Virus record (IMG/VR): IMGVR_UViG_3300033120_001005
Span: 1 to 64,000 of that record
Direction: 5' to 3' (one strand)
Length of the DNA: 64,000 bases
Source: a virus
Taxonomy: Duplodnaviria; Caudoviricetes
Shown here: positions 1-64,000 of the stretch, in pieces
How the letters are laid out: the number at the start of each line of letters is the position of its first letter
Numbering within the stretch: position 1 is the stretch's first letter
Translations under genes and position numbers: made by a program
Notes under the pieces: generated by a model
The model's input: the letters and a program-made list of their open reading frames with translations, nothing else
Database searches by the model: none
Told to the model about the DNA's origin: nothing

Positions 1-3000
1 GTAACATCAATTGAATATTGAGGAGTTACAAATTCAACACCATCAAATTTAGAAAAAGGAATTTCTAATTTTATTGGGTTTCCATTTGTATCTACATCGA
101 TAATTTCAATTACTTTTTCTCCATTGGCATTTGTACTATATCCATCGGCAAAATCAAATTTTACTACTGCATAACGTTCATCACGTTCAATATGAGCAAT
201 TGAACCAGGAGCAATTAATGAATTTACTCTTTCATAATAAAATTGTGGTTTTTCACCTGATTCAGCTAAAACATTAATTGGAGCAACAAAAGCATTGTTA
301 ATATATTGCTGATTTACAGCAAAATTAATTAAGTAATCTTCAAACAATTCTAAACCTGAGTCAAGCAACTGATTTTGTTCTATTGATTTTAAAAATTGCA
401 CCAAATCTTTTGAGCCAATTACAGTATCTATAGCTTTTTTGTTCTCTATTGTTTTTAAAATGGTTTTAGCATTTTCTTTAATGTTGTCTGGGTTTGATAC
501 TAATTGATTTAAAATACCACTATAAAACGATTCAATATCTAACAATGATGGTGCGTTTCCAAAATTAACTTTTGGAGCCATGTTTACTTTTGATAAAAAT
601 TGAATTTCAACAAACTTTTTAAATAGTTTGTTTGCTTCATTTTTTAACTTATCATTATTTAATTCAATTGTGTTTTTGTTGTTTACTTTTTTAACCTCAA
701 AAAACTCAGGCAACCATTTTTGCAATTCCAATACAGATAATTTTGAATTACCTATTATTGAAGAAATGTAATTTTCAAACATTCCGGGTTTAAAATTATC
801 ACCTACAACCAATATATCTTCATAATAAAACATATCGTTCATTCTTTTAAACCTTGGAACTCTATATGATTTAAGTTTAGGTTTATTAGATGGCATAAAT
901 AAATTTGAAAACCAGTTGTTACCAAATTTTCTTGAATTAAAATAATTTGCTAAACCTGCCAATAACCTTTGTTCTTCATTAGCATTGTCAATTTTTTGAA
1001 TATTATCAACTGTTTGGCCTTGTGTTGTGTTTTTAAATGAATGGATTTCATTTTCAGTAAGGCTTTGCATAATTTGAGGTTCAGTAAAATAAATATTAAA
1101 CTGATTTTCTGGTTTTACAAATTTAGCAAGCGGTGTACCAACAACGGCTTTTTTAAATTCAGCGTAAAAATCTTGAATATCATCGTTTTTAGATAATATT
1201 TTTTTAGCAACTAAATTAAGTTTGTCAGTCCATGTACTTATAACATTTGGTCTTGCAGTAGCATTTTCTGTTTGTTTTTTGCCTTGGTTATATAATTTGT
1301 TTTGAGGAACAATCAAACCACCATTAAGCGACTTGTTAAGGTATTTTTCTAAAAACATTTTTAACAAAACAAACTTAGGATTATTTAAATCCTGTTCTAT
1401 TGGAGAAAATATATCAGCTAAGAAAGTATTAAACATTGCAACTTCCATTTCTGATTTAGTTGTATAGTTTGATATAGTTTGTATTTTTTGAACGTTAAAC
1501 ATATCTTTTAACAACCCAATAGAACCTTCACTTTCTTCTGTTACGTTATTAAACATATCTACAAGCTCAAGTATTTTGTCGTAACTATTGGCTGGATCAT
1601 TATTAATGTCTTGCCATAAGTTTTCATACCTACGCTTTGTTTCAGGATTACTTTTTAAAATAGATTTAGCCAAATACAAACCATTGGCCAATTCATTTTG
1701 TATTGACTGTAAACTATCACCAATGTTGATTGAATATGCAGCTAATCCATTTGATGTAATTGATACTTGTAAATTTCTTCTTGGTTTGTTTTCAAATACA
1801 TTACGCATTTGATTGTTTAAAAAAATTAATTTAGCAGGATTTAAACTGTCTTCGCCCATCATTGCATCAAAATATTCTTCCATTAAATTACCTGTTTCTT
1901 TGATAATTGTTTGGCTGATATTATCTAATCCAGTTACGTTTTTTGCATAATTTATAGCATCATAAGGCGTAGGAAAAGAATGAAACATTAATGACACCAA
2001 TTGTTCAGTGTTAAATGAACTATCAATACCATGTTTTTGACGTAATAATTTTTTGATTGAAGTATAAAAAGCATTTACTAAATTGGCTTCTGGAGATTTT
2101 TCATTGTTAGGCACAACATCCCTAGCACCAAAATTAGATTCTAAATCAGTTTCAATTGTTTCTAAAACAACATCATCAATTACTTCACCATTAGTTATTC
2201 TTCTTAAAACTTCTTGTGATTTAGGAATAAATTTAGGGGAATTAATATTGCCCTGAGTTATTATATGAGCTTGTTCATAATAATCTAAAAAATGATGTTG
2301 ATTTGTATTTGTTGCTGATGTCAATGAATTTACAACCGATACAACATAATTGTTAATGGCATTATTAATTTCTTTTTCTGAGTTAGATTCAAAATCATTT
2401 ATTGGAACCATTGCCATGCCATTTGGCATAGTAATTCCATAAATCTGATTTATTTGTTCAGAAATTTCTTTATACAAACCTGCTTTTAATTCAGCCAATA
2501 TTTGTGTTTTGTTTTCTTCAGATAAATTTTCAGCTATTTTATTTACAGATGAAAAATTATTTTGAATATATCCTGACAGATTTAAAACAACCGAATTAAC
2601 GGTTTTTCTTATCTCTACAGCATTATTTTGAGTTAACGATGCTTTGTTTTGTGTTGCGTAATAAATTGGGTTTAATTTAATATCAGAATCAATTTTATTT
2701 AAAATATCAAAAAACCCAGTCATGTTAACTTTTTTGTTATTTGGTATTTCGTTTTCAGCTTTATCAATTGCTTCTCTTAAATTTTCAAATGATTTTAAGG
2801 TTTGCTTTTGAGACCTTTTAGATGCTAAACGTTTTGATTTTTTAGCAGCCAATCTTCCTTTTTTTATTAAAGCATTTTTGATTTCAGAAGACAATATTCT
2901 TTTATTCATTGCTTCATTTTTAGGTGTTGGTATTTCACCAGAAACAACTTTTTTCTGATATTCATCTTTTACTTTATTTTCTATTTCTTCATTTGACAAC

Positions 3001-5780
3001 TCAGGATTTGAATCAATAATTCCATTAATTAAATCTTGTTTTGTTTTTTGAATTACTTTAGTTGGTGATTTTTTTTCATTGGTATTATTTCCTAATGAAT
3101 TATTAGCTACTGAATTGTTTTCTACAAAGTTATTTTCTACAGGTGTTGGTTTAGGAGTATCATTTACAGATACTCCCTGATTTTGTTTTTCTACAACATC
3201 ATTAACAGGTTCAATAGGGTTAGTGTTTAACACTTCCCTTTGCCCTTGGTTCCCTTTGTTTTCGATTTTCCCTTCATTTTGATTTATACCATTAGTAATT
3301 ATTTTTGATTCAATTGTTTTTACAATTGGTGATTGAGGATTTTGATTTTTAGCCCTAACATATGCTTTTGCTACAGATTTAGGGGAATTATCTTTACTCA
3401 TTCCAATTGATTTAGTTAAAGCAGGCCATTCTTCTTTTGATACTTTTTCTAATTCAGAAGTTACAGTTTCTTCATTTACATTATTAGATTGAGAACTGTC
3501 ATTATTAGCTTTATTGTTGGTTGTATCAGATTTTGAGCTATTTGTTTTTTCTTCATTAGTATCGCTTTCTTGTGTTTTATTTTCAGCTTGTTTTTCTAAT
3601 TCTGGTAGTTTTTGTTGAATTAAAGTTTCTTCTTTAACTAACGATGCTTTTTGCGCTAGTTTTTCATCCTTGCTTTCTTGTAATGCAGCTTTGAATGAGG
3701 GATTAATATTTTCAGATGCCATTTGTTCGTCATAAACTTTAATAGCTTCATCTATTTGTGTTTTTTGTTGTTCAATTTGAGTTAATCTTGTATTGGCACC
3801 ATCTAAAGTTTTTTGTTCAGCAACAATTTCTGTATCATCATTTAAATCAATAGCATTTTGAACACCTGTACTAATTTGTGTTTCATCTGGTTTAACACCA
3901 AATTTTTTAGCCATTTCTGTTTTTTTTGCAGAAATTTCTATTTGTTTAGCTACATTGTTAATTTCAGAAATATTATTTTGAACCAATTCTGGGCTTTCGT
4001 TTACAGCTACATTAAACAAAGAATTGTTTAACGTTTCCATGTCTTTTGAATTTCCATTGTAAACAATGCTTTTAACTGAATTCATTAATTCATTTTGAGC
4101 ACCCTCAGATAAATTAGAGTTTTCAATAATTTTAAAAGTTTCGCGGTAAGTGTTTAATTTATCTAAAGCAACACCACCTTCAGATTTAGAAATATATCCT
4201 TTGTCAACCGATTTATTAATATTATTAACTGTTTCTTTATAATTTTCATCATTAGAAGCCATTTCAATAAATGCAGAATTTAAAAATTCTTGTGGGTTTG
4301 ATTTGTTTTTGTAAATATCTTTTGCTGTATTTGGCAAACCCGCAATAACAGAACTAGCCATGGTAACTAAAAAAGTATTAACTGCTTGTTTTTTTTGCTC
4401 ATTTAAATACTCTTCATTATTTACTATGTTAAATTGTCCATCTGCTAAATAATCTTTTACTGCATCAACACCCATTTGACCTGCTTGATCAGCAATTTCT
4501 TCAATAGATTCATTTAAACCATTTTTTAGTAGATTTAAACCAGCATTGTAAGTAATTTTTCCTGTTCTAATTAATTCAGGAATATTTTTAAATCCTTTTA
4601 AAATCTTAGCTTCTGGTAAAATTATTTCACTTAAACCAGTAATAGTAGATCGCATACTTCCTTCTAATAATGCTAATTTGGGATTATTATTTGTTTGTAA
4701 TGCTTCTGTATAATTATCAAAAAAAGATGATCCAAAACCATATGCAAATGATTTTCCAGCTATTACAGCTCCGGGTGTTAATCCTGTAAAAGCAGCGGCA
4801 TCTAATATTTGTCCTACGCTACTTGTAATTTGATTAATTGGATTTTTCATTACTTCTTGGTTTCCCGAAGCAATATCGTCAACCTCCATTTTTTGTTTTA
4901 ATGCAACCAATTCTTTATTATAATCAGTTCCATTAGTTAATGAATTTATTTTAGCAACTAATGGTGCAGCCATTTGCCTTCCAGAAGTACTAATACCAGA
5001 AGAAAATGCTTGTAATCCTTGAAAAACAGGATTTGACAAAATAGAACTTTGTTTTGTTTGTTGTTCTCTTACTTTTTCAGCATTTAAAAATTCATTTATA
5101 TCAACATCATTTTTAAAATAATCTTTGTATGCTTCACGAATAACATCTTCTTCTTTTTGTTTTTGTTCAATTTGTTTAATTTTTTCTGCACCACGAGTTT
5201 TTAACTCAGGTGTTATTTGTTCTGCTAAAAAATTATATTTTTTGGCAAGTGCGGGTAATTGTTCATCTAGTTTTGAAATTGTTTCAAAATCATTGTTTAC
5301 ATAAGCTTGACTGTAATCATTTACATATTTGTCTTTTTGTTTTTGTATTGAATCAAAATTACGAATAGTAGAAACATCTGCATCTGCATTCATTTGTTTT
5401 GCAAATTGTTTGTTTTGATTTGTATATGGAGACAACAAATTATTTAACACATTCATTTTTCCTGAACCTGTTTGATAATCTCCAGTTGTATTATAAAACT
5501 CTAATGCCCTTTTAGGATCAGCTGTTAAAGCATTAAATAAAGGTTCAAATTTGCCTAAATTTTCAGGCGATATTTGTAAAGCTTTTGCTGCTTTATCAAC
5601 TATTTGCTCTTTACTAACTGAGGTTTGATTTTGAAACGTTTGCATTTGAGGATTTTTGCCTTTCCCCATTTTATTTGCTGCTGTTGTAAAATCTGTATCA
5701 AATGTTGTTGGTTTTGGTGCGTCAGGATTTCTGCTTGCAACATCATCAACTATTTTATTTGGGTCAAAATTAGGATTCAT
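1..5780 (-). CDS. Giant virion cargo protein, probable crAss-type virion RNA polymerase (3'-partial, >1900 aa)
   Basis: ATG at 5780 (MNPNFDPNKIVDD...). The ORF track lists no minus-strand ORF here, consistent with the frame staying open to the window edge; I translated both ends in the same frame (last residues ...ERVNSLIAPG...PFSKFDGVEFVTPQYSIDV). Its position after the muzzle and cargo genes matches crAss-like vRNAP genes. The catalytic DxDxD-type motif is not in the window. Confidence 0.6.
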   Translation of the reverse strand, partial: MNPNFDPNKIVDDVASRNPDAPKPTTFDTDFTTAANKMGKGKNPQMQTFQNQTSVSKEQIVDKAAKALQISPENLGKFEPLFNALTADPKRALEFYNTTGDYQTGSGKMNVLNNLLSPYTNQNKQFAKQMNADADVSTIRNFDSIQKQKDKYVNDYSQAYVNNDFETISKLDEQLPALAKKYNFLAEQITPELKTRGAEKIKQIEQKQKEEDVIREAYKDYFKNDVDINEFLNAEKVREQQTKQSSILSNPVFQGLQAFSSGISTSGRQMAAPLVAKINSLTNGTDYNKELVALKQKMEVDDIASGNQEVMKNPINQITSSVGQILDAAAFTGLTPGAVIAGKSFAYGFGSSFFDNYTEALQTNNNPKLALLEGSMRSTITGLSEIILPEAKILKGFKNIPELIRTGKITYNAGLNLLKNGLNESIEEIADQAGQMGVDAVKDYLADGQFNIVNNEEYLNEQKKQAVNTFLVTMASSVIAGLPNTAKDIYKNKSNPQEFLNSAFIEMASNDENYKETVNNINKSVDKGYISKSEGGVALDKLNTYRETFKIIENSNLSEGAQNELMNSVKSIVYNGNSKDMETLNNSLFNVAVNESPELVQNNISEINNVAKQIEISAKKTEMAKKFGVKPDETQISTGVQNAIDLNDDTEIVAEQKTLDGANTRLTQIEQQKTQIDEAIKVYDEQMASENINPSFKAALQESKDEKLAQKASLVKEETLIQQKLPELEKQAENKTQESDTNEEKTNSSKSDTTNNKANNDSSQSNNVNEETVTSELEKVSKEEWPALTKSIGMSKDNSPKSVAKAYVRAKNQNPQSPIVKTIESKIITNGINQNEGKIENKGNQGQREVLNTNPIEPVNDVVEKQNQGVSVNDTPKPTPVENNFVENNSVANNSLGNNTNEKKSPTKVIQKTKQDLINGIIDSNPELSNEEIENKVKDEYQKKVVSGEIPTPKNEAMNKRILSSEIKNALIKKGRLAAKKSKRLASKRSQKQTLKSFENLREAIDKAENEIPNNKKVNMTGFFDILNKIDSDIKLNPIYYATQNKASLTQNNAVEIRKTVNSVVLNLSGYIQNNFSSVNKIAENLSEENKTQILAELKAGLYKEISEQINQIYGITMPNGMAMVPINDFESNSEKEINNAINNYVVSVVNSLTSATNTNQHHFLDYYEQAHIITQGNINSPKFIPKSQEVLRRITNGEVIDDVVLETIETDLESNFGARDVVPNNEKSPEANLVNAFYTSIKKLLRQKHGIDSSFNTEQLVSLMFHSFPTPYDAINYAKNVTGLDNISQTIIKETGNLMEEYFDAMMGEDSLNPAKLIFLNNQMRNVFENKPRRNLQVSITSNGLAAYSINIGDSLQSIQNELANGLYLAKSILKSNPETKRRYENLWQDINNDPANSYDKILELVDMFNNVTEESEGSIGLLKDMFNVQKIQTISNYTTKSEMEVAMFNTFLADIFSPIEQDLNNPKFVLLKMFLEKYLNKSLNGGLIVPQNKLYNQGKKQTENATARPNVISTWTDKLNLVAKKILSKNDDIQDFYAEFKKAVVGTPLAKFVKPENQFNIYFTEPQIMQSLTENEIHSFKNTTQGQTVDNIQKIDNANEEQRLLAGLANYFNSRKFGNNWFSNLFMPSNKPKLKSYRVPRFKRMNDMFYYEDILVVGDNFKPGMFENYISSIIGNSKLSVLELQKWLPEFFEVKKVNNKNTIELNNDKLKNEANKLFKKFVEIQFLSKVNMAPKVNFGNAPSLLDIESFYSGILNQLVSNPDNIKENAKTILKTIENKKAIDTVIGSKDLVQFLKSIEQNQLLDSGLELFEDYLINFAVNQQYINNAFVAPINVLAESGEKPQFYYERVNSLIAPGSIAHIERDERYAVVKFDFADGYSTNANGEKVIEIIDVDTNGNPIKLEIPFSKFDGVEFVTPQYSIDV

Positions 5781-5784
5781 ATTT

Positions 5785-7110
5785 TTATTTAGGTTGTTTA
5801 AATGCTGAGTTTAATTTATTTACTACTTCTTCTATTGGTACTTTTTGTACTTGTGGCGGTGGTGTTCTTAAGTCATAATCCAAATCAATATTAGAAAAAT
5901 CTTTGTTAGCCATCAACAACAAATCTCTTTTTGTTACTTCACTAGTTAAATCAATCGGTTTGTAATATGTAGTTCTAACTGGTGACAAAACTTTACCATC
6001 TGAACTTAATCTTTTAACATTTACAGGAATTACCCACCTTTGTTTTTTAACATCTAAATAGGCTTCACCCGGTATTTTTTCAATAATTTCATTTGCTTTG
6101 TTTTGAACATTAACGGTTGAACCTTTTTCAGTTTGATATTGTCCATCAACTAAAACTTCATGTTCACCTTCATTTTTTTCTAATGTAGGATCAAAACCAC
6201 CTATTTTTTGTTTAGCAAAAAATGGAAGTTTTTTAAATGAAATTTCATCAACTCTATCTCTATTACCAATTAAATCAGTCCATGCAATATTTCTTTTATT
6301 TTTTGAATCAGTTCTCATTGCAGCAACTTGAATATCATTAGCATCTTTCATTTGTTGTATTGTAATTTTGTTTTGTCTATCAGCCTCTTTATTTTCCTTT
6401 ATGGCTGCTATTTGAGCATATTTTATATCATCACGAATAGTTTTAAAGAATGTTTTAGTTGGTGCTTTTGTTTCAGATTCAACAACTGCTTTAATATCAT
6501 CAGGATGATAATTTTCTAATTTCATTCTTTGAGCAATTTCATCTGTACTATAATGCGTTGTTTTGTCAGAATGTTCATCAATTACCCACTTACGAGGGTC
6601 AACTGGATTTTCATTATAAAACCCTTTAAAATCAATGTTACCTTTACCTGCCAACCAATTTTCAATACCACCATTGTCACCATATTTTATTTTAGTTCTA
6701 CCACTAGCAAGAGCGTTATTTACAATGTTGTAATGCATTTTATTGATTATACCGTTTTTGTATTCGTCTGAGGTTTCAACGTTTTGTTTAAATTCAGCAA
6801 TTTTATCATAACCACCGTTTGTTAAAAATTGTTGTACCGAACCATAATGGCGCAATTCATTAACAAGTTCTGATTTTAAAGTTTTATATTTCTTTTTAAA
6901 AGCTTCAACATCACCACCCATAAAATCTACTTTTCCTGTTTTGTACATTTCTTCAGCTACTTGTTTCATAGCCATTGATTCTTCCATTGCACTTTTTTCA
7001 ATGCTAGCCAAACCTTGCATAATTGAGTCATGAGCAATTTTATTTGCCTCACCAATTGGTTCACTTACATTTACTTTTGCAATTGATTCTGTATCTCCAA
7101 AATTTATCAT
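5785..7110 (-). CDS. Putative virion cargo/ejection protein (441 aa)
   Basis: Helical, charged protein between the muzzle and the giant cargo gene; assignment by synteny only. Confidence 0.45.
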   Translation of the reverse strand: MINFGDTESIAKVNVSEPIGEANKIAHDSIMQGLASIEKSAMEESMAMKQVAEEMYKTGKVDFMGGDVEAFKKKYKTLKSELVNELRHYGSVQQFLTNGGYDKIAEFKQNVETSDEYKNGIINKMHYNIVNNALASGRTKIKYGDNGGIENWLAGKGNIDFKGFYNENPVDPRKWVIDEHSDKTTHYSTDEIAQRMKLENYHPDDIKAVVESETKAPTKTFFKTIRDDIKYAQIAAIKENKEADRQNKITIQQMKDANDIQVAAMRTDSKNKRNIAWTDLIGNRDRVDEISFKKLPFFAKQKIGGFDPTLEKNEGEHEVLVDGQYQTEKGSTVNVQNKANEIIEKIPGEAYLDVKKQRWVIPVNVKRLSSDGKVLSPVRTTYYKPIDLTSEVTKRDLLLMANKDFSNIDLDYDLRTPPPQVQKVPIEEVVNKLNSAFKQPK

Positions 7111-7112
7111 AA

Positions 7113-7982
7113 TTATCTTAATAAATCAGCTAATGATTGTTTTTTTGAATTATATGCGTCTATTTGACGAATATTTGTAATAGGATTTTTTCTCAAATTA
7201 TTTTCAGCGTTTGCTTTAATATCTTCCAAATCAAAATTGTAATTGGTAATTTTATCATCACTTCCGTAATCTGTAAAATATTTACCCATAACATTACCTA
7301 TCATTAGTTTTTGCAAATTAGTATGAGCATCTTCTTTTATTTCATTTCCGGCAGCAGCTCCAAAATCATTCAAACCACCAGCAATTAAATCACTAATTCC
7401 TTTAATATGCCTTGACTTTAATTCATTGTTGTATTGTTCAACTTTAAAGTTTTGTTCTGATGCATTTAAATTATCCCTACTTGCATTCAATTGGTCATAC
7501 AAAGCTAATTGCTGTAAACCAGATGCCGCTCCAATTTTAGCTGTTTTTTCATCTTCAAGTTGTTTATCTAATGCTAAATTAGTTTTGTTTTCAATATCTG
7601 TAGCAATTGCGTTGTTTGCAGCAACAAAATTTCTGTCTCCACCACTATTACCAATACCACTTAACATTTGTGCTACTTTATTATTCCGAATATTTATACG
7701 TGCTGCATAATCATCATTATTTGAAAACGCATCTGCCATGGCATTATTTGCAGCTGCTTTTATTCCAGGATTTTGAACATATGAAGGTTTGTATTTACCT
7801 TCAACTTGTGGGGCATCTAAAAACATTCCGGCTATACCTAGTCCGGTTTTAATTAATCCAGTACCACCAATTATTTTAGTTGTATTTGTTAATCCCTCAG
7901 TTGTACCAACAGATTTATCCAAATCAACCAAATATTCCTTCATTCGTTTCATGTATAACGAATCAATAGTATCTTCATTCAT
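7113..7982 (-). CDS. Putative ejection/pilot protein (289 aa)
   Basis: Ala/Asn/Gly-rich helical protein with a hydrophobic GGTGLIKTGLGIAGMFL segment; synteny. Confidence 0.45.
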   Translation of the reverse strand: MNEDTIDSLYMKRMKEYLVDLDKSVGTTEGLTNTTKIIGGTGLIKTGLGIAGMFLDAPQVEGKYKPSYVQNPGIKAAANNAMADAFSNNDDYAARINIRNNKVAQMLSGIGNSGGDRNFVAANNAIATDIENKTNLALDKQLEDEKTAKIGAASGLQQLALYDQLNASRDNLNASEQNFKVEQYNNELKSRHIKGISDLIAGGLNDFGAAAGNEIKEDAHTNLQKLMIGNVMGKYFTDYGSDDKITNYNFDLEDIKANAENNLRKNPITNIRQIDAYNSKKQSLADLLR

Positions 7983-7985
7983 ATC

Positions 7986-8444
7986 TTAATAAGGGTTTTG
8001 TATTTCTCCAAAATAGTCACCTAAATTTTGTTTATTTATTTGACTTAAAACTTCATTTGATCTTATGTTATTAGATAAAGTGCGTCCGCGCATTTGAGAA
8101 TATTTCATTTCATCTAATGCTGCATTGTATTTTTCAGCTGATTTTGATAAATCCTCTTCTTTTTTATCAGTAGAAAAAATATCATATAAACCTTTTCCAA
8201 TACCTAAAATTGCACCACCTATAGCACCAGCGGCAGTACCTATTCCTGGACCACCAATTGCAGTCCCTAAACTAGCTCCACTACCTGCATAAGTCATTGC
8301 ATCACCTATAACATTTAATGAATGTTGGCCAGCTCCTGTTTTTTGAACTGAAGCATATGGATTATTTATATTAAATTGGTTTTCAAACTGGTTTATGTCA
8401 GTAAACCCGCTAAACGTTCTATTATTGTTATTATTATTTTCCAT
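7986..8444 (-). CDS. Putative ejection protein with glycine zipper (152 aa)
   Basis: GSGASLGTAIGGPGIGTAAGAIGGAILGIGKG glycine-zipper motif, typical of membrane-penetrating pilot proteins. Confidence 0.5.
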   Translation of the reverse strand: MENNNNNNRTFSGFTDINQFENQFNINNPYASVQKTGAGQHSLNVIGDAMTYAGSGASLGTAIGGPGIGTAAGAIGGAILGIGKGLYDIFSTDKKEEDLSKSAEKYNAALDEMKYSQMRGRTLSNNIRSNEVLSQINKQNLGDYFGEIQNPY

Positions 8445-8446
8445 AC

Positions 8447-11400
8447 CTAAAGTGTTCGAATATAGCTTTCTAAGCTGTTTATTACATTTTTTATTTTATT
8501 GAATGTGTAAACAAATTTAATTGTAAAATATGTACTTCTCAAACGCTCCTTGGTATTTAATTTAGGAATAGCCATTTGAAATTGCCTTAGCCTTAATTTT
8601 CCGTAAGTGTTAGGATTTGAAATAATAAGATTTTCTTCTTGCTCTTTTGAATATATTTCAATTCTATTTGGAACGTTTTCTTCTTTTACAGTCAAAATTA
8701 AATTATCATAACTAATCATTTCTGATTTTCCATTAGTAACATACATTACTGGATAAGACTCAAATTGTTCTGTGTAATCAAATTTCAATAATTTCAAGCA
8801 AAATATTAAACCATTGTATGTATTTGTGTTGTTTACAAACAATAATGACAATGGAGCAATAAATGAAGTATGTGGAATAAATGAATATTCATTTACACTG
8901 CTTGCTGGATAAGCAGCGTCTAAAAAATCATTTATTCCAATTGGATTTGCATTTAATTTTAAAACATCATATACTGGTCCAAAAAACAATTTTTGTGGAG
9001 AACTCATTCCACCGCCAGAAGGAAAAGAAATATTAAACTGAATAGTGTATTTTACTCCTTTTAAAAAATGAAATTCTTTATTTGAAGATAATAAATAATA
9101 ATTTTGGTTTGCAGGAATTCCGTTTGGAATACTTAAAACAAAATTTGTGGCCAAATTATTCAATGTTGTGTTTTCTGAAATTACAACGTTTTTATTAGGA
9201 TAAAACAAATTATTCCACAAACAAGAATCCATTGGAACTTTTAAATCAGTATTTACATTGTCATAATGAAATTCACTTTCTGAACTTTCAATATTGATTT
9301 GGTTTCCAAATTGAGTATCTACAAATATTTTTTCTAAGTGCTGATTAATTCTTAAATTAGATGATCTATATTCTAAAAAGTCATAGTTTTCATTAAATGA
9401 ATACAATTCCGGGCTTTTAGTGTCAGTCAAATAAAGGGTTAAAATTTGTAGTTTATCTAATTTATATGGTACTTCAGATATTACGTCAAACTCAATTAAA
9501 TAACCAACTGCATTTACACTTATGTCAGTAACTAATATTGTTTGCAAAACTGTTGTCCCTGTGTTATTTCTTAAATAAGAATATTTTTCACCTATTTTGG
9601 GTTGAGATAATGTTTTAGAAATAATCATTGGTTGACTAATTGACAAAATTTTGTACGATTTACGAGAAACTATATACAAGTAAATCATGTTTTCTTCTTT
9701 ATCTTTAAATAAAATAACATCATTAAATGTCCAAACGTTTCTTGTGTCTTCAACTATTTCAAACTTTGATAATTCATTTTGAAAACCTGTCAATACACTA
9801 AGTAGAATTATTTCTTTTTCTGTGGCTAAACAAAATATTTGGTGTTGAGAGCTTACAAAATAAATTCCTTTTTCACCTTTTATTCCAGGATAATAACTAC
9901 CAAAAGTTGTTGACAAATCCAAGGGAACAGATGAAATAAAATTACCTGAAGTAATTGTAATCATGGTACCATTAGTTGTTTGAACAAATTCTTTTGAATC
10001 AATTACATATTTTCTAAAACCAAACTGTTGCTGAACTAGCAAATGATTATTAAAATAAAAAACTGCAATTATTTGTCCAAAATCAGATTGAACTTCTAAT
10101 GAATTAATTGGGTTTATGTCAACATAAGAATCATATATTCTACCTATTACAGTAGGATTTGAATACATTATAATATTATCAAATTTTGACCGAGGCTTCA
10201 AAAACTCTTGACTTATGTATTTGTAATTGTTTAAATTATTTTCAGCAGCATAATCACGATTAATTTTTTTAAAACCATAAGCTGTGAAATTGTTAATTAC
10301 AGGGTTTATTCTTAAAAATGGAAATACGCTATCATCAGCCATTGCCATATTAAATTTTGTAATTAATGGATTAACTATTACAGGATTAAAACCTTTAGTA
10401 AAATTATAATAACCAGCTGTTACGTTTAAATATTCAGTACGAAAATAATTATTGCGCATTGTCACAATTTGATGATTAGTAGAAATATAATTATTTCCAA
10501 TAAAAGCCCTCTTGTAATTGCCATTGTATCTTTTTGTTAAATCTATTTCAAAATTTGTTTTAGTGTATTCTTCAATATCCTCATTTGTACTACTATTTTC
10601 TCTTTCAATTTGAAATTTAACAATCCCTTTAAGATTATCACTTGGAATTCCACCCGCTGCCAATAATTCATTATATATGTCATTATTAATATTAAAAGAT
10701 ATATCAAAAGCCCTCATGTTAATTGTTTCATCAGGCATTTTGTCTTCACCAACTTTAAAACCCGATTCACTTGGTTTAGGATAAATTTGTTGTTTGAAAC
10801 TAACAATATCAAAATAAAATCTGTTACTATTTATATAGTTGTTATTATGGCAAAAAAAATAAGTTGTAGGGTCATTATACAATGCATTACCTTTTATTGT
10901 ATATGCAGAAACATTTAATATGCGAATTTTGTCTCCTTGTTTAAAATTGTAATTATTGTAAACATTATAACCGTCTGCATCTGGAAGATAAGCCATTTTA
11001 ATTCCTGTTTGTGTTAATATACCAAAACCTTCTGTTGGTGAATAGGAATTATTTAACTGTTGTTTCTTTTCTACTAAAATTGCTTTTTTAGCCCAATTTG
11101 GCCATGTCGGATTATTTACTTTAATGTTTAATCCATAAGCATACAATTCATAACCACCAGTAATTTTTCTTGTTTCATATTCTATTTCGTCTGAATACAA
11201 ACTTTGTTGGTTTGATTTTGCAATGGCTAAATCCCAACTTTCAGCTGACAAATAAAATTTATTCCAATTAATTACTCCATTAGGGTGGCTCCAATTATTA
11301 TTATATTTAATGTTTTTTAATTTTCTAAAATCTAATTCTAGTTCAAAAGGCTGCGAAGGTTCACTTTCATTACCATATTCATCAATATAAATCCATGCGT

Positions 11401-13573
11401 ACATTGATTTACTGTATGCTGGTAATGTTTTGTATAAATATTGATTTACCCAATTTTTGTAACCATTGTTTTTTAATTTATTTGGAATACTTGGTTCGGT
11501 ATCTACACCAATTCCTTGAGTTGTTTTTACAAAAGAAATATTAGAATTTAAAGGTAAATCAGCGCGTAATTTATACTCTTCTGTAAAATTTGAAATAATC
11601 ATTCGATTATTTATTTGAGCTATGTGTTTTACATTTAAAGGTATTCTTTTTCTAATTGTAACTTCTGACAATTCAAAATTTCCTTCAACAACATTATTAG
11701 CTCCAGAATGCGTGCATGAAAATGAATATTTTTCTGTTTCACTTAATTTATTTTGATAAATACAGTTTACAATTTTTGAAGATGATCCTGAAATATATTC
11801 AATACTAAATACTCTTATGTAATTGTAACGTTTATCAATATTAGTAATTAAAACATTTATTGATTCAGTTGTTTTTGTTCCGGGTTCAGCGCCTCTGTAA
11901 GAACCATCTATTTCATCATTTGGCTTAGGATATGTTGCAGTTTTAATATCTGTTCCAACCAAACCCTCAACACCAAAATAAGATTGTCCTATCATTACAG
12001 GATTTGTATGTTGGCTTGCTCTAGTCCAAATAAAACCATCAATTGATAATTCAAAACAAAACTGATAAGCACCACATAATAATGAACCACCTGATTTTGA
12101 TACGCGATTAACATTAATTTCTCCAAAATTACAAGGCTTAAATAATCTTGTGTTTATTTCAATATCATTTGTAGGTATATCATTTAAATTTAAAAGTCGA
12201 ATGTGCCCTTTTCCTGAAGTCCAATATATACGCAAATTGTTTTCATTATCATATTTTGCAAAACCATTTATTTTACAATCTTCGTCAATATCAATAAATT
12301 CTTCTGTTTCTAACAAAGGAGTTACTTCTACTTTTTTATTTTCAGTATTAATTAAAACAATTAATGTGCTTTCATTTCCAATTGATAAAAACATAATACA
12401 TTTAAATTTATCAATTCCAATAGCACCATTTTGTCTATAAGCCATTGTTTTAAAATTTTGAGCTGCTTTGTATCTTTGAATCGTTAGACCATAACCAAAA
12501 CCTATAGGCTCCATTTCAATAATTAGTGGCTCTTCATCATTAGTTCTAATAAACTCAAACATTGGTGTAGATATTGGATCCGCTTCATCATCAACACTCA
12601 TTTTAAATACTGTTCCTTTTCCACCATTGTAGTTTCCATAAGGTATTGTTGTATAAACTATTCCACCAGAATATACAACATAGTTTTTTCCGTTTCTTGT
12701 ATTTCTACATAAACCATACGGATAATCATCGCTAAATGGATTTAAATTATAATCACTGCCCGGAATAGGGTATTCAGGTGCATTTGGATAACCTAAATTT
12801 TCATAAATAGAACCTAAACCAAAACCTATTCTATTTTTAGAAAAATAAAGTGGAGTTTCAGCTGTCATTCCTTTTTTGTTTTTTATGACAATATTTGATG
12901 TTTTATTTGATGCAATTGTAATTTGACAATATTTACTAATTCCATTTGTAGCATATACACCACGCGAACCATACAATCCATTACTAGTATTTACATTATC
13001 AATTTTTAAATTGTAATAATAGGCTAAAACATCATGCATTTTAGCCAATTTATCCGAGTAAGATATTAAATTAAATGTTGTTTCATCAGCCCATGCAGTC
13101 ACTCCTAATATTGACCAAGATATTTTTAAATCATATGCTGAAACATTTCCTGAACTATCTTTTACAACAATTTGTTTAATCAATAATTCAAAAGGTGGTG
13201 AAGTATTTTCTACATTACTAAAATCTGATTTATATGCTTGAAATTGTAAAACATATTCATAAGTTCCGGTTTGTGAATTACCTATTACTTGAGATATGTT
13301 TGTGTTTAATTTTTTAGCAAACATTCTATCATCAAACATATATACATTTGCTTTTGCTGCCAAAGCTGTACCAATAGAGCCATTTTTATTAGGAATACTA
13401 AATGTTTTTGTTACACCACTCATAGAAGTCCATGAAAACAAATTTTCTCCTATTTGAGCAACTCTACCATTAAAGTTGTCTGCCATTGCTCCTTTTTCAA
13501 TGTCAATATTAATTTGATTGACATCACTAACTATACCAGCAAATTTTTTTTGGTTTGTTTTATTTGATTCCAT
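8447..13573 (-). CDS. Tail muzzle/stabilisation protein (P22 gp10-like, crAss type), 1708 aa
   Basis: Large beta-rich protein with crAss-muzzle-like segments (GGSLLCGAYQFCFEL; AKSMYAWIYIDEYGNESEPS-type motif; NNHLLVQQQFGFRKY); follows the ring-protein genes. Confidence 0.7.
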   Translation of the reverse strand: MESNKTNQKKFAGIVSDVNQINIDIEKGAMADNFNGRVAQIGENLFSWTSMSGVTKTFSIPNKNGSIGTALAAKANVYMFDDRMFAKKLNTNISQVIGNSQTGTYEYVLQFQAYKSDFSNVENTSPPFELLIKQIVVKDSSGNVSAYDLKISWSILGVTAWADETTFNLISYSDKLAKMHDVLAYYYNLKIDNVNTSNGLYGSRGVYATNGISKYCQITIASNKTSNIVIKNKKGMTAETPLYFSKNRIGFGLGSIYENLGYPNAPEYPIPGSDYNLNPFSDDYPYGLCRNTRNGKNYVVYSGGIVYTTIPYGNYNGGKGTVFKMSVDDEADPISTPMFEFIRTNDEEPLIIEMEPIGFGYGLTIQRYKAAQNFKTMAYRQNGAIGIDKFKCIMFLSIGNESTLIVLINTENKKVEVTPLLETEEFIDIDEDCKINGFAKYDNENNLRIYWTSGKGHIRLLNLNDIPTNDIEINTRLFKPCNFGEINVNRVSKSGGSLLCGAYQFCFELSIDGFIWTRASQHTNPVMIGQSYFGVEGLVGTDIKTATYPKPNDEIDGSYRGAEPGTKTTESINVLITNIDKRYNYIRVFSIEYISGSSSKIVNCIYQNKLSETEKYSFSCTHSGANNVVEGNFELSEVTIRKRIPLNVKHIAQINNRMIISNFTEEYKLRADLPLNSNISFVKTTQGIGVDTEPSIPNKLKNNGYKNWVNQYLYKTLPAYSKSMYAWIYIDEYGNESEPSQPFELELDFRKLKNIKYNNNWSHPNGVINWNKFYLSAESWDLAIAKSNQQSLYSDEIEYETRKITGGYELYAYGLNIKVNNPTWPNWAKKAILVEKKQQLNNSYSPTEGFGILTQTGIKMAYLPDADGYNVYNNYNFKQGDKIRILNVSAYTIKGNALYNDPTTYFFCHNNNYINSNRFYFDIVSFKQQIYPKPSESGFKVGEDKMPDETINMRAFDISFNINNDIYNELLAAGGIPSDNLKGIVKFQIERENSSTNEDIEEYTKTNFEIDLTKRYNGNYKRAFIGNNYISTNHQIVTMRNNYFRTEYLNVTAGYYNFTKGFNPVIVNPLITKFNMAMADDSVFPFLRINPVINNFTAYGFKKINRDYAAENNLNNYKYISQEFLKPRSKFDNIIMYSNPTVIGRIYDSYVDINPINSLEVQSDFGQIIAVFYFNNHLLVQQQFGFRKYVIDSKEFVQTTNGTMITITSGNFISSVPLDLSTTFGSYYPGIKGEKGIYFVSSQHQIFCLATEKEIILLSVLTGFQNELSKFEIVEDTRNVWTFNDVILFKDKEENMIYLYIVSRKSYKILSISQPMIISKTLSQPKIGEKYSYLRNNTGTTVLQTILVTDISVNAVGYLIEFDVISEVPYKLDKLQILTLYLTDTKSPELYSFNENYDFLEYRSSNLRINQHLEKIFVDTQFGNQINIESSESEFHYDNVNTDLKVPMDSCLWNNLFYPNKNVVISENTTLNNLATNFVLSIPNGIPANQNYYLLSSNKEFHFLKGVKYTIQFNISFPSGGGMSSPQKLFFGPVYDVLKLNANPIGINDFLDAAYPASSVNEYSFIPHTSFIAPLSLLFVNNTNTYNGLIFCLKLLKFDYTEQFESYPVMYVTNGKSEMISYDNLILTVKEENVPNRIEIYSKEQEENLIISNPNTYGKLRLRQFQMAIPKLNTKERLRSTYFTIKFVYTFNKIKNVINSLESYIRTL

Positions 13574-13575
13574 TA

Positions 13576-14265
13576 TTAAACGTTATTAAAGTTGTTTTTA
13601 TTTCCAGTTTTTAAACTAGCAGGCACTTTACTTTCATAAATTTTACCTATATTAATTAATTCATCAAATGATGGAAAATCAACCGATGTTGTGGCGTTAA
13701 TTTCTTTTTCTTCTGCTTCTTTTCTAAATTCTCTTAACAATTCAACACCGCGGCCATTTGATTTAATTTTATTTTTCATTTGTTTATATTCCATACGTGC
13801 AATAATTGCATCTTGAAATTGTTCAGGAACATAAAGCTCACCATCTACTAAAGGAACTGTTTTATATTCCATAGTGTATTGTTTTCCATCAAGGTTATAT
13901 GTACCACCTATTACATTAAACATAATATAATCACCTACAAGTTTAGCTTGATATTTTGTGTCACTTCCTTTGGTAACATTACCTCTTAAATGTTTTTGCA
14001 TGCCATGAACATTTACAGCTTCTCCATCAACATTTAAATTCTCAAATTCACAATAATCTTCAGGTAAAACAATCATATTGTCTTTTATTTTACCAGTTGT
14101 TTCTAATAGTGTTTTGGTAGAATTTGTTTTTGAATAAAGGTCATTAGCAATTCTTTTAATTTGTCTTTCAATTATTGGAATTGCTGCTTCACCTTCAGCA
14201 AAATTATCAATATCATCTAAGTAACTATCAATTACAGTACTAATTGGAATAAATTTGTTTATCAT
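13576..14265 (-). CDS. Tail ring/tubular protein
   Basis: IVLPEDY...YKTVPLVDGELYVPE...DAIIARMEYK pattern; immediately upstream of the muzzle gene. Confidence 0.55.
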   Translation of the reverse strand: MINKFIPISTVIDSYLDDIDNFAEGEAAIPIIERQIKRIANDLYSKTNSTKTLLETTGKIKDNMIVLPEDYCEFENLNVDGEAVNVHGMQKHLRGNVTKGSDTKYQAKLVGDYIMFNVIGGTYNLDGKQYTMEYKTVPLVDGELYVPEQFQDAIIARMEYKQMKNKIKSNGRGVELLREFRKEAEEKEINATTSVDFPSFDELINIGKIYESKVPASLKTGNKNNFNNV

Positions 14266-14897
14266 AAATTTTTTATTTTTTTTGAATATTCGGAAATGTT
14301 TTCAAACCCTATGTCATACATCAAACTATTGCTGATCATATTGTAATAGATTTCATTTAAAAATGCTTTGTCTTTTATTTTTACTGAAAACCATTTTTTG
14401 TCAACAACGTTTAATAATCTGTTTTCAAAGAATTTTTTTTGCCATTGTAAAGTTATAATTTTTTTAGGCAAAATCTTATTGAACTTTTTGTAACGTTTTT
14501 TAATTACAGTGCTTTGAACCTTTATGATGCCTAAATAATGTGGAAGATTAACCACTTCACCACTAAATAATTTATTTTTTAAAACAAAAAAATAAACTCC
14601 TAATTCTTCCATAAATTCTGAAAATGACAAAACATTGCCATGGCCATATGTTAATACAGCGGGACAATGTTTAAGTAAATAGTTGTATAAAAATAATTCG
14701 TCTATTATTTGAATTACTTCTGTGGGCTTTTCTGTTGTAGAATTATACAGATAATGCGTTGGCTTATGCGCTGATTGGTGAGCGTATCTATTTGCGTAAA
14801 TAGCTGCTAATTGAAAATAAAGTTTTTTGTTATTTTCATTATTCCTGTTCTTGCATTTTTTGGACAGGAAAAGGTGGTATGGAATTGTTTGCTTCAT
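14262..14897 (-). CDS. IHF/HU-like protein of the crAss-type structural module (start uncertain)
   Basis: LFSGEVVNLPHYLGIIKV resembles the IHF/HU beta-arm motif; crAss-like phages carry IHF-like genes at this position. Alternative start at 14839 with a frameshift (see findings). Confidence 0.45.
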   Translation of the reverse strand: MKQTIPYHLFLSKKCKNRNNENNKKLYFQLAAIYANRYAHQSAHKPTHYLYNSTTEKPTEVIQIIDELFLYNYLLKHCPAVLTYGHGNVLSFSEFMEELGVYFFVLKNKLFSGEVVNLPHYLGIIKVQSTVIKKRYKKFNKILPKKIITLQWQKKFFENRLLNVVDKKWFSVKIKDKAFLNEIYYNMISNSLMYDIGFENISEYSKKIKNL

Positions 14898-15498
14898 CTA
14901 CAGTACCGTTTTTAAGTAATTTTATATCCAAATCCTGTACTATTTTTTTAATCAAATTTACTGTATTTCCAGAAACAGGAAAGTCAGTTGTTTTTTCGTC
15001 AAAATTTGGAAGTATTGTAGGATCAAATAAAATACATTCAAGAACAATTTCATTAATTGCATTCATTGAATATATTGTTAATTTGTTACCAACTCTATAA
15101 CAAATAGGTCTATTTTTATTACGATAAATGTTTTTTCTTAAAGTAGTTATGCGCGTTTTTTTTACCAATTCATAATACTCTAATTCGTTTGGGTCATTAC
15201 CAAGTCCTTTAACTCTTAAACCTAAATCATTTTTCAGATAAACAATTTTTGGCAATTCAACTGTGTATATTTTTTCCCCTGATATATTATCAAGGTTTTG
15301 TACTGTTAATGGATATTCAGAAAATATTTCAGGGTCAAATTCTTTTTTTGTTACAAAATCCATTTCAATTGCATTGGCTCTAGCGTCCAATACAATTTGA
15401 TTGAAAAATGATGAATTTAATTTTGAATCATCTGGCTTTGGTCCTTTAAACAACAATGTTGTTATTTCAGACCTTAATAACATTAAAGTAACTTTCAT
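14839..15498 (-). CDS. Putative neck/ring structural protein
   Basis: Synteny; IVLECILFDPT...DFPVSGNTVNLIKK resembles C-terminal motifs of crAss ring proteins. Confidence 0.5.
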   Translation of the reverse strand: MKVTLMLLRSEITTLLFKGPKPDDSKLNSSFFNQIVLDARANAIEMDFVTKKEFDPEIFSEYPLTVQNLDNISGEKIYTVELPKIVYLKNDLGLRVKGLGNDPNELEYYELVKKTRITTLRKNIYRNKNRPICYRVGNKLTIYSMNAINEIVLECILFDPTILPNFDEKTTDFPVSGNTVNLIKKIVQDLDIKLLKNGTVDEANNSIPPFPVQKMQEQE

Positions 15499-16142
15499 TA
15501 TCGTTTATTTGTTTCGTTTTCTTGGATTTTATATAATTCTATTAGGTTTGAACCACCACAGCTTAATTGAACTGCCATATGGCATATTTTATCATGTGTG
15601 CTATCTGGTAAATTGCAATCAATAGAATTATCTAAAGAAACAATATTTGGTTTTTTAACGTAATGTAATAAGAATTTATCTGGTACATTTTCTGAAATAA
15701 TGTATATTCTGTTTTCAAAAAATACAATTTTTACTTCATTGTTTGACGGTTGATTAAAAGCATCATCAATTAAACCAGTTATTTGATTGTAATCAATTGT
15801 TGTAATACTTGCTTTTTCTCCATTTATAACACAACTAGAAGAATAGTAAAATTCAAAGTCTTGATTTTTTACAAAATAACAACTTGCTAATTCAACCATG
15901 TCAGTAACATTTGCTGTTATAAAAGCAGTTACTTTTTGAGTTGTTATTATAGTTGAAATTTGGTCAAATGTTTTTTGACTTTCAACATTTGCATTTCTTT
16001 TTTTTGGATCTGGAATTGAACTAACTACAAATGCACTAATAGCGCTATTAAGAAACACATCAATTTCATCATGTTCATAATAAGGGGCTTTATACAAGTC
16101 CCTTAATATTTTAAATTGTTCGTGCATTTGTAGTATGTTCAT
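15498..16142 (-). CDS. Head-tail connector/ring protein
   Basis: MNILQMHEQF...EIDVFLNSA...HYVKKPNIV...CNLPDSTHDKICHMAV pattern typical of crAss ring proteins. Confidence 0.65.
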   Translation of the reverse strand: MNILQMHEQFKILRDLYKAPYYEHDEIDVFLNSAISAFVVSSIPDPKKRNANVESQKTFDQISTIITTQKVTAFITANVTDMVELASCYFVKNQDFEFYYSSSCVINGEKASITTIDYNQITGLIDDAFNQPSNNEVKIVFFENRIYIISENVPDKFLLHYVKKPNIVSLDNSIDCNLPDSTHDKICHMAVQLSCGGSNLIELYKIQENETNKR

Positions 16143-16145
16143 TGA

Positions 16146-16958
16146 TTACTTTTTAGTTAAACTTGATTTGATTAATTCAAAAATTTCTTCATTTTGTTTA
16201 CAGAAATGAACTGTTTGCTCAATGGTAATTCCCATTTGATAATCAGAAAACAAAAATACTCCTTTTTGCTCTTTAATTATTTTTTGGCTAATTGCTTTTT
16301 TAACAATCAAAATGATTGCTTTGTCTTGATCATTTTTAGCAGTGATAATTTTTTCAGGAGTATTCAATGCCATTTTACGCATGAAAGTTTTCTTTTCACT
16401 TAACGTTTTACTTGAAAGTCCTGTAATTCCTAACAATAATGCTAAGTCATACAATTCTTCTTCATTTAATTTTGATACGTAAGTTAAAGCTTCTTCAGCG
16501 TTATCTAATTCTGCTAATTCAAGTTCAGCTCTTAATTCCGGTATTTCAATTTTAAAATAAGGATTAGGGTAAGCATCTTTGGCTCCAACTGTAAAACGTG
16601 AAGCACAAGCAGCCGCAAACATAGCTTTACCAAGTGGTGTTTCTAAATTTAACAATGTTGTTACACTAACAATACTAAATCGCTTAAGTTCTGTTTTAGC
16701 CTCATTTTTATACGCTCCATAAACGTATTTTCCATTTTCCGACATACTAGATGGAAAATCAAATTTTTGCAGCTTACGCGATTCTTGTATGTAAATTAAA
16801 TAAGCAGTTTTTACTCCTTTTGGATAAATAAATTTTCCGTTTTCATCAAAACAAGATTGTACGTTAAATACCACATCTGCTTTAGTGTTAACTGTCATTG
16901 CTGACTGCAATAATGAATCATTTAATGAATCATCATATTCCTTTTGTTCTATTCCCAT
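16146..16958 (-). CDS. Conserved virion-module protein downstream of the MCP
   Basis: The track start (17003, TTG) lies inside a terminator; the in-frame ATG at 16958 (MGIEQKEY) is preferred. Confidence 0.55.
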   Translation of the reverse strand: MGIEQKEYDDSLNDSLLQSAMTVNTKADVVFNVQSCFDENGKFIYPKGVKTAYLIYIQESRKLQKFDFPSSMSENGKYVYGAYKNEAKTELKRFSIVSVTTLLNLETPLGKAMFAAACASRFTVGAKDAYPNPYFKIEIPELRAELELAELDNAEEALTYVSKLNEEELYDLALLLGITGLSSKTLSEKKTFMRKMALNTPEKIITAKNDQDKAIILIVKKAISQKIIKEQKGVFLFSDYQMGITIEQTVHFCKQNEEIFELIKSSLTKK

Positions 16959-16987
16959 TTTGTTGTTTGTTTGTGATTCAAATATAT

Positions 16988-17021
16988 AAAAAAAGCCCTG
17001 CAATTTGCAAGGCTTTTTTTT
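16988..17021. terminator. Rho-independent terminator after the MCP gene
   Basis: A-tract, AGCC/GGCT-closed stem, T-tract (aaaaaaagccctgcaatttgcaaggctttttttt). Confidence 0.8.
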
Positions 17022-17039
17022 ATAGGTTTAAATATGGAA

Positions 17040-18455
17040 TTATGATGTCCTAATCCATTGGCCGCAACCATAAGGATTTTTGATGATAATACCTGAATGA
17101 TTTAACCACTCTACATCAAATCCATCTGAGCTATTTGAAGCCAATGCCGATGGTGCAATGTTAAATGGATTAACCATACCCGGAATGTATTTTTTAATTA
17201 AAGCGCGATTACCTGATAAACCTTTTTTAGTGGCAATAGTAATATTACTTTCATTTTCAATTTGTCCCATGTTAACAAATATCATACGGCTTGATTCTAA
17301 TAAATCTCCATCACTATCTCTTTCAGAATGTAATGTATCATCATCAAATGTTGCAATACGTGTAAATGTTATGGTGTTTGTTGCAAATCTATAACCAGTA
17401 AAATTACCTCCTAAAGTAATTGGTTTTCCACTTGATAAATCACCTAAAGGAACAATAACATTACCAGTGTTCATAATTGAACTTTCAAAGGTATCATGGA
17501 ACATTCTTTCTGCTTTTGCACCACCAAAAACCATCCATTTGTTATTTTGAAAATCGGTTGATTTGGTAGTTAGATAACTTATGTAAGCAGCTAAATTTTG
17601 TCTGTTAAAATCAGAACTGTTATTGAAAGAGTAATCATTGATACCTTCAATTTGAGCAATTAAACCGTCACCTGCAATCATTGGTTTACCATCCATTGTA
17701 AATAATGGAGTACCATCTAATTTCATAGTGTTACGGCCGTACATTCTCCAGTTGTCAATTTGTTTAAAAAACTGTTCTTCAACTTCTGTTTCAGCTGTAA
17801 AATACCAAAGTTTACCGCCTTTTGCACTTTCAATCCAGGTAACATCACCAAGAACATCACCAGAAACGGTCATACCACGTCTGTGTTTTGAAAGGTAATT
17901 GATGTATTTATCAGGATATCCTAAGTTGCTGTAACCTTGTTTTGATTTTTCAACTTGTAAATTTGAATACAAGCTTAATTGACTTCCATTAGGAATATCA
18001 ACAGCAGTAATTACATCACGAGTACCAGTGTTTGTGTTTCCATTAATTGATTTCAATCTCACTACAAAAGGACCTGACCCTTGTACTTCACCATCAACAA
18101 TACACAATTTACCAGTTTTAGTTTTTACAACATCAAAAGGATTTAAGTAATTTTCGTTAATACGAACCTCAACATCAGAAGTATTAGCACCAGAAAGAAT
18201 TTCAACAGCAGTAGTTGGTTTGTTTTTTCTACCACGCATAAACCACTCATAGCGGTCAGCGCCCCACTCTTCATTTTTAAGGTCAAATGCTTTTACACGA
18301 CCTGTACCCTCAGTTAAATAGGTTAAACTATATTGAGGATATAATTGTATCATTTTCGCATGAATTTGCGGGAATTTTAAAGCATTTTCAACCAAGTTAT
18401 TTGATTGTAATGTTCCTTTACCATATTTTCCGGAGAACGTTTTTATTGCGCTCAT
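17040..18455 (-). CDS. Major capsid protein (crAss-like)
   Basis: 471 aa. Motifs GDGLIAQ, TLGGNFTGY, FDDD, GMVNPF and SGIIIKNP are collinear with the crAssphage MCP motifs as I recall them; follows the portal and scaffold genes. Confidence 0.85.
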   Translation of the reverse strand: MSAIKTFSGKYGKGTLQSNNLVENALKFPQIHAKMIQLYPQYSLTYLTEGTGRVKAFDLKNEEWGADRYEWFMRGRKNKPTTAVEILSGANTSDVEVRINENYLNPFDVVKTKTGKLCIVDGEVQGSGPFVVRLKSINGNTNTGTRDVITAVDIPNGSQLSLYSNLQVEKSKQGYSNLGYPDKYINYLSKHRRGMTVSGDVLGDVTWIESAKGGKLWYFTAETEVEEQFFKQIDNWRMYGRNTMKLDGTPLFTMDGKPMIAGDGLIAQIEGINDYSFNNSSDFNRQNLAAYISYLTTKSTDFQNNKWMVFGGAKAERMFHDTFESSIMNTGNVIVPLGDLSSGKPITLGGNFTGYRFATNTITFTRIATFDDDTLHSERDSDGDLLESSRMIFVNMGQIENESNITIATKKGLSGNRALIKKYIPGMVNPFNIAPSALASNSSDGFDVEWLNHSGIIIKNPYGCGQWIRTS

Positions 18456-18509
18456 AAATTTGTTATTTGGTTTTTAAATGTTAAAAAATAAATTAATTGT
18501 TTTGTTTAG

Positions 18510-19622
18510 TTAATCCCATTGATCAGGGTCAAAATCAGCATTGTTTTTGGTAGAATTATCATTACCTCTCATAGTAGCACTATTCTTTGAATTGGCTAAC
18601 ATATTGATGTGTTTGATTTTTTCTTCATTACTACCTTCTTGCGTTAAAATGTTTATAAAGGTCTTTTTGTTTTTAAGGAACCAAGCAATTTCGCCCATCA
18701 CTTTGTGATCACTAAGTGCTTTGTGTACCTCACCAGACGCAATATAATCAAATGTTTCTTTGACATCTTTATTGGAAAGAACAACTTTGCCTTCCATGAA
18801 ATTAGATTTATTAGTATGTAATGCAATTAACAAATCAGCTTTATTTTTCTCTTTTTGTTGTTCTTTGAGATTTTGAGCATCAATTATTTCTTGATTACGT
18901 TTTTTATAAAACTCTTCATTTTTAGCGTTTACAATATTACGAAAAGCTTTTGCTTCATCACCAAATTTATTTTCTAAAACTAAATCGTTTATTAAACTTT
19001 CGGCTTCTTCAATACTTTTTTTGTCCACTTCTGTAAACTTTGCCATAAGCAATTCTTTGTCAGTCATGTATTTTAAAGGCTCTAATGGACTAACAAATTT
19101 TTGAAAATAGTCAATTTCAGTGGCGCCTTTATTTTCAAGCAAATAAGATTTCATTTGCTTAATTTCCGGTAATTCAGATTCTGTAGCTAAAGTTTGAACT
19201 CTTGTAAGTTCATTTTTAACATCAACAAAAGTAATTTCTTCCGGTTTTTTTCCTGAAATGTTAAGCCCTAAATATGAAGCTATTTCAATTGGAGAATCAA
19301 ATTTTTCAGGTACAACAGGCGCTTGTTGTTGTTGTTGACCTGGATTTGCCAATGCTAATAATTCTTCATCAGTTAAATCATCACCATTACCTTCATCACC
19401 GTTTGGTTTGTCTTTGTTGTCAGGGTTTTGATTGTTATCAGAATTGTTTTGATTGTCCTTATTGGGATCATCATCATCTGAATTAGGATTTGGATTAATA
19501 GTATCGTCTTCATTTTCCACAAAATTATTAACAATCAAATTATCTTCTTCTAAAAAATCAGCAAGATTTGCTTGGTCCTCAGTAAATTTTTCAGGATTTA
19601 CAACTGTGTTTTCTGTTTTCAT
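18510..19622 (-). CDS. Putative scaffolding protein
   Basis: Acidic, low-complexity N/D-rich N-terminus and helical body; lies between the portal and MCP genes. Confidence 0.6.
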   Translation of the reverse strand: MKTENTVVNPEKFTEDQANLADFLEEDNLIVNNFVENEDDTINPNPNSDDDDPNKDNQNNSDNNQNPDNKDKPNGDEGNGDDLTDEELLALANPGQQQQQAPVVPEKFDSPIEIASYLGLNISGKKPEEITFVDVKNELTRVQTLATESELPEIKQMKSYLLENKGATEIDYFQKFVSPLEPLKYMTDKELLMAKFTEVDKKSIEEAESLINDLVLENKFGDEAKAFRNIVNAKNEEFYKKRNQEIIDAQNLKEQQKEKNKADLLIALHTNKSNFMEGKVVLSNKDVKETFDYIASGEVHKALSDHKVMGEIAWFLKNKKTFINILTQEGSNEEKIKHINMLANSKNSATMRGNDNSTKNNADFDPDQWD

Positions 19623-19628
19623 ATATGT

Positions 19629-21824
19629 TTATTTGTTTGGATTTTGATTATTTTCTTGATCATATTGTTTTACAACCATTTCTTTTTTGATTGGTGCATC
19701 AGCATACATTTGAGCAATTTGTGCATCCATTTGTTTTTTCATGCTTTCAATTTGTCCTAAAATTTCACCTTTCAATTTTTCTAATTCAAATGGAGATTGA
19801 ACTTTAGCAGTTTCAATTTGTTGCTGCATTTGGTCATATGCTTGTTTTTGTTTTTTAGATTGTTCAATCAAAACATTTAAATCAGCATAAATTTCATTTA
19901 TATCTTCATGTTTAATTACAACTAATAACTGTTCAATTGTTGCTTGACCTGCATTAAATGCTTTATCCATCAACATCATTAGCATTTCTTTTTTACGCGC
20001 CTGAATAGTGCCATCTACAAAATAAATGTCATAGTCTTCAGTTGGTAAAGTAGGTTTAATAGTGTAATACTGAAAACCATTTTCTCCTAATATGTGTTTT
20101 TGTTTTTCCCCCGGATATTGATTTAATAATTTAAGTTTGGCAGCGGCTTTTTTAAACACCCTTCTTAGGGCTTCTCTATGAAATTGAAATGGTGGTTCTA
20201 ATAATAAATCAGCTTGTGCTATTGCAGTTTTCATTGTACCAACAGCAGTATCACCAGATACTTGAGCTTTTTTAAATTTATTTGTTCCTGTTAATGTATC
20301 AGCTAAAGTTTCAACATACATCAATAGATTTAATAAATGTTGTGTACTACTTAAGCCTAAATCCATTGAGCGTACACCACCGGGCTTTTCAGTAATTAAA
20401 AGCTTTTTAGCTTTCATGTAATAAAACACTTGTGAATAGCTTAAATTTTTAGGTTTAGCCTTTGCATCGTATTCAACAACATTACCCGGACTGGTAGCAA
20501 TTTCAAGTTCTAATTTGAACATTAACTCATTCCAAAGTTCTTGTAATGGAGATACATTTTGCATCATTCCATTTGGTTTTTTAAGTATTCGATTATACAA
20601 ACCAACAATATAATCATTGCTAGGAATAGAAGGGTTATGGTAACTAATTGGCATGTTTTCGCATTGTTGAAAATTGCAAACTATATCATCAACCAAATAT
20701 CCAGTGTACCAAGTAGGCACATCAATTGTTTTTATTTCACCAACTTCTTTTTTCCCAATAACACCTTCTTCTCCTGGTTTTAAATATTTAACTATTTTTT
20801 TTTCAGGATTGTATTTATTTTCAATGATTTTAACCTTTTGTTTTTTAGTGGCCAACCAATTCATTTTAATAACGCGAATACCACTTTTTCCATAATTGTA
20901 AGCTGTCGTTGTGTCATTGGTACTTGAATTATTTTCAATGGTGTTTTTGTACCTAGCTTTAATTTCTTGTAATTTTTTATCATCAGGTTTTATGTATTGC
21001 ATAATGCCTGACAAAGTCATAAATCTTTCTTCACCAATAAACATCATATCTTCACCATAATCATCTTCACAATCCCAATCAACAATTGCATTGGTTGGTT
21101 TTACAACTCTTAATTTAATTTCATCACCATTTATTTCAACAATTTCATATGCAAAAAATCCTACTAAAAATTGAAACAATATGTTTTTACGGAAAGCTTC
21201 TGGCCATGCATGTTTATAATAGTTTACCTTTAATAAACGAGTCATGTTCAACTCTTCCATTTCTTTATACGATAATGTCAAATATTTTTCTTCATCATCC
21301 ACTATTGGCATTCTGTTTTCAAGTTGTACTCCAGTACTATCTTCTAAAGATTTAACGTAAGAACCAATAAGTTTATTGGCCATTAAATTAGCTTTTATTT
21401 TAAGTTTTTTATCTATGGCATCTGGAGAAACTGAAGCAACTGAAAGATCAATTTGTGTTTGTATAAATTGTCCGGTTATAATATCAAAGTTGTTTTTTAG
21501 CAATGGATAATTAATCAATCGCGCAGGTAATACCATTTCACTGTTTTCACCTTCTTTAGTTAAAAAATCAGTGTCACTACTTGAATAAGTTCCTTCATAC
21601 AACAACAACATTTTTTCTATAAAAGTTAAAAATGTATGTTTACTTATACTATCATCACTAGCAAAAAAATTACTTGATGCATTTTTAGATTTACCATAAC
21701 ATTTGCGAATGCTAAACCTAGCCCACTTTTCTAAATGTACTTTGTTTCCTGTATATGGCACCTCATGAGCACTAAAATCTTTAGTAAATTCTTCAGCGTT
21801 ATTTTGATTTGTTGTGTAATCCAT
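19629..21824 (-). CDS. Portal protein
   Basis: 731 aa directly after TerL; NYPLLKNNFDIITG and LQELWNELMFKLELEIA motifs, plus a C-terminal coiled coil. Confidence 0.85.
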   Translation of the reverse strand: MDYTTNQNNAEEFTKDFSAHEVPYTGNKVHLEKWARFSIRKCYGKSKNASSNFFASDDSISKHTFLTFIEKMLLLYEGTYSSSDTDFLTKEGENSEMVLPARLINYPLLKNNFDIITGQFIQTQIDLSVASVSPDAIDKKLKIKANLMANKLIGSYVKSLEDSTGVQLENRMPIVDDEEKYLTLSYKEMEELNMTRLLKVNYYKHAWPEAFRKNILFQFLVGFFAYEIVEINGDEIKLRVVKPTNAIVDWDCEDDYGEDMMFIGEERFMTLSGIMQYIKPDDKKLQEIKARYKNTIENNSSTNDTTTAYNYGKSGIRVIKMNWLATKKQKVKIIENKYNPEKKIVKYLKPGEEGVIGKKEVGEIKTIDVPTWYTGYLVDDIVCNFQQCENMPISYHNPSIPSNDYIVGLYNRILKKPNGMMQNVSPLQELWNELMFKLELEIATSPGNVVEYDAKAKPKNLSYSQVFYYMKAKKLLITEKPGGVRSMDLGLSSTQHLLNLLMYVETLADTLTGTNKFKKAQVSGDTAVGTMKTAIAQADLLLEPPFQFHREALRRVFKKAAAKLKLLNQYPGEKQKHILGENGFQYYTIKPTLPTEDYDIYFVDGTIQARKKEMLMMLMDKAFNAGQATIEQLLVVIKHEDINEIYADLNVLIEQSKKQKQAYDQMQQQIETAKVQSPFELEKLKGEILGQIESMKKQMDAQIAQMYADAPIKKEMVVKQYDQENNQNPNK

Positions 21825-21836
21825 GTTTCAAATCTA

Positions 21837-23693
21837 TTAATTTTGTTGTTTAGTTACAACTACTATTCTTCCATCTACCATTTTAAAGAACGGTAAATCA
21901 GTTGATAAATCAACGTCAGGCTGATCAATAAAATCTATACCTTTAATTGCGTAGCGCTCCAATGCTTTTAGTCGTGCAATTCCAAGTGCCATTGCTCTAT
22001 CTGTATTTACCGAACCAAAAAATTTTAATTCATTAATTAATCCAAGGCTCCATAAATTTTCATAGTATTCATCAACATAAGAAGCTAGTGAACTTACAAG
22101 CAATGGTTTTGTTGCAACGTTAATACTTCTACCATATTTATTTGAAGCTTTACTTTCTGTATCTTTTACAGCATCATAGCTTTGTGGCCTTAAATCAAGT
22201 AAGTGTTCAGCTTTTTTAACTTCATAAAAACTTACTAATTCGGCTGATTGATTAGCTTCAAAATTTAATGTTGTACCGTAAAACAAAATTTGTAAAAGTG
22301 TTTGCTCACAAAACGTTTTAATTTTTTCGGGCCTATCAAAATACTCTAAACAAATTTTATCACCATCATACATATGATTGCCGGAAGTAACTCTGTAAAT
22401 ATAATTGGCTCCACATGAACTTGATGTAATAGATTTCTCTTGTGTATAAGGGTCACAACCGGAAATATCATCATTGTTTCCATCTTCAGGCCAAAATCTA
22501 ATTTTAGATTTACCATCAGTGTCAGGTCTAAATTCTACTAACTGTTTGCACCATCCACGCATATTATATATTTCTTTCCAATTTTTTACCATATGGAAAT
22601 CACCAATTGTTAACACTGGTGGTTTTACGCGAATTAACTTTTCAGCTTCTTCAAGTAATTTTTGGTTAAACATACCAGAACCCAATGTCAAAAAGATGTG
22701 CTCATCTTTCATTGGATTGTTTTGATAAAAATCGTAAAGAGATTTTTTATTTTGTTTTTTCTTTAATGCAGCTTCTTTTTGGTTCCATGCAACGGTTGCT
22801 TCTTCAACTAATGAATATCCTGGAATATCATTTGGTTTTGGCCCATCTTTTTCACCTGTAACAAAAGGGTAATAACCTTTAACAGCGGGTATCATAAACC
22901 AATCAATGTTAAATTCTTCAGGGTTATTTACCATGTACATAAAATCGCGTGCACCTTTATCAACGGCACCACCAGTTCCCCCTAACAATGCAGTTCCAAC
23001 TTGTTTAGAACCTTTCATCCATGCATCTTTAGTGTCGTTAAAAGCTTGCTTTAAATTTTTGAATTTACCAATCTCTTCAAAGATAGAACGTCTAATTACT
23101 TTACCTTTGAAAACACCTGTATTCATTGACATTAACTCAGAATACAAAATGTTTAAATTACCTTTTATTTCACCAATTTTGTTTTCTTTAACGTTGTCAG
23201 GTTCCTGCCAACCAAATTGAAGTAAACTTTTATTTTCTTCTAAAGTATTTAAACGGAAAAAAGGGTGTACTTGACCAAAACAATCTTCAATATTTTTACG
23301 AGAAGCGTTTAGTGTTTCATCATCACCAACACCCCAAGTCATTTCAATACCTTTATGAAATAACAAATCGTAAATCACAAAAGCATCAATAGCAACATAA
23401 GTGTAACCTTTCCTTCTACCTTTTTTTACTCCAGTGTTTCTGCCAATGCTATCATTATATTCTACGCGCTCAATTAATTCATGTTGAAAATCAAGATACC
23501 ATGGTCGCATCCAACCTCTATCAATATCTTTGATTTTGCAAAATTTTAACATGAAATAATAACGGCCGGGCAAACCTTCAAAACCATTAATACAACGAAA
23601 TATTTCTTCATCCCAATGGTCCCACCATTCGGGGCTTTCTTCAATTAAGCCCACGTCATTTATATCGTATATTAATTTATTGTAGTTTTTCAT
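21837..23693 (-). CDS. terL: Terminase large subunit
   Basis: KKGRRKGYTY (Walker A type), FEEIGKF (Walker B), GGTGG, and nuclease motifs GCDPY and DRAMALG; crAss-type signature. Confidence 0.92.
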   Translation of the reverse strand: MKNYNKLIYDINDVGLIEESPEWWDHWDEEIFRCINGFEGLPGRYYFMLKFCKIKDIDRGWMRPWYLDFQHELIERVEYNDSIGRNTGVKKGRRKGYTYVAIDAFVIYDLLFHKGIEMTWGVGDDETLNASRKNIEDCFGQVHPFFRLNTLEENKSLLQFGWQEPDNVKENKIGEIKGNLNILYSELMSMNTGVFKGKVIRRSIFEEIGKFKNLKQAFNDTKDAWMKGSKQVGTALLGGTGGAVDKGARDFMYMVNNPEEFNIDWFMIPAVKGYYPFVTGEKDGPKPNDIPGYSLVEEATVAWNQKEAALKKKQNKKSLYDFYQNNPMKDEHIFLTLGSGMFNQKLLEEAEKLIRVKPPVLTIGDFHMVKNWKEIYNMRGWCKQLVEFRPDTDGKSKIRFWPEDGNNDDISGCDPYTQEKSITSSSCGANYIYRVTSGNHMYDGDKICLEYFDRPEKIKTFCEQTLLQILFYGTTLNFEANQSAELVSFYEVKKAEHLLDLRPQSYDAVKDTESKASNKYGRSINVATKPLLVSSLASYVDEYYENLWSLGLINELKFFGSVNTDRAMALGIARLKALERYAIKGIDFIDQPDVDLSTDLPFFKMVDGRIVVVTKQQN

Positions 23694-23715
23694 TAACTAT
23701 TTGATAATCAACAGA

Positions 23716-24075
23716 CTATACTATATTTGCAGTGTTTCTAAGTTTATAAATAAGAATATACAAATTTTCAAGCATTGTATCTATCTGATTTTGAATGTAA
23801 GACTGTATAAAAATGGTTCTATTTGCTTCAATAAATTCGGCTAATTTTTCGGAGTATTCTAAAGCGCCAAATTCGGTAGTGACGTTTTCAAGTTGTTCAA
23901 ACTCTAACAATCCTTCGCGGCCTTGATATGTTTCAACTAAATTATCAATAGCATCGTTCAATGCACTGTAAAAATCGCCTAATGGCTCGTGCTGCAAACT
24001 GGTTGTTTTCCAATGGAAAAAACGGATTATTATTGTAGCTGAAATTAGCTGTTTTATAAATTCGGTTACGTTCAT
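23716..24075 (-). CDS. DUF5856-like ferritin/Dps-fold small protein
   Basis: FFHWKTTSLQHEPLGDFYSALNDAIDNLVETYQG matches my recollection of this family's HxxT...H..L..FY..L...ID.LVE.YQG pattern. Confidence 0.6.
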   Translation of the reverse strand: MNVTEFIKQLISATIIIRFFHWKTTSLQHEPLGDFYSALNDAIDNLVETYQGREGLLEFEQLENVTTEFGALEYSEKLAEFIEANRTIFIQSYIQNQIDTMLENLYILIYKLRNTANIV

Positions 24076-24089
24076 ATTTTTTATTTAAT

Positions 24090-24482
24090 TTATAATTTAC
24101 TTAATTCTCCTGCATTATAATCAACCTCTTCTTCAAAAATTAAATCATCAGGAATATCAGCATATGTTAAAGGTTCTGAATACTCTCTAATACTAAACCC
24201 TTTTTTACATTTTGACCTTGTTAATTTTCTCAGTTCAACTGTAGCTCTTACCCTATCTAAATGCATAGATAAACTAAAATAAATAATCAAACCTAATTGA
24301 GTATTATAAATATCTCCAACTTGTGGTTTTCTTTTTTTATTACGTTCTGCTAATTGTTCTTTTTGTTTATCAGTTAATGTTTCATTCCATTCAAATTCTT
24401 CACATTCTACACGTATAAAAACAAAATGAGTGCAATTATTTTCAACGTTATTTTGTTTTAAAATTTTAAATTTTTGTTTCAT
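24090..24482 (-). CDS. Hypothetical protein
   Basis: 130-aa ORF co-oriented and tightly packed in the block. Confidence 0.6.
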   Translation of the reverse strand: MKQKFKILKQNNVENNCTHFVFIRVECEEFEWNETLTDKQKEQLAERNKKRKPQVGDIYNTQLGLIIYFSLSMHLDRVRATVELRKLTRSKCKKGFSIREYSEPLTYADIPDDLIFEEEVDYNAGELSKL

Positions 24483-24483
24483 A

Positions 24484-25041
24484 TTATTCTACTGTTTTTA
24501 AGTTTCTAAATAAAGTACTTTCGTTTCGCATTTGCACAGCTCGTTCTTGGAATTTTTCGAATCCGCTTAGTACTACTTTAAAGTTTTTGCTAATTTTACC
24601 TCGTCCGTCAATTTTCATTTCTAACTCGTTCTTTGTCTTAGAAAAAGCCGCAATGTTTTTGTTAACAATATCGTATTTCTTTTGTTGCTGAACATCGTCA
24701 CTTATCTCAAGCGCTGACAACATATTTGATAATGACAACAATTTACTGTTATACAAATCTAACATGTAAATATCATGGTCATAATCTATTGCACGATACA
24801 TAAAACTTGCTGTTATATATCTCTCGTCCAACTTAAACCCTTGCCACTTTTCCCCTATCACACTTTTCATAACCCTTTCTTCTCGTTGCTCAACACTCAT
24901 TCGCCTAAACATACTCTGATTATCGTATATCAATACGACAGAACGAAATTCAGGTTCATTAAGAACCTTGAATTCCGGTATGCCTTTCCAGTCGTTTCCA
25001 TCAATACGACCTTCTTCTGTCATTCTGAATAACATTCCCAT
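24484..25041 (-). CDS. Hypothetical protein, possible terminase small subunit
   Basis: 185 aa, helical, near TerL; assignment is positional only. Confidence 0.35.
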   Translation of the reverse strand: MGMLFRMTEEGRIDGNDWKGIPEFKVLNEPEFRSVVLIYDNQSMFRRMSVEQREERVMKSVIGEKWQGFKLDERYITASFMYRAIDYDHDIYMLDLYNSKLLSLSNMLSALEISDDVQQQKKYDIVNKNIAAFSKTKNELEMKIDGRGKISKNFKVVLSGFEKFQERAVQMRNESTLFRNLKTVE

Positions 25042-26159
25042 TAGTTGTATTCAATAAAAAATCTAACTTTTAAATTTCCACCAGCTGTACCTCTAGGAAT
25101 AATATACAGCCAAAAGTATTGCGTAAACCATTTTTCGTAAATAGTGCCATCATAAGGGTCTAGTTCATTGCCAATAAATGATGAACCAAAATTAGAAGAA
25201 GCACCATAGGGTTGAATTTGGTCAAATAAATTAAAACTTACATGAGGTGCAAAATATGAACAATTAGCTTCAATAAATTTTGTACCAGGATCGCCAATAT
25301 TAGCAGAAAATGCTCCAATTGATGGAGTACCAGGTACTGTTTGCCATGTTGCATTATTTGATACTGAAAAATAAGGTTGAGTAATTGGTTCTACTACCGA
25401 CCATGCATTTTCTATTCCAGTTGTAGTATTAATAGTAGAATAACTACCTCCTGAATTTATTCCTACACTAATTAGATTATTAAGAGTTAATATATTAGTA
25501 TAAACTTTTACTTTAGTAATACTATTCCACATTGTTGCTGGTTTAAACATAGATAAAAAACCACCAGTTACAGGTATATCTTTCATAATGTTAGGACTTA
25601 ATACTCCACCTCCAGCACTTATTAGTTGTGTACCTATATTAAAAAAAGAACTATTTACCATTGATATTACATTGCTGCCTCCTGGAGTTAATACTGTAAT
25701 ATCACCTGAGTCATATTGATTTGTTGCTGGTGGTGTCCATGTCCATGCTCCTGGTAGTGGATTTTCCCAACAATAAAATACATATGGTTTACCATCACTT
25801 GGTATAATTGCACTGCCATTTATTGTTCCATTAATTGAGCCGCCTTCAACACTCGGATATACAACTATCGGAAACCCGCTATTATTTATTATTGTTGATG
25901 ACGTTCCTTTCTTTGGTGGATTCGGAAGTTTTATTGCATTCGAACTTTCACTCGCACTCGTTACAACATTTAATCCAGTTGACAAAAACGCCTGACAAGT
26001 ACTCATTGTCGTACCACTCAATATTGTATTCTCAACTATTTCTTCTACTCCTATTATCTGCAACAATGCCATTATTGTTGCTCGCAAGTCAGCTTTTGTT
26101 ACTAACCCATCACCTTTTACTATTTCTGGCGACATATTTAATTTGTCTATTGTTCTCAT
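25041..26159 (-). CDS. Putative virion structural/fibre-like protein
   Basis: S/T/G/N-rich beta protein (AIKLPNPPKKG...IINNSGFPIVVYP). ATG at 26159 is preferred over GTG at 26180. Confidence 0.5.
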   Translation of the reverse strand: MRTIDKLNMSPEIVKGDGLVTKADLRATIMALLQIIGVEEIVENTILSGTTMSTCQAFLSTGLNVVTSASESSNAIKLPNPPKKGTSSTIINNSGFPIVVYPSVEGGSINGTINGSAIIPSDGKPYVFYCWENPLPGAWTWTPPATNQYDSGDITVLTPGGSNVISMVNSSFFNIGTQLISAGGGVLSPNIMKDIPVTGGFLSMFKPATMWNSITKVKVYTNILTLNNLISVGINSGGSYSTINTTTGIENAWSVVEPITQPYFSVSNNATWQTVPGTPSIGAFSANIGDPGTKFIEANCSYFAPHVSFNLFDQIQPYGASSNFGSSFIGNELDPYDGTIYEKWFTQYFWLYIIPRGTAGGNLKVRFFIEYN

Positions 26160-26179
26160 AGTTTTTTTTATTAATACCA

Positions 26180-26187
26180 CAAATATA
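26180..26187 (-). promoter_or_regulatory. Bacteroidota -7 promoter element (TATATTTG) heading the virion module
   Basis: Exact TAnnTTTG on the minus strand about 20 nt upstream of ATG 26159; no clear -33 TTTG. Confidence 0.45.
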
Positions 26188-26265
26188 TTTATTAGCCCCT
26201 AATTTTATAACTATATTTTTATTGCCCCCTTATTTATTACTAATTTTATTTTTTTTTAAAAAAAT

Positions 26266-26361
26266 ACCGCGTGCCGTAATAACATCACCCACCCTGAGAA
26301 GATTTGCGTTGTTCCCCTTGCACCCCCCGGTGTTTGGTTTGAAAACATCGGCCCCCCTTCG
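26266..26361. other. GC/C-rich non-coding island at the divergence point of the late and early blocks
   Basis: C-tracts (CACCCACCC, CCCC, two C6 runs) and a 9-bp hairpin 26327-26351 in an otherwise very AT-rich genome. Confidence 0.6.
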
Positions 26362-26408
26362 ATAAATAAACGAGAGAAGAAAACAAAACAACTTAACAAA
26401 AAGAATAA

Positions 26409-26618
26409 ATGAAAACAGCAACAAACAATGACAATAAACTATTGGATAGTTTATGTCAATCAGTAGGATTAATCCCTGAGTGGATTAAAAGTTTCAAACC
26501 TTTACACAATGAAACTAAAAAGAGTTATCAAGCAGAAATATTTGGCAGCAAGTATTTTATTAAGTTTGGTGAAGACAATGCAATTGTGTCAATGGTATTA
26601 ATTAGTAAATCAAAGTAA
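26409..26618 (+). CDS. Hypothetical early protein
   Basis: First plus-strand ORF, with an A-rich start context. Confidence 0.6.
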   Translation: MKTATNNDNKLLDSLCQSVGLIPEWIKSFKPLHNETKKSYQAEIFGSKYFIKFGEDNAIVSMVLISKSK

Positions 26619-26649
26619 AAAGTAAATCAACAGTAAAATTATCAGAATT

Positions 26650-26994
26650 ATGAGAACAGACAAAACGTATCGTATTTTGTTTTATGTAAACAAGTACAAT
26701 GTAAATGAAAACACTTGGTTGGCAGCAAACAGTTCAGAGCAAATCAACAGAATGATAACTGAAAGATTATCATTATTGCCTATTGGTACATGGTGGAAAG
26801 CAATTGTATTCAGCAATGGATATTTAATTGAAGAGAGATTATTGAAACAAGCTGGTGCAATTATGTATCGTCAAAACCCTCACACGTTAACGTTTGTAAA
26901 TCCAAATCCAAACGGTTATCTTGTAAACAATGGAACATTTATATTAACTAAAACTAAGTTAGCAAAGGAGAATAGAAATGAAATTAGCAAATAA
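26650..26994 (+). CDS. Hypothetical early protein
   Basis: ORF preceded by ATCAGAATT-ATG. Confidence 0.65.
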   Translation: MRTDKTYRILFYVNKYNVNENTWLAANSSEQINRMITERLSLLPIGTWWKAIVFSNGYLIEERLLKQAGAIMYRQNPHTLTFVNPNPNGYLVNNGTFILTKTKLAKENRNEISK

Positions 26995-27163
26995 AATGAT
27001 TAAGCTATTTATATTTGTATGTGCGTTGGCATTCATCCAACACATGGCACAAGAAGAAATGAAAGACGAAAAGAAACGCTCCGATTTCAGTAATTGCATT
27101 GACAATTCCTCACACACAGACACAGACTGCGATAGTTGTGCTCGTTTAATTTATGGAGAATAA
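26978..27163 (+). CDS. Small protein with N-terminal hydrophobic segment and Cys motif
   Basis: LFIFVCALAFI segment; C-x8-CDSC. Confidence 0.55.
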   Translation: MKLANKMIKLFIFVCALAFIQHMAQEEMKDEKKRSDFSNCIDNSSHTDTDCDSCARLIYGE

Positions 27164-27515
27164 TATTATGGCATTAAAGATTGTTGGTCACGTTGACCTA
27201 AAACCAGAGCTTCGCAAGCAATGTATAAATTGTGGCGCCAGCGTAACAGAGTTTCACTCTGATTTTGATCTTGGAGATAAGGTGTTATGCACCTCAGAGA
27301 AATGCACCTCAGAGCGTAATAAATACGTAAGGTATTTAAAAGGTAATAATAAAGTAGTTGTAAGTATTGTTTCTCTCTTACTGTTATTCTCCCTAATGAG
27401 TTGTTCACCCTCAGTTGTCATTGTAAACAAATCTTACAATTCTATTTTCAGAACTGACTCAGGTTATTACCTCACTCAGTTTGATAGTTCAGTTACATTT
27501 ATTAAATCCAAATAA
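27153..27515 (+). CDS. Cys-rich N-terminus plus an internal lipobox-like segment
   Basis: CINC...C...C followed by VSLLLLFSLMSC. Confidence 0.55.
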   Translation: MENNIMALKIVGHVDLKPELRKQCINCGASVTEFHSDFDLGDKVLCTSEKCTSERNKYVRYLKGNNKVVVSIVSLLLLFSLMSCSPSVVIVNKSYNSIFRTDSGYYLTQFDSSVTFIKSK

Positions 27516-27526
27516 TCCCTCAGAGT

Positions 27527-27766
27527 ATGAAAACCAAAAATTCATTGAAGTACAGAATCGGAGTTCTTATCGGAACATTTTTCTTAATCCTTACAATTAT
27601 TGCAATTTATTATTTGCCTTATGACAAAAATCTAATATATGTAATAATTGCACTCCCTATTATTGGCATTTTGTGTATTTTATTTTTTCCTTTTCAAGAA
27701 CCTCGTGAGTATTCTGAGCATGATGACTCAGACGACAATTTAGGCCCATTTAGTAAATACCTATAA
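27527..27766 (+). CDS. Small two-TM membrane protein
   Basis: Two hydrophobic helices (IGVLIGTFFLILTIIAIYYL; LIYVIIALPIIGILCILFF). Confidence 0.65.
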   Translation: MKTKNSLKYRIGVLIGTFFLILTIIAIYYLPYDKNLIYVIIALPIIGILCILFFPFQEPREYSEHDDSDDNLGPFSKYL

Positions 27767-28203
27767 AATCATTCTTATCTTATTGATTTTCATTCAACGT
27801 ATTTACTGAGGTACTATGTATTACAAACAATTCTCATTATCAATCATTTAGTCAAATTCTCTCCGGAGTAGAACACTCAAAAATCTGAGATCTCCAAATC
27901 GCCTTACTTTACTATCATTTACTATATTCACCCATTTATATTATTATATTGATTCCCAGTATTTTATAAAAAAAGTGCGTGACACATATATAATATAGGG
28001 GGAGGTGATTGGAGGGATTGGAGAGGGATAAAAGGTATATATGTAAGTTTAGATTTAGGAACTAACTACACAAAGATGTATATAAAGGATAATGAGGATA
28101 AAGAGAGCTGTGAGAGGCCCTCGAAATATCAGTGTATTTATAAGAACAAATAACTAATCAGAATAATTAACAGTACAACACAAATTAAATTAAGATCAGA
28201 ATT

Positions 28204-28839
28204 ATGACAACAACAGAATTTAGAATGAGAGAGGTTGACGCCTCAGAAGTTAAAAACATCAAAGCCAAAATGATTAAGTTTGGTGGCCTTGACATGACAA
28301 GCAATGTGTTTCCTGACATGGAAATATCAAATGTTTGTCGTAAAGCAGGTGAGCTATTTGCTATTGACCAAAACTTTGTTAATGGAATACGCTATTTCTT
28401 TGACAATGGTTACAGAGTTGACCTTGACTATAGACCTGAGTATGAAGATAGCTGGCCATATACTAGCAATGACTTTCGTGCTACAATTCACAAACGTGAA
28501 GTAAAAGTTATTGATGGTGTTCAAACTATGGTATGCACTCCATTTCCATTGAGAGTATATCCCGAAGGACCAGTATCGGCTTTCAAAGATTCATATGTTA
28601 TCAAAATATCATTCAGATATAAAGATAACTATGAAAATGCAATGAGAGCTTTCTATCACGAAACTAAGTGGGGACTTATAGTAATGAAAATACCACGTAG
28701 TGAAAGAATCCCTAAGTCGGAACTTTCTAATATAAATCCTAATACAGAATACGGAAAATTAAAACTAAAATCATTAGCTGAAAAGTTTAATCAGTCTTCC
28801 GTTTCTAAGGATATTAAACAGAAATATAACATACAATAG
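28204..28839 (+). CDS. Hypothetical protein (211 aa)
   Basis: ORF preceded by two ATCAGAAT motifs. Confidence 0.7.
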   Translation: MTTTEFRMREVDASEVKNIKAKMIKFGGLDMTSNVFPDMEISNVCRKAGELFAIDQNFVNGIRYFFDNGYRVDLDYRPEYEDSWPYTSNDFRATIHKREVKVIDGVQTMVCTPFPLRVYPEGPVSAFKDSYVIKISFRYKDNYENAMRAFYHETKWGLIVMKIPRSERIPKSELSNINPNTEYGKLKLKSLAEKFNQSSVSKDIKQKYNIQ

Positions 28840-28856
28840 GGTTTGCCCTATTGTAT
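28831..28856. terminator. Perfect 11-bp hairpin at the end of the gene (terminator or processing site)
   Basis: ATACAATAGGG-tttg-CCCTATTGTAT; lacks a long U-tract; followed by TATCAGAATAA. Confidence 0.55.
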
Positions 28857-28910
28857 TGATTATCAGAATAACAAATTTAACAAAGTCTATAAGTTAAGAC
28901 ATAAAAAATC

Positions 28911-29225
28911 ATGAGTGACAAATTGAATTTTGAAATAATTCCTAACAGTGGTTTTGCTAGCAATAAAAAGATTGCTGGCAAAAACCATAATGGCATAGTT
29001 TATACATACATTACTGTTGAATCACTAAAGCCTGAGATTACAGATAAAATTACCAATGCTTTAGAGTATTTTTTAAATAAAACTATGGTAACTGATAGCC
29101 CTGAAGCATACATTGAGCATTTAGTAAGAACTGAAAAGTTGTATAATGAAACTGTTAAGGATATTAACACTTTGAAAAACAGAATAAAACAATTAGAGGA
29201 ATTAACAAATGTCGGAAACTATTAA
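28911..29225 (+). CDS. Hypothetical protein
   Basis: ORF with a C-terminal coiled coil. Confidence 0.6.
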   Translation: MSDKLNFEIIPNSGFASNKKIAGKNHNGIVYTYITVESLKPEITDKITNALEYFLNKTMVTDSPEAYIEHLVRTEKLYNETVKDINTLKNRIKQLEELTNVGNY

Positions 29226-29403
29226 TACTAAAATTTATTTAGATAAACTAAATAAATACAAAAAGAGACTAACTGAATTAGAATTACAACATGTTGGTAA
29301 AGAATTAAACTTTACATATTGGGGTGGTTATTCAATGGGTTATTTAAAAGGACAAATATCAATACTAGAAAATATTTTAGATGATTTAAATATTGATTTT
29401 TAA
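29209..29403 (+). CDS. Hypothetical protein
   Basis: Short ORF with overlapping start/stop coupling. Confidence 0.6.
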   Translation: MSETINTKIYLDKLNKYKKRLTELELQHVGKELNFTYWGGYSMGYLKGQISILENILDDLNIDF

Positions 29404-29408
29404 ATATT

Positions 29409-29714
29409 ATGGAAACTACTAATTTAAAAGTTGGTGACAGAATATCTGTACGTTTTGCAGATAATCACCCTTATGTATCATTAAGAGGTAAAAGTTTTGT
29501 TGGTATTATTGGAATGGTTAATAATAATGATAAAGAGTATGGTGTTCATTTACCATATGGACCAGATTATGTCTCTTTCTCAGAAGCCAAACCCTTAGTT
29601 ACTAAAGATGGTATGCCTGTTGAATGCAGAAAATGTAATTTTGTAGGTGACGTTGGAGATTTAGATTCTGACTTGTGTTGTCCTAATTGTGGAACTTTTG
29701 ATGTAATAATATAA
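29409..29714 (+). CDS. SH3/KOW-like plus Zn-ribbon protein
   Basis: LKVGDRISV start; CRKC...CPNC. Confidence 0.5.
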   Translation: METTNLKVGDRISVRFADNHPYVSLRGKSFVGIIGMVNNNDKEYGVHLPYGPDYVSFSEAKPLVTKDGMPVECRKCNFVGDVGDLDSDLCCPNCGTFDVII

Positions 29715-29716
29715 TT

Positions 29717-29926
29717 ATGAATACGTATGTTTTTGACATTAAACTGTCAACAAAAGGAGAAATTAAAGTCAGAGCCAAAAACAAAGCTGAAGCTAAAAGA
29801 ATAGCTGAAGATGATTTTGGCGGATTAGCAAAAGATTTTCATACAAGCAATAGTTCTAATTCACCAGATGAATCAGGTGTTGTTACTTGGGAAATTGAAA
29901 CACATTTAGAAACAAAAATATTATGA
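29717..29926 (+). CDS. Hypothetical protein
   Basis: IKVRAKNKAEAKRIA motif, common in small phage proteins. Confidence 0.6.
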   Translation: MNTYVFDIKLSTKGEIKVRAKNKAEAKRIAEDDFGGLAKDFHTSNSSNSPDESGVVTWEIETHLETKIL

Positions 29927-30150
29927 GCAATAACACTGAGGTAATTGTTAAATTACACAAGAAAAAAAAGAGTGAGTGGATTGAAAACGTTGATAAAGTT
30001 GTAAATTTTATTGACACTAAAAGCAATTTCATTTGCATTGAAAATGGTATCAAAGCGCACCCGGAACAATCAGATATTTCCATTGCTAAAAATGGAAAAT
30101 TTGTATTTATTGGTACATTTGAGGACCTTATTAGTAAATTACAAGCATAA
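29923..30150 (+). CDS. Hypothetical protein
   Basis: Coupled ORF. Confidence 0.55.
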   Translation: MSNNTEVIVKLHKKKKSEWIENVDKVVNFIDTKSNFICIENGIKAHPEQSDISIAKNGKFVFIGTFEDLISKLQA

Positions 30151-30197
30151 CAATAAGTATAAATTATCAGAATAAACTCAAAAAAACAATTACAATT

Positions 30198-30572
30198 ATG
30201 TCAATTTTAAATTCAGAAAACACCGTAAACAACAAATTTATTAATTTATTATCAGCTGACAACAAAACTATCAAACAAGAACGTGCTATACGTTTGGCTA
30301 ATGAAATAGAAGCTGAGGTTGATACGCTTATTACTGAAAAGAAAAAAGCATTAAATACTATTAAATCTCAAATTGCAGATTTATGTGATTTAAGCCCTTC
30401 AAATTCATACAGCTTACGTCCAGGTTCAGATAAATTTAAACCTGAAGATTGGACTAGACAATTGTTTAATGCAAAATGTCAATTACGCATTGCAGAAATT
30501 GAATATGAAGAAGCAACTAAAATTAAAACCGAATGGTTTACTACTCCTATCACTCCAGAAGTAAAAGGTTAA
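30198..30572 (+). CDS. Conserved helical early protein of Bacteroidota/crAss-like phages
   Basis: DLSPSNSYSL...F and C-terminal EWF pattern, recalled from crAss-like early genes. Confidence 0.55.
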   Translation: MSILNSENTVNNKFINLLSADNKTIKQERAIRLANEIEAEVDTLITEKKKALNTIKSQIADLCDLSPSNSYSLRPGSDKFKPEDWTRQLFNAKCQLRIAEIEYEEATKIKTEWFTTPITPEVKG

Positions 30573-30580
30573 AAAAACAA

Positions 30581-30607
30581 AAAGCAGGGTAAATCCCTGC
30601 TTTTTTT
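30581..30607 (+). terminator. Rho-independent terminator
   Basis: AAAGCAGGG-taaat-CCCTGC followed by T7. Confidence 0.85.
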
Positions 30608-30676
30608 ATATCAGCAAAACAATCAGAATATTTACATCAGAATAACACTAAATTATATAAAATCAAAATTACGATT

Positions 30677-31594
30677 ATGACAACAACAACTAATAACACA
30701 GCAGCATCTACAGTTAGAACTTCAAAAAATGATTATTTTGCAACTATTGAAGGTGCAAGAACTATTGAAAACCCTGAGTTTATAGAAATTTGGGTAAGAC
30801 AAAAAGAAGGTTCATTTATTGATAGAGTAGTTTGTTTGCCTGAGTTAAAATCTGATAGCCAAATCAGAATGAATATGGAACGTTGGAACTTTCAATTAGT
30901 GGCGCGTGTGTACGCAAAAAGCATTATTAGTATTACCTACAAAGGGTTTTATAATAGTGAAAAATCAGAACAAGATACAAGTACAGAAAAAAGAACTGGT
31001 TCAATTGGTTCGTTAATTTATGGTAACGACATTGAAAAAAATGACCCTGATGCATTAGTTTTAAACGTATTCATGTTTAAAGCATACAATTTTGTAAATC
31101 AGAAAGATTCTGATGGTAATTACATTAAAGATCAATCCGGTAAATACGCTCAAGTTCCCGTTGGTTACATTAACAATATTAGTTTTGATAATGCAGCTAA
31201 TACAGAAATGACAGATAAACTATTGTCATATAAATTATGCTGTTTACCATTAACTTTAATAATTAAAGATTTGGAAAAAATTGATATTTTGGTGTCAAAA
31301 ACTGGTGGTGCCTTTACTGTTGGTAAAGAATACATGTATGCCAAAAAAGCTAAATTAGATGCTTACATAGCTTCTGTTAATACTGCAAATACAAACCCTG
31401 AACCAGAAGTTGTTGCAGAAACAGTTTCAAATGAACAAAATGAAAATGTAGCAACGGAAACAAACAGTGTTGTTTTAAATGCAAATGTTGTTCCATTTTC
31501 AGAATTAAATCCTGAAGAATTTGCAGATGCTGTTGTTGTTCCAGAAATAACAAACAATTTTGATGATTCAGCTTCAGATGATTTACCGTTTTAA
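30677..31594 (+). CDS. Probable single-stranded DNA-binding protein
   Basis: Acidic disordered tail ending DDLPF, typical of SSB C-termini. Confidence 0.5.
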   Translation: MTTTTNNTAASTVRTSKNDYFATIEGARTIENPEFIEIWVRQKEGSFIDRVVCLPELKSDSQIRMNMERWNFQLVARVYAKSIISITYKGFYNSEKSEQDTSTEKRTGSIGSLIYGNDIEKNDPDALVLNVFMFKAYNFVNQKDSDGNYIKDQSGKYAQVPVGYINNISFDNAANTEMTDKLLSYKLCCLPLTLIIKDLEKIDILVSKTGGAFTVGKEYMYAKKAKLDAYIASVNTANTNPEPEVVAETVSNEQNENVATETNSVVLNANVVPFSELNPEEFADAVVVPEITNNFDDSASDDLPF

Positions 31595-31605
31595 TTAAAT
31601 TTACT

Positions 31606-31636
31606 AAAGCCCTCATTCAAAAGTTTGAGGGCTTTT
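31606..31636 (+). terminator. Rho-independent terminator
   Basis: AAAGCCCTCA...TGAGGGCTTTT. Confidence 0.8.
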
Positions 31637-31648
31637 AACAATAAAATA

Positions 31649-32089
31649 ATGGATAATTTAAAACCAAAAAAATGTACAAATAATAGTTGTACAATTGTTT
31701 TTTTTGTTCCAAATAATCAACTTCACATGTTACTTATATGTCAAACATGCCAATCAAAAAATAATAATATGAAAATACTTAGATTATCATTACGCAAATT
31801 ACCATTTGATGTAATGAAAACGGGTGAAAAAAAACGTGAATTTAGAAAACCATCAAAATGGATAATGAGCCGTTTAGTTGATAAAAATGGTGAACCAAAG
31901 CATTATGATTATGTTGAGTTTACTAATGGTTATGGAGCTGATAAACCTAAATTTATGGTTGAATACAAAGGATTTGAATTTTCCAAAACCTTACTTCCTA
32001 CAGCATATAGTTACTCTAATGGTTTAAGTGTTATTGTTAATAATGGTGATGTAATAATTAAGTTAGGAGAATTATATGAAAAAAAGTAA
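31649..32089 (+). CDS. ASCH/PUA-like domain protein, possibly with an N-terminal Cys motif
   Basis: LSLRKLPFDVMKTGEKKREFR...YDYVEFTNGYG is ASCH-like. Start at ATG 31649 or 31769 (the track start lies in the terminator). Confidence 0.7.
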   Translation: MDNLKPKKCTNNSCTIVFFVPNNQLHMLLICQTCQSKNNNMKILRLSLRKLPFDVMKTGEKKREFRKPSKWIMSRLVDKNGEPKHYDYVEFTNGYGADKPKFMVEYKGFEFSKTLLPTAYSYSNGLSVIVNNGDVIIKLGELYEKK

Positions 32090-32330
32090 AAAAAAGAGGT
32101 TTCCTTCATCAAACCCTCAGCTAATTAACGTATTAAAAAGCGGCTGCATTATTACGTTTCCAAACAACTATTCATTAGTTCCTAATATAGAACAGAACAA
32201 ACTACACCTAAAATATCCAATAGGTTGGAGTTACAAAGATTACAGCCTTGATAAAGAAGGCTTAAAATCAGCAATAAAAGACCAGAAACAATTATTAATA
32301 TCAGAACAAAACACTATCAAAAAAATGTAG
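32076..32330 (+). CDS. Hypothetical protein
   Basis: Coupled ORF. Confidence 0.55.
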   Translation: MKKSKKKRFPSSNPQLINVLKSGCIITFPNNYSLVPNIEQNKLHLKYPIGWSYKDYSLDKEGLKSAIKDQKQLLISEQNTIKKM

Positions 32331-32332
32331 CC

Positions 32333-32692
32333 GTGGAAGAAACAAATGAGTTAAAACTTAAAGCTGGTAAACGTTACAAAATGCGTAATGGTTTTATTAC
32401 TCCACCTTTAAAATATGTTGATAATGGTACAAGGTATAATTTTGAGGTAAAAATTGGTATTTATTTTTACTCGTGGTTATATAATGGCAAAACCCTTACT
32501 CAAGCAATTGAACATAAACATGATTTGATTGAAGAATTTAACGGATTGGAAAATTTAAATGACCAAAAATATCATTGCAACAATTGTAAACAACCATTTA
32601 ATAAGCCAAAACTCATACATGACAATGAAGATTATGAACATTGTCCACATTGTGAATCAGATGATTTTGATTTAATGCAAAAAAAAGTATAA
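32333..32692 (+). CDS. Hypothetical protein with C-terminal Zn ribbon
   Basis: CNNC...CPHC. Confidence 0.6.
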   Translation: MEETNELKLKAGKRYKMRNGFITPPLKYVDNGTRYNFEVKIGIYFYSWLYNGKTLTQAIEHKHDLIEEFNGLENLNDQKYHCNNCKQPFNKPKLIHDNEDYEHCPHCESDDFDLMQKKV

Positions 32693-32698
32693 ATTACT

Positions 32699-32729
32699 TT
32701 TGGAGTTTTAAATTTTAAAATTATAATTG
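32699..32729 (+). promoter_or_regulatory. Bacteroidota sigma70-type promoter (one mismatch)
   Basis: TTTG(32699-702)-N19-TATAATTG(32722-729) versus the consensus TTTG-N19-21-TAnnTTTG. Confidence 0.6.
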
Positions 32730-32851
32730 CAGTGTTGATTTCATAAGTGCATGTATGAATAGACTTATTTTGATACATAAAATCAAGTATGCCATACTAG
32801 GTTTTTTAAGTATAAGTTATCATTTATTTGATTACAAAATTAGCCTCTCAA

Positions 32852-32878
32852 ATATGCACATTTGAGGGGCTTTTTTTA
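32852..32878 (+). terminator. Rho-independent terminator
   Basis: GCCTCTCAAAT...ATTTGAGGGGC followed by a T-tract. Confidence 0.75.
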
Positions 32879-33125
32879 TGCCCGACAACATAAAGTTCCA
32901 TAAGTCTGTGCTGAGCGTAAGCATCTGTTTTAGCAGTATCTACTATTCTTTTAAATGTCATGTCTGGATGAAACTTTTTCCGATGGCAGCCTTCGAACGA
33001 TAACTCATAGAAAGTAAGAAAACACCTACATAGGGGTAAGGGGAAACTTTTTCTCTTACCGTCTCACTCTAATCTTTAGAAAATTTATTTTCAATCAGAA
33101 TAAAATAAAAAAAAATAAAAAAATC

Positions 33126-33497
33126 ATGGATTTAACTAACCAAGATGCCATAAAACAATCAAACATACTAATTGCTACATTTATGGGGCTTGAATGGATT
33201 GAAGAAATAAAAGAATTTCAAGACATAAAAAATCAAACTTTTTATAAAGAAGTTTTATATAATTCAGATTGGAATTTGTTAATACCTGTACTTGATAAAA
33301 TAAAATCAATTGACATTACACCAGCTCCTAATTGGAGTGGATATAGAATTGAAATAAACTATGGTAATTATGTTGAAATTAGTGGTTTTCCAATGAAAAC
33401 AATTTTTTCTAATGCTTCTATTCATAAAGGAACATTAAATGCCCTTTATATAGCTGTAGTTACATTTATAACAGAATACAATAAAACCCTTAAATAA
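33126..33497 (+). CDS. Hypothetical protein (NinX-like pattern)
   Basis: NILIATFMGLEW...YNSDWNLLIPVLDKI. Confidence 0.55.
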   Translation: MDLTNQDAIKQSNILIATFMGLEWIEEIKEFQDIKNQTFYKEVLYNSDWNLLIPVLDKIKSIDITPAPNWSGYRIEINYGNYVEISGFPMKTIFSNASIHKGTLNALYIAVVTFITEYNKTLK

Positions 33498-33498
33498 T

Positions 33499-34185
33499 AT
33501 GTTTGACTTTAATTATGGCCAATTTAGAGCCGATGTCCTTGAAAAAACTGAAATTTTCACATCAGATAATGAAATTGAAGAAGCAACTGGTGTTAATATC
33601 AGAACATTTCTTGAGTTAAGAAAAAGAAAATTAAACCCTGATTGGAGAGTCCCTACACTAAGAAATTTTATTTTGCTTTGTAATTTTATGAATTACAATC
33701 CATCTAAATATTTTTTAGATTCTGAAAAAATTGTAGAAAATATCCAAATTCAAGCATTGAATAAAATTGGTACGTTTTACAATATTTCATTTGAAAAAGG
33801 TAAAAACTCACTTATTATTATTACCCACCCTAACATAACTTTTGTTAAAGTTCAAATAGACGGTCAATTAATGATAGTAAATTACGTTCAATTAGTTGAA
33901 AAATTAAAAATAACAGAACAAATTAATCATACGTTTTCTTACAGATTAAGCTTAATTTCTCCTAAGCCAAAAGACTTTTCTGTTATTACGGCCGATGATG
34001 ACAATTTTCTAATCAGAAAAAAAATAACAGAAGAAACTGGATTTGAGTTTAAAACTCACCTACCAGAACAACCAAAAGAAGATGATTACGAAAAAAGCTC
34101 TTATGGTTTCTATTTGCACGATTTAAATAATTACCGTTTAAAAACAAGAAACATAATTCAATCAGTAATTCTAATTAACTTTTAA
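33499..34185 (+). CDS. Protein with N-terminal XRE-like HTH
   Basis: EIEEATGVNIRTF...PTLRNFILLCNFMNYNPSKYF. Confidence 0.5.
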   Translation: MFDFNYGQFRADVLEKTEIFTSDNEIEEATGVNIRTFLELRKRKLNPDWRVPTLRNFILLCNFMNYNPSKYFLDSEKIVENIQIQALNKIGTFYNISFEKGKNSLIIITHPNITFVKVQIDGQLMIVNYVQLVEKLKITEQINHTFSYRLSLISPKPKDFSVITADDDNFLIRKKITEETGFEFKTHLPEQPKEDDYEKSSYGFYLHDLNNYRLKTRNIIQSVILINF

Positions 34186-34187
34186 GT

Positions 34188-36086
34188 ATGTTTCATGATG
34201 AATTTTACCCTACACCACCTGCAATAGCAAAACGGGTGTTGCAAAAAGTAAATTGCCATGGTAAAAATGTATTAGATCCTAGTTGTGGTAAAGGTGACAT
34301 GGTAAAAACCCTAACAAGTAGGGATTTTTATTTTGAGTTCGAAAAGAATGGACATGGAATGTTTGTTACACCAAGTAATGTTTTTGGAATTGAGTTAATT
34401 CCTGATTTACAAGAAATATCAAAATCACATGGAATACGTATTTTAGGTGACGATTTTTTTGATACAGAAATTGATTTTGCTATTGATGTTATTTACATGA
34501 ACCCACCTTTTAGCAATGGAGATAAACATTTATTAAGAGCCTGGGATATTGTGGCGCCCGGTGGTACAGTTGTTTGTTTGTTAAACTTAGAAACTATTAC
34601 CAATCCTTACAGCAAAACAAGGCAAATGCTTAATAAAATCATTGTGGCCAATGGTAAAGTTGAGAATTGGGGCAAATGTTTTAAAGATGCAGAAAAAACA
34701 ACAAATGTTGATGTAGCTTGTGTTATCCTAAACAAACCAGAAGAAAAAGAACGTTTTAAATACAAAGGTGATTTTGAGAAAGAAAAAAAAATTAACCTTG
34801 ATTCTACCGATTTAACAGATACAGGTGGATTAGTCAAAATGGATTTAATTGATGCTTTGGTTGATGCTTATAGTAGTTCAAAAATAGAATTTGAAAATTT
34901 GTTAATTCAACTTAGTAAAACAAATACTATTACAAATGCATTTGCAAGGCCAAATGGTTCAGGTAATATAAATATACCTGAAATTCTTAAAAACTACTCA
35001 CATAACCCACAAACTACTTATAATACATTTTGCGCAGATTTAAAACGTAAGGCGTGGGCTTACATTATTGAAAAAACCAAAATTAGAGAAATTGCAACTA
35101 GCAAACTTAAAAGCGATTTAGATAAATTTCTTAATGAGCAATCAGATATAGCTTTTAATAAAAAAAACATTACAGCTGTTGTTGAAATGCTTTATCTTAA
35201 TGGTGGAACATACATGTATGGTGCATTAGTTGATGTATTTGATAAGTTATGTTCTTATGATGCAGAAAACAAAACTCATTGGGAAGGCTGGAAAACTAAT
35301 GACAGCTACAAAGTAAATTATAAAGTTATTTATCCCTGGGGTGTAACTTTTGACAAAACTTACAGTTCACGTCCTTGGAGTTTTAATCACAGAAATGGTT
35401 GTTTTTTTGATGATTTAGACATTGCCCTATGTTTTGTATCAGGTAACAAAATTGATAATATTCATGGCACCGAAAAAGCTATCAGAAATGCTATTGAACG
35501 TTCTAATAACAATTACGCTAATTCAACAAAAGGAGAATCTACATTTTTTGAGTTTCAATTTTATAAAAAAGGTACAATTCACCTTTGGTTTAAAGATGAA
35601 GAAACTTGGACTAGATTTAATGTTATGGCAGCTGAGGGCAAACATTGGTTACCACCTAACGATGTAAAACAAAAAGAAGCTGAAGAATGCGAAGCTGTAA
35701 AACGTAAAAAAAACGCTGAATACTCATGGATTAAGCGTGAAAAAGAACAAAATAAAAGAGAAAAATACCTAAAAGAACAAGAAATTAACTTTAATCCCCC
35801 TAACACAAGAGGTACTGAATTACTAAAAAACCTTCTTGAATATATCGATCTTAGCAAAAATGAATATGCTAATGTTATTATTGTTAATTATGAAAAATTT
35901 AAACTTGAAATACTCGATAACAGCGGAAGTTTAAAGGTTCAAATCTTTGATAACAACAATGATTTATTAGACTACAAATATTTTGATATCAGAGACGATA
36001 AAGATAAATTAATAGAACCAGCAAAAATATCAGCACAAATCAATTTATTTATAGAGGAACAAAATTATGAAAACAATCCAAGTTAA
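34188..36086 (+). CDS. N6-adenine DNA methyltransferase fused to a DUF4942-like domain
   Basis: EFYPTP, motif I VLDPSCGKG, motif IV MNPPF; C-terminal GWKTNDSYKVN...YKKGTIHLWF pattern. Confidence 0.85.
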   Translation: MFHDEFYPTPPAIAKRVLQKVNCHGKNVLDPSCGKGDMVKTLTSRDFYFEFEKNGHGMFVTPSNVFGIELIPDLQEISKSHGIRILGDDFFDTEIDFAIDVIYMNPPFSNGDKHLLRAWDIVAPGGTVVCLLNLETITNPYSKTRQMLNKIIVANGKVENWGKCFKDAEKTTNVDVACVILNKPEEKERFKYKGDFEKEKKINLDSTDLTDTGGLVKMDLIDALVDAYSSSKIEFENLLIQLSKTNTITNAFARPNGSGNINIPEILKNYSHNPQTTYNTFCADLKRKAWAYIIEKTKIREIATSKLKSDLDKFLNEQSDIAFNKKNITAVVEMLYLNGGTYMYGALVDVFDKLCSYDAENKTHWEGWKTNDSYKVNYKVIYPWGVTFDKTYSSRPWSFNHRNGCFFDDLDIALCFVSGNKIDNIHGTEKAIRNAIERSNNNYANSTKGESTFFEFQFYKKGTIHLWFKDEETWTRFNVMAAEGKHWLPPNDVKQKEAEECEAVKRKKNAEYSWIKREKEQNKREKYLKEQEINFNPPNTRGTELLKNLLEYIDLSKNEYANVIIVNYEKFKLEILDNSGSLKVQIFDNNNDLLDYKYFDIRDDKDKLIEPAKISAQINLFIEEQNYENNPS

Positions 36087-36528
36087 AGCTGAAGAATTAG
36101 TTGCAAAGTTTAATGGTGAAAAAGCATCAAATTTAAATGTTGATTTTTTATCTTCTTTTGAGCAATGGCTTATTCTTCAATTATTCGAAGAAACAGAAAA
36201 ACGACAACAAACAATAAACAAAGTTGCAGAGTTTGAATTTACAACTACTGATTTAGACTCACAAATTACTATTACGGATACATGCTGGATTACAATTCCT
36301 CTTGATCCAACTGTTGAGCCTAATTTTGAAAAAATTGAAAAAGCAATTCAAGAATATGTTGACACACAACATTCAATTACAACATTGTCAGGTAATACAT
36401 GGCAAATTGATGGTTTTGAAAGAACTGGAGCCGCAAAACTTGTAAGTAAAACAAGAAAAGCTGATGTTATTTTTGAAAGAACAGAAGAATTTGCAAGCAA
36501 AAATTACCCACTAGTTAACGAAAGATAA
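36067..36528 (+). CDS. Hypothetical protein
   Basis: Coupled ORF. Confidence 0.6.
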   Translation: MKTIQVKAEELVAKFNGEKASNLNVDFLSSFEQWLILQLFEETEKRQQTINKVAEFEFTTTDLDSQITITDTCWITIPLDPTVEPNFEKIEKAIQEYVDTQHSITTLSGNTWQIDGFERTGAAKLVSKTRKADVIFERTEEFASKNYPLVNER

Positions 36529-36529
36529 A

Positions 36530-36865
36530 ATGAGCAAAAAGAAAAAAAATGGAGCAATTACTTTAAAGCAATTCCTTCACAAAAAAAAGAACCCGGTTTA
36601 TTACGATTTGTTTGAATACCATCAGCAACAACCTCAAAAAGTAAAACGTATAATTAAAAAGTTTGAAAAAAAACTTATTAATGGTATGTCTTATAAAGAA
36701 GTTGCTTTGTTTTTAGATGAATTAGAAAAAATCAACTATACTTTTGAATACGGACTTGATTCAGAACCCTATGCGTTAAGACATAAATCAATACCATTAT
36801 ACCAAGTTTATGGTTTTAATGACAATGCTATTGTTGATTTTCCTAGTGATTTTTTTGATCTTTAA
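36530..36865 (+). CDS. Hypothetical protein
   Basis: YTFEYGLDSEPYALR motif. Confidence 0.6.
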   Translation: MSKKKKNGAITLKQFLHKKKNPVYYDLFEYHQQQPQKVKRIIKKFEKKLINGMSYKEVALFLDELEKINYTFEYGLDSEPYALRHKSIPLYQVYGFNDNAIVDFPSDFFDL

Positions 36866-36866
36866 T

Positions 36867-37376
36867 ATGAAAATTGAACACACAAAAATTCTTGAGTTAC
36901 TTCAAATTATTGAATTTAAAGTTGATGGAATTATTGATGCAGTTAGATGTGGTGATGATGGTCACATATTTTCATGTATGAGTATGCGTGATGAATTAAC
37001 AGAAGAAATCAAATTGTGGAAAGCTACTAACATGGCAAAACAAATTGAAAAAGAATCAATATCAGAAAAATATATCAGATATCAAAAAGCATCAGAAAAA
37101 CAAGACGTTGGCCTTACTTTACAAGAAAGCCTAGAGTTATTAATGGCTAATTTATATTTTTGGTTAAAAAGAAAAATTAAAAATGACGATAATATAGGAA
37201 ATGTTACAAAAAGTGACCTTAGTAATTATCTTCAAGCTTATATTGAAAATGACACCAAAATGAGCAATGATATGTATTTTGGTACATACATTTATTCAAC
37301 ATTTGAAGTTCTCAAAGATGTTGAAGAAGAAATAATTAAAATGAGAGCAAAAAACCCTCAAACAACACTTTTATAA
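36867..37376 (+). CDS. Hypothetical protein
   Basis: In-frame ATG at 36867, just after the previous stop, is preferred over the track start at 36810. Confidence 0.6.
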   Translation: MKIEHTKILELLQIIEFKVDGIIDAVRCGDDGHIFSCMSMRDELTEEIKLWKATNMAKQIEKESISEKYIRYQKASEKQDVGLTLQESLELLMANLYFWLKRKIKNDDNIGNVTKSDLSNYLQAYIENDTKMSNDMYFGTYIYSTFEVLKDVEEEIIKMRAKNPQTTLL

Positions 37377-37378
37377 TT

Positions 37379-37558
37379 ATGGCTTGGATAATTATTTTAA
37401 ATTACAACGACAAATCTGCTAGTGTAGTTGAAGTTCCTGAGAATTTACAAGATGCTCAGGAATATTTAGAAAACAATCATGGTTTTATAGAATCATCTAT
37501 GCATTACATGGATTTAGATATTGATAAATCTATTGAGTTTATCCCTTTATTCCAGTAA
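37379..37558 (+). CDS. Small hypothetical protein (59 aa, not in the ORF track)
   Basis: Translated by hand: MAWIIILNYNDKSASVVEVP...EFIPLFQ*, starting 2 nt after the previous stop. Confidence 0.7.
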   Translation: MAWIIILNYNDKSASVVEVPENLQDAQEYLENNHGFIESSMHYMDLDIDKSIEFIPLFQ

Positions 37559-37578
37559 AATAATAACGTCAGCCCCTT

Positions 37579-37602
37579 TTTTGCCAATGCAATGTTAGTG
37601 GC
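37579..37602 (+). repeat. 3' half of an attC-like site
   Basis: TTTTGCCAAT-N5-GTTA, the same arm as at 38260-38278; GTTAGTGGC is the exact reverse complement of GCCACTAAC at 37988. Confidence 0.55.
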
Positions 37603-37657
37603 TGCCGTTTTCACAATAATGCCTTGAGCGGCTTTGTAAAACTCACAAAACAACAAT

Positions 37658-37942
37658 ATGTCAGGAGATGTAAAATTTGAAGGCACACAAGAAGAATGGG
37701 ATGCCTTAGTAAAGAAAAACAATGCCGATGCTTTGGCGAAACAAGATGCTTTTTTAGAACGCTTAATCAATGAAGAAAAAGAATTAGGCGAAAAAATTGT
37801 AGGCTTGAACAAAGGATTGCAAAGTGATGGTTTCGCTCAAAAAGTTGGCGATTACCAATTTGAGTTACTGAATTTACAGCATGGTGCTATGATTACTTAT
37901 AGACGTGTTTTAATTATGAGAATTAAAGACTTGACGAAGTAA
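37658..37942 (+). CDS. crAss001_48-like coiled-coil protein (cassette A ORF)
   Basis: RL..E..EL.EKI..L...LL.LQ..AM..Y...L..RI pattern. Confidence 0.6.
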   Translation: MSGDVKFEGTQEEWDALVKKNNADALAKQDAFLERLINEEKELGEKIVGLNKGLQSDGFAQKVGDYQFELLNLQHGAMITYRRVLIMRIKDLTK

Positions 37943-37987
37943 CTCATTGTGGTTCGTAGGATGCTCGGTGTCGGGTGTCCTACGGTT

Positions 37988-38060
37988 GCCACTAACCTTG
38001 CAGATACACGCTGTAAGCATTGGATTGAGGGGAGGGAATAGCGTGTATGTGCTGTTAGCA
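37988..38060 (+). mobile_element. attC-like cassette recombination site 1
   Basis: GCCACTAAC...GCA-G-ATACACGCT // AGCGTGTAT-G-TGC-T-GTTAGCA: an imperfect palindrome bounded by AAC and GTT. Confidence 0.55.
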
Positions 38061-38080
38061 GATGTATTAAATTTATCAAA

Positions 38081-38221
38081 ATGAAAAGAAGTTTTATTAA
38101 AGATTGCTTATTCTTTCAAAGCAAAGAACCGCTACACAAATTTTTAGGTGTGTTTGTTTGGTTAAACATTTTGCAAATGTGTTTAGCCATTATCAACTTG
38201 TGGTCAAAATATTTCCACTAA
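38081..38221 (+). CDS. 46-aa hydrophobic peptide (cassette B ORF, not in the track)
   Basis: MKRSFIKDCLFFQSKEPLHKFLGVFVWLNILQMCLAIINLWSKYFH*; the stop TAA lies within CCACTAAC. Confidence 0.55.
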   Translation: MKRSFIKDCLFFQSKEPLHKFLGVFVWLNILQMCLAIINLWSKYFH

Positions 38222-38281
38222 CAGCTTGACTGGCAAGAGCTCAAAACGAAGCATTTGAATTTTGCCAATCAAAAGTTATAA
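38215..38281 (+). mobile_element. attC-like cassette recombination site 2
   Basis: CCACTAAC-AGC-TTGA-C-TGGCAA...TTGCCA-A-TCAA-AA-GTTATAA imperfect palindrome. Confidence 0.55.
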
Positions 38282-38360
38282 GTATTTAATCAGAAAAAAA
38301 ACAAACAGTATAATAAAAGTTTAAATTATCAGTATAATCAAAAAATTATTATTTAAAATT

Positions 38361-39245
38361 ATGACACAATCATTCAAAACATTAGGCGATTTACAGTTTG
38401 AAAAATTTAATGTTAAAGACGAAACCAGGCCTTCTGTTGGCTTACCATTTGAAACTTTTATTGGTACTCAGCATATTTACAAAGGAAATACACCAATTCC
38501 TTTTAGTGGTGCCCAAATTTTAGAAGGTGTTTTCCGTAAAATCAATGAATTTATTCCTGACCAAAACAGAAGCTGGGGAAATATTTTTGTTTACAAAAGC
38601 CAATTTAATGCGCCTAATTACGTTAAAAAGCTTACAGGTAACGAACCACCTGAAATTAAACAATTAAGCCAGCTAACACCTATTAGCGACTTAAATTTTC
38701 CACGTTTCATAGGCACCATTGATTTAATTGGTGATGGTGAACATACAGAACGTATTGCTATTAAATGTGACGACAACAAAAGCATTCAGCTTGCAGTTGG
38801 TTTAAATGTAAATGTTTGTTCAAATTTTACATTGTTTGGCAACAATTTGTTAAACACAAACACCCGCGAAAAAAAAGATTACAACTGGATTATTGAACAA
38901 GTTGAAAAATATTGCCGTTCAATTGAAGATAAATTCAAATACGATTTGGATATTATCAATAAAATGCAAAACATTACTATTGGAACTGAGGAACGAGACA
39001 GATTTTTAGGTGATTTGTTAATGAAATACGAAACTAAAGATGAAGTGTTGCCAGTAACAATGATTAATGATTTTAGCCGTCAGTTAAAACTAACTGAGGT
39101 TAACAACGTATGGCAATTAATTAACGCTGGTACTGAAAAAATCCGTTTTGATTCTAATACTGGTGACAGTATTTTAGAAACAATGAACCGTTTTGCCAAC
39201 CATACAGCTGAGTCATACGAAATCCCTTATGAGTTTAGTTTATAA
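38361..39245 (+). CDS. DUF932-like protein
   Basis: LAVGLNVNVCSNF motif and C-terminal NVWQLINAGTE, characteristic of DUF932-type families. Confidence 0.5.
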   Translation: MTQSFKTLGDLQFEKFNVKDETRPSVGLPFETFIGTQHIYKGNTPIPFSGAQILEGVFRKINEFIPDQNRSWGNIFVYKSQFNAPNYVKKLTGNEPPEIKQLSQLTPISDLNFPRFIGTIDLIGDGEHTERIAIKCDDNKSIQLAVGLNVNVCSNFTLFGNNLLNTNTREKKDYNWIIEQVEKYCRSIEDKFKYDLDIINKMQNITIGTEERDRFLGDLLMKYETKDEVLPVTMINDFSRQLKLTEVNNVWQLINAGTEKIRFDSNTGDSILETMNRFANHTAESYEIPYEFSL

Positions 39246-39633
39246 GGACGAATTTTCGGTTGACGATGCTTATTTATTAGTAAAAAAAGCCCTCACTTTG
39301 GCAAAGCCTAAGTGGGGGTTAATTGAAGATGAGCGCGATTTTGAGGCTATTTTTATTTCTAAACTGGATATGATAGTTAAATCAAGGATAAATCTTTCAC
39401 CACAACTTAAATTTAGCGTTGCTGATTTAACTAAAATGAAAGTTTTACTATTTGCTGATGTTATATGTGGAGTGTGTTTAACTATTTCAGAAAAGAATTA
39501 TATGTTTTCCGACAATACAGTACGTTGTGGTTATGCAGCAATTCATTTTCTTTGTATTCAAAACACAAAAGGTCGCGAAATGACTCAAAGAATATCAGAT
39601 ATAATAAAAAAAGAAAAATACATTTTAAACTAA
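39229..39633 (+). CDS. Hypothetical protein
   Basis: In-frame ATG at 39229 (track start 39193). Confidence 0.55.
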   Translation: MSLVYKDEFSVDDAYLLVKKALTLAKPKWGLIEDERDFEAIFISKLDMIVKSRINLSPQLKFSVADLTKMKVLLFADVICGVCLTISEKNYMFSDNTVRCGYAAIHFLCIQNTKGREMTQRISDIIKKEKYILN

Positions 39634-40088
39634 TGAATATAGCAATCAAACTAACAGAACAAAACATCAATCCGGACTCATTGTATGGTAAAATTAACCG
39701 CGCTTTTGAGTTTGATTTAAACCAGATAGCAATTGTATTAGATGAACTAGAAAAAGATGATGTAAAAGGATTTGTTGGAGTATTAGACTTTAGGAAAGCA
39801 TCATTTTTAATTATGCCTAGTTATTTAACAGTTAAGCCTCAAAAAATCAAAAAAATGATTGTTGGTAACAGAATAATTGAAGAAACGATTCATTTACGTA
39901 CTGAATATTTAAAATCAGAACACGTTAAAAATCGTGCTTTATTGTGGCTTGATAAATTTTCTGATATGCCTGCCAAATCTTATTTTGTTCCTTGCATTAT
40001 TGCTAATACAGAATTAGGCTGGTTATGGTGTACAAATACAAATTTGTCAGTGCCGCTTGAAATAATCGAAATGATTGAAAATTATTAA
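39633..40088 (+). CDS. Hypothetical protein
   Basis: TAATG coupling at 39631-35 is preferred over the track start at 39465. Confidence 0.6.
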   Translation: MNIAIKLTEQNINPDSLYGKINRAFEFDLNQIAIVLDELEKDDVKGFVGVLDFRKASFLIMPSYLTVKPQKIKKMIVGNRIIEETIHLRTEYLKSEHVKNRALLWLDKFSDMPAKSYFVPCIIANTELGWLWCTNTNLSVPLEIIEMIENY

Positions 40089-40091
40089 ACT

Positions 40092-40430
40092 ATGGATATA
40101 AAAACAGATAAAAAACCAAGTAGAAATGTTTGGTGGTGCAATGAAAGGTTTACAATTTTACCTTTATTTACATACAAAAAAGCAGATTACCACAATACAA
40201 CAAAATTTACCTTTAGATGGTTAATTTTAAAGTTGTGGACTATTGATGCATTTGATTTTGAATTTGCTGCATTTTTAGATAATCATTTTGGTATTGGCTT
40301 TTCTATTACATTGCCATATACAAGAATTGTTGTATCAATTGAACCAAGGCCAAAAATAAGTGAATGGATTCAAAGTAAATTATGGCGCAAACCAGCTTCA
40401 ATGAGAAAAAATGGCCGTACCATATCCTAA
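40092..40430 (+). CDS. Hypothetical aromatic-rich protein
   Basis: Coupled ORF. Confidence 0.6.
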   Translation: MDIKTDKKPSRNVWWCNERFTILPLFTYKKADYHNTTKFTFRWLILKLWTIDAFDFEFAAFLDNHFGIGFSITLPYTRIVVSIEPRPKISEWIQSKLWRKPASMRKNGRTIS

Positions 40431-40812
40431 GCCTGAGCCAAAACCTAAAAAAAAGTATGCAGGTTTAAAAAGAACACCAATAAAAAAAAAGATAAGCAAA
40501 AAACAGCAAATAGCAATTAAAACCTCAAAGGAATACTACGAAAATGCTATTTTAAACAATCAGAAAAAAAACAAAGGTTTATGTTATTGCGAAAACTGTG
40601 GGGACTTAATTAAGTTTCCCACAGGCAGTAATGTTTCTCATATTATTTCTAAAGGAACTAATGTTTCTCTTTATTTTGATATGGAAAATCATTTTATTTT
40701 ATGTTCTACTTGTGAATATGAATGGACCAATGGTTCCAGAAGAAAAATGAAAATATACCCTTTATCAGAACAAATCAAAATCAAACTAACACATAAATAT
40801 TATGACCGATAA
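40411..40812 (+). CDS. NinG-like/HNH Zn-binding nuclease
   Basis: CENCG...SHIISKG...LYFDMENHFILCSTC. Confidence 0.6.
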   Translation: MAVPYPKPEPKPKKKYAGLKRTPIKKKISKKQQIAIKTSKEYYENAILNNQKKNKGLCYCENCGDLIKFPTGSNVSHIISKGTNVSLYFDMENHFILCSTCEYEWTNGSRRKMKIYPLSEQIKIKLTHKYYDR

Positions 40813-41146
40813 AAAATTAGAAAAAGGAAATAAATTAAAAGCTAAGATTGAATATCTTGAAAGAAAAGTTGTTAGTATAAATACTTTTTTGTCTAGAATT
40901 GATAATGTACGTCAAAACAATTCTTCAAAAGAAATAAAATATATTAGTTTTAGAAATTCTATAAGTTTTATCAACAATCAACAAAATCATTTTGCTAATG
41001 ATGTTGAATTTAATGAACAATCTTTATTTGATGATGAAAAATTGTATTCTGAAATTTTGGAAGAACAATATACTTTTCAAAACTCAATAAGAATTATTGT
41101 TGAAAAAAGAATTACTGAGTTAAGGGAAGAATATAATGAATTGTAA
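40802..41146 (+). CDS. Hypothetical coiled-coil protein
   Basis: Architecture resembles the next ORF. Confidence 0.6.
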   Translation: MTDKKLEKGNKLKAKIEYLERKVVSINTFLSRIDNVRQNNSSKEIKYISFRNSISFINNQQNHFANDVEFNEQSLFDDEKLYSEILEEQYTFQNSIRIIVEKRITELREEYNEL

Positions 41147-41460
41147 TGGAAGAGTCCGTTTTTAATAAAGCAGCTAGTTTAAAAAATCAAATTCAAACTA
41201 CTCAAAACAAAATAAATTTATTGCAGGGAGCAATTAATAAACTATCAACTAAAAAACACCATTTTGTTACTAACACAAAATTTGGTGAAGTTGACGAAGT
41301 ATCTGATTTGATTTATAATTATGAAAGTATTTTTGAAGAAAATTCAACTACATATTTTAATAATCTTTTGCAAGAAAAATTGATTAAAAAATGGGTTGAA
41401 AAAAGACAAGAACTTTCTAATATTTTAAAGGATTTGCAACAAAAATTTGATGATTTATAA
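41146..41460 (+). CDS. Hypothetical coiled-coil protein
   Basis: TAATG coupling with the previous ORF. Confidence 0.6.
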   Translation: MEESVFNKAASLKNQIQTTQNKINLLQGAINKLSTKKHHFVTNTKFGEVDEVSDLIYNYESIFEENSTTYFNNLLQEKLIKKWVEKRQELSNILKDLQQKFDDL

Positions 41461-41464
41461 GCAT

Positions 41465-41494
41465 AAAAAAAGCCCTCAATTGAGGGCTTTTTTT
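41465..41494. terminator. Bidirectional terminator at convergent genes
   Basis: A7-GCCCTCA-at-TGAGGGC-T7. Confidence 0.9.
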
Positions 41495-41508
41495 AAACAA
41501 ACTAAACA

Positions 41509-42867
41509 TTACACTATATAAGCAGGACATAACAAATCTTTTACCACTGGTTCACCTGAAAAATCCAAATCAGGTAAATCATCAATACCAGTATAAATTG
41601 AAACAGCTGAACTATTTGTTGTTCCAGTTACAGCGGCTCCACCATTTGTTAATGATAAAGTGAACGTTGAACTACTTATAACATTTACATAGTAGGTTTG
41701 AGCAATACCATGTTTAATACCAGTTGTACCCGGTAAAGAAGCAAATACTTTTTGACCTTGTACTAAACCATGTGCTGCTTTTGTAATAACACCTGTACTT
41801 GCAACAATAGCACCATCAGCAAAAGCTAATGTACCATAATTTGTTGTTTTTCTCCAAGCATTAAATGTTACAACAACAGTTCCATCAGTTGTACCAGTTA
41901 CAGCAACACCACCAACAGTAGCAGCTAAACTAAACGTATTTGCGTTAATTACGTTAGCAAAATACTGAGTGTTTGCAGTAATACCAGTTGTTGAAGCAAT
42001 ACTTTCTAAAAACACAGGTTGTCCATTGGTTAAACCATGTGAAGCAATGGTAATAACACCTGTACTTGCAACAATAGCACCACCTAAACGAGTATTTGTA
42101 GCAGCTGTTAAATTTAACAATGCTTCAAATTGTGCTTCAAAAGTTGTATTGTCAGTATCAACTACAACTAAAAACAAATCAGGTTTATTTTCTTTGAACG
42201 AAAAAGGGTTCATTCCAGTAAAATTTGAAACTTGAATTGCATAAACATCAAAATTGTCAGCGCTTGTAATAGCACCTACAGTTTCATACTCAAAAGTTCT
42301 TGGACCATAAGGATTAGCCATTGCAATAACTTGTGCGTATGTCATTCCTTTGTTTTTTACGCCCTGAGTTAAAATATCTAAAACAACGGTTGATGGTGCA
42401 TTTGTTTCAATTGCAATTAATCCAACACCAGCATTTACTTGAGTTAACAATACATAACCACCACTAATACTTGCAGTAAATAAATTACTAAAAGCTTTAT
42501 TGTTGTTTACAGCTGCTAATACTCTTGCTTGAAATGCAGATTGAGAAATACTTTCTGAAGTACCAATATTTGCATTTGCAAATACAGTTTCATTAGTTTC
42601 AGGAGCGGTTGTTTTTGGACCAATAGCTTTAATTTTCAAAGTTGTACCAGCAACTGGTGAACCCGGAATAGCAATTCTCCATACTCCCGAAACGGCAGCT
42701 GAATAAGAGCTTTTAACTACTGATTCAATATTTTTGTAACGAATTGGTGTTTTTAAGCCTTGCAAGAATACCTTACCTTGACCTAGCGTGCCCTGTTTAC
42801 CAATCAACAGGTAGGGATTAGCTGAACCGCCAATCACTACGACACGACTTACATTTGCGTCATACAT
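41509..42867 (-). CDS. Putative virion auxiliary/decoration protein with two internal beta repeats
   Basis: T/A/G/V-rich; GAIVASTGVIT..HGL..GQ.VF repeat occurs twice, with a 33-bp exact DNA repeat near 41783 and 42050. Confidence 0.6.
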   Translation of the reverse strand: MYDANVSRVVVIGGSANPYLLIGKQGTLGQGKVFLQGLKTPIRYKNIESVVKSSYSAAVSGVWRIAIPGSPVAGTTLKIKAIGPKTTAPETNETVFANANIGTSESISQSAFQARVLAAVNNNKAFSNLFTASISGGYVLLTQVNAGVGLIAIETNAPSTVVLDILTQGVKNKGMTYAQVIAMANPYGPRTFEYETVGAITSADNFDVYAIQVSNFTGMNPFSFKENKPDLFLVVVDTDNTTFEAQFEALLNLTAATNTRLGGAIVASTGVITIASHGLTNGQPVFLESIASTTGITANTQYFANVINANTFSLAATVGGVAVTGTTDGTVVVTFNAWRKTTNYGTLAFADGAIVASTGVITKAAHGLVQGQKVFASLPGTTGIKHGIAQTYYVNVISSSTFTLSLTNGGAAVTGTTNSSAVSIYTGIDDLPDLDFSGEPVVKDLLCPAYIV

Positions 42868-42905
42868 ATTTTTATCTTAAATTGTGAGCAACAAAAATAT
42901 AACAT

Positions 42906-43214
42906 ATGACTAAACTAAGTGAGACACAAAGAAAAAAACTTGTTAATAAAACTTTTGGTGTAGTTCAGGCTATAATTGGGCTTGGATTACCTGTTGATAT
43001 TGGCATTTTAAGATTCGAAACATTTAACTCTCAATTCATACAAAAAAGACAAAGAAAAGGACCTAAAAAATCATTTAAATCAACCTATGACAAAGATTTG
43101 CTAATGAATGCAAAATTGTTAAAAAAAGGGGCTTATGGTAAGTTCACCGTAGGTAAAATCAGCATAACAGAAAAAGAAATAAAAAAATCAATTCAAATGT
43201 TGACAACTAGATAA
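42906..43214 (+). CDS. Basic hypothetical protein, possibly DNA-binding
   Basis: Lys-rich, 102 aa. Confidence 0.5.
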   Translation: MTKLSETQRKKLVNKTFGVVQAIIGLGLPVDIGILRFETFNSQFIQKRQRKGPKKSFKSTYDKDLLMNAKLLKKGAYGKFTVGKISITEKEIKKSIQMLTTR

Positions 43215-43245
43215 TTTGTATATTAATAATTACATTATATATTTG
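43215..43245 (+). promoter_or_regulatory. Consensus Bacteroidota sigma70-type promoter upstream of the replication/recombination operon
   Basis: TTTG(43215-18)-N19-TATATTTG(43238-45), a perfect match; ATG at 43265. Confidence 0.8.
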
Positions 43246-43264
43246 TCAAAGCAAACTAAACATT

Positions 43265-44101
43265 ATGAGTGAAGTAAATTTAGAGTATTGTCCGATATTA
43301 GGACCAGAAAACAAAAACCTTATTAGTGGTGGTGCAACTGTAAAAAGTTTCCCTTACACATTTACAGATGAAGAAAAAGCAAGCATAGCTGAAAGTGCCG
43401 CTCATTTGTTCCAAAAAATTCAAACAGCTGAAATGGAAAAAAAAGCCATTATTAAACAGCATGATGAAAAAATCCAAATTATTAAAAATCAACATGCATT
43501 AGCTAATTCAAAAGTTATTTCAGGTGTTGAACAAAGAGATTTTAAATGTAAAATCATTTTTGATTTTTCTACTGGTAAAAAATATTTTTACGATGAATTT
43601 TCATTAAGAAAATTAGGTGAAGCCCCATTAGATGCAGATGATTATCAATTAAAAGCTGATTTGGATTCTGCTGGTGAACAAATCCCTGATTGGGCTAAAG
43701 ATGAAGCTCTTTTTGTTGAAGAAAAAAACCAAATTGAACAAGGTCCAAAACAACCAAAAGAACCAGAACCGCCATTGTTGTTAGAAGAAACAAATGGTGA
43801 TTCTATTGGTAAAAGCCTTGATGAAAAATTGGATGAAAAACCAAAATCAAAAAGAACCAAAAAAACAGTAGTTAAAGGTGTTGTTCAAGATGGCCCACAA
43901 GAAAATTTGGATTCAAAAGAAGAGTTAAAACCAAAAGAAGATTTAGAGCCAAAACCAATGGATAATGACTTATTGGAAGAAACACTTATTATTCCTGAAG
44001 AATTAGAACCAGAACCTGTTATGAATGATTTTTTAGATGAAATAATTATTCCTGAAATAACAGATTCAAAAGAACAAGATGATGATAACATCATTATGTA
44101 A
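43265..44101 (+). CDS. Conserved phage protein with coiled coil and long acidic tail
   Basis: GVEQRDFKCKIIFDFSTGKK pattern; E/D/P-rich C-terminal half. Confidence 0.6.
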   Translation: MSEVNLEYCPILGPENKNLISGGATVKSFPYTFTDEEKASIAESAAHLFQKIQTAEMEKKAIIKQHDEKIQIIKNQHALANSKVISGVEQRDFKCKIIFDFSTGKKYFYDEFSLRKLGEAPLDADDYQLKADLDSAGEQIPDWAKDEALFVEEKNQIEQGPKQPKEPEPPLLLEETNGDSIGKSLDEKLDEKPKSKRTKKTVVKGVVQDGPQENLDSKEELKPKEDLEPKPMDNDLLEETLIIPEELEPEPVMNDFLDEIIIPEITDSKEQDDDNIIM

Positions 44102-44136
44102 AAAAAATTATAAGTACAAACTATCAGAACAAATAC

Positions 44137-44169
44137 AAAAAGCCTAAAATATTTTTAGGCTTTTTTTTT
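44137..44169 (+). terminator. Rho-independent terminator
   Basis: AAAAGCCTAAAA...TTTTAGGC followed by T9. Confidence 0.8.
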
Positions 44170-44188
44170 AACCAAACTAAACATTACA

Positions 44189-44686
44189 ATGAAAATTTAT
44201 TTAGCAAAATCAAATAAAGCAAACTATGATGTAGTTGCTTTAACAAGAAAACATTTAACAGAATTAGGACACGAAATTGTTGAATTTAAAGGTGGTGATT
44301 ATTCGCCATTAGACCTTGAAAATTCAGATGCTTGTGTTGCTATTGTTGATCAATACTCAGCAACTGAACCTATTATTGGTAGAGGTTTATTTGAACAAAT
44401 GAATATTTGTTTATTTAAAACAGCAAAAACTTGTGTTGTTGTTAATGCAGACCAAATTAATGAGTTTATAGTTCATCGTGTATTGGACACTAAACTTATT
44501 GACAGTAAAAATTGGGTTGCTTATGGAAGGGCTGTTTTGGAGCCTAAATCAGTTCCATTTAGTATGATAATTGATAACGGAAAATCAATTTCAAGTTCAC
44601 AAGGTTTTCAATCAAAACCTTCACAAGATTTATCAGAACAACCAACCAGTAAATTACCAGAATACGATCCTAAAAAATTATTTTAA
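44189..44686 (+). CDS. Nucleoside 2-deoxyribosyltransferase/TIR-like flavodoxin-fold protein
   Basis: MKIYLA start, LENSDACVAIVD, and IGRGLFEQ (G..G..E) pattern. Confidence 0.45.
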   Translation: MKIYLAKSNKANYDVVALTRKHLTELGHEIVEFKGGDYSPLDLENSDACVAIVDQYSATEPIIGRGLFEQMNICLFKTAKTCVVVNADQINEFIVHRVLDTKLIDSKNWVAYGRAVLEPKSVPFSMIIDNGKSISSSQGFQSKPSQDLSEQPTSKLPEYDPKKLF

Positions 44687-44688
44687 GC

Positions 44689-46056
44689 ATGAAAGTTTTA
44701 AAAGTAAAAATTGAAAATTATAAACTTCTTGAAGAAGTTGAATTAGATTTATCAGGAAGATCAATTATAGTTACCGGCCCTAACGAGGTCGGTAAATCTT
44801 CTTTGATTGATTCTATTTTTGATGTGTTATCAAATGGAGATATGCCGCCTAAACCAATTAGAGACGGTGAAGAAAATGGCTTAATTCAAATTGAAGTTGG
44901 TGATGAAGAAAGTGGAACTAAATACATTGTTCAAAAAAGTTTTACCAAGGCAAATGAAAAAGGTTATTTGAGTATTTCAACTCCCGATGGTGCAAAGTAT
45001 TCAAAACCTGTAGAGCATTTACATAAATTGTTTGGCACTATTAGTTTTGACATTGAAAAACTACTTAATGCCAAAAACGAAAAAGAAATGTTCAAAATGT
45101 TAAAAGACTTTTTGAATATTGATACTGTTGATTTGGATGCTGAATACAAAAAAGTATTCGAAGAAAGAGCATTTTTAAATAAAGAAGTTTCTACTTTACA
45201 GCAATTTATTAAGGAATTTGCTCCTGGTTATATTGATAGCAAAAAAGAAGAATTAGCTAAACTAAAATTAAAAGCTCAAGAATTGGAGCCTAAAAAATTA
45301 GAATTGGCTAAAGTTCAAGCTAGTATTATTAAAGGTAATGATTTTATTAATAATAATGCTCAAGTAATTCAAAACATTAATGTTGCAATTTCTTCTAACA
45401 ATTCAACTGTTCAACGTAATCAAGAATTAATCGCTGATTATGAAAAAAAAATCATTGAGTTAAAAGAAGCTAACAATAAAATCTGTGAAGAAAACTTAGT
45501 ACACGCAGAAAACCTTAAAAAAGAAACAAAAATTAAGGAAGATGCTACTTTATTGTTAAAAAAATACAATGAAGAAAAAGATCAATTAGTTGCCGATACT
45601 AATACTGAATCTGACGCTTCTTTAATGGTTGCCATTGAAAAGGATATTCAAGAGTATAATACTAGTATTGAAACTACAAAAACAGCTGAAACAAAATCAA
45701 TTGAAGCAAAAGCCAAAACTAAAAGACTTGACGAAATCAAAGCTAGTATTTCAGAATTGTTTAAAGCTGCTTCTACCGATGAAATTACTATCACTGAAGA
45801 TGAAATTTTGTATAAAGGACTTCCTTTAAACAAAAAACAAATTAACACTGCTAGCCTTGCTAAATTAGCCCTTCAGTTGGCCATGAAATCAAATTCTAAA
45901 CTACAAAGTGTTAGGTTTGATGCATCATTTATGGACAACAAAACTTTCCATGAAACAATGAACGAAATCCGAAAAGCAGGCTTTCAAGCATTTGTTGAAA
46001 TGGTTGACAAAGAAGGTCAAGACTTACAAATTATTGTTGAAGAAGATATTTTGTAG
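44689..46056 (+). CDS. SMC/Rad50-like ATPase
   Basis: MKVLKVKIENYK, Walker A GPNEVGKSS, central coiled coil, degenerate C-terminal signature/Walker B. Confidence 0.8.
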   Translation: MKVLKVKIENYKLLEEVELDLSGRSIIVTGPNEVGKSSLIDSIFDVLSNGDMPPKPIRDGEENGLIQIEVGDEESGTKYIVQKSFTKANEKGYLSISTPDGAKYSKPVEHLHKLFGTISFDIEKLLNAKNEKEMFKMLKDFLNIDTVDLDAEYKKVFEERAFLNKEVSTLQQFIKEFAPGYIDSKKEELAKLKLKAQELEPKKLELAKVQASIIKGNDFINNNAQVIQNINVAISSNNSTVQRNQELIADYEKKIIELKEANNKICEENLVHAENLKKETKIKEDATLLLKKYNEEKDQLVADTNTESDASLMVAIEKDIQEYNTSIETTKTAETKSIEAKAKTKRLDEIKASISELFKAASTDEITITEDEILYKGLPLNKKQINTASLAKLALQLAMKSNSKLQSVRFDASFMDNKTFHETMNEIRKAGFQAFVEMVDKEGQDLQIIVEEDIL

Positions 46057-46068
46057 TAATTTAGCACC

Positions 46069-46425
46069 ATGAGAATAAAAGATGCTATTGAAAAAGATGT
46101 AGTTACTAAAGGTGACATAGCTAACTTACGAACTGTTTATAATTCTAAACTAGATAGTATCTTTTATTTAATTGATGATATTGAAAATATGGAAAAGGAG
46201 TTACACAACAAATATTTCCATCTTAAAAAGCTTCAAACAGAAAACAAACTTTTAGACTTATATATTGAAGAATTAACCAATTATGGCAGTAATAAAGATA
46301 ACAAGCAAAAAAGAAAAAAAGATAACATTACGCTACAGTACCTTAAAAGACTATCCGGCCTGTGCCAAGCGATACCATCTAAGCACGTTACACCAGCCGA
46401 AGTTCAAACAAAAAACAGAAAATGA
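46069..46425 (+). CDS. Hypothetical protein
   Basis: Coiled coil; its 3' end overlaps the next gene. Confidence 0.45.
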   Translation: MRIKDAIEKDVVTKGDIANLRTVYNSKLDSIFYLIDDIENMEKELHNKYFHLKKLQTENKLLDLYIEELTNYGSNKDNKQKRKKDNITLQYLKRLSGLCQAIPSKHVTPAEVQTKNRK

Positions 46426-47131
46426 TATGCTTAAAGGTTCAATATTTGAATATTGGGCTACTGGTGGAACTTCTTCTGAAATTGTCCCTAATATGTGTGA
46501 CAAATGGATGAAATCTAAAAACAACAAAATTGGCAGGTTAAAAAACGAAACCATAGAAAAAATCTATGATGCTGCTATGTCAGCTAAAAAAATCTTTGTT
46601 GAAACCATTTATGCCAATGAAGAATTTAGAATTGATTTAAAGCCAGGCTTTGAACTTGTTTTTCACCCTGACGTAATAGGTACAATTACGTTGCCAGATT
46701 ACCCAAATCCATTTGTTGCTATTGTTGATACAAAATACACAGCATCAATTAATGAAGTTTGGAATGTAAAAGATAAGCAAAAAGACTTTTTGCAAGCACT
46801 TGTTTATGTTTATGGTTTTTATCATTGGACGTTAAAAGTTCAAGGTAAAGGGGTTCATTTACCTTTTGTGTATCATATTACTGAACACAACGATTTCAAC
46901 AAACCATTACACAAAACAATTGTGTTAAAAGTATCAGAAACAAACTTCCTACAGTTTGAAAAATTACTTGAATCTATTATGAACGATACTGAATTTAAAC
47001 CTACAGCGCATGATTTTAACTGTATTGGTAAAGGTAATTCATTTGGAGCATGTAGATTTATTGATTTTTGCGAAGAAGGAAGAAAATTAATAAACAAAAC
47101 AGAAGAATATAATTTTTCAGATTTAACCTAA
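46283..47131 (+). CDS. PD-(D/E)xK exonuclease (Cas4/RecB-like)
   Basis: YSTLKDYPAC, HPDVIG, IVDTKYT, QALVYVY, C-terminal C..C..C. Confidence 0.8.
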   Translation: MAVIKITSKKEKKITLRYSTLKDYPACAKRYHLSTLHQPKFKQKTENDMLKGSIFEYWATGGTSSEIVPNMCDKWMKSKNNKIGRLKNETIEKIYDAAMSAKKIFVETIYANEEFRIDLKPGFELVFHPDVIGTITLPDYPNPFVAIVDTKYTASINEVWNVKDKQKDFLQALVYVYGFYHWTLKVQGKGVHLPFVYHITEHNDFNKPLHKTIVLKVSETNFLQFEKLLESIMNDTEFKPTAHDFNCIGKGNSFGACRFIDFCEEGRKLINKTEEYNFSDLT

Positions 47132-48693
47132 TGGTAGAAGTAAAAAAAACCAGAACAACAAAAAAAGACCAGTTAAATGAACGTCTTTTAGAAGTTATTC
47201 ATCAAGGTAAAATTCCACCTCAAACTATAGAAATGGAAAAAATTGTTCTTGGAATGATATTGTTACAAGAAGATTCAATTTATAAAGTTTCTCCTTTGCT
47301 TACAAGTGAAATGTTTTACAAACCAGAACATCAGAATATATATAAAGCAATTTCTAATCTTTATCGTTTAAAAAACCCAATTGATATAATTACTGTTTCT
47401 CATGAGTTAAAAAAATTAGGTCTTTTAGAAGAAACTGGTGGTGCATATTATGTAACAAGTTTAACTACTAATTTAGCAACAAGTAGAAATACTGAATATT
47501 ATGCTCTTGTTATTCGAGAAAAATGGATTTGTAGGGAAGTTATATCTAAACTTTTTGTAAATGCAAATTTGGCATATGAAGATGATACAGATGTTTTTGA
47601 TTTAATTGCTAGTACTAAAACGTTTCTTACGCATTTAGAACAAGACATAAACACAACATCATCATCTATTAAAGAATACTCAGCCAATGTTCTTAAAGTT
47701 GTTGAAGAAAACAAAAAGCCAACAATAGGCCATGGTACAGGTTTAATATTGTTAGATTATAGAACTGGTGGTTTTCAAAACACAGATTTAATTGTAATTG
47801 CTGGTAGGCCCGGAAGAGGTAAAACAATTTTATTGATTCATGGTGTAAGAGAGTGTTACATTAAAAAAGTTCCTAGTGCTATTTATACCTATGAAATGTC
47901 AGGCGAACAATTAGTTCATAGATTAATATCAAGTCACCTTAAAATTGATAACAATGCATTACGAGCCAACAAACTATCAGAAGAAGAAAAAGGATTAATT
48001 AAAATATTTCATGAGGATATATATGACAAAATTTTGATTAACGACAAAAACCCTAATTTATATGAATTATTAAATTCCATGGAAAGGGACGTTATAGAAA
48101 AAGGTGTTCAGATTTTCTTTATTGATTATTTACAATTAATTCCTACTCCAAAGGATTTAGAAAGAAAAACCAGAAATGATTACATTGGAATAGTATCATT
48201 TGCTTTAAAAACATTTGCAAAAAAACATAATGTTCCAATAGTAGCTTTAGCTCAGTTATCACGAGAAAGTGAAAAAAGAACTAAAGATGATGGTTTTACT
48301 GATTATATTATGTCAGATTTACGAGAATCAGGTTCGCTTGAACAAGATGCAGATATGGTTTTGTTTGTTGATTATAGTGAAAAAACTGGTAAATCACGCG
48401 TTCAGTTTGGCAAATTTAGACATGGCGCCCTTGCAAAAGTTTCTTTAAAATTTGAAGGTAAATACGTAAGGTTTCTAAATGATGAAGACGATTCTACTAC
48501 CCGTAAAGCTATGGCACATTATGAGCAATTTGGAGAAATCAGTGTAACTTTTGAAGAAGATTTAAAAGCAACAACAGCAGCAAAACCAACAGAAACAACA
48601 ACACTTACAATAGAAAGTGTTCCTTATTTTTATCGTGACCCTACAGAAGCAGGTCAAGATGATGTATTACCTGATACTGAATCACCATTTTAA
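47131..48693 (+). CDS. dnaB: Replicative DNA helicase DnaB
   Basis: IPPQTIEMEKIVLG, Walker A AGRPGRGKT, FIDYLQL, LAQLSRESE, LRESGSLEQDAD. Confidence 0.95.
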   Translation: MVEVKKTRTTKKDQLNERLLEVIHQGKIPPQTIEMEKIVLGMILLQEDSIYKVSPLLTSEMFYKPEHQNIYKAISNLYRLKNPIDIITVSHELKKLGLLEETGGAYYVTSLTTNLATSRNTEYYALVIREKWICREVISKLFVNANLAYEDDTDVFDLIASTKTFLTHLEQDINTTSSSIKEYSANVLKVVEENKKPTIGHGTGLILLDYRTGGFQNTDLIVIAGRPGRGKTILLIHGVRECYIKKVPSAIYTYEMSGEQLVHRLISSHLKIDNNALRANKLSEEEKGLIKIFHEDIYDKILINDKNPNLYELLNSMERDVIEKGVQIFFIDYLQLIPTPKDLERKTRNDYIGIVSFALKTFAKKHNVPIVALAQLSRESEKRTKDDGFTDYIMSDLRESGSLEQDADMVLFVDYSEKTGKSRVQFGKFRHGALAKVSLKFEGKYVRFLNDEDDSTTRKAMAHYEQFGEISVTFEEDLKATTAAKPTETTTLTIESVPYFYRDPTEAGQDDVLPDTESPF

Positions 48694-49001
48694 TGAAACT
48701 AGAACTTAAAAAAATTCAAGATCACCCGTTTTTTAAAAATCCGGGTGAAAAATATTGGTATTTATTAGGCGAGAAAATTTGTTACAATCGTTTAAAAACC
48801 ATAAAATTGTATAATAAACATTATGAACCTGAGAGTACTGAGGACAACGTTGAAAAAATAAAAACATTCTTTGCGTATGTCATGTATAATAAAGACAAAC
48901 CATTGAAGCTTTTTGATTCAAAAGAAAATCTACTTGACGATTTAAATAAATATAATCATGTTAACAAACGGGACACACAAGAAAACAGTAGCTCAAATTG
49001 A
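48693..49001 (+). CDS. Hypothetical protein
   Basis: TAATG coupling to dnaB. Confidence 0.55.
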   Translation: MKLELKKIQDHPFFKNPGEKYWYLLGEKICYNRLKTIKLYNKHYEPESTEDNVEKIKTFFAYVMYNKDKPLKLFDSKENLLDDLNKYNHVNKRDTQENSSSN

Positions 49002-49422
49002 GCACTCAAAAAGCAAGTACAAAGGAAGAGACGGTGACATTTATGTACATAAAGTTACTTTTACCGATGGAACTTATGGTGAAAACCATACTAAATCAGA
49101 ACAATGTAAAGATTTTGTTGCTAATCAAGAAGTTGAATTTATCTGCGAAGTCAAAGTAAATGGCAATTACACCAATTACAAAATTAAAGTTGAAAAAGAC
49201 AAAAAAGGTAATTTTGGTGGTGGTAGTAGTGGCAGAACATTTACACCTAGTAATGATGGTAAATACATGGCAGCTGCAAAATGTATTGAGTTATCAATTT
49301 TAGCCGTTGAAAAAGGAGTAATTAAAGACAATCAAATTAGTGAAACAACAACAAAGTTTTATAAACTTATTTCCGGGCTTGTTGAAGGACAAACCCCTAC
49401 TACAACAGAACAAACCCAATAA
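48958..49422 (+). CDS. Possible OB-fold ssDNA-binding/annealing protein
   Basis: Beta-rich N-terminus followed by a GNFGGGSSG linker and a helical domain. Confidence 0.4.
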   Translation: MLTNGTHKKTVAQIEHSKSKYKGRDGDIYVHKVTFTDGTYGENHTKSEQCKDFVANQEVEFICEVKVNGNYTNYKIKVEKDKKGNFGGGSSGRTFTPSNDGKYMAAAKCIELSILAVEKGVIKDNQISETTTKFYKLISGLVEGQTPTTTEQTQ

Positions 49423-49616
49423 GGTAAGTATCATCTTTCCTTATCCAATTATTATTTTCAATTACTTTGAAGAAATATTGTTGCTTAAAAAATGTAAAAC
49501 CCTTCTTAATGAAGGGGTTTATTTTTTTGGCTATAATTTAGAAGAATTGGATTACAGTGTATTTGCTGAGTTTCAAAATTATCCTAGAATTGTATATAAA
49601 ATAGAAATAGAAAGTA

Positions 49617-50072
49617 ATGAAATGGACTCAAAAATCATTAAATAATTTAGGATTTGAATTAAATGATGGTATAGCAAAAAAAACAAATAAAAAATCAGTA
49701 CAAAAAAAACCTTCACAAAAAAAAATTAATAAAGTTATTGGCAATCTTCAGGAAAAAGCAAAAGACAAATTACAGCTTGATCCAAAAGATTTTATTGAAT
49801 TAGCCCTTAAAAACTCAAAATGGTATTGGGTAAAAGAATATCAATTTGATACTGAACGTAAGTTTAGGTTTGATTGGGCTATTCCTGAACTTAAATTCTA
49901 TTTTGAATACGATGGTTTAGTATCAGAAAAAAGTGGCCATACTACTTTAGTAGGCTATACAAAAGACACAGAAAAAAGATCGCTGGCAACCGATTTAGGT
50001 TGGAATGGAAAACATTACACTATTCTTAACTACAAAAACATTATTGCCGACCTTAACAAACTAAATAAATAA
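49617..50072 (+). CDS. DUF559/Vsr-like endonuclease
   Basis: KEYQFDTERKFRFDWA...FEYDG...GHT...YTKDTEK...LGW. Confidence 0.75.
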   Translation: MKWTQKSLNNLGFELNDGIAKKTNKKSVQKKPSQKKINKVIGNLQEKAKDKLQLDPKDFIELALKNSKWYWVKEYQFDTERKFRFDWAIPELKFYFEYDGLVSEKSGHTTLVGYTKDTEKRSLATDLGWNGKHYTILNYKNIIADLNKLNK

Positions 50073-50074
50073 TT

Positions 50075-50587
50075 ATGCAAAACTTCATTTTAGCACTTAA
50101 AGACGTATTAGATGTTTCAGATTTAAAATTAGTTATTGCCTTAGATGGCAATAACGTAACAATTCAAATTTCTCCAAAAGCAAAAGAAGGAAATACTGAT
50201 TTTCCATCATTAAACTTTGCTGGCCATATCAATACTATTGATGATAAATTTGGTGAACAATTAGCATCTAAGCTTAAAAAGAACCTTCCACTAATTAGCA
50301 ATATTAATGTTTACGATAAAAACCTTGCTAAATTAGAAGAAAGTAAAAAAATTGAAGTTACTAAAAAAGCAACTGAAAAAAAGCCGGAAACTAAAAAACC
50401 AACAGTTGCCAAAAAAGAAACATCAGGTTTAGAACTAAAACCTGAAGAATTAGGTAAAGAAAATGATGATGATGATGAAAATAACAGTCATGCTGAACAA
50501 CAAAATACAGTTGCTAATTTAACAGAAGAAAAACCTGAACCAAAAACAGAAGAAACAACAGCACCAGCACAAGAAAAATTATTTTAA
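50075..50587 (+). CDS. PRTRC system protein E-like
   Basis: Pattern of LKLVIALDGNNVTIQISP...PSLNFAGHINTIDDKF followed by a charged low-complexity tail; directly upstream of the Ubl. Confidence 0.75.
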   Translation: MQNFILALKDVLDVSDLKLVIALDGNNVTIQISPKAKEGNTDFPSLNFAGHINTIDDKFGEQLASKLKKNLPLISNINVYDKNLAKLEESKKIEVTKKATEKKPETKKPTVAKKETSGLELKPEELGKENDDDDENNSHAEQQNTVANLTEEKPEPKTEETTAPAQEKLF

Positions 50588-50595
50588 TTAGCAAT

Positions 50596-50799
50596 ATGGA
50601 ATTTACATTAATAAGAAGAATATTTGAATTTGAAGGTCAAGAATATAGTGACCCAAACCCTAATATGAGTATTGATAGAGCTAAAGCATTTTTAGCAAAT
50701 GAAAAACCTGCTATTATAAATGCCACTGTTCTTTCTGATACTACACAAGGTAACAAAAGGATAATTAAATTAGGTAAAAATGCCGGAACGCATGGATAA
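50596..50799 (+). CDS. PRTRC system protein C, ubiquitin-like protein
   Basis: RIFEFEGQEYSDPNPNMS...PAIINATV...GKNAGTHG-stop matches the family's R.F...DP.P..S...P.L.TA.V...GTKG pattern; C-terminal Gly. Confidence 0.85.
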   Translation: MEFTLIRRIFEFEGQEYSDPNPNMSIDRAKAFLANEKPAIINATVLSDTTQGNKRIIKLGKNAGTHG

Positions 50800-50995
50800 C
50801 CAAACAAAAATTATTTCCGTACTTCAATTAAGTTTGAAGTACGGAAATAAAACTGAGAAAGAAATAAAATCAGAACAAGAAAATCAGAACAACGAAGAGT
50901 ATAAAGAACAGTATAAAGAAATTAAATTTATAGTTCTACCATGGAATATGACTGGAAAACCATTAGAAGCAAAATTCAAAAATCCGGTATATTAA
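50792..50995 (+). CDS. Small protein of the PRTRC-like operon
   Basis: ATG at 50792 overlaps the Ubl stop region. Confidence 0.5.
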   Translation: MDNQTKIISVLQLSLKYGNKTEKEIKSEQENQNNEEYKEQYKEIKFIVLPWNMTGKPLEAKFKNPVY

Positions 50996-51894
50996 CTGAA
51001 GTAAAAGTTGTACCTCAATTATATGACAATCATACAGGACTTAGTGAACTGGCTTGTTATATGATTTGGATATCTGAATATAAAAATTATACTTTTAAAG
51101 GTAATTCACTTAAAGAATATGTTCAAGAAGTAACACAACAATTACAAGAAGATGATGAAAACCTTGATTATTTCTTTCAAAATAATCAACTTACTGTAAT
51201 TCACGAATACATTGAAAGCCCTAAACAGTATATCAATTTATTGGCACTTTACAAATTCTTTGATTACAATCTTGATGCTACAAGTTATTTTTGTTATTAT
51301 TTAGAAACTAAAGGTATTGGTTTTATTCATGAGGTTAATGATATGTTTCCATTTGAATCATTTTGTGAAATGGAAATGTCAGAAGAAAACTCGATACTTA
51401 ATGATTATTTTTCTGAAAATTTTCCTCAAATAGCTAAAATTAAATTTGAAAAATATAACGATGGAACTGCTTTTGCTACTGGTTGGGATTTTGTTTGTAC
51501 AAAAAAACCAAAAAATTTAACTGCTCCTCAAAAAGATTTAATTAAACGTTGGGAAAAATTATTTAAAAACTTTCATTTAGGAGATTGTATAATTAATCCA
51601 AATGCTTTTGAAGAAGACTGTTTAATACCAACTGCATATTTACGAGTTGGTATTGGCAATGAACCAGATTTTTATCAACATAACTACAATTATGATGTTT
51701 CAGATTTTGTTATTGAATCTATAATTACACTTAATACGGATAATTTATCAAAAGAATTTAATTCCTATAATTATGACGGGCATGACGGGCTATATTTTAG
51801 AGTTATTTTAGATAAAAAAAAACAAGAAAAAATAAAACAATCTATTTTTGAATTTAATAACCTATATAACGAATTATGCAATTTGACGGTTTAG
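50941..51894 (+). CDS. Acidic protein in the PRTRC-like operon (protein F position)
   Basis: Position between the Ubl and E2 genes; no recognisable catalytic motif. Confidence 0.45.
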   Translation: MEYDWKTIRSKIQKSGILTEVKVVPQLYDNHTGLSELACYMIWISEYKNYTFKGNSLKEYVQEVTQQLQEDDENLDYFFQNNQLTVIHEYIESPKQYINLLALYKFFDYNLDATSYFCYYLETKGIGFIHEVNDMFPFESFCEMEMSEENSILNDYFSENFPQIAKIKFEKYNDGTAFATGWDFVCTKKPKNLTAPQKDLIKRWEKLFKNFHLGDCIINPNAFEEDCLIPTAYLRVGIGNEPDFYQHNYNYDVSDFVIESIITLNTDNLSKEFNSYNYDGHDGLYFRVILDKKKQEKIKQSIFEFNNLYNELCNLTV

Positions 51895-52460
51895 TTACTC
51901 CAAAACACGTTTTGGTTTATTACGATGATAAATACAGCGAATACGCTAACGTAGAAAACGGTGAGATAGGTGCATTTAAACCTATAACAAAAGATTTTTT
52001 ACAAAAAATATCAATTCAAACAAAAATTGGTGAAACATTATGCGGTGTAACTCCTAAAAATTTAGTTGGTTACATTCCTATTATCAATAGTTATAGAATT
52101 GTATTTACAACACCAGAACAAACAAAAACCATTTATCATACATCAGGAGAATTAAAAATTAATTTTCCAAAGATGATTTGGTTTTACGATAAGAATAAAG
52201 ATCATTTAGAAATATTTAAATACGATACATTGGCTAAAAATGCCATAATGATTCCTATTAATTTTTCAAATGTTAATAGTGGAACTGTTTGTATTGGTAC
52301 GTGTCCAAGGCCAAAAAGTCAAACATTTAAAGAAGTAATCAAAGAAACTCAAGAAATGTTTTTTGATGGAAAATTTAACCATGATCAGATAAAAATTACT
52401 TATTCAAAATCAAAAGAAAATTTATGGAAAACAGTTTTGAAATTCACAAATACTTATTAA
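51876..52460 (+). CDS. PRTRC system protein B, prokaryotic E2-like (family D)
   Basis: GAFKPIT, PKNL, FPKMIWF, and NFSNVNSGTVCIG (putative catalytic Cys in the N..G.VC.G motif). Confidence 0.8.
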   Translation: MQFDGLVTPKHVLVYYDDKYSEYANVENGEIGAFKPITKDFLQKISIQTKIGETLCGVTPKNLVGYIPIINSYRIVFTTPEQTKTIYHTSGELKINFPKMIWFYDKNKDHLEIFKYDTLAKNAIMIPINFSNVNSGTVCIGTCPRPKSQTFKEVIKETQEMFFDGKFNHDQIKITYSKSKENLWKTVLKFTNTY

Positions 52461-53152
52461 ATCCCGGACACCCAATTACTATTAATGTAGTTGGAGCTGG
52501 CGGCACTGGTGGTTATGTTGTAGGCGATTTAGCAGCATTGCATTTGTATTTAATTAACACTGGCCGTCCTGGATTAATGGTTACAGTTTATGACCCTGAC
52601 AATGTAACTGAATCAAATGTTGGAAGACAAAATTTTAATTTTTCTGATATAGGAGAAAACAAAGCTATTTGTTTAGTCGAAAAATACAACCGATACTATT
52701 CTTTAAATTGGGAAGCAAAAGCTAAATATTATGACCTAAATTTTGCAAATATTACCATTGTATGTTCTGACACAGTAAAATCAAGATGCGAAATTGCTAC
52801 TCATTTTAAAGAATCACCAAAATTTTACAATCGTTTATATAGTGATAGTATCAGACCTTATTTATTAATTGATTGTGGCAATGGTTACGATTTTGGTCAA
52901 GTCATTGTTACTAGATTTAAAACTGAAGATAAAACTTTTATTGATCATTTTCCTAATTTACCTGAGCCAAAAGAAACACACAGTTGTTCAATGGCAGAAA
53001 GTTTATTGAAACAAAATTTGTTTATCAATAAATTCATTGCAAATTTGGCTATAAATTGGCTTTACACAGGAATTAGGGAAACACAGCAAACTAATTTAGG
53101 TTATTTTTTTAATTTTAACGGAATTATACCATTACAATATGAAAAAGTTTAA
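52424..53152 (+). CDS. PRTRC system ThiF-family E1-like enzyme
   Basis: HKYLLNPGHPITINVVGAGGTGG, DPDNVTESNVGRQ, IDCGN, SCSMAESLLKQNLFIN (putative catalytic Cys). Confidence 0.92.
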   Translation: MENSFEIHKYLLNPGHPITINVVGAGGTGGYVVGDLAALHLYLINTGRPGLMVTVYDPDNVTESNVGRQNFNFSDIGENKAICLVEKYNRYYSLNWEAKAKYYDLNFANITIVCSDTVKSRCEIATHFKESPKFYNRLYSDSIRPYLLIDCGNGYDFGQVIVTRFKTEDKTFIDHFPNLPEPKETHSCSMAESLLKQNLFINKFIANLAINWLYTGIRETQQTNLGYFFNFNGIIPLQYEKV

Positions 53153-53360
53153 ATATGCTGGTATGAATATGCTTCCATTTACAATGGAAAATGATGTTAA
53201 TGTTATGTATTTTGGTGTTCAAACAATGAAACAATGGGATCATTTTTGGTGGAATGAATGGAATAAATTAAATACGGAACTTAAGACTAAAAAACCCAAC
53301 ACAACTTGCATGGTTTCTAAACGAGGTCCTAACAGAATAAAACCTAAAAAAAGAAAATAA
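53139..53360 (+). CDS. Hypothetical protein
   Basis: Coupled ORF. Confidence 0.55.
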   Translation: MKKFKYAGMNMLPFTMENDVNVMYFGVQTMKQWDHFWWNEWNKLNTELKTKKPNTTCMVSKRGPNRIKPKKRK

Positions 53361-53932
53361 TGTTTCTTACAACTGAAGAATTAAAGCTTTTTTACGATGC
53401 TTCTAACAAAGGAATATCGTTTGATGAAGCATTGCTATTGTTAGCACCTGAAGAATCAAAAAAATCATTTTTGCAGGTCCAGGAATATGCTGTTTTTTAC
53501 ATGGAAAAAAGAAACGATGAAGCAATTCTTATTAACATGAATAATAATGCCGAATTGTTAAATAAAATTTTTTCATTAATGAACCATATTAAACAAACTT
53601 ACGCTTCAACTTTAGAAGCTATTGAAAGCTGTAATGGAAATGTTTTATTTGCTGACATAAAAAATGATGCTGTAACAGGATATTTTGATAACAATTACCC
53701 TAATCCATTTAATGAGGAATTTAATGTAAAAAAAGATTATCGAATTAACTATTCAATGAATGTTTATCATGGCATTAAAGTAGCTGTTGATGCAGACAAT
53801 GAAACTGCATATTTTATGGCAGAAATTGAAGGACAAATTTTACAAACTAAACAATTTAATATTTCAAAACTTTATGAACAATCAAGAGAACTTAAGGCCT
53901 ATCGTGCCAAAGGAGACACGACTTCAAATTAA
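53360..53932 (+). CDS. Hypothetical protein
   Basis: TAATG coupling. Confidence 0.6.
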   Translation: MFLTTEELKLFYDASNKGISFDEALLLLAPEESKKSFLQVQEYAVFYMEKRNDEAILINMNNNAELLNKIFSLMNHIKQTYASTLEAIESCNGNVLFADIKNDAVTGYFDNNYPNPFNEEFNVKKDYRINYSMNVYHGIKVAVDADNETAYFMAEIEGQILQTKQFNISKLYEQSRELKAYRAKGDTTSN

Positions 53933-56003
53933 AAAATTTGGTGACGAATTAGCTATCAGAACAACCTCACAATTATCAGAAAACAATTATTATAGAATTG
54001 CTTTTTGCCAATGGTTTTTTTCATTAGATGATAATGAATACAACGAAAAAAAACGCTGGTATTTAAGAGCACAAGACAACACTTTGTACACTGGTATTTT
54101 AATGGATAGAGCCGTTAAAGAAGTTCTTACAGGCAAAATTAGCAGTTATTTAAACAATTGGGAAAAGCACGTTAGGAGAATTAATGTTCCAGTGTACATT
54201 AATAACAGAATAGTTTATAAAGATTGGGACAAAGAATTTGAAACAGAAGTTTTAAACCCTATTGAAGACCCTTTTAAAAGTGTACCCGCTGCTGGTTTTG
54301 ACCTTGAGCATTTAAAATATTTAGCTGATGAAATGGCTATTATTAAAAAAGATATTGAAGAATTTAGATCAAAACGTGTTTGGAATCAAATATTTTTCTA
54401 TAACAATAAATTTTTTCTTTGTTTTCCATATTCTGCTAATATGGTAGTTAATGTAAAAAGCTCATTTACAAGTTACAAATGGCGCTCAGAAGAAAAATGG
54501 TGGGAAATAGATTCTTCAGAAAAAAAAGCTATTCGAGATTTTGCTTTAATGCATAAATTTTCATTTCATAAAAATGCTACTGAATTTCTTTTTGGTAATG
54601 CTGAAAAAATCAATGCTTCTCAAATGGTTGTATCTGATTTTAAAGTTAATGGTTTTAAAATAGAACCATATCCTTATCAAAATGCTGGAATACAATTTGG
54701 CAATAAAGCTAAAAAAATACTTATTGCTGATGAAATGGGACTTGGTAAATCAATTCAATCAATTGGAATTGTGATGTCACATTTGTCTTTTCCTTGTTTA
54801 GTAGTGGCACCAAAATCGTTACTATACAATTGGGAAAATGAATGGAAAAAATTTACTAGCCATAAACCATATGTATTTTATAATTCAAAATATCCTTTAG
54901 ATACCGTTTTGTCTATTGCCAATGTTGTTATTATTAACTATGAAGGAGTAAAAAAACTTTTACCTTTTAAAGATAGATTTAAGTCAATTATTGTAGATGA
55001 AAGTCATAATGTAAAAAACGACAAAACAAAACGTTTTACTGAGGTTTTAGAAATGGCTACTGGCAAAGATGTTAGATGTTTACTTACAGGTACTCCTATA
55101 ATGAATGCACCAGCTGAATTAATACCTCAATTAAAAATTCTTGATATGCTAAAAGATATAAATACTGAAAAAAAATTTAGGGATAGGTATTGTGGCAAAC
55201 ATGGTGGAGATAACCTTGACGAATTAAATATCAAATTACGCAGTTCTGTAATGATTAGGCGCGAAAAAAAAGACGTGCTTACTGATTTACCTGATTTGGT
55301 AAGAAATTATGTTAAAGTTGACATTACCACGCGCGAAGAATACAATAGAGCCGAAAATGACTTTGTAAATTATCTCAAAGAAGTTAAAGAAATGAGTGAC
55401 CGAAAAATTAAAGCTGCTATGAACGCTGAAATTTTGGTTAAAATGGGTATTCTTAAACAAATATCAGCACGAGGTAAAATTGAAGCTATTCTTGAATATT
55501 GTAAAAGTGCTTTTGATGAAAATCAAAAAATTATTCTTTTTGGATATCACCGCGAAGTGCTGCATGAATACACCAAACGTTTAAATTCCAATTTACTTAT
55601 TACTGGAGCCACAAAAATTGAAGATAGACAAAAATATGTTGATATGTTTCAAAACGACCCTAAACAAATGTCAATCTGTTTATCAATTAGGGCTGCATCT
55701 GTTGGTTTAACTTTAACCGCTTCTAGTAATGAAGTGTTTGCAGAATTTGATTGGACATCAGCAATGCATGACCAAGCTGAAGCAAGAGCTCATCGTATTG
55801 GCCAAAAGAACTCAGTTAGTGCTAATTACTTTGTTGGTATTGATACTATTGATTCTGACATTGTAGAATTAATCAATTTCAAAAGAAACATGATTAATGA
55901 AATGACCGGAACAAAACACAATGTTTCTGAAAACAGCACAATTATTAAGGATTTGCTTAAAAAACGTTATAATTTTGAACCTGAAGGAGAAATTCAAGCA
56001 TGA
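53874..56003 (+). CDS. SNF2/HARP-like (SMARCAL1-type) helicase
   Basis: PYPYQNAG, ADEMGLGKS, IVDESH, LLTGTP, QAEARAHRIGQ. ATG at 53874 is preferred (track start 53787). Confidence 0.9.
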   Translation: MNNQENLRPIVPKETRLQIKKFGDELAIRTTSQLSENNYYRIAFCQWFFSLDDNEYNEKKRWYLRAQDNTLYTGILMDRAVKEVLTGKISSYLNNWEKHVRRINVPVYINNRIVYKDWDKEFETEVLNPIEDPFKSVPAAGFDLEHLKYLADEMAIIKKDIEEFRSKRVWNQIFFYNNKFFLCFPYSANMVVNVKSSFTSYKWRSEEKWWEIDSSEKKAIRDFALMHKFSFHKNATEFLFGNAEKINASQMVVSDFKVNGFKIEPYPYQNAGIQFGNKAKKILIADEMGLGKSIQSIGIVMSHLSFPCLVVAPKSLLYNWENEWKKFTSHKPYVFYNSKYPLDTVLSIANVVIINYEGVKKLLPFKDRFKSIIVDESHNVKNDKTKRFTEVLEMATGKDVRCLLTGTPIMNAPAELIPQLKILDMLKDINTEKKFRDRYCGKHGGDNLDELNIKLRSSVMIRREKKDVLTDLPDLVRNYVKVDITTREEYNRAENDFVNYLKEVKEMSDRKIKAAMNAEILVKMGILKQISARGKIEAILEYCKSAFDENQKIILFGYHREVLHEYTKRLNSNLLITGATKIEDRQKYVDMFQNDPKQMSICLSIRAASVGLTLTASSNEVFAEFDWTSAMHDQAEARAHRIGQKNSVSANYFVGIDTIDSDIVELINFKRNMINEMTGTKHNVSENSTIIKDLLKKRYNFEPEGEIQA

Positions 56004-56362
56004 TAAAAAAAGAATGGTTATTAAAAAAATGGAAAGCTATTTGGGCTAAAAAACAAGAAAAAGAAATAGTCAAACCACCAAACACTCAACTAGCAGTGTT
56101 TTTAAAATGTCATTTGGCATTTATTCCAAATACTGTTACAGAAGAAGAATGGGATTTAACTCCTAACAATTCTAAAACGGAAAAAATGGATTTGTTTAAA
56201 GGGCGTGTATTAATTGCAGGAAAACATGATATTATTAAATATTATGAGTGTGAGCCCGGAATAGTAATGATTTGTTCTGTTAATGGATTTACACGAGTAT
56301 CTGAACCAATAAGCAAAATTGATAAAATACTTATTGATTTTGACAAAGCTGTATTAGTATAA
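56000..56362 (+). CDS. Hypothetical protein
   Basis: ATGA coupling. Confidence 0.55.
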   Translation: MIKKEWLLKKWKAIWAKKQEKEIVKPPNTQLAVFLKCHLAFIPNTVTEEEWDLTPNNSKTEKMDLFKGRVLIAGKHDIIKYYECEPGIVMICSVNGFTRVSEPISKIDKILIDFDKAVLV

Positions 56363-56420
56363 CAGTATAATTATAAGAACAACTATCAGAACAATTTTAA
56401 AACTATCAAATTCTATTCTA

Positions 56421-56768
56421 ATGAATAATCAAAAAACATGGACGCCAAGGGTTGCAAGTGAAACCTTTGGCACTGCCATTGTAAAAACAGAAGAAGCTTT
56501 TTTATTTGTTAAAGCAGCTATGGAAAATGGTTCAGACATTGAAACAGCTAATAGAGATATGCACATGATTGATGATTTACTTCACATGGAAAGAATGCAT
56601 TTTTCTTTATTAGGTTTTACTGCCAAAACTAAAAGCGGCCACTACCGTAAAAACCATACAATTTCAAAAATGCTTGAAACAGTTATTGATGGATATGCAA
56701 AAGAAGAAAACCTCTTAAATCAACAAAAAAATGACTATAGTAGATTTATTGTGCCAAAAAGTACTTGA
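56421..56768 (+). CDS. Hypothetical protein
   Basis: Preceded by an ATCAGAACAA motif. Confidence 0.6.
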   Translation: MNNQKTWTPRVASETFGTAIVKTEEAFLFVKAAMENGSDIETANRDMHMIDDLLHMERMHFSLLGFTAKTKSGHYRKNHTISKMLETVIDGYAKEENLLNQQKNDYSRFIVPKST

Positions 56769-56976
56769 GTTTTTACAAAAATCTCATGAAAAAAAACCAG
56801 AAATTATGATTATACACCCTGAAACATGGGTTGATATTACAAGAGAGTATGCTTTACATAGGGCTAGCGCAGAAACAATTGAAAGTTTAATGAAAATGGA
56901 AATTAGGATATATAATACTAAGCTTCAAGCGTACCGCAGTTACGATGTAAAAGAAAAAGAAATAATTGTAATGTAA
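56731..56976 (+). CDS. Hypothetical protein
   Basis: Coupled ORF. Confidence 0.55.
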   Translation: MTIVDLLCQKVLEFLQKSHEKKPEIMIIHPETWVDITREYALHRASAETIESLMKMEIRIYNTKLQAYRSYDVKEKEIIVM

Positions 56977-56977
56977 T

Positions 56978-57856
56978 ATGAAAAAAATAAAATCAGAGTT
57001 TACAAAAGACTGGATTATTGATAATTCAATTAACATTTGTTCTGAATATGAACATGGTGTTTTGACTTTAAGAGGACTTCACTATCAATTAGTTTCTATT
57101 GGAATGACAAATGATTTAGCACACTACAAAAAAGTAGTTAATGCAATGATTGAGGCCCGATGGAATGAACAAATAGATTTTGAACAATTTTCAGACCTTG
57201 ACAGAGGTATGATTGGCGAAACAGCTTATCAAACAACTCATCTTTATGAAGAAATTCAATTAGGAAAACTACAAGTAACAGCTTGGATGAATAATTATAG
57301 CAAAAATAAATGGGAAAATCAACCTAATTATGTTGAAGTATTTATTGAAAAAAAAGCTTTACAAGGTGTTTTTCAGTCTACTTGTAACGATTGGGATGTT
57401 GCCCTTGGTGCGTGCAAAGGTTATCCTTCACTTACATTTTTACATGAATCCGTTCAACGTTATAAAAAAGTTATTGAAACTGGTAAAAAAGTTACAATTC
57501 TTTATTTTGGTGACTATGATGCAAGTGGTGAAGATATTCCACGTTCTATTCAAGAAAACTTTATTAAATTTGGTGTTGATGTAAACATTAAAGTTATTGC
57601 TTTAAATGAACAACAAGTTATTGAATGGAATTTGCCACCAGCCCCAACAAAAGAAACAGATTCAAGAGCTGCAAATTGGAACGGTTTAGGTCAAGTTGAG
57701 TTAGATGCAGTTAAGCCACAACAAATTATTAAACTTTGTAATAATGCAATTCAAGATATGTTTGATGATGAATTGCATGAAGAATTACTTTTACTTCAAA
57801 AAGAAGAAAAAGAAACATACAAAGCTGAACTTAAAACCTATGTAAACAATTTGTAG
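56978..57856 (+). CDS. Topo VI-A/Spo11/JetD-like winged-helix plus TOPRIM protein
   Basis: LTLRGLHYQLVS, VEVFIEK, KGYPS, ILYFGDYDASG (DxD), ELDA. Confidence 0.75.
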   Translation: MKKIKSEFTKDWIIDNSINICSEYEHGVLTLRGLHYQLVSIGMTNDLAHYKKVVNAMIEARWNEQIDFEQFSDLDRGMIGETAYQTTHLYEEIQLGKLQVTAWMNNYSKNKWENQPNYVEVFIEKKALQGVFQSTCNDWDVALGACKGYPSLTFLHESVQRYKKVIETGKKVTILYFGDYDASGEDIPRSIQENFIKFGVDVNIKVIALNEQQVIEWNLPPAPTKETDSRAANWNGLGQVELDAVKPQQIIKLCNNAIQDMFDDELHEELLLLQKEEKETYKAELKTYVNNL

Positions 57857-57905
57857 TACAATTATCAGAATAACACATCAGAATAAACAAATAAACACAA
57901 AAATT

Positions 57906-58499
57906 ATGCAAGAACAAATTAAAGAGTTAAGAGTTAAAATTGATGGATTAAGTCAATTAGTAAAAGAATTAAAACCAAATAGAAAAACTATTGTAGGATA
58001 TGCCCATGAATACCCACATAAAATAGCAGATCATGTAATGTTTGAGAAGATTAACTCAAAAGAAATAGAGAAAGTTTTTGATTCTCTTATTTATGCAAAA
58101 GCATGGTTGGGTAAATTATTAGGAGAATTAGGGGAACAAACACCTTATGCAAATGATGGAAAAAGAAACAATGTTGACGATATTGAACCAGCTGCTGATA
58201 CACATCATCAAATTAATCAAACTCATGTTTTAGGTAAAGAAAAAGGATTAATCCCAGAAGAATATTTACTTTCATTTAACCACATTCAAAAAGTAGATTG
58301 GTTAAGACAAGAAATTGAAAAAATAGTAATTGAAGTAAAACAAATAGGAAATGCACCTAATCCTCCAATGTTAAATAGAGAAATTAGTATAGCAAGAACA
58401 AATGCTTACAATCATTTAACAGAAGCACGTTTTGCTTTGGGCTTTGAATTATATCGTATTAAACAATTAGATATTGCCGAAACAACTAAACCATTTTAG
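57906..58499 (+). CDS. Tandem helical-hairpin protein, possibly Acb2/Tad1-like
   Basis: Two repeats of LR..I..(V)...[RE.S.A.]...L..A..(W/A)LG. Confidence 0.4.
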   Translation: MQEQIKELRVKIDGLSQLVKELKPNRKTIVGYAHEYPHKIADHVMFEKINSKEIEKVFDSLIYAKAWLGKLLGELGEQTPYANDGKRNNVDDIEPAADTHHQINQTHVLGKEKGLIPEEYLLSFNHIQKVDWLRQEIEKIVIEVKQIGNAPNPPMLNREISIARTNAYNHLTEARFALGFELYRIKQLDIAETTKPF

Positions 58500-58575
58500 A
58501 TCCAATAAGTGATGTTGGAATTTAAAAATTAAATCAGAACAATTATCAGAACAAAAAATCATACAAATTAAAAAT

Positions 58576-59361
58576 ATGAAATATTTAACAGGAGATGATA
58601 CCACTAAATTAAAAGGCTGGATTTCATTTTACCCAACATTTAGTAACGGCCTTTATTTAGAAAAAGCAGCATACTTTGATGAACGTCCTACAATTGTAGG
58701 AACTATAACTTCTATTTTAAGTTTAATAGGACTATTAATACTGCCATTTTATTCATTATGGTGGTTATTTTTAGTTGTTTTTTTATTTGTTGGTTGGGGA
58801 CGTGTATTTATTCATTTGCCAATTAAAACGGGAATTCAAGATTGCGACAGTGCTGCATGGGGTTTTAATTACCATGGTAATAAAATATGGCTTTATATTG
58901 GTGGTAGTGGTAATTATGAAGGCGGCAGAAAATGGAAAACATTTACTATGCCTTGGGATCCAACATGGATAAGAAGATCAACTTTAATTAAAGGTAATCC
59001 TAATTATTGGCATCATGAAACAAAAAAAAATCCAAAAGAATGGAATGGTGTTAATGTAGGAAGTTACGAATGGTTAAAAATTTATAAATATAAAGAAACG
59101 CATCCTTATATTGATTCTTATGACGGCACAACTGTTAATGCAACACTATCAATGGTTGAAACGGAATGGCGCCCTTTATGGTTTCAATGGACCTCATTAT
59201 TTGCTAAAAAAAGTACTTTTATTGATATAGAATTTGATCAAGAAGTTGGAAAACAAAAAGGTGAATGGAAAGGTGGTTGCATTGGTTGTAATTATGAAAT
59301 AAAAACTGGCGAAACAATGTTGCAATGTTTAAAACGAATGGAAAAAGAACGTAAGTTTTAG
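58576..59361 (+). CDS. Trp-rich hypothetical protein with one or two TM segments
   Basis: IITSILSLIGLLILPFYSLWWLFLVVFLFVGWG hydrophobic stretch. Confidence 0.6.
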   Translation: MKYLTGDDTTKLKGWISFYPTFSNGLYLEKAAYFDERPTIVGTITSILSLIGLLILPFYSLWWLFLVVFLFVGWGRVFIHLPIKTGIQDCDSAAWGFNYHGNKIWLYIGGSGNYEGGRKWKTFTMPWDPTWIRRSTLIKGNPNYWHHETKKNPKEWNGVNVGSYEWLKIYKYKETHPYIDSYDGTTVNATLSMVETEWRPLWFQWTSLFAKKSTFIDIEFDQEVGKQKGEWKGGCIGCNYEIKTGETMLQCLKRMEKERKF

Positions 59362-59365
59362 CATT

Positions 59366-59404
59366 AAAAAAGCCCAATCAATTAATTTTGATTGGGCTTT
59401 TTTT
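59366..59404. terminator. Bidirectional terminator between the early arm and the lysis block
   Basis: A6-GCCCAATCAA...TTGATTGGGC-T7. Confidence 0.9.
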
Positions 59405-59798
59405 ATTTCAAAAAAGTAGTTGTTAGTACATAAATTATTAATGGAGGTATTAGCCATTTCAATATTGTAACTTGTTTAGTTAAAGTTACTACTTTTTTTC
59501 GTTCCTGAGCTAACAAAAACGATGAATCGGCTAATTGTATCTTATTATCAATAATAATTGAACTGTCAGTTGATATTCTGTTTTTAAGGATTAGATTACC
59601 CTTATACAATGTATCAATCATTTTTTGTTTTTGTTCAACCATTTGAAAAGCTCTTACTCCTTTTCTTAATTCATCTGTTTTAATCAAATGAAAAGTATCT
59701 TTTCCAATAACTTGTATCTTTAATGTATCGCTTCCAAAGCAACACAACGCTATCATTTGACATAGTAACAATAGCTTCATCTTTAAGTTTAGTTTCAT
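59403..59798 (-). CDS. Spanin-like protein (signal peptide, coiled coil, C-terminal TM)
   Basis: MKLLLLCQMIALCC N-terminus; C-terminal LKWLIPPLIIYVLTT; overlaps the next gene. Confidence 0.45.
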   Translation of the reverse strand: MKLNLKMKLLLLCQMIALCCFGSDTLKIQVIGKDTFHLIKTDELRKGVRAFQMVEQKQKMIDTLYKGNLILKNRISTDSSIIIDNKIQLADSSFLLAQERKKVVTLTKQVTILKWLIPPLIIYVLTTTFLK

Positions 59799-60039
59799 GT
59801 TTTATTTGAATTAATTGGTTTTCGTTTTCTTTTTGTTCTATAATTAAAGAGTCTTTTTTCTTTTGTAACTCAGGTTTAGGTTTAATTGATTCATAAACAC
59901 TTAATCGTTCATTAGCTAAATCCAAATCTTCTTTTAGTTCAAATAGGTTAAAAGATAAATAAAGACAAAGTGAACTGCTAAAACAAATTAAGAACACTAG
60001 GATTATTGTTGTCAAGGTTGTTTTTGATTCGTAACTCAT
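59680..60039 (-). CDS. i-spanin (Rz)-like protein
   Basis: N-terminal TM followed by a coiled coil, downstream of the amidase. Confidence 0.5.
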   Translation of the reverse strand: MSYESKTTLTTIILVFLICFSSSLCLYLSFNLFELKEDLDLANERLSVYESIKPKPELQKKKDSLIIEQKENENQLIQIKHETKLKDEAIVTMSNDSVVLLWKRYIKDTSYWKRYFSFD

Positions 60040-60223
60040 TTTCTAATGATTGTTTTTTAGGTTTAGGTTTAATATCAATATCGTTAAGTGTTAATCTTTT
60101 TTTTGGTACTTTAGGTTCCTCAACAACTGGCGGTGCCACAATTACTGGAGCATATTTTGCTTCTATAATTTTGCAAAGTTCTCTTCTTTGAATACTTACA
60201 CTATCTTCAGGAAACACTAACAT
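59978..60223 (-). CDS. Hypothetical protein
   Basis: Starts 7 nt after the amidase stop. Confidence 0.45.
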   Translation of the reverse strand: MLVFPEDSVSIQRRELCKIIEAKYAPVIVAPPVVEEPKVPKKRLTLNDIDIKPKPKKQSLENELRIKNNLDNNNPSVLNLF

Positions 60224-60229
60224 ATTATT

Positions 60230-60775
60230 TTATTTTATTAATCCTTCTGCTTCAATTAACAATAATGCAATTTCTTTAGCTACTTTATTGATATTAATAA
60301 CGTAAGAATTCATATCATTTGAATTTGAAATAAAACAAACTTCAATTAATATGTTAATTCCTTTTTCACGCATAATACCAAGTGTTCCATGTTGACTATC
60401 ACCTTCGGTTTTTACACCACGATTTTTTATTTTCAGCACGCTTGACAATATTACAGTCAATTTACGTGCAATTTCTTGTTCTTGAATTGTAAAACGTGTA
60501 GGAATTAAAACTTCTATACCAGTAGCAGATGCAGTTCCTGCATTAAAATGTAAATCACAAACAACATCTGTTTCATTACTATTTATTTTTTGCAGCACTG
60601 TTACTAAATTATCACTATCTGAATCACTTTGAACAACAACATTTAATGCTTTACATTCAGCAATAATTAAATCACGTAATTGAGCTGTTAAATTAGCTTC
60701 TTTAAATCCATTTCCTATTGCTCCTGGATCTGGTTTTAATCCTTTTGGGTTGTGGCCTGCACTTAAATAAATCAT
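60230..60775 (-). CDS. Endolysin, N-acetylmuramoyl-L-alanine amidase (Amidase_3)
   Basis: YLSAGH, EANL, LHFNA, ILIEVCFISN zinc/catalytic motifs. Confidence 0.92.
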   Translation of the reverse strand: MIYLSAGHNPKGLKPDPGAIGNGFKEANLTAQLRDLIIAECKALNVVVQSDSDSDNLVTVLQKINSNETDVVCDLHFNAGTASATGIEVLIPTRFTIQEQEIARKLTVILSSVLKIKNRGVKTEGDSQHGTLGIMREKGINILIEVCFISNSNDMNSYVININKVAKEIALLLIEAEGLIK

Positions 60776-60781
60776 AGTTTG

Positions 60782-61150
60782 TTATTTTTTGATAAATTGT
60801 TTAAATAAAGATTTTCCTGTTATATCCCTAAAATTTTCGTCTAGGCTTTTTACTTCAATAAAAGCAATAAGCCCTGAAACTATTTTTAACACTTCAATGT
60901 CTTTTAAAAAATTTTGTTGAAAAACATGCGCTACTAAAATAGCTATCATATAGCCAATACCTTTGGTTATGGTAGGCCGCATTTTTTTACTGGAAATTTC
61001 TTCTCCTCGTTTTTTTGCAGCCATTATTCCGGTTACAAAATCGGCTACTAAAAAAAAGCCAATTGCCAACATCATAGGATAAGCTGGGCTAAAATAACTT
61101 ATCATATATGCCAATACCGGCAGTGCGTATTTATGTAATAATTCTTTCAT
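60782..61150 (-). CDS. Holin (phage holin 4_1-like)
   Basis: ADFVTGIMAAKK...SKKM..TITK...IEVKSLDEN; TM helices; adjacent to the amidase. Confidence 0.85.
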   Translation of the reverse strand: MKELLHKYALPVLAYMISYFSPAYPMMLAIGFFLVADFVTGIMAAKKRGEEISSKKMRPTITKGIGYMIAILVAHVFQQNFLKDIEVLKIVSGLIAFIEVKSLDENFRDITGKSLFKQFIKK

Positions 61151-61437
61151 TATGCAAATTGGTGTTTTGGTTCTGATGGGTAATGTTGGTTAATTCCTTC
61201 AGGTATTGTTAAATCTTTATTGGTTAAAATATCAAAATGCAAACCATCTAACCAGCTTATTACTTCACCAGTTTCAATATTTATTTGATTTGGTATTTGA
61301 CCATTTTCGTTTATAAAAACAAAACAGTCAGTTTGATTAACCATACTACTATTTCCTTTGAATTCGAAATTGAAATTTGCCAATAAAAAAGCTTCTATTT
61401 GCTCAACAGATTGAGCTGAGAGTTTATATTCTTTCAT
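61150..61437 (-). CDS. Hypothetical protein, possible fibre chaperone
   Basis: Coupled downstream of the fibre gene. Confidence 0.5.
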   Translation of the reverse strand: MKEYKLSAQSVEQIEAFLLANFNFEFKGNSSMVNQTDCFVFINENGQIPNQINIETGEVISWLDGLHFDILTNKDLTIPEGINQHYPSEPKHQFA

Positions 61438-62807
61438 TAGGTAGTTATATTAATGCATTCTGAATTAGGGAGAGCAGTCATGTACGCAGAACAAGAATCA
61501 ATGTATATTTGGTTCAAATTATTGCTGATTTCGGCTGAACCTATGTACAAATTATTTCTAGGCTGTGCAAAAACCAAAGCAGCTGAAGAACTTAAAACAA
61601 GAACCCCATTCAAATAAATTCTTATATCTCCATTTGCATAAGCAATAGCTATTTTGTTCAAACCATTAACTTGCAAAGCTGTTGAATTGGCGATGTAAAT
61701 CACTCCGCTAGTATTTCTAATAAAACAAGTAATTGTATTATTTGTATTATAAGCTAGCCAAATTCTATCATTTAGCGTATCATCAGTACTTACCACTATT
61801 CGCCCAGTACTCAAGCCAAATGCATAGGGTCTATAATTAACGAGAATTGTTCCTGCATCTTGGCCAATAAATGACGTGGCGTTACTGTTAAATACTGCAT
61901 CACCTACACGAGTAACTGTTGATGCTGTTGTAGGGATGTAAGAAGTTGCAAATGCGCCTAATTCAATCTGAGCACCCCATATTATTATTCCTTTCGAATT
62001 ATCGCCAGTATAACTAGCTGATGAATTGGAGTCGCGGACAACCATCCAGAAAAAAGAATTACCTGCCGAAACAGTCACCGTTACAGAACAGCGATACCAA
62101 CCATTTCCTACCGCTGCAATAACAGGGTTTACAGAGCTTGTATTTGTTCCTCCAATTGTACCATTTATTAAATTAAATATTACATCACCGCCAGCAATTC
62201 CACCGCCTTGACCTAAACTTAAATATCCGTATTCAGCAGCTTTTGCAAAAACAGAAACTGTATATGTTGCAGCAGCCACAGAAACAAATTGACCTACTCT
62301 ATGTTGATTAGTACTATTATCCGCTATTAATTTATCTGCTGTGGTTGTATTATTGGGAGCGTCTGCAACATTTGAGGCTGTTAAACAAAATTGATTTAAT
62401 CCAATCCAATTGGGCAAATCCTCAGACCTGACAAACAAATTTGTTCTTACTGGATCAATTAAAAGGGTTGGCACACCATTAATCCAATGAATACGGCCAA
62501 TATTAGAAGCCATTTGCTCCAATACATTACTTGCATTGTTTCGGTAAACTAACGAAGCTCTTGAAAATACTAAATCGCCACTGCCATTAGTGGGTTTTAA
62601 AGCATATAGTTTACTTGGTTTCCAACTTGAAGGCACATAAACAAAACTTGCATCATTGATATTTGCTAAGTTTTGATTTAGTAAATTAGCTTCACCTTCA
62701 AATGTGCCACCATCGGCAAAAACACGAGCGCGAAATGCGTTTACCAATGCCTTTAAAGCACTTGTAACAACATTTTTTATTCCATATCCGTATCCATATC
62801 CTGGCAT
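61437..62807 (-). CDS. Fibre/spike protein with carbohydrate-binding and LamG-like domains
   Basis: LVFSRAS, LLIDPVRTNLF, GNGWYRCSVT, WGAQIELGAFATSYIPTT, TRVGD motifs. Confidence 0.75.
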   Translation of the reverse strand: MPGYGYGYGIKNVVTSALKALVNAFRARVFADGGTFEGEANLLNQNLANINDASFVYVPSSWKPSKLYALKPTNGSGDLVFSRASLVYRNNASNVLEQMASNIGRIHWINGVPTLLIDPVRTNLFVRSEDLPNWIGLNQFCLTASNVADAPNNTTTADKLIADNSTNQHRVGQFVSVAAATYTVSVFAKAAEYGYLSLGQGGGIAGGDVIFNLINGTIGGTNTSSVNPVIAAVGNGWYRCSVTVTVSAGNSFFWMVVRDSNSSASYTGDNSKGIIIWGAQIELGAFATSYIPTTASTVTRVGDAVFNSNATSFIGQDAGTILVNYRPYAFGLSTGRIVVSTDDTLNDRIWLAYNTNNTITCFIRNTSGVIYIANSTALQVNGLNKIAIAYANGDIRIYLNGVLVLSSSAALVFAQPRNNLYIGSAEISNNLNQIYIDSCSAYMTALPNSECINITT

Positions 62808-62811
62808 ATTA

Positions 62812-63183
62812 TTAATTGATTACCCAGATTGCTCCGGTGTTTACTACAATTTTTTTAATTTTTTTATCCATGTTGGCTTTAATTATTCTACCTTCTTTTA
62901 AAACGGTAGCAGAAATAAAATTACCTAAATAACTATTACCTAACATGTTTTTATCTTCTGAATCTGTTAATTCAGTAAATGTTGTGTCAGCATCAGCGAT
63001 TAAATAAGAACCATTACAATCAGCAATTGTGTCACCTGCTTTATAATATTTTGGTGCATTATCGCCTCCAAAAAAAGCACTATTTGCATCTACTTTTACT
63101 CTTAAATAAGCAAAATTTTGAACAGTAGCTATTATTCTTCCAAATAAACTTGCGCTTTGTTCTGTGTTAAAATGTTTAAACAT
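62812..63183 (-). CDS. Hypothetical virion-module protein
   Basis: Co-oriented ORF. Confidence 0.55.
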   Translation of the reverse strand: MFKHFNTEQSASLFGRIIATVQNFAYLRVKVDANSAFFGGDNAPKYYKAGDTIADCNGSYLIADADTTFTELTDSEDKNMLGNSYLGNFISATVLKEGRIIKANMDKKIKKIVVNTGAIWVIN

Positions 63184-63203
63184 TGTATTTTATAATTTAA
63201 TTG

Positions 63204-64000
63204 TTAAAAACTTCTCCAAGCATTAAATGTTAAACCGCTATTATCACTAGCACGCATATAATGTGTAAGGCCCTTTTCTTTTATTTCTTGTAAAATAGAT
63301 GTTTCAAAAACTATTACATCTATAAAAGCCCAACTTCCTTCTGATACTCCAGATGGTTTATTTGCTAAACTATTAACATTTGCTACATAATATCTACCTT
63401 CACTCAATATTGTATTTAAATCTGTTCCTGTTTCTATAGTTGTTTTTTTAGAACCAAAACCATCTTTACCACGAATATCATCTGTTATTGATGTTTCGCT
63501 ATTTGTTAATGTAAATGTTATTTTACCAGTTGTATTTTCATAGCTAATAGTTTCTATTCCAACACCGGGTTCTCCAATTCCTGTAGGTCCTTTTATGTTT
63601 GTTGCTAATGAAGCAGAAGTAAAACCACTTTCTCCTAAATAACATTCTTCAGGTATTGATGGTTTTGCTCCTTCTCCACCAGTATAATCGTATAATTTTA
63701 AAACAATTTTATCATCTACAGTTTCAGTTGCTAAAATAGGAGACCAACCATCAAAACCTTCCATAGTAGGAACTGTAAATGTTCTTTCTGTTGTATCAGA
63801 TAAAATTATTTTTATTAGTGTTGGTTCTGTTTGTTGAATGTCACTTATACCAACCCCTACACCACCTCTTAAATCATCCGTTAAAAAAGTTTCAGAATTA
63901 CTATACGTAATTGTTATTTTTCCATTTGATGAATTGTATGAAGTGTTAGTTATACCATTTCCTGTTAAACCTTGTATTCCACGAATATTTAAAGCACTTC
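63204..64000 (-). CDS. Tail fibre protein with repeats (5'-partial)
   Basis: The frame is open from the window edge through the track ATG at 63764 (SALNIRGIQGLTGNG...PTMEGFDGWSP); repeated NI.G..G...G(I)...SY....GKIT.T..NSE....DD.RG units. Confidence 0.75.
   Translation of the reverse strand, partial: SALNIRGIQGLTGNGITNTSYNSSNGKITITYSNSETFLTDDLRGGVGVGISDIQQTEPTLIKIILSDTTERTFTVPTMEGFDGWSPILATETVDDKIVLKLYDYTGGEGAKPSIPEECYLGESGFTSASLATNIKGPTGIGEPGVGIETISYENTTGKITFTLTNSETSITDDIRGKDGFGSKKTTIETGTDLNTILSEGRYYVANVNSLANKPSGVSEGSWAFIDVIVFETSILQEIKEKGLTHYMRASDNSGLTFNAWRSF

Follow-up and report, generated by a model that had tools for sequence, protein, structure and literature searches.

A JAB-less PRTRC-type ubiquitin-like cassette in the replication module of a distantly crAss-like phage

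Gene content and family assignment

The window analyzed in this work is a 64-kb part of an IMG/VR viral contig of 74.3 kb (~59% complete) and carries a ubiquitin-like cassette on the plus strand between positions 50075 and 53152 (Table 1). All six open reading frames of a preliminary description of this DNA were recovered at the coordinates it had given, and the 67-aa ubiquitin-like protein (Ubl) with its free C-terminal Gly, the NVNSGTVCIG segment of the E2-like protein, and the E1 motifs were all in place. That description had counted six coupled genes. Five of them (protein E, Ubl, protein X, E2, and E1) are real and translationally coupled, with E and Ubl 8 nt apart and overlaps of 19 nt (X/E2) and 37 nt (E2/E1), and all five are under purifying selection (dN/dS of 0.10 to 0.41 against the related locus L115). 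The small ORF did not hold up in the same way. It overlaps the Ubl end, an RNA hairpin, and the X start, matches no family, and has counterparts in L115 (63 aa; dN/dS of 0.59) and in the related locus L004 (52 aa) but none in two others, L005 and L007; what was listed as a gene is probably the conserved hairpin.

Table 1. Features of the cassette in the window
Feature	Coordinates	Strand	Length (aa)	Remarks
Protein E homologue	50075..50587	+	170	
Ubl	50596..50799	+	67	C terminus ...GTHG-stop
Small ORF	50780..50995	+	71	Doubtful gene
Protein X	50941..51894	+	317	Orphan between Ubl and E2
E2-like carrier	51876..52460	+	194	NVNSGTVCIG
ThiF-type E1	52424..53152	+	242	GAGGTGG, DPDNVTESNVGRQ, SCSMAE
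Protein E C-terminal motif, Q-E-K-L-F-stop	50570..50587	+		Beta-clamp-binding-like
RNA hairpin, 17-bp stem	50811..50850	+		Directly 3' of the Ubl stop codon

The hairpin behind the Ubl gene, which is new here, is considerably more stable than expected (z = -7.3; 0 of 200 shuffles folded equally well). Hairpins of differing sequence occur at the matching position in L115, L004, L005, L007, and a further relative, L006, and such post-Ubl hairpins are enriched among crAss-type phage copies of the cassette. Between the window and L115, one compensatory change (A-U to G-C) is found in the stem. The window hairpin is a candidate intra-operon attenuator or transcript-stabilizing element, although it has no clear U-tract.

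The E1 exceeds the curated cut-off of the PRTRC_ThiF model (TIGR03736; 164.7 bits versus 144.75) over profile positions 10 to 234 of 245. Ubl and E2 pass the Pfam gathering thresholds of Prok_Ub (PF14454; 45.4 bits versus 25) and Prok-E2_D (PF14460; 44.6 bits versus 25), respectively. The remaining models named in the preliminary description were not reached at their curated cut-offs: the Ubl aligns end to end with TIGR03738 at 38.2 bits (cut-off of 45.95), and the E2 scores only 32.5 bits against the equivalog model TIGR03737 (cut-off of 131.45), which makes it a divergent PRTRC protein B. Protein E falls just short of PRTRC_E (PF19556; 25.5 bits versus 26) and further short of TIGR03741 (24.2 bits versus 37.95); a locally iterated HMM seeded with the window clade nonetheless ties it to the E proteins of 80 loci, including the RefSeq-annotated gp07 of Ralstonia phage Dina. 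On these scores, the locus is very probably a PRTRC-type Ubl/E2/E1 cassette, as had been proposed.

The catalytic residues predicted for such a pathway are intact. Across 107 homologues of the E2, the candidate catalytic Cys139 is conserved in 100%, Asn132 in 99%, and Gly141 in 98%, and Cys139 aligns with the Cys of Dina protein B. The E1 has a GxGGTG motif, Arg68, Lys80, Asp116, and an invariant Cys188-Ser189 pair, without CxxC zinc motifs. Its Asp116 aligns with Asp127 of Escherichia coli ThiF and Asp130 of MoeB. Cys188 aligns with ThiF Cys184 and MoeB Cys187 in a MAFFT alignment whose similarity is weak in this region, the confident E1-ThiF profile alignment spanning residues 24 to 135 only. 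Against L115, dN/dS is 0.10 for E1, 0.14 for E2, 0.25 for X, and 0.28 for E. The E1 clade is monophyletic with 100% support.

Phage context and absence of a JAB peptidase

The contig encodes a major head protein, portal, and TerL at 17 to 24 kb, and the cassette is flanked by DnaB (47131 to 48693) and an SNF2 gene (53787 to 56003); the earlier placement of a phage-encoded cassette in the replication module is borne out. The major capsid protein (24 to 26% identity) and TerL (23%) resemble those of "uncultured phage crNN_1" records, which are too distant for assignment to Crassvirales with the tools used. The contig also matches phrog_11589, phrog_6547, and phrog_6681 and contains ORFs of 1708 and >1926 aa. 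The carrier is a large, distantly crAss-like phage, probably virulent, with a Bacteroidota-type host. It also has a DNA methyltransferase and further genes of the DNA-modification type. Known anti-defense genes are found in the same gene arrays, with Acb3 present in the window, a Tad2-like gene in L004, and Gad2 in L006.

Since the contig was assembled from metagenomic data and the cassette has its nearest homologues in bacteria on ICE-like elements, the locus might have been inert cargo, a decaying passenger, or, as the preliminary description had allowed, a misjoin between ICE DNA and a phage contig. The DnaB-SNF2 synteny is, however, identical in L004, L005, L007, L115, and a JGI contig, all from different samples. 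Because the arrangement recurs in at least five independent assemblies, the cassette is not a chimera; uniform GC content across the region (0.28 to 0.30), phage genes on both flanks, purifying selection on the five genes, and the E1 tree argue the same way. Together they effectively refute this explanation, to which we assign a negligible probability.

The gene order E-C-(slot)-B-(A)-ThiF agrees among the window, Dina (gp07 to gp02), and about 100 other loci. The survey of phages suggested at the outset did recover the cassette in other crAss-type carriers, but phage carriage as such is not unprecedented, being on record in RefSeq (Ralstonia phage Dina), in two 2026 papers, and in at least 237 IMG/VR contigs. 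What is new here is the crAss-type lineage of the carrier; the cassette itself is a stripped-down variant of a known bacterial PRTRC system, a useful experimental lead and not a first. Our searches of the literature and of solved structures returned no biochemical data for any PRTRC system and no structure for any PRTRC component.

Profile searches of the whole 74-kb contig detected no JAB domain, PRTRC_A (TIGR03735, PF14464), PRTRC_D, PRTRC_F, or ParB (TIGR03734, ParB_N); as positive controls for the JAB search, phages Dina and BgVeeders33 were both detected. There is no room for a gene between E2 and E1, since the two overlap by 37 nt. The preliminary description was correct that JAB and ParB are absent from the window, but the lack of JAB is not a special trait of this phage. 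JAB was found in 0 of 50 related IMG/VR records (19 of them at least 90% complete), and protein A is missing also from the 16 Bacteroidota chromosomal, ICE-like cassettes that were scored. In these ICE-like cassettes and in the related viral records, the Ubl as translated already ends in Gly. Overall, a Gly-stop Ubl occurs in 89 of 90 JAB-less loci and an extended Ubl in 7 of 7 JAB-bearing loci (Fisher P = 6e-10). The absence of JAB is the norm for Bacteroidota-type PRTRC, including ICE-borne copies, and tracks with a Gly-ending Ubl. The DUF6527 domain (PF20137) is likewise absent from the window contig; L004 carries a DUF6527/BubE-type peptidase, and DUF6527 is present in 3 of the 50 PRTRC-bearing viral records. 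At ~59% completeness, the contig may also miss a peptidase of another family. Three CheckV-complete crAss-type carriers (139, 83, and 78 kb, with terminal repeats in the 139- and 78-kb genomes) had no JAB, DUF6527, ParB, or tyrosine integrase.

The bioinformatic prediction of PRTRC cassettes is an old one; they are widespread on plasmids, on ICEs, and, by the present counts, on hundreds of viral contigs, and they take their name from an association with ParB on plasmids and ICEs. A 2026 paper terms them a "partitioning cassette" while itself stating that their function is unstudied. Both the name and the label would fit a plasmid-style maintenance or partition module that aids segregation or persistence of the phage genome, a role we consider very improbable: neither the window contig, at ~59% completeness, nor four near-complete crAss-type carriers encode ParB_N, PRTRC_D (TIGR03739, ParM-like), or a tyrosine integrase.

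The Gly-ending Ubl and the minimal E1 are also what a pathway other than protein tagging might use. Here the Ubl would be an acyl-adenylate or thiocarboxylate carrier like ThiS and MoaD, which share its C-terminal Gly, serving the modification of a small molecule, nucleotide, or DNA, and the Cys of the "E2" would be a sulfur or acyl relay. The ThiF/MoeB-type E1 with its ThiF-aligned Cys188 and the DNA-modification-type genes of the phage are compatible with such chemistry. Against it, the E1 is accompanied in 88 of 88 loci by a protein of the E2/UBC family that bears an invariant Asn...Cys-x-Gly signature, and neither a cysteine desulfurase, rhodanese, or ThiG/MoaE-type partner nor a CxxC zinc site was found. 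Moreover, the extended Ubl of JAB-bearing relatives suggests a protein modifier that is processed at a peptide bond. We regard the carrier role as improbable.

Proposed pathway and candidate roles of E and X

The preferred reading is that the cassette conjugates its Ubl to proteins, which we consider probable. We lean slightly toward the fuller proposition that it is a working, minimal, JAB-less PRTRC Ubl-conjugation pathway that operates as follows. The analysis establishes the gene content, family membership, conserved catalytic residues, purifying selection, covariation of Ubl and JAB, hairpin, and tail motif; from these we infer every chemical step, the direction of transfer, the roles of X and E, and the target. 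The Ubl would be translated in mature form, ending at Gly67. The ThiF-type E1 would adenylate Gly67 and load the Ubl on Cys188 in its crossover loop, and transfer to Cys139 of the E2 would be followed by discharge onto lysines of target proteins, chosen by the clade-specific X and/or protein E. The latter would serve as an adaptor, its folded N-terminal domain being part of the system and its disordered tail available for docking. With no deconjugase, tagging would be one-way and Ubl would be consumed. The post-Ubl hairpin could keep transcripts of E and Ubl above those of the enzyme genes.

Protein E consists of a folded N-terminal domain (residues 1 to 100) followed by a Lys-rich and then acidic disordered tail that ends in ...APAQEKLF; in the AF2 model, pLDDT is 85 to 97 at residues 1 to 100 and <50 at residues 113 to 146. 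The terminal QEKLF is unchanged in L115 despite a diverged linker with indels, and the tail ends in QSKLF-stop in L004 and in QAKLF-stop in L007. More widely, a tail of the form ...[S/T/N]LF is present in 52 of 96 distinct E proteins and absent from 44. Among the 93 ORFs of the contig, E alone has Q..[LM]F within its last 12 residues, against an expected 0.275. This conserved LF motif in a disordered tail is new here. By its resemblance to clamp-binding motifs, the Q-x-x-L-F tail may bind the sliding clamp of the host or a different replisome hub, although it could instead bind a partner inside the PRTRC-type system. Recruitment of the cassette to the replisome or clamp through E is a tentative proposal that we hold to be possible but unlikely.

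The 317-aa protein in the slot between Ubl and E2 had been called "F-like," a label that is not tenable: X matches neither TIGR03742 nor alpha-hel2 (PF14456) among NCBIfam and Pfam models, aligns with Dina F by BLASTP only at E = 0.45, and gives a probability of 0.1 against F in hhalign, such that the resemblance to PRTRC_F is positional only. X also shows no similarity to JAB or to the ~380-aa slot protein of other cassettes, and none of its Cys, His, Ser, or Asp residues is conserved. A search of 1.84 billion representatives yielded just 5 relatives, every one from the window phage clade, and the AF2 model of X is unusable (pLDDT of 48.6). The slot as a whole is hypervariable, with 19 unrelated families across 98 loci and nearly every crAss-type lineage having its own family. 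X is a candidate specificity or adaptor factor restricted to its clade.

The host-encoded Ubl systems Bil, CBASS Cap2, and Bub have recently been proved antiviral, and a complete viral conjugation pathway would be their natural missing counterpart. The preliminary description had suggested host-protein tagging or a counter-defense decoy as possible purposes. By the same chemistry, the phage might tag and inactivate host immune proteins or might pre-empt or poison Bil, type II CBASS, or Bub by modifying their targets or components, with the hypervariable slot protein and the E2 as an arms-race interface. The diversity of slot families would fit this idea, as would the neighboring anti-defense genes, which are circumstantial only, and the DUF932-adjoining, ICE-like, establishment-type context of bacterial cassettes. 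A 2026 preprint further reports that PRTRC protein B is targeted in a Phocaeicola prophage by a diversity-generating retroelement. Nevertheless, the cassette lies amid replication genes and not in a typical accessory island, and PADLOC and sequence searches give no specific kinship to Bil, Cap2, or Bub components. We judge counter-defense to be rather unlikely.

A bolder version of the preferred tagging pathway is a takeover device, in which the E tail would park E2~Ubl on the host clamp, X would act like an E3, and excess Ubl would irreversibly tag host replisome-associated or DNA-bound defense proteins. We consider it speculative and distinctly unlikely. If true, PRTRC systems, long without an explanation, would gain a function, and prokaryotes would have their first defined case of a ubiquitin-like conjugation pathway encoded by a virus. 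No established picture is changed by the present analysis. The cassette is nonetheless attractive for experiment, having a minimal set of five genes, a Ubl that needs no processing, and no deconjugase, owing to which conjugates should build up and be easy to detect. Comparison supplies the handles: Gly67, Cys188, and Cys139; the slot protein as likely specificity element; the E tail peptide as a docking motif candidate; and the hairpin as likely control of expression ratio. The culturable phages Dina and BgVeeders33, which have the JAB form, are probably the quickest way to a phenotype.

Comparison with known ubiquitin-like systems

E. coli ThiF/ThiS and MoeB/MoaD share with the cassette a minimal E1 of ~250 aa with aligned GxGxxG, Arg, Lys, Asp, and crossover-loop Cys, and a carrier protein with a C-terminal Gly. 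The window E1 differs in having an obligatory E2 partner, no zinc CxxC, and no biosynthetic partners, and it scores only 15 to 25 bits against ThiF equivalog models with cut-offs of 152 to 437. Bub (6E/DUF6527) systems have small Ubl, E2, and E1 components, and some types are JAB-less; their E1 and E2 lack a catalytic Cys and use Tyr/Ser oxyesters (PMC11601596), in contrast to the window, where Cys is invariant in both enzymes and DUF6527 is absent from the contig. With type II CBASS Cap2/Cap3 (JAB), the likeness is confined to the E1 adenylation fold (partial matches of 14 to 26 bits over about E1 residues 18 to 110). In Cap2, E1 and E2 are fused and the protein conjugated is the CD-NTase itself, whereas the window has separate E1 and E2 genes and no CD-NTase, effector, or Ubl of the Cap2 kind. 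Bil (BilABCD) likewise has separate Ubl, E2, and E1, and Ubl-lysine conjugates would be expected without an E3 in both cases. Bil is a host defense system with a JAB peptidase (BilC), a two-domain Ubl (BilA), and a multidomain E1 (BilD) (PMC11601596, PMC11354881). The window has a single 67-aa Ubl domain, no JAB, and a 242-aa E1 reduced to the adenylation domain, and no window protein matches the PADLOC Bil models.

The closer relatives are PRTRC systems. Dina (NC_055026.1, gp07 to gp02) and BgVeeders33 (OK665841.1) are GC-rich Burkholderiales phages of ~33 to 39 kb (a Ralstonia and a Burkholderia phage, respectively). Their cassettes, phage-borne as in the window, share the order E, Ubl (C), slot protein, E2 (B), ..., ThiF; the E2 Cys aligns, and the E1s are 28 to 30% identical to that of the window. 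In these phages, protein A (DUF2016 plus Prok-JAB) is additionally encoded between B and ThiF, the Ubl is extended at its C terminus and has 129 aa, and a protein F of the alpha-hel2 type is present; the window cassette dispenses with A and F and makes its Ubl in finished form. A second group consists of the Bacteroidota-type ICE-like cassettes, exemplified by Chryseobacterium artocarpi (L095) and Sphingobacterium multivorum (L098) and present in many IMG/VR proviruses. These have the same five JAB-less genes, in the order E, Ubl (~70 aa, Gly-stop), slot protein, E2, and E1, with E1s 31 to 36% identical to the window E1 and E tails often ending in ...SLF. In contrast to the window, their slot protein has ~385 aa and belongs to one large family, a DUF932 gene lies upstream, the E2 is longer (~235 aa), and the post-Ubl hairpin is mostly missing. 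The window clade is set apart from them by the orphan X, the 194-aa E2, the hairpin, and the DnaB-SNF2 site in a probably virulent phage.

The cassette and its phage setting

The six ORFs named in the preliminary description were found on the plus strand with the motifs as quoted. When these ORFs were checked against the PRTRC profiles, four were identified by curated models: the 242-aa protein as a PRTRC-type ThiF (here E1; TIGR03736, 164.7 bits versus a cut-off of 144.75), the 67-aa protein as Prok_Ub (here Ubl; PF14454, 45.4 versus 25), the 194-aa protein as Prok-E2_D (here E2; PF14460, 44.6 versus 25), and, marginally, the 170-aa protein E, which falls slightly below the PRTRC_E thresholds (PF19556, 25.5 versus 26). 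The remaining two, a 317-aa protein encoded between Ubl and E2 (here X) and a 71-aa ORF, gave no match in Pfam, NCBIfam, PHROGs, or PADLOC. No PHROGs families were found for E, Ubl, X, or E2, and blastn of the cassette region against 50,697 phage records returned no DNA match. Searches of IMG/VR with a single protein as the query likewise gave no matches; relatives were recovered by using an alignment as the query, and cassette architecture across loci was read with locally built HMMs.

The IMG/VR viral contig to which the window belongs is 74.3 kb long and ∼59% complete; its first 64 kb make up the window, and the major head protein, portal, and TerL are encoded at 17-24 kb. Since the capsid and terminase share 23-26% identity with Crassvirales records and with Flavobacterium phage proteins, the label "crAss-like" is fair only in a broad sense. 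The described placement of the cassette was confirmed, with DnaB directly upstream and the SNF2 helicase directly downstream. This block (DnaB, small genes, E, Ubl, X, E2, E1, small genes, and SNF2) is common to the related loci L004, L005, L007, and L115 (the last ∼90% identical to the window) and to a JGI contig, among which E1 identity to the window ranges from 48% to ∼90%. In the more distant locus L006 (E1 39% identical), the cassette is kept in a different neighborhood. The possibility of a chimeric assembly is countered by the flat GC content across the region and by the recurrence of this synteny in independent assemblies from other samples. Relative to L115, dN/dS is 0.10 for E1, 0.14 for E2, 0.25 for X, 0.28 for E, and 0.41 for Ubl. 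A quick tree of E1 sequences places the 11 members of the window clade in a single group on a long stem, with 100% SH-aLRT support for monophyly. As judged by these comparisons, the cassette is real, selected, and nonchimeric.

Several features flank the cassette (see table). The phrog_503-type gene adjoins E on the upstream side and is 95% identical in L115; in L007, its place is taken by a RusA-family gene. In the gap before the phrog_503-type gene, T-runs flank a short GC-rich hairpin; this structure resembles a bidirectional terminator and may delimit transcripts ahead of the cassette. A scan for sigma-70 promoters found 25 versus 30.9 expected from shuffles, the consensus being uninformative for a Bacteroidota-type host. 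At the other end, a 73-aa ORF overlaps the 3′ end of E1 and has no counterpart in L115, where a 190-aa gene directly follows E1; this ORF probably lies outside the cassette and is possibly not a true gene. Farther downstream, an amidase/holin lysis pair marks the switch to minus-strand late genes.

Features of the cassette region and of related loci
Feature	Sequence	Position	Strand	Match
Terminator-like hairpin	window	49497-49520		
phrog_503-type gene, 151 aa	window	49617-50072	+	phrog_503, E 3e-13; weak homing-endonuclease PHROG match
PRTRC-type cassette	window	50075-53152	+	
Post-Ubl hairpin	window	50811-50850		
73-aa ORF	window	53139-53360	+	
Acb3-family protein, 261 aa	window	58576-59361	+	PF25187 "CBASS inhibitor Acb3", 109 bits, E 3e-31
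N-Acetylmuramoyl-L-alanine amidase	window	60230-60775	-	PF01520
Holin	window	60782-61150	-	PF05105
Tad2-like gene	L004	2076-2402	+	PF11195, anti-Thoeris family
DUF6527/BubE-family protein, 91 aa	L004	14710-14988	-	65 bits
Gad2 gene	L006	13240-13881	+	PF26128, anti-Gabija family

An alignment of 17 E1 proteins from the phage clade and Bacteroidota PRTRC loci showed GxGGTG, Asp57, Asp59, Asn65, Arg68-Gln69, Lys80, Asp116, Arg121, and Cys188-Ser189 to be invariant or nearly so. When Escherichia coli ThiF and MoeB were added, all adenylation residues matched up, and Cys188 aligned with the crossover-loop cysteine of these enzymes (Cys184 of ThiF and Cys187 of MoeB). Because the confident profile-profile alignment spans residues 24-135 alone, the identification of Cys188 as the counterpart of that cysteine is suggestive. 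The two CxxC zinc motifs of ThiF and MoeB are absent from the window E1. A sequence search found no solved structure for any PRTRC component; the structures closest to E1 are the adenylation domains of UBA6, Cap2, and UBA3 (E ∼1e-6 to 1e-4). Among 107 distinct E2 homologues, Cys139 is conserved in 100%, Asn132 and Pro98 in 99%, and Gly141 in 98%, and Cys139 aligns with a cysteine of protein B from Ralstonia phage Dina (NC_055026.1). A sulfur-carrier role for the cassette is unlikely, because an E2 with the invariant cysteine was present in all 88 loci compared and no sulfur-transfer partners were found.

Slot protein, protein E, and the post-Ubl hairpin

The most variable position of the cassette is the slot between Ubl and E2, occupied in the window by X. 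An exhaustive HMM search of 1.84 billion representative proteins retrieved five relatives of X, all within this phage clade, and beyond these a single weak, repetitive match. Clade members whose E1 proteins are 39-60% identical have X proteins that are 20-32% identical, and no conserved Cys, His, Ser, or Asp suggestive of an enzyme was found among them. The proposal that X is F-like was not borne out, as NCBIfam, Pfam, BLASTP, and hhalign gave no PRTRC_F match; by the same four methods, X is neither a JAB (the Prok-JAB peptidase domain of PRTRC protein A) nor the common ∼380-aa slot protein. An AF2 model of X from 5 sequences reached a pLDDT of 48.6, and the ESM Atlas yielded only matches with a TM below 0.3. 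In other loci, the ∼380-aa slot proteins had no match in NCBIfam, TIGR03742 included, and the only one scanned against Pfam, from the Chryseobacterium artocarpi locus L095, gave no match there.

Across 98 loci, slot proteins fall into 19 unrelated BLAST clusters, the largest comprising 64 loci of the ICE/provirus type and the others comprising few loci or just one; among crAss-type phages, almost all lineages have a cluster of their own. Since a replaceable middle gene sits amid a conserved enzymatic core, we expect the slot protein to be a specificity or adaptor component. Five distant IMG/VR cassettes (L060, L063, L073, L074, and L077) have small ORFs of 56-88 aa, one or two each, between Ubl and the slot protein, and Burkholderia phage BgVeeders33 (OK665841.1) has a 61-aa ORF at this site.

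Residues 1-100 of E were modeled confidently by AF2 from a 62-sequence alignment (pLDDT 85-97) as two short helices, a three-stranded sheet, and a long helix, with the remainder disordered. The best structural match of this domain is T7 Gp1.2 (VIA Z 7.1, rmsd 2.4 over 74 residues; Foldseek E 0.03), followed by HPF/RaiA-like proteins (Z ∼5). These matches lie under the tool's stated reliability bar, and homology was dismissed; we treat the likeness of the predicted fold as a common alpha+beta arrangement.

The tail of E is Lys-rich, then acidic, and terminates in QEKLF. This tip is the same in L115 despite linker indels and reads QSKLF in L004 and QAKLF in L007; in L005, PAGLFA precedes the acidic end. 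More broadly, [S/T/N]-L-F occurs at a similar tail site in 52 of 96 distinct E proteins, most others ending in acidic runs. Among the 93 ORFs of ≥80 aa on the 74-kb contig, a Q..[LM]F match within the C-terminal 12 residues is unique to E, versus 0.275 expected. The bacterial beta-clamp-binding consensus is QL[SD]LF, which the tail motif resembles; the motif may bind the clamp or, equally, a partner within the system.

Directly 3′ of the Ubl stop codon, the window contains a hairpin with a 17-bp stem (z = -7.3). Strong hairpins of unrelated sequence occupy the same site in L115, L004, L005, L007, and L006 (z, -4.0 to -6.7), their folding was not equaled by any of 200 shuffles, and the window and L115 hairpins differ by a compensatory A-U to G-C change. 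Hairpins with z ≤ -3 were present at 14 of 100 loci, which rules out a general PRTRC feature; they are found chiefly in the window clade, in L006, and in four of the five IMG/VR records bearing a crAss-type terminase. The 71-aa ORF, described as a sixth gene, spans this hairpin, lacks a counterpart in L005 and L007, and is the least constrained of the ORFs (dN/dS 0.59), making its status as a gene doubtful. Plausibly, the hairpin acts by partial termination or 3′-end stabilization to yield more E and Ubl message than enzyme message, although the window hairpin has no clear U-tract. Such an excess would be in keeping with consumption of the modifier.

JAB and the Ubl terminus

In line with the preliminary description, neither JAB nor PRTRC_A is present on the window contig, whereas protein A of Dina comprises DUF2016 and Prok-JAB. 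This absence is not special to the phage, however, as it characterizes a whole cassette type that occurs in IMG/VR and Bacteroidota loci alike. An alignment-based scan of IMG/VR located PRTRC-type E1 on at least 237 viral contigs. Prok-JAB was detected in none of the first 50 E1-bearing records, which were searched whole (19 of them ≥90% complete), and the identical search detected the JABs of Dina and BgVeeders33 as a positive control. The near-universal architecture is E, Ubl (67-75 aa), a 300- to 430-aa protein, E2, and E1, the last two being immediate neighbors. Protein A is limited to a small group of non-Bacteroidota loci that are mostly GC-rich and Dina-like.

The Ubl is C-terminally extended in all seven JAB-bearing loci and ends exactly at Gly-stop in 89 of 90 JAB-less loci, 75 of which have GTKG (Fisher p = 6e-10, a count that does not represent independent events because the JAB group comprises few lineages). 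We read this pattern as suggesting that JAB, where present, at least matures the Ubl. A Ubl encoded in mature form would make JAB dispensable, and no cognate peptidase would then reverse tagging.

DUF6527/BubE is a family of Ubl-deconjugating serine proteases in Bub systems (PMC11601596). A member in L004 adjoins a lysozyme gene, and in the record of locus L038 such a gene lies ∼2 kb upstream of E. The family was found in 3 of 50 PRTRC-bearing viral records (those of L038, L039, and L049) and is absent from the window contig and the crAss-type complete genomes; it was rejected as a systematic JAB substitute on these counts.

Possible roles and relation to known systems

A partition or maintenance role in the crAss-type lineage is argued against by four carriers, none of which contains ParB, a tyrosine integrase, or JAB. 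Three are CheckV-complete (G001, 139 kb with terminal repeats; G022, 83 kb; and G041, 78 kb with terminal repeats), and the fourth (G028) is 98% complete.

A putative counter-defense purpose is compatible with all data. Circumstantial points in its favor are the hypervariable slot, the reported diversification of PRTRC protein B by a prophage DGR (bioRxiv 10.64898/2026.10.01.756045), and anti-defense neighbors, namely, Acb3 in the window and Tad2-like and Gad2 genes in relatives. The Acb3 gene belongs to the same array of co-directional genes as the cassette and follows it at a distance of ∼5.4 kb; Acb3 is a CD-NTase inhibitor according to the literature and was therefore excluded as a cassette component. 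The Tad2-like gene of L004 and the Gad2 gene of L006 are each within ∼8 kb of the cassette, which indicates that this phage group keeps known anti-defense genes close to the replication module.

PRTRC E1 occurs in none of 63 deposited phage records sharing the window capsid type, and the searchable literature yielded no crAss-like phages tied to ThiF or a ubiquitin-like system. We could find no published description of a crAss-type lineage of JAB-less cassettes, of the strict covariation between Ubl terminus and JAB, of the hypervariable slot, of the LF tail motif of E, or of the post-Ubl hairpin. Phage-borne PRTRC itself is already on record: the RefSeq annotation of Dina lists PRTRC E, C, F, B, A, and ThiF, and the cassette has been reported in a Burkholderia gladioli prophage and BgVeeders33 in a 2026 paper stating that its function has yet to be studied (PMC13366799). 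The JAB-less form of the window cassette is the same as that of Bacteroidota chromosomal loci (Chryseobacterium, Sphingobacterium, and Flavobacterium), where it lies beside DUF932 in an ICE-like context.
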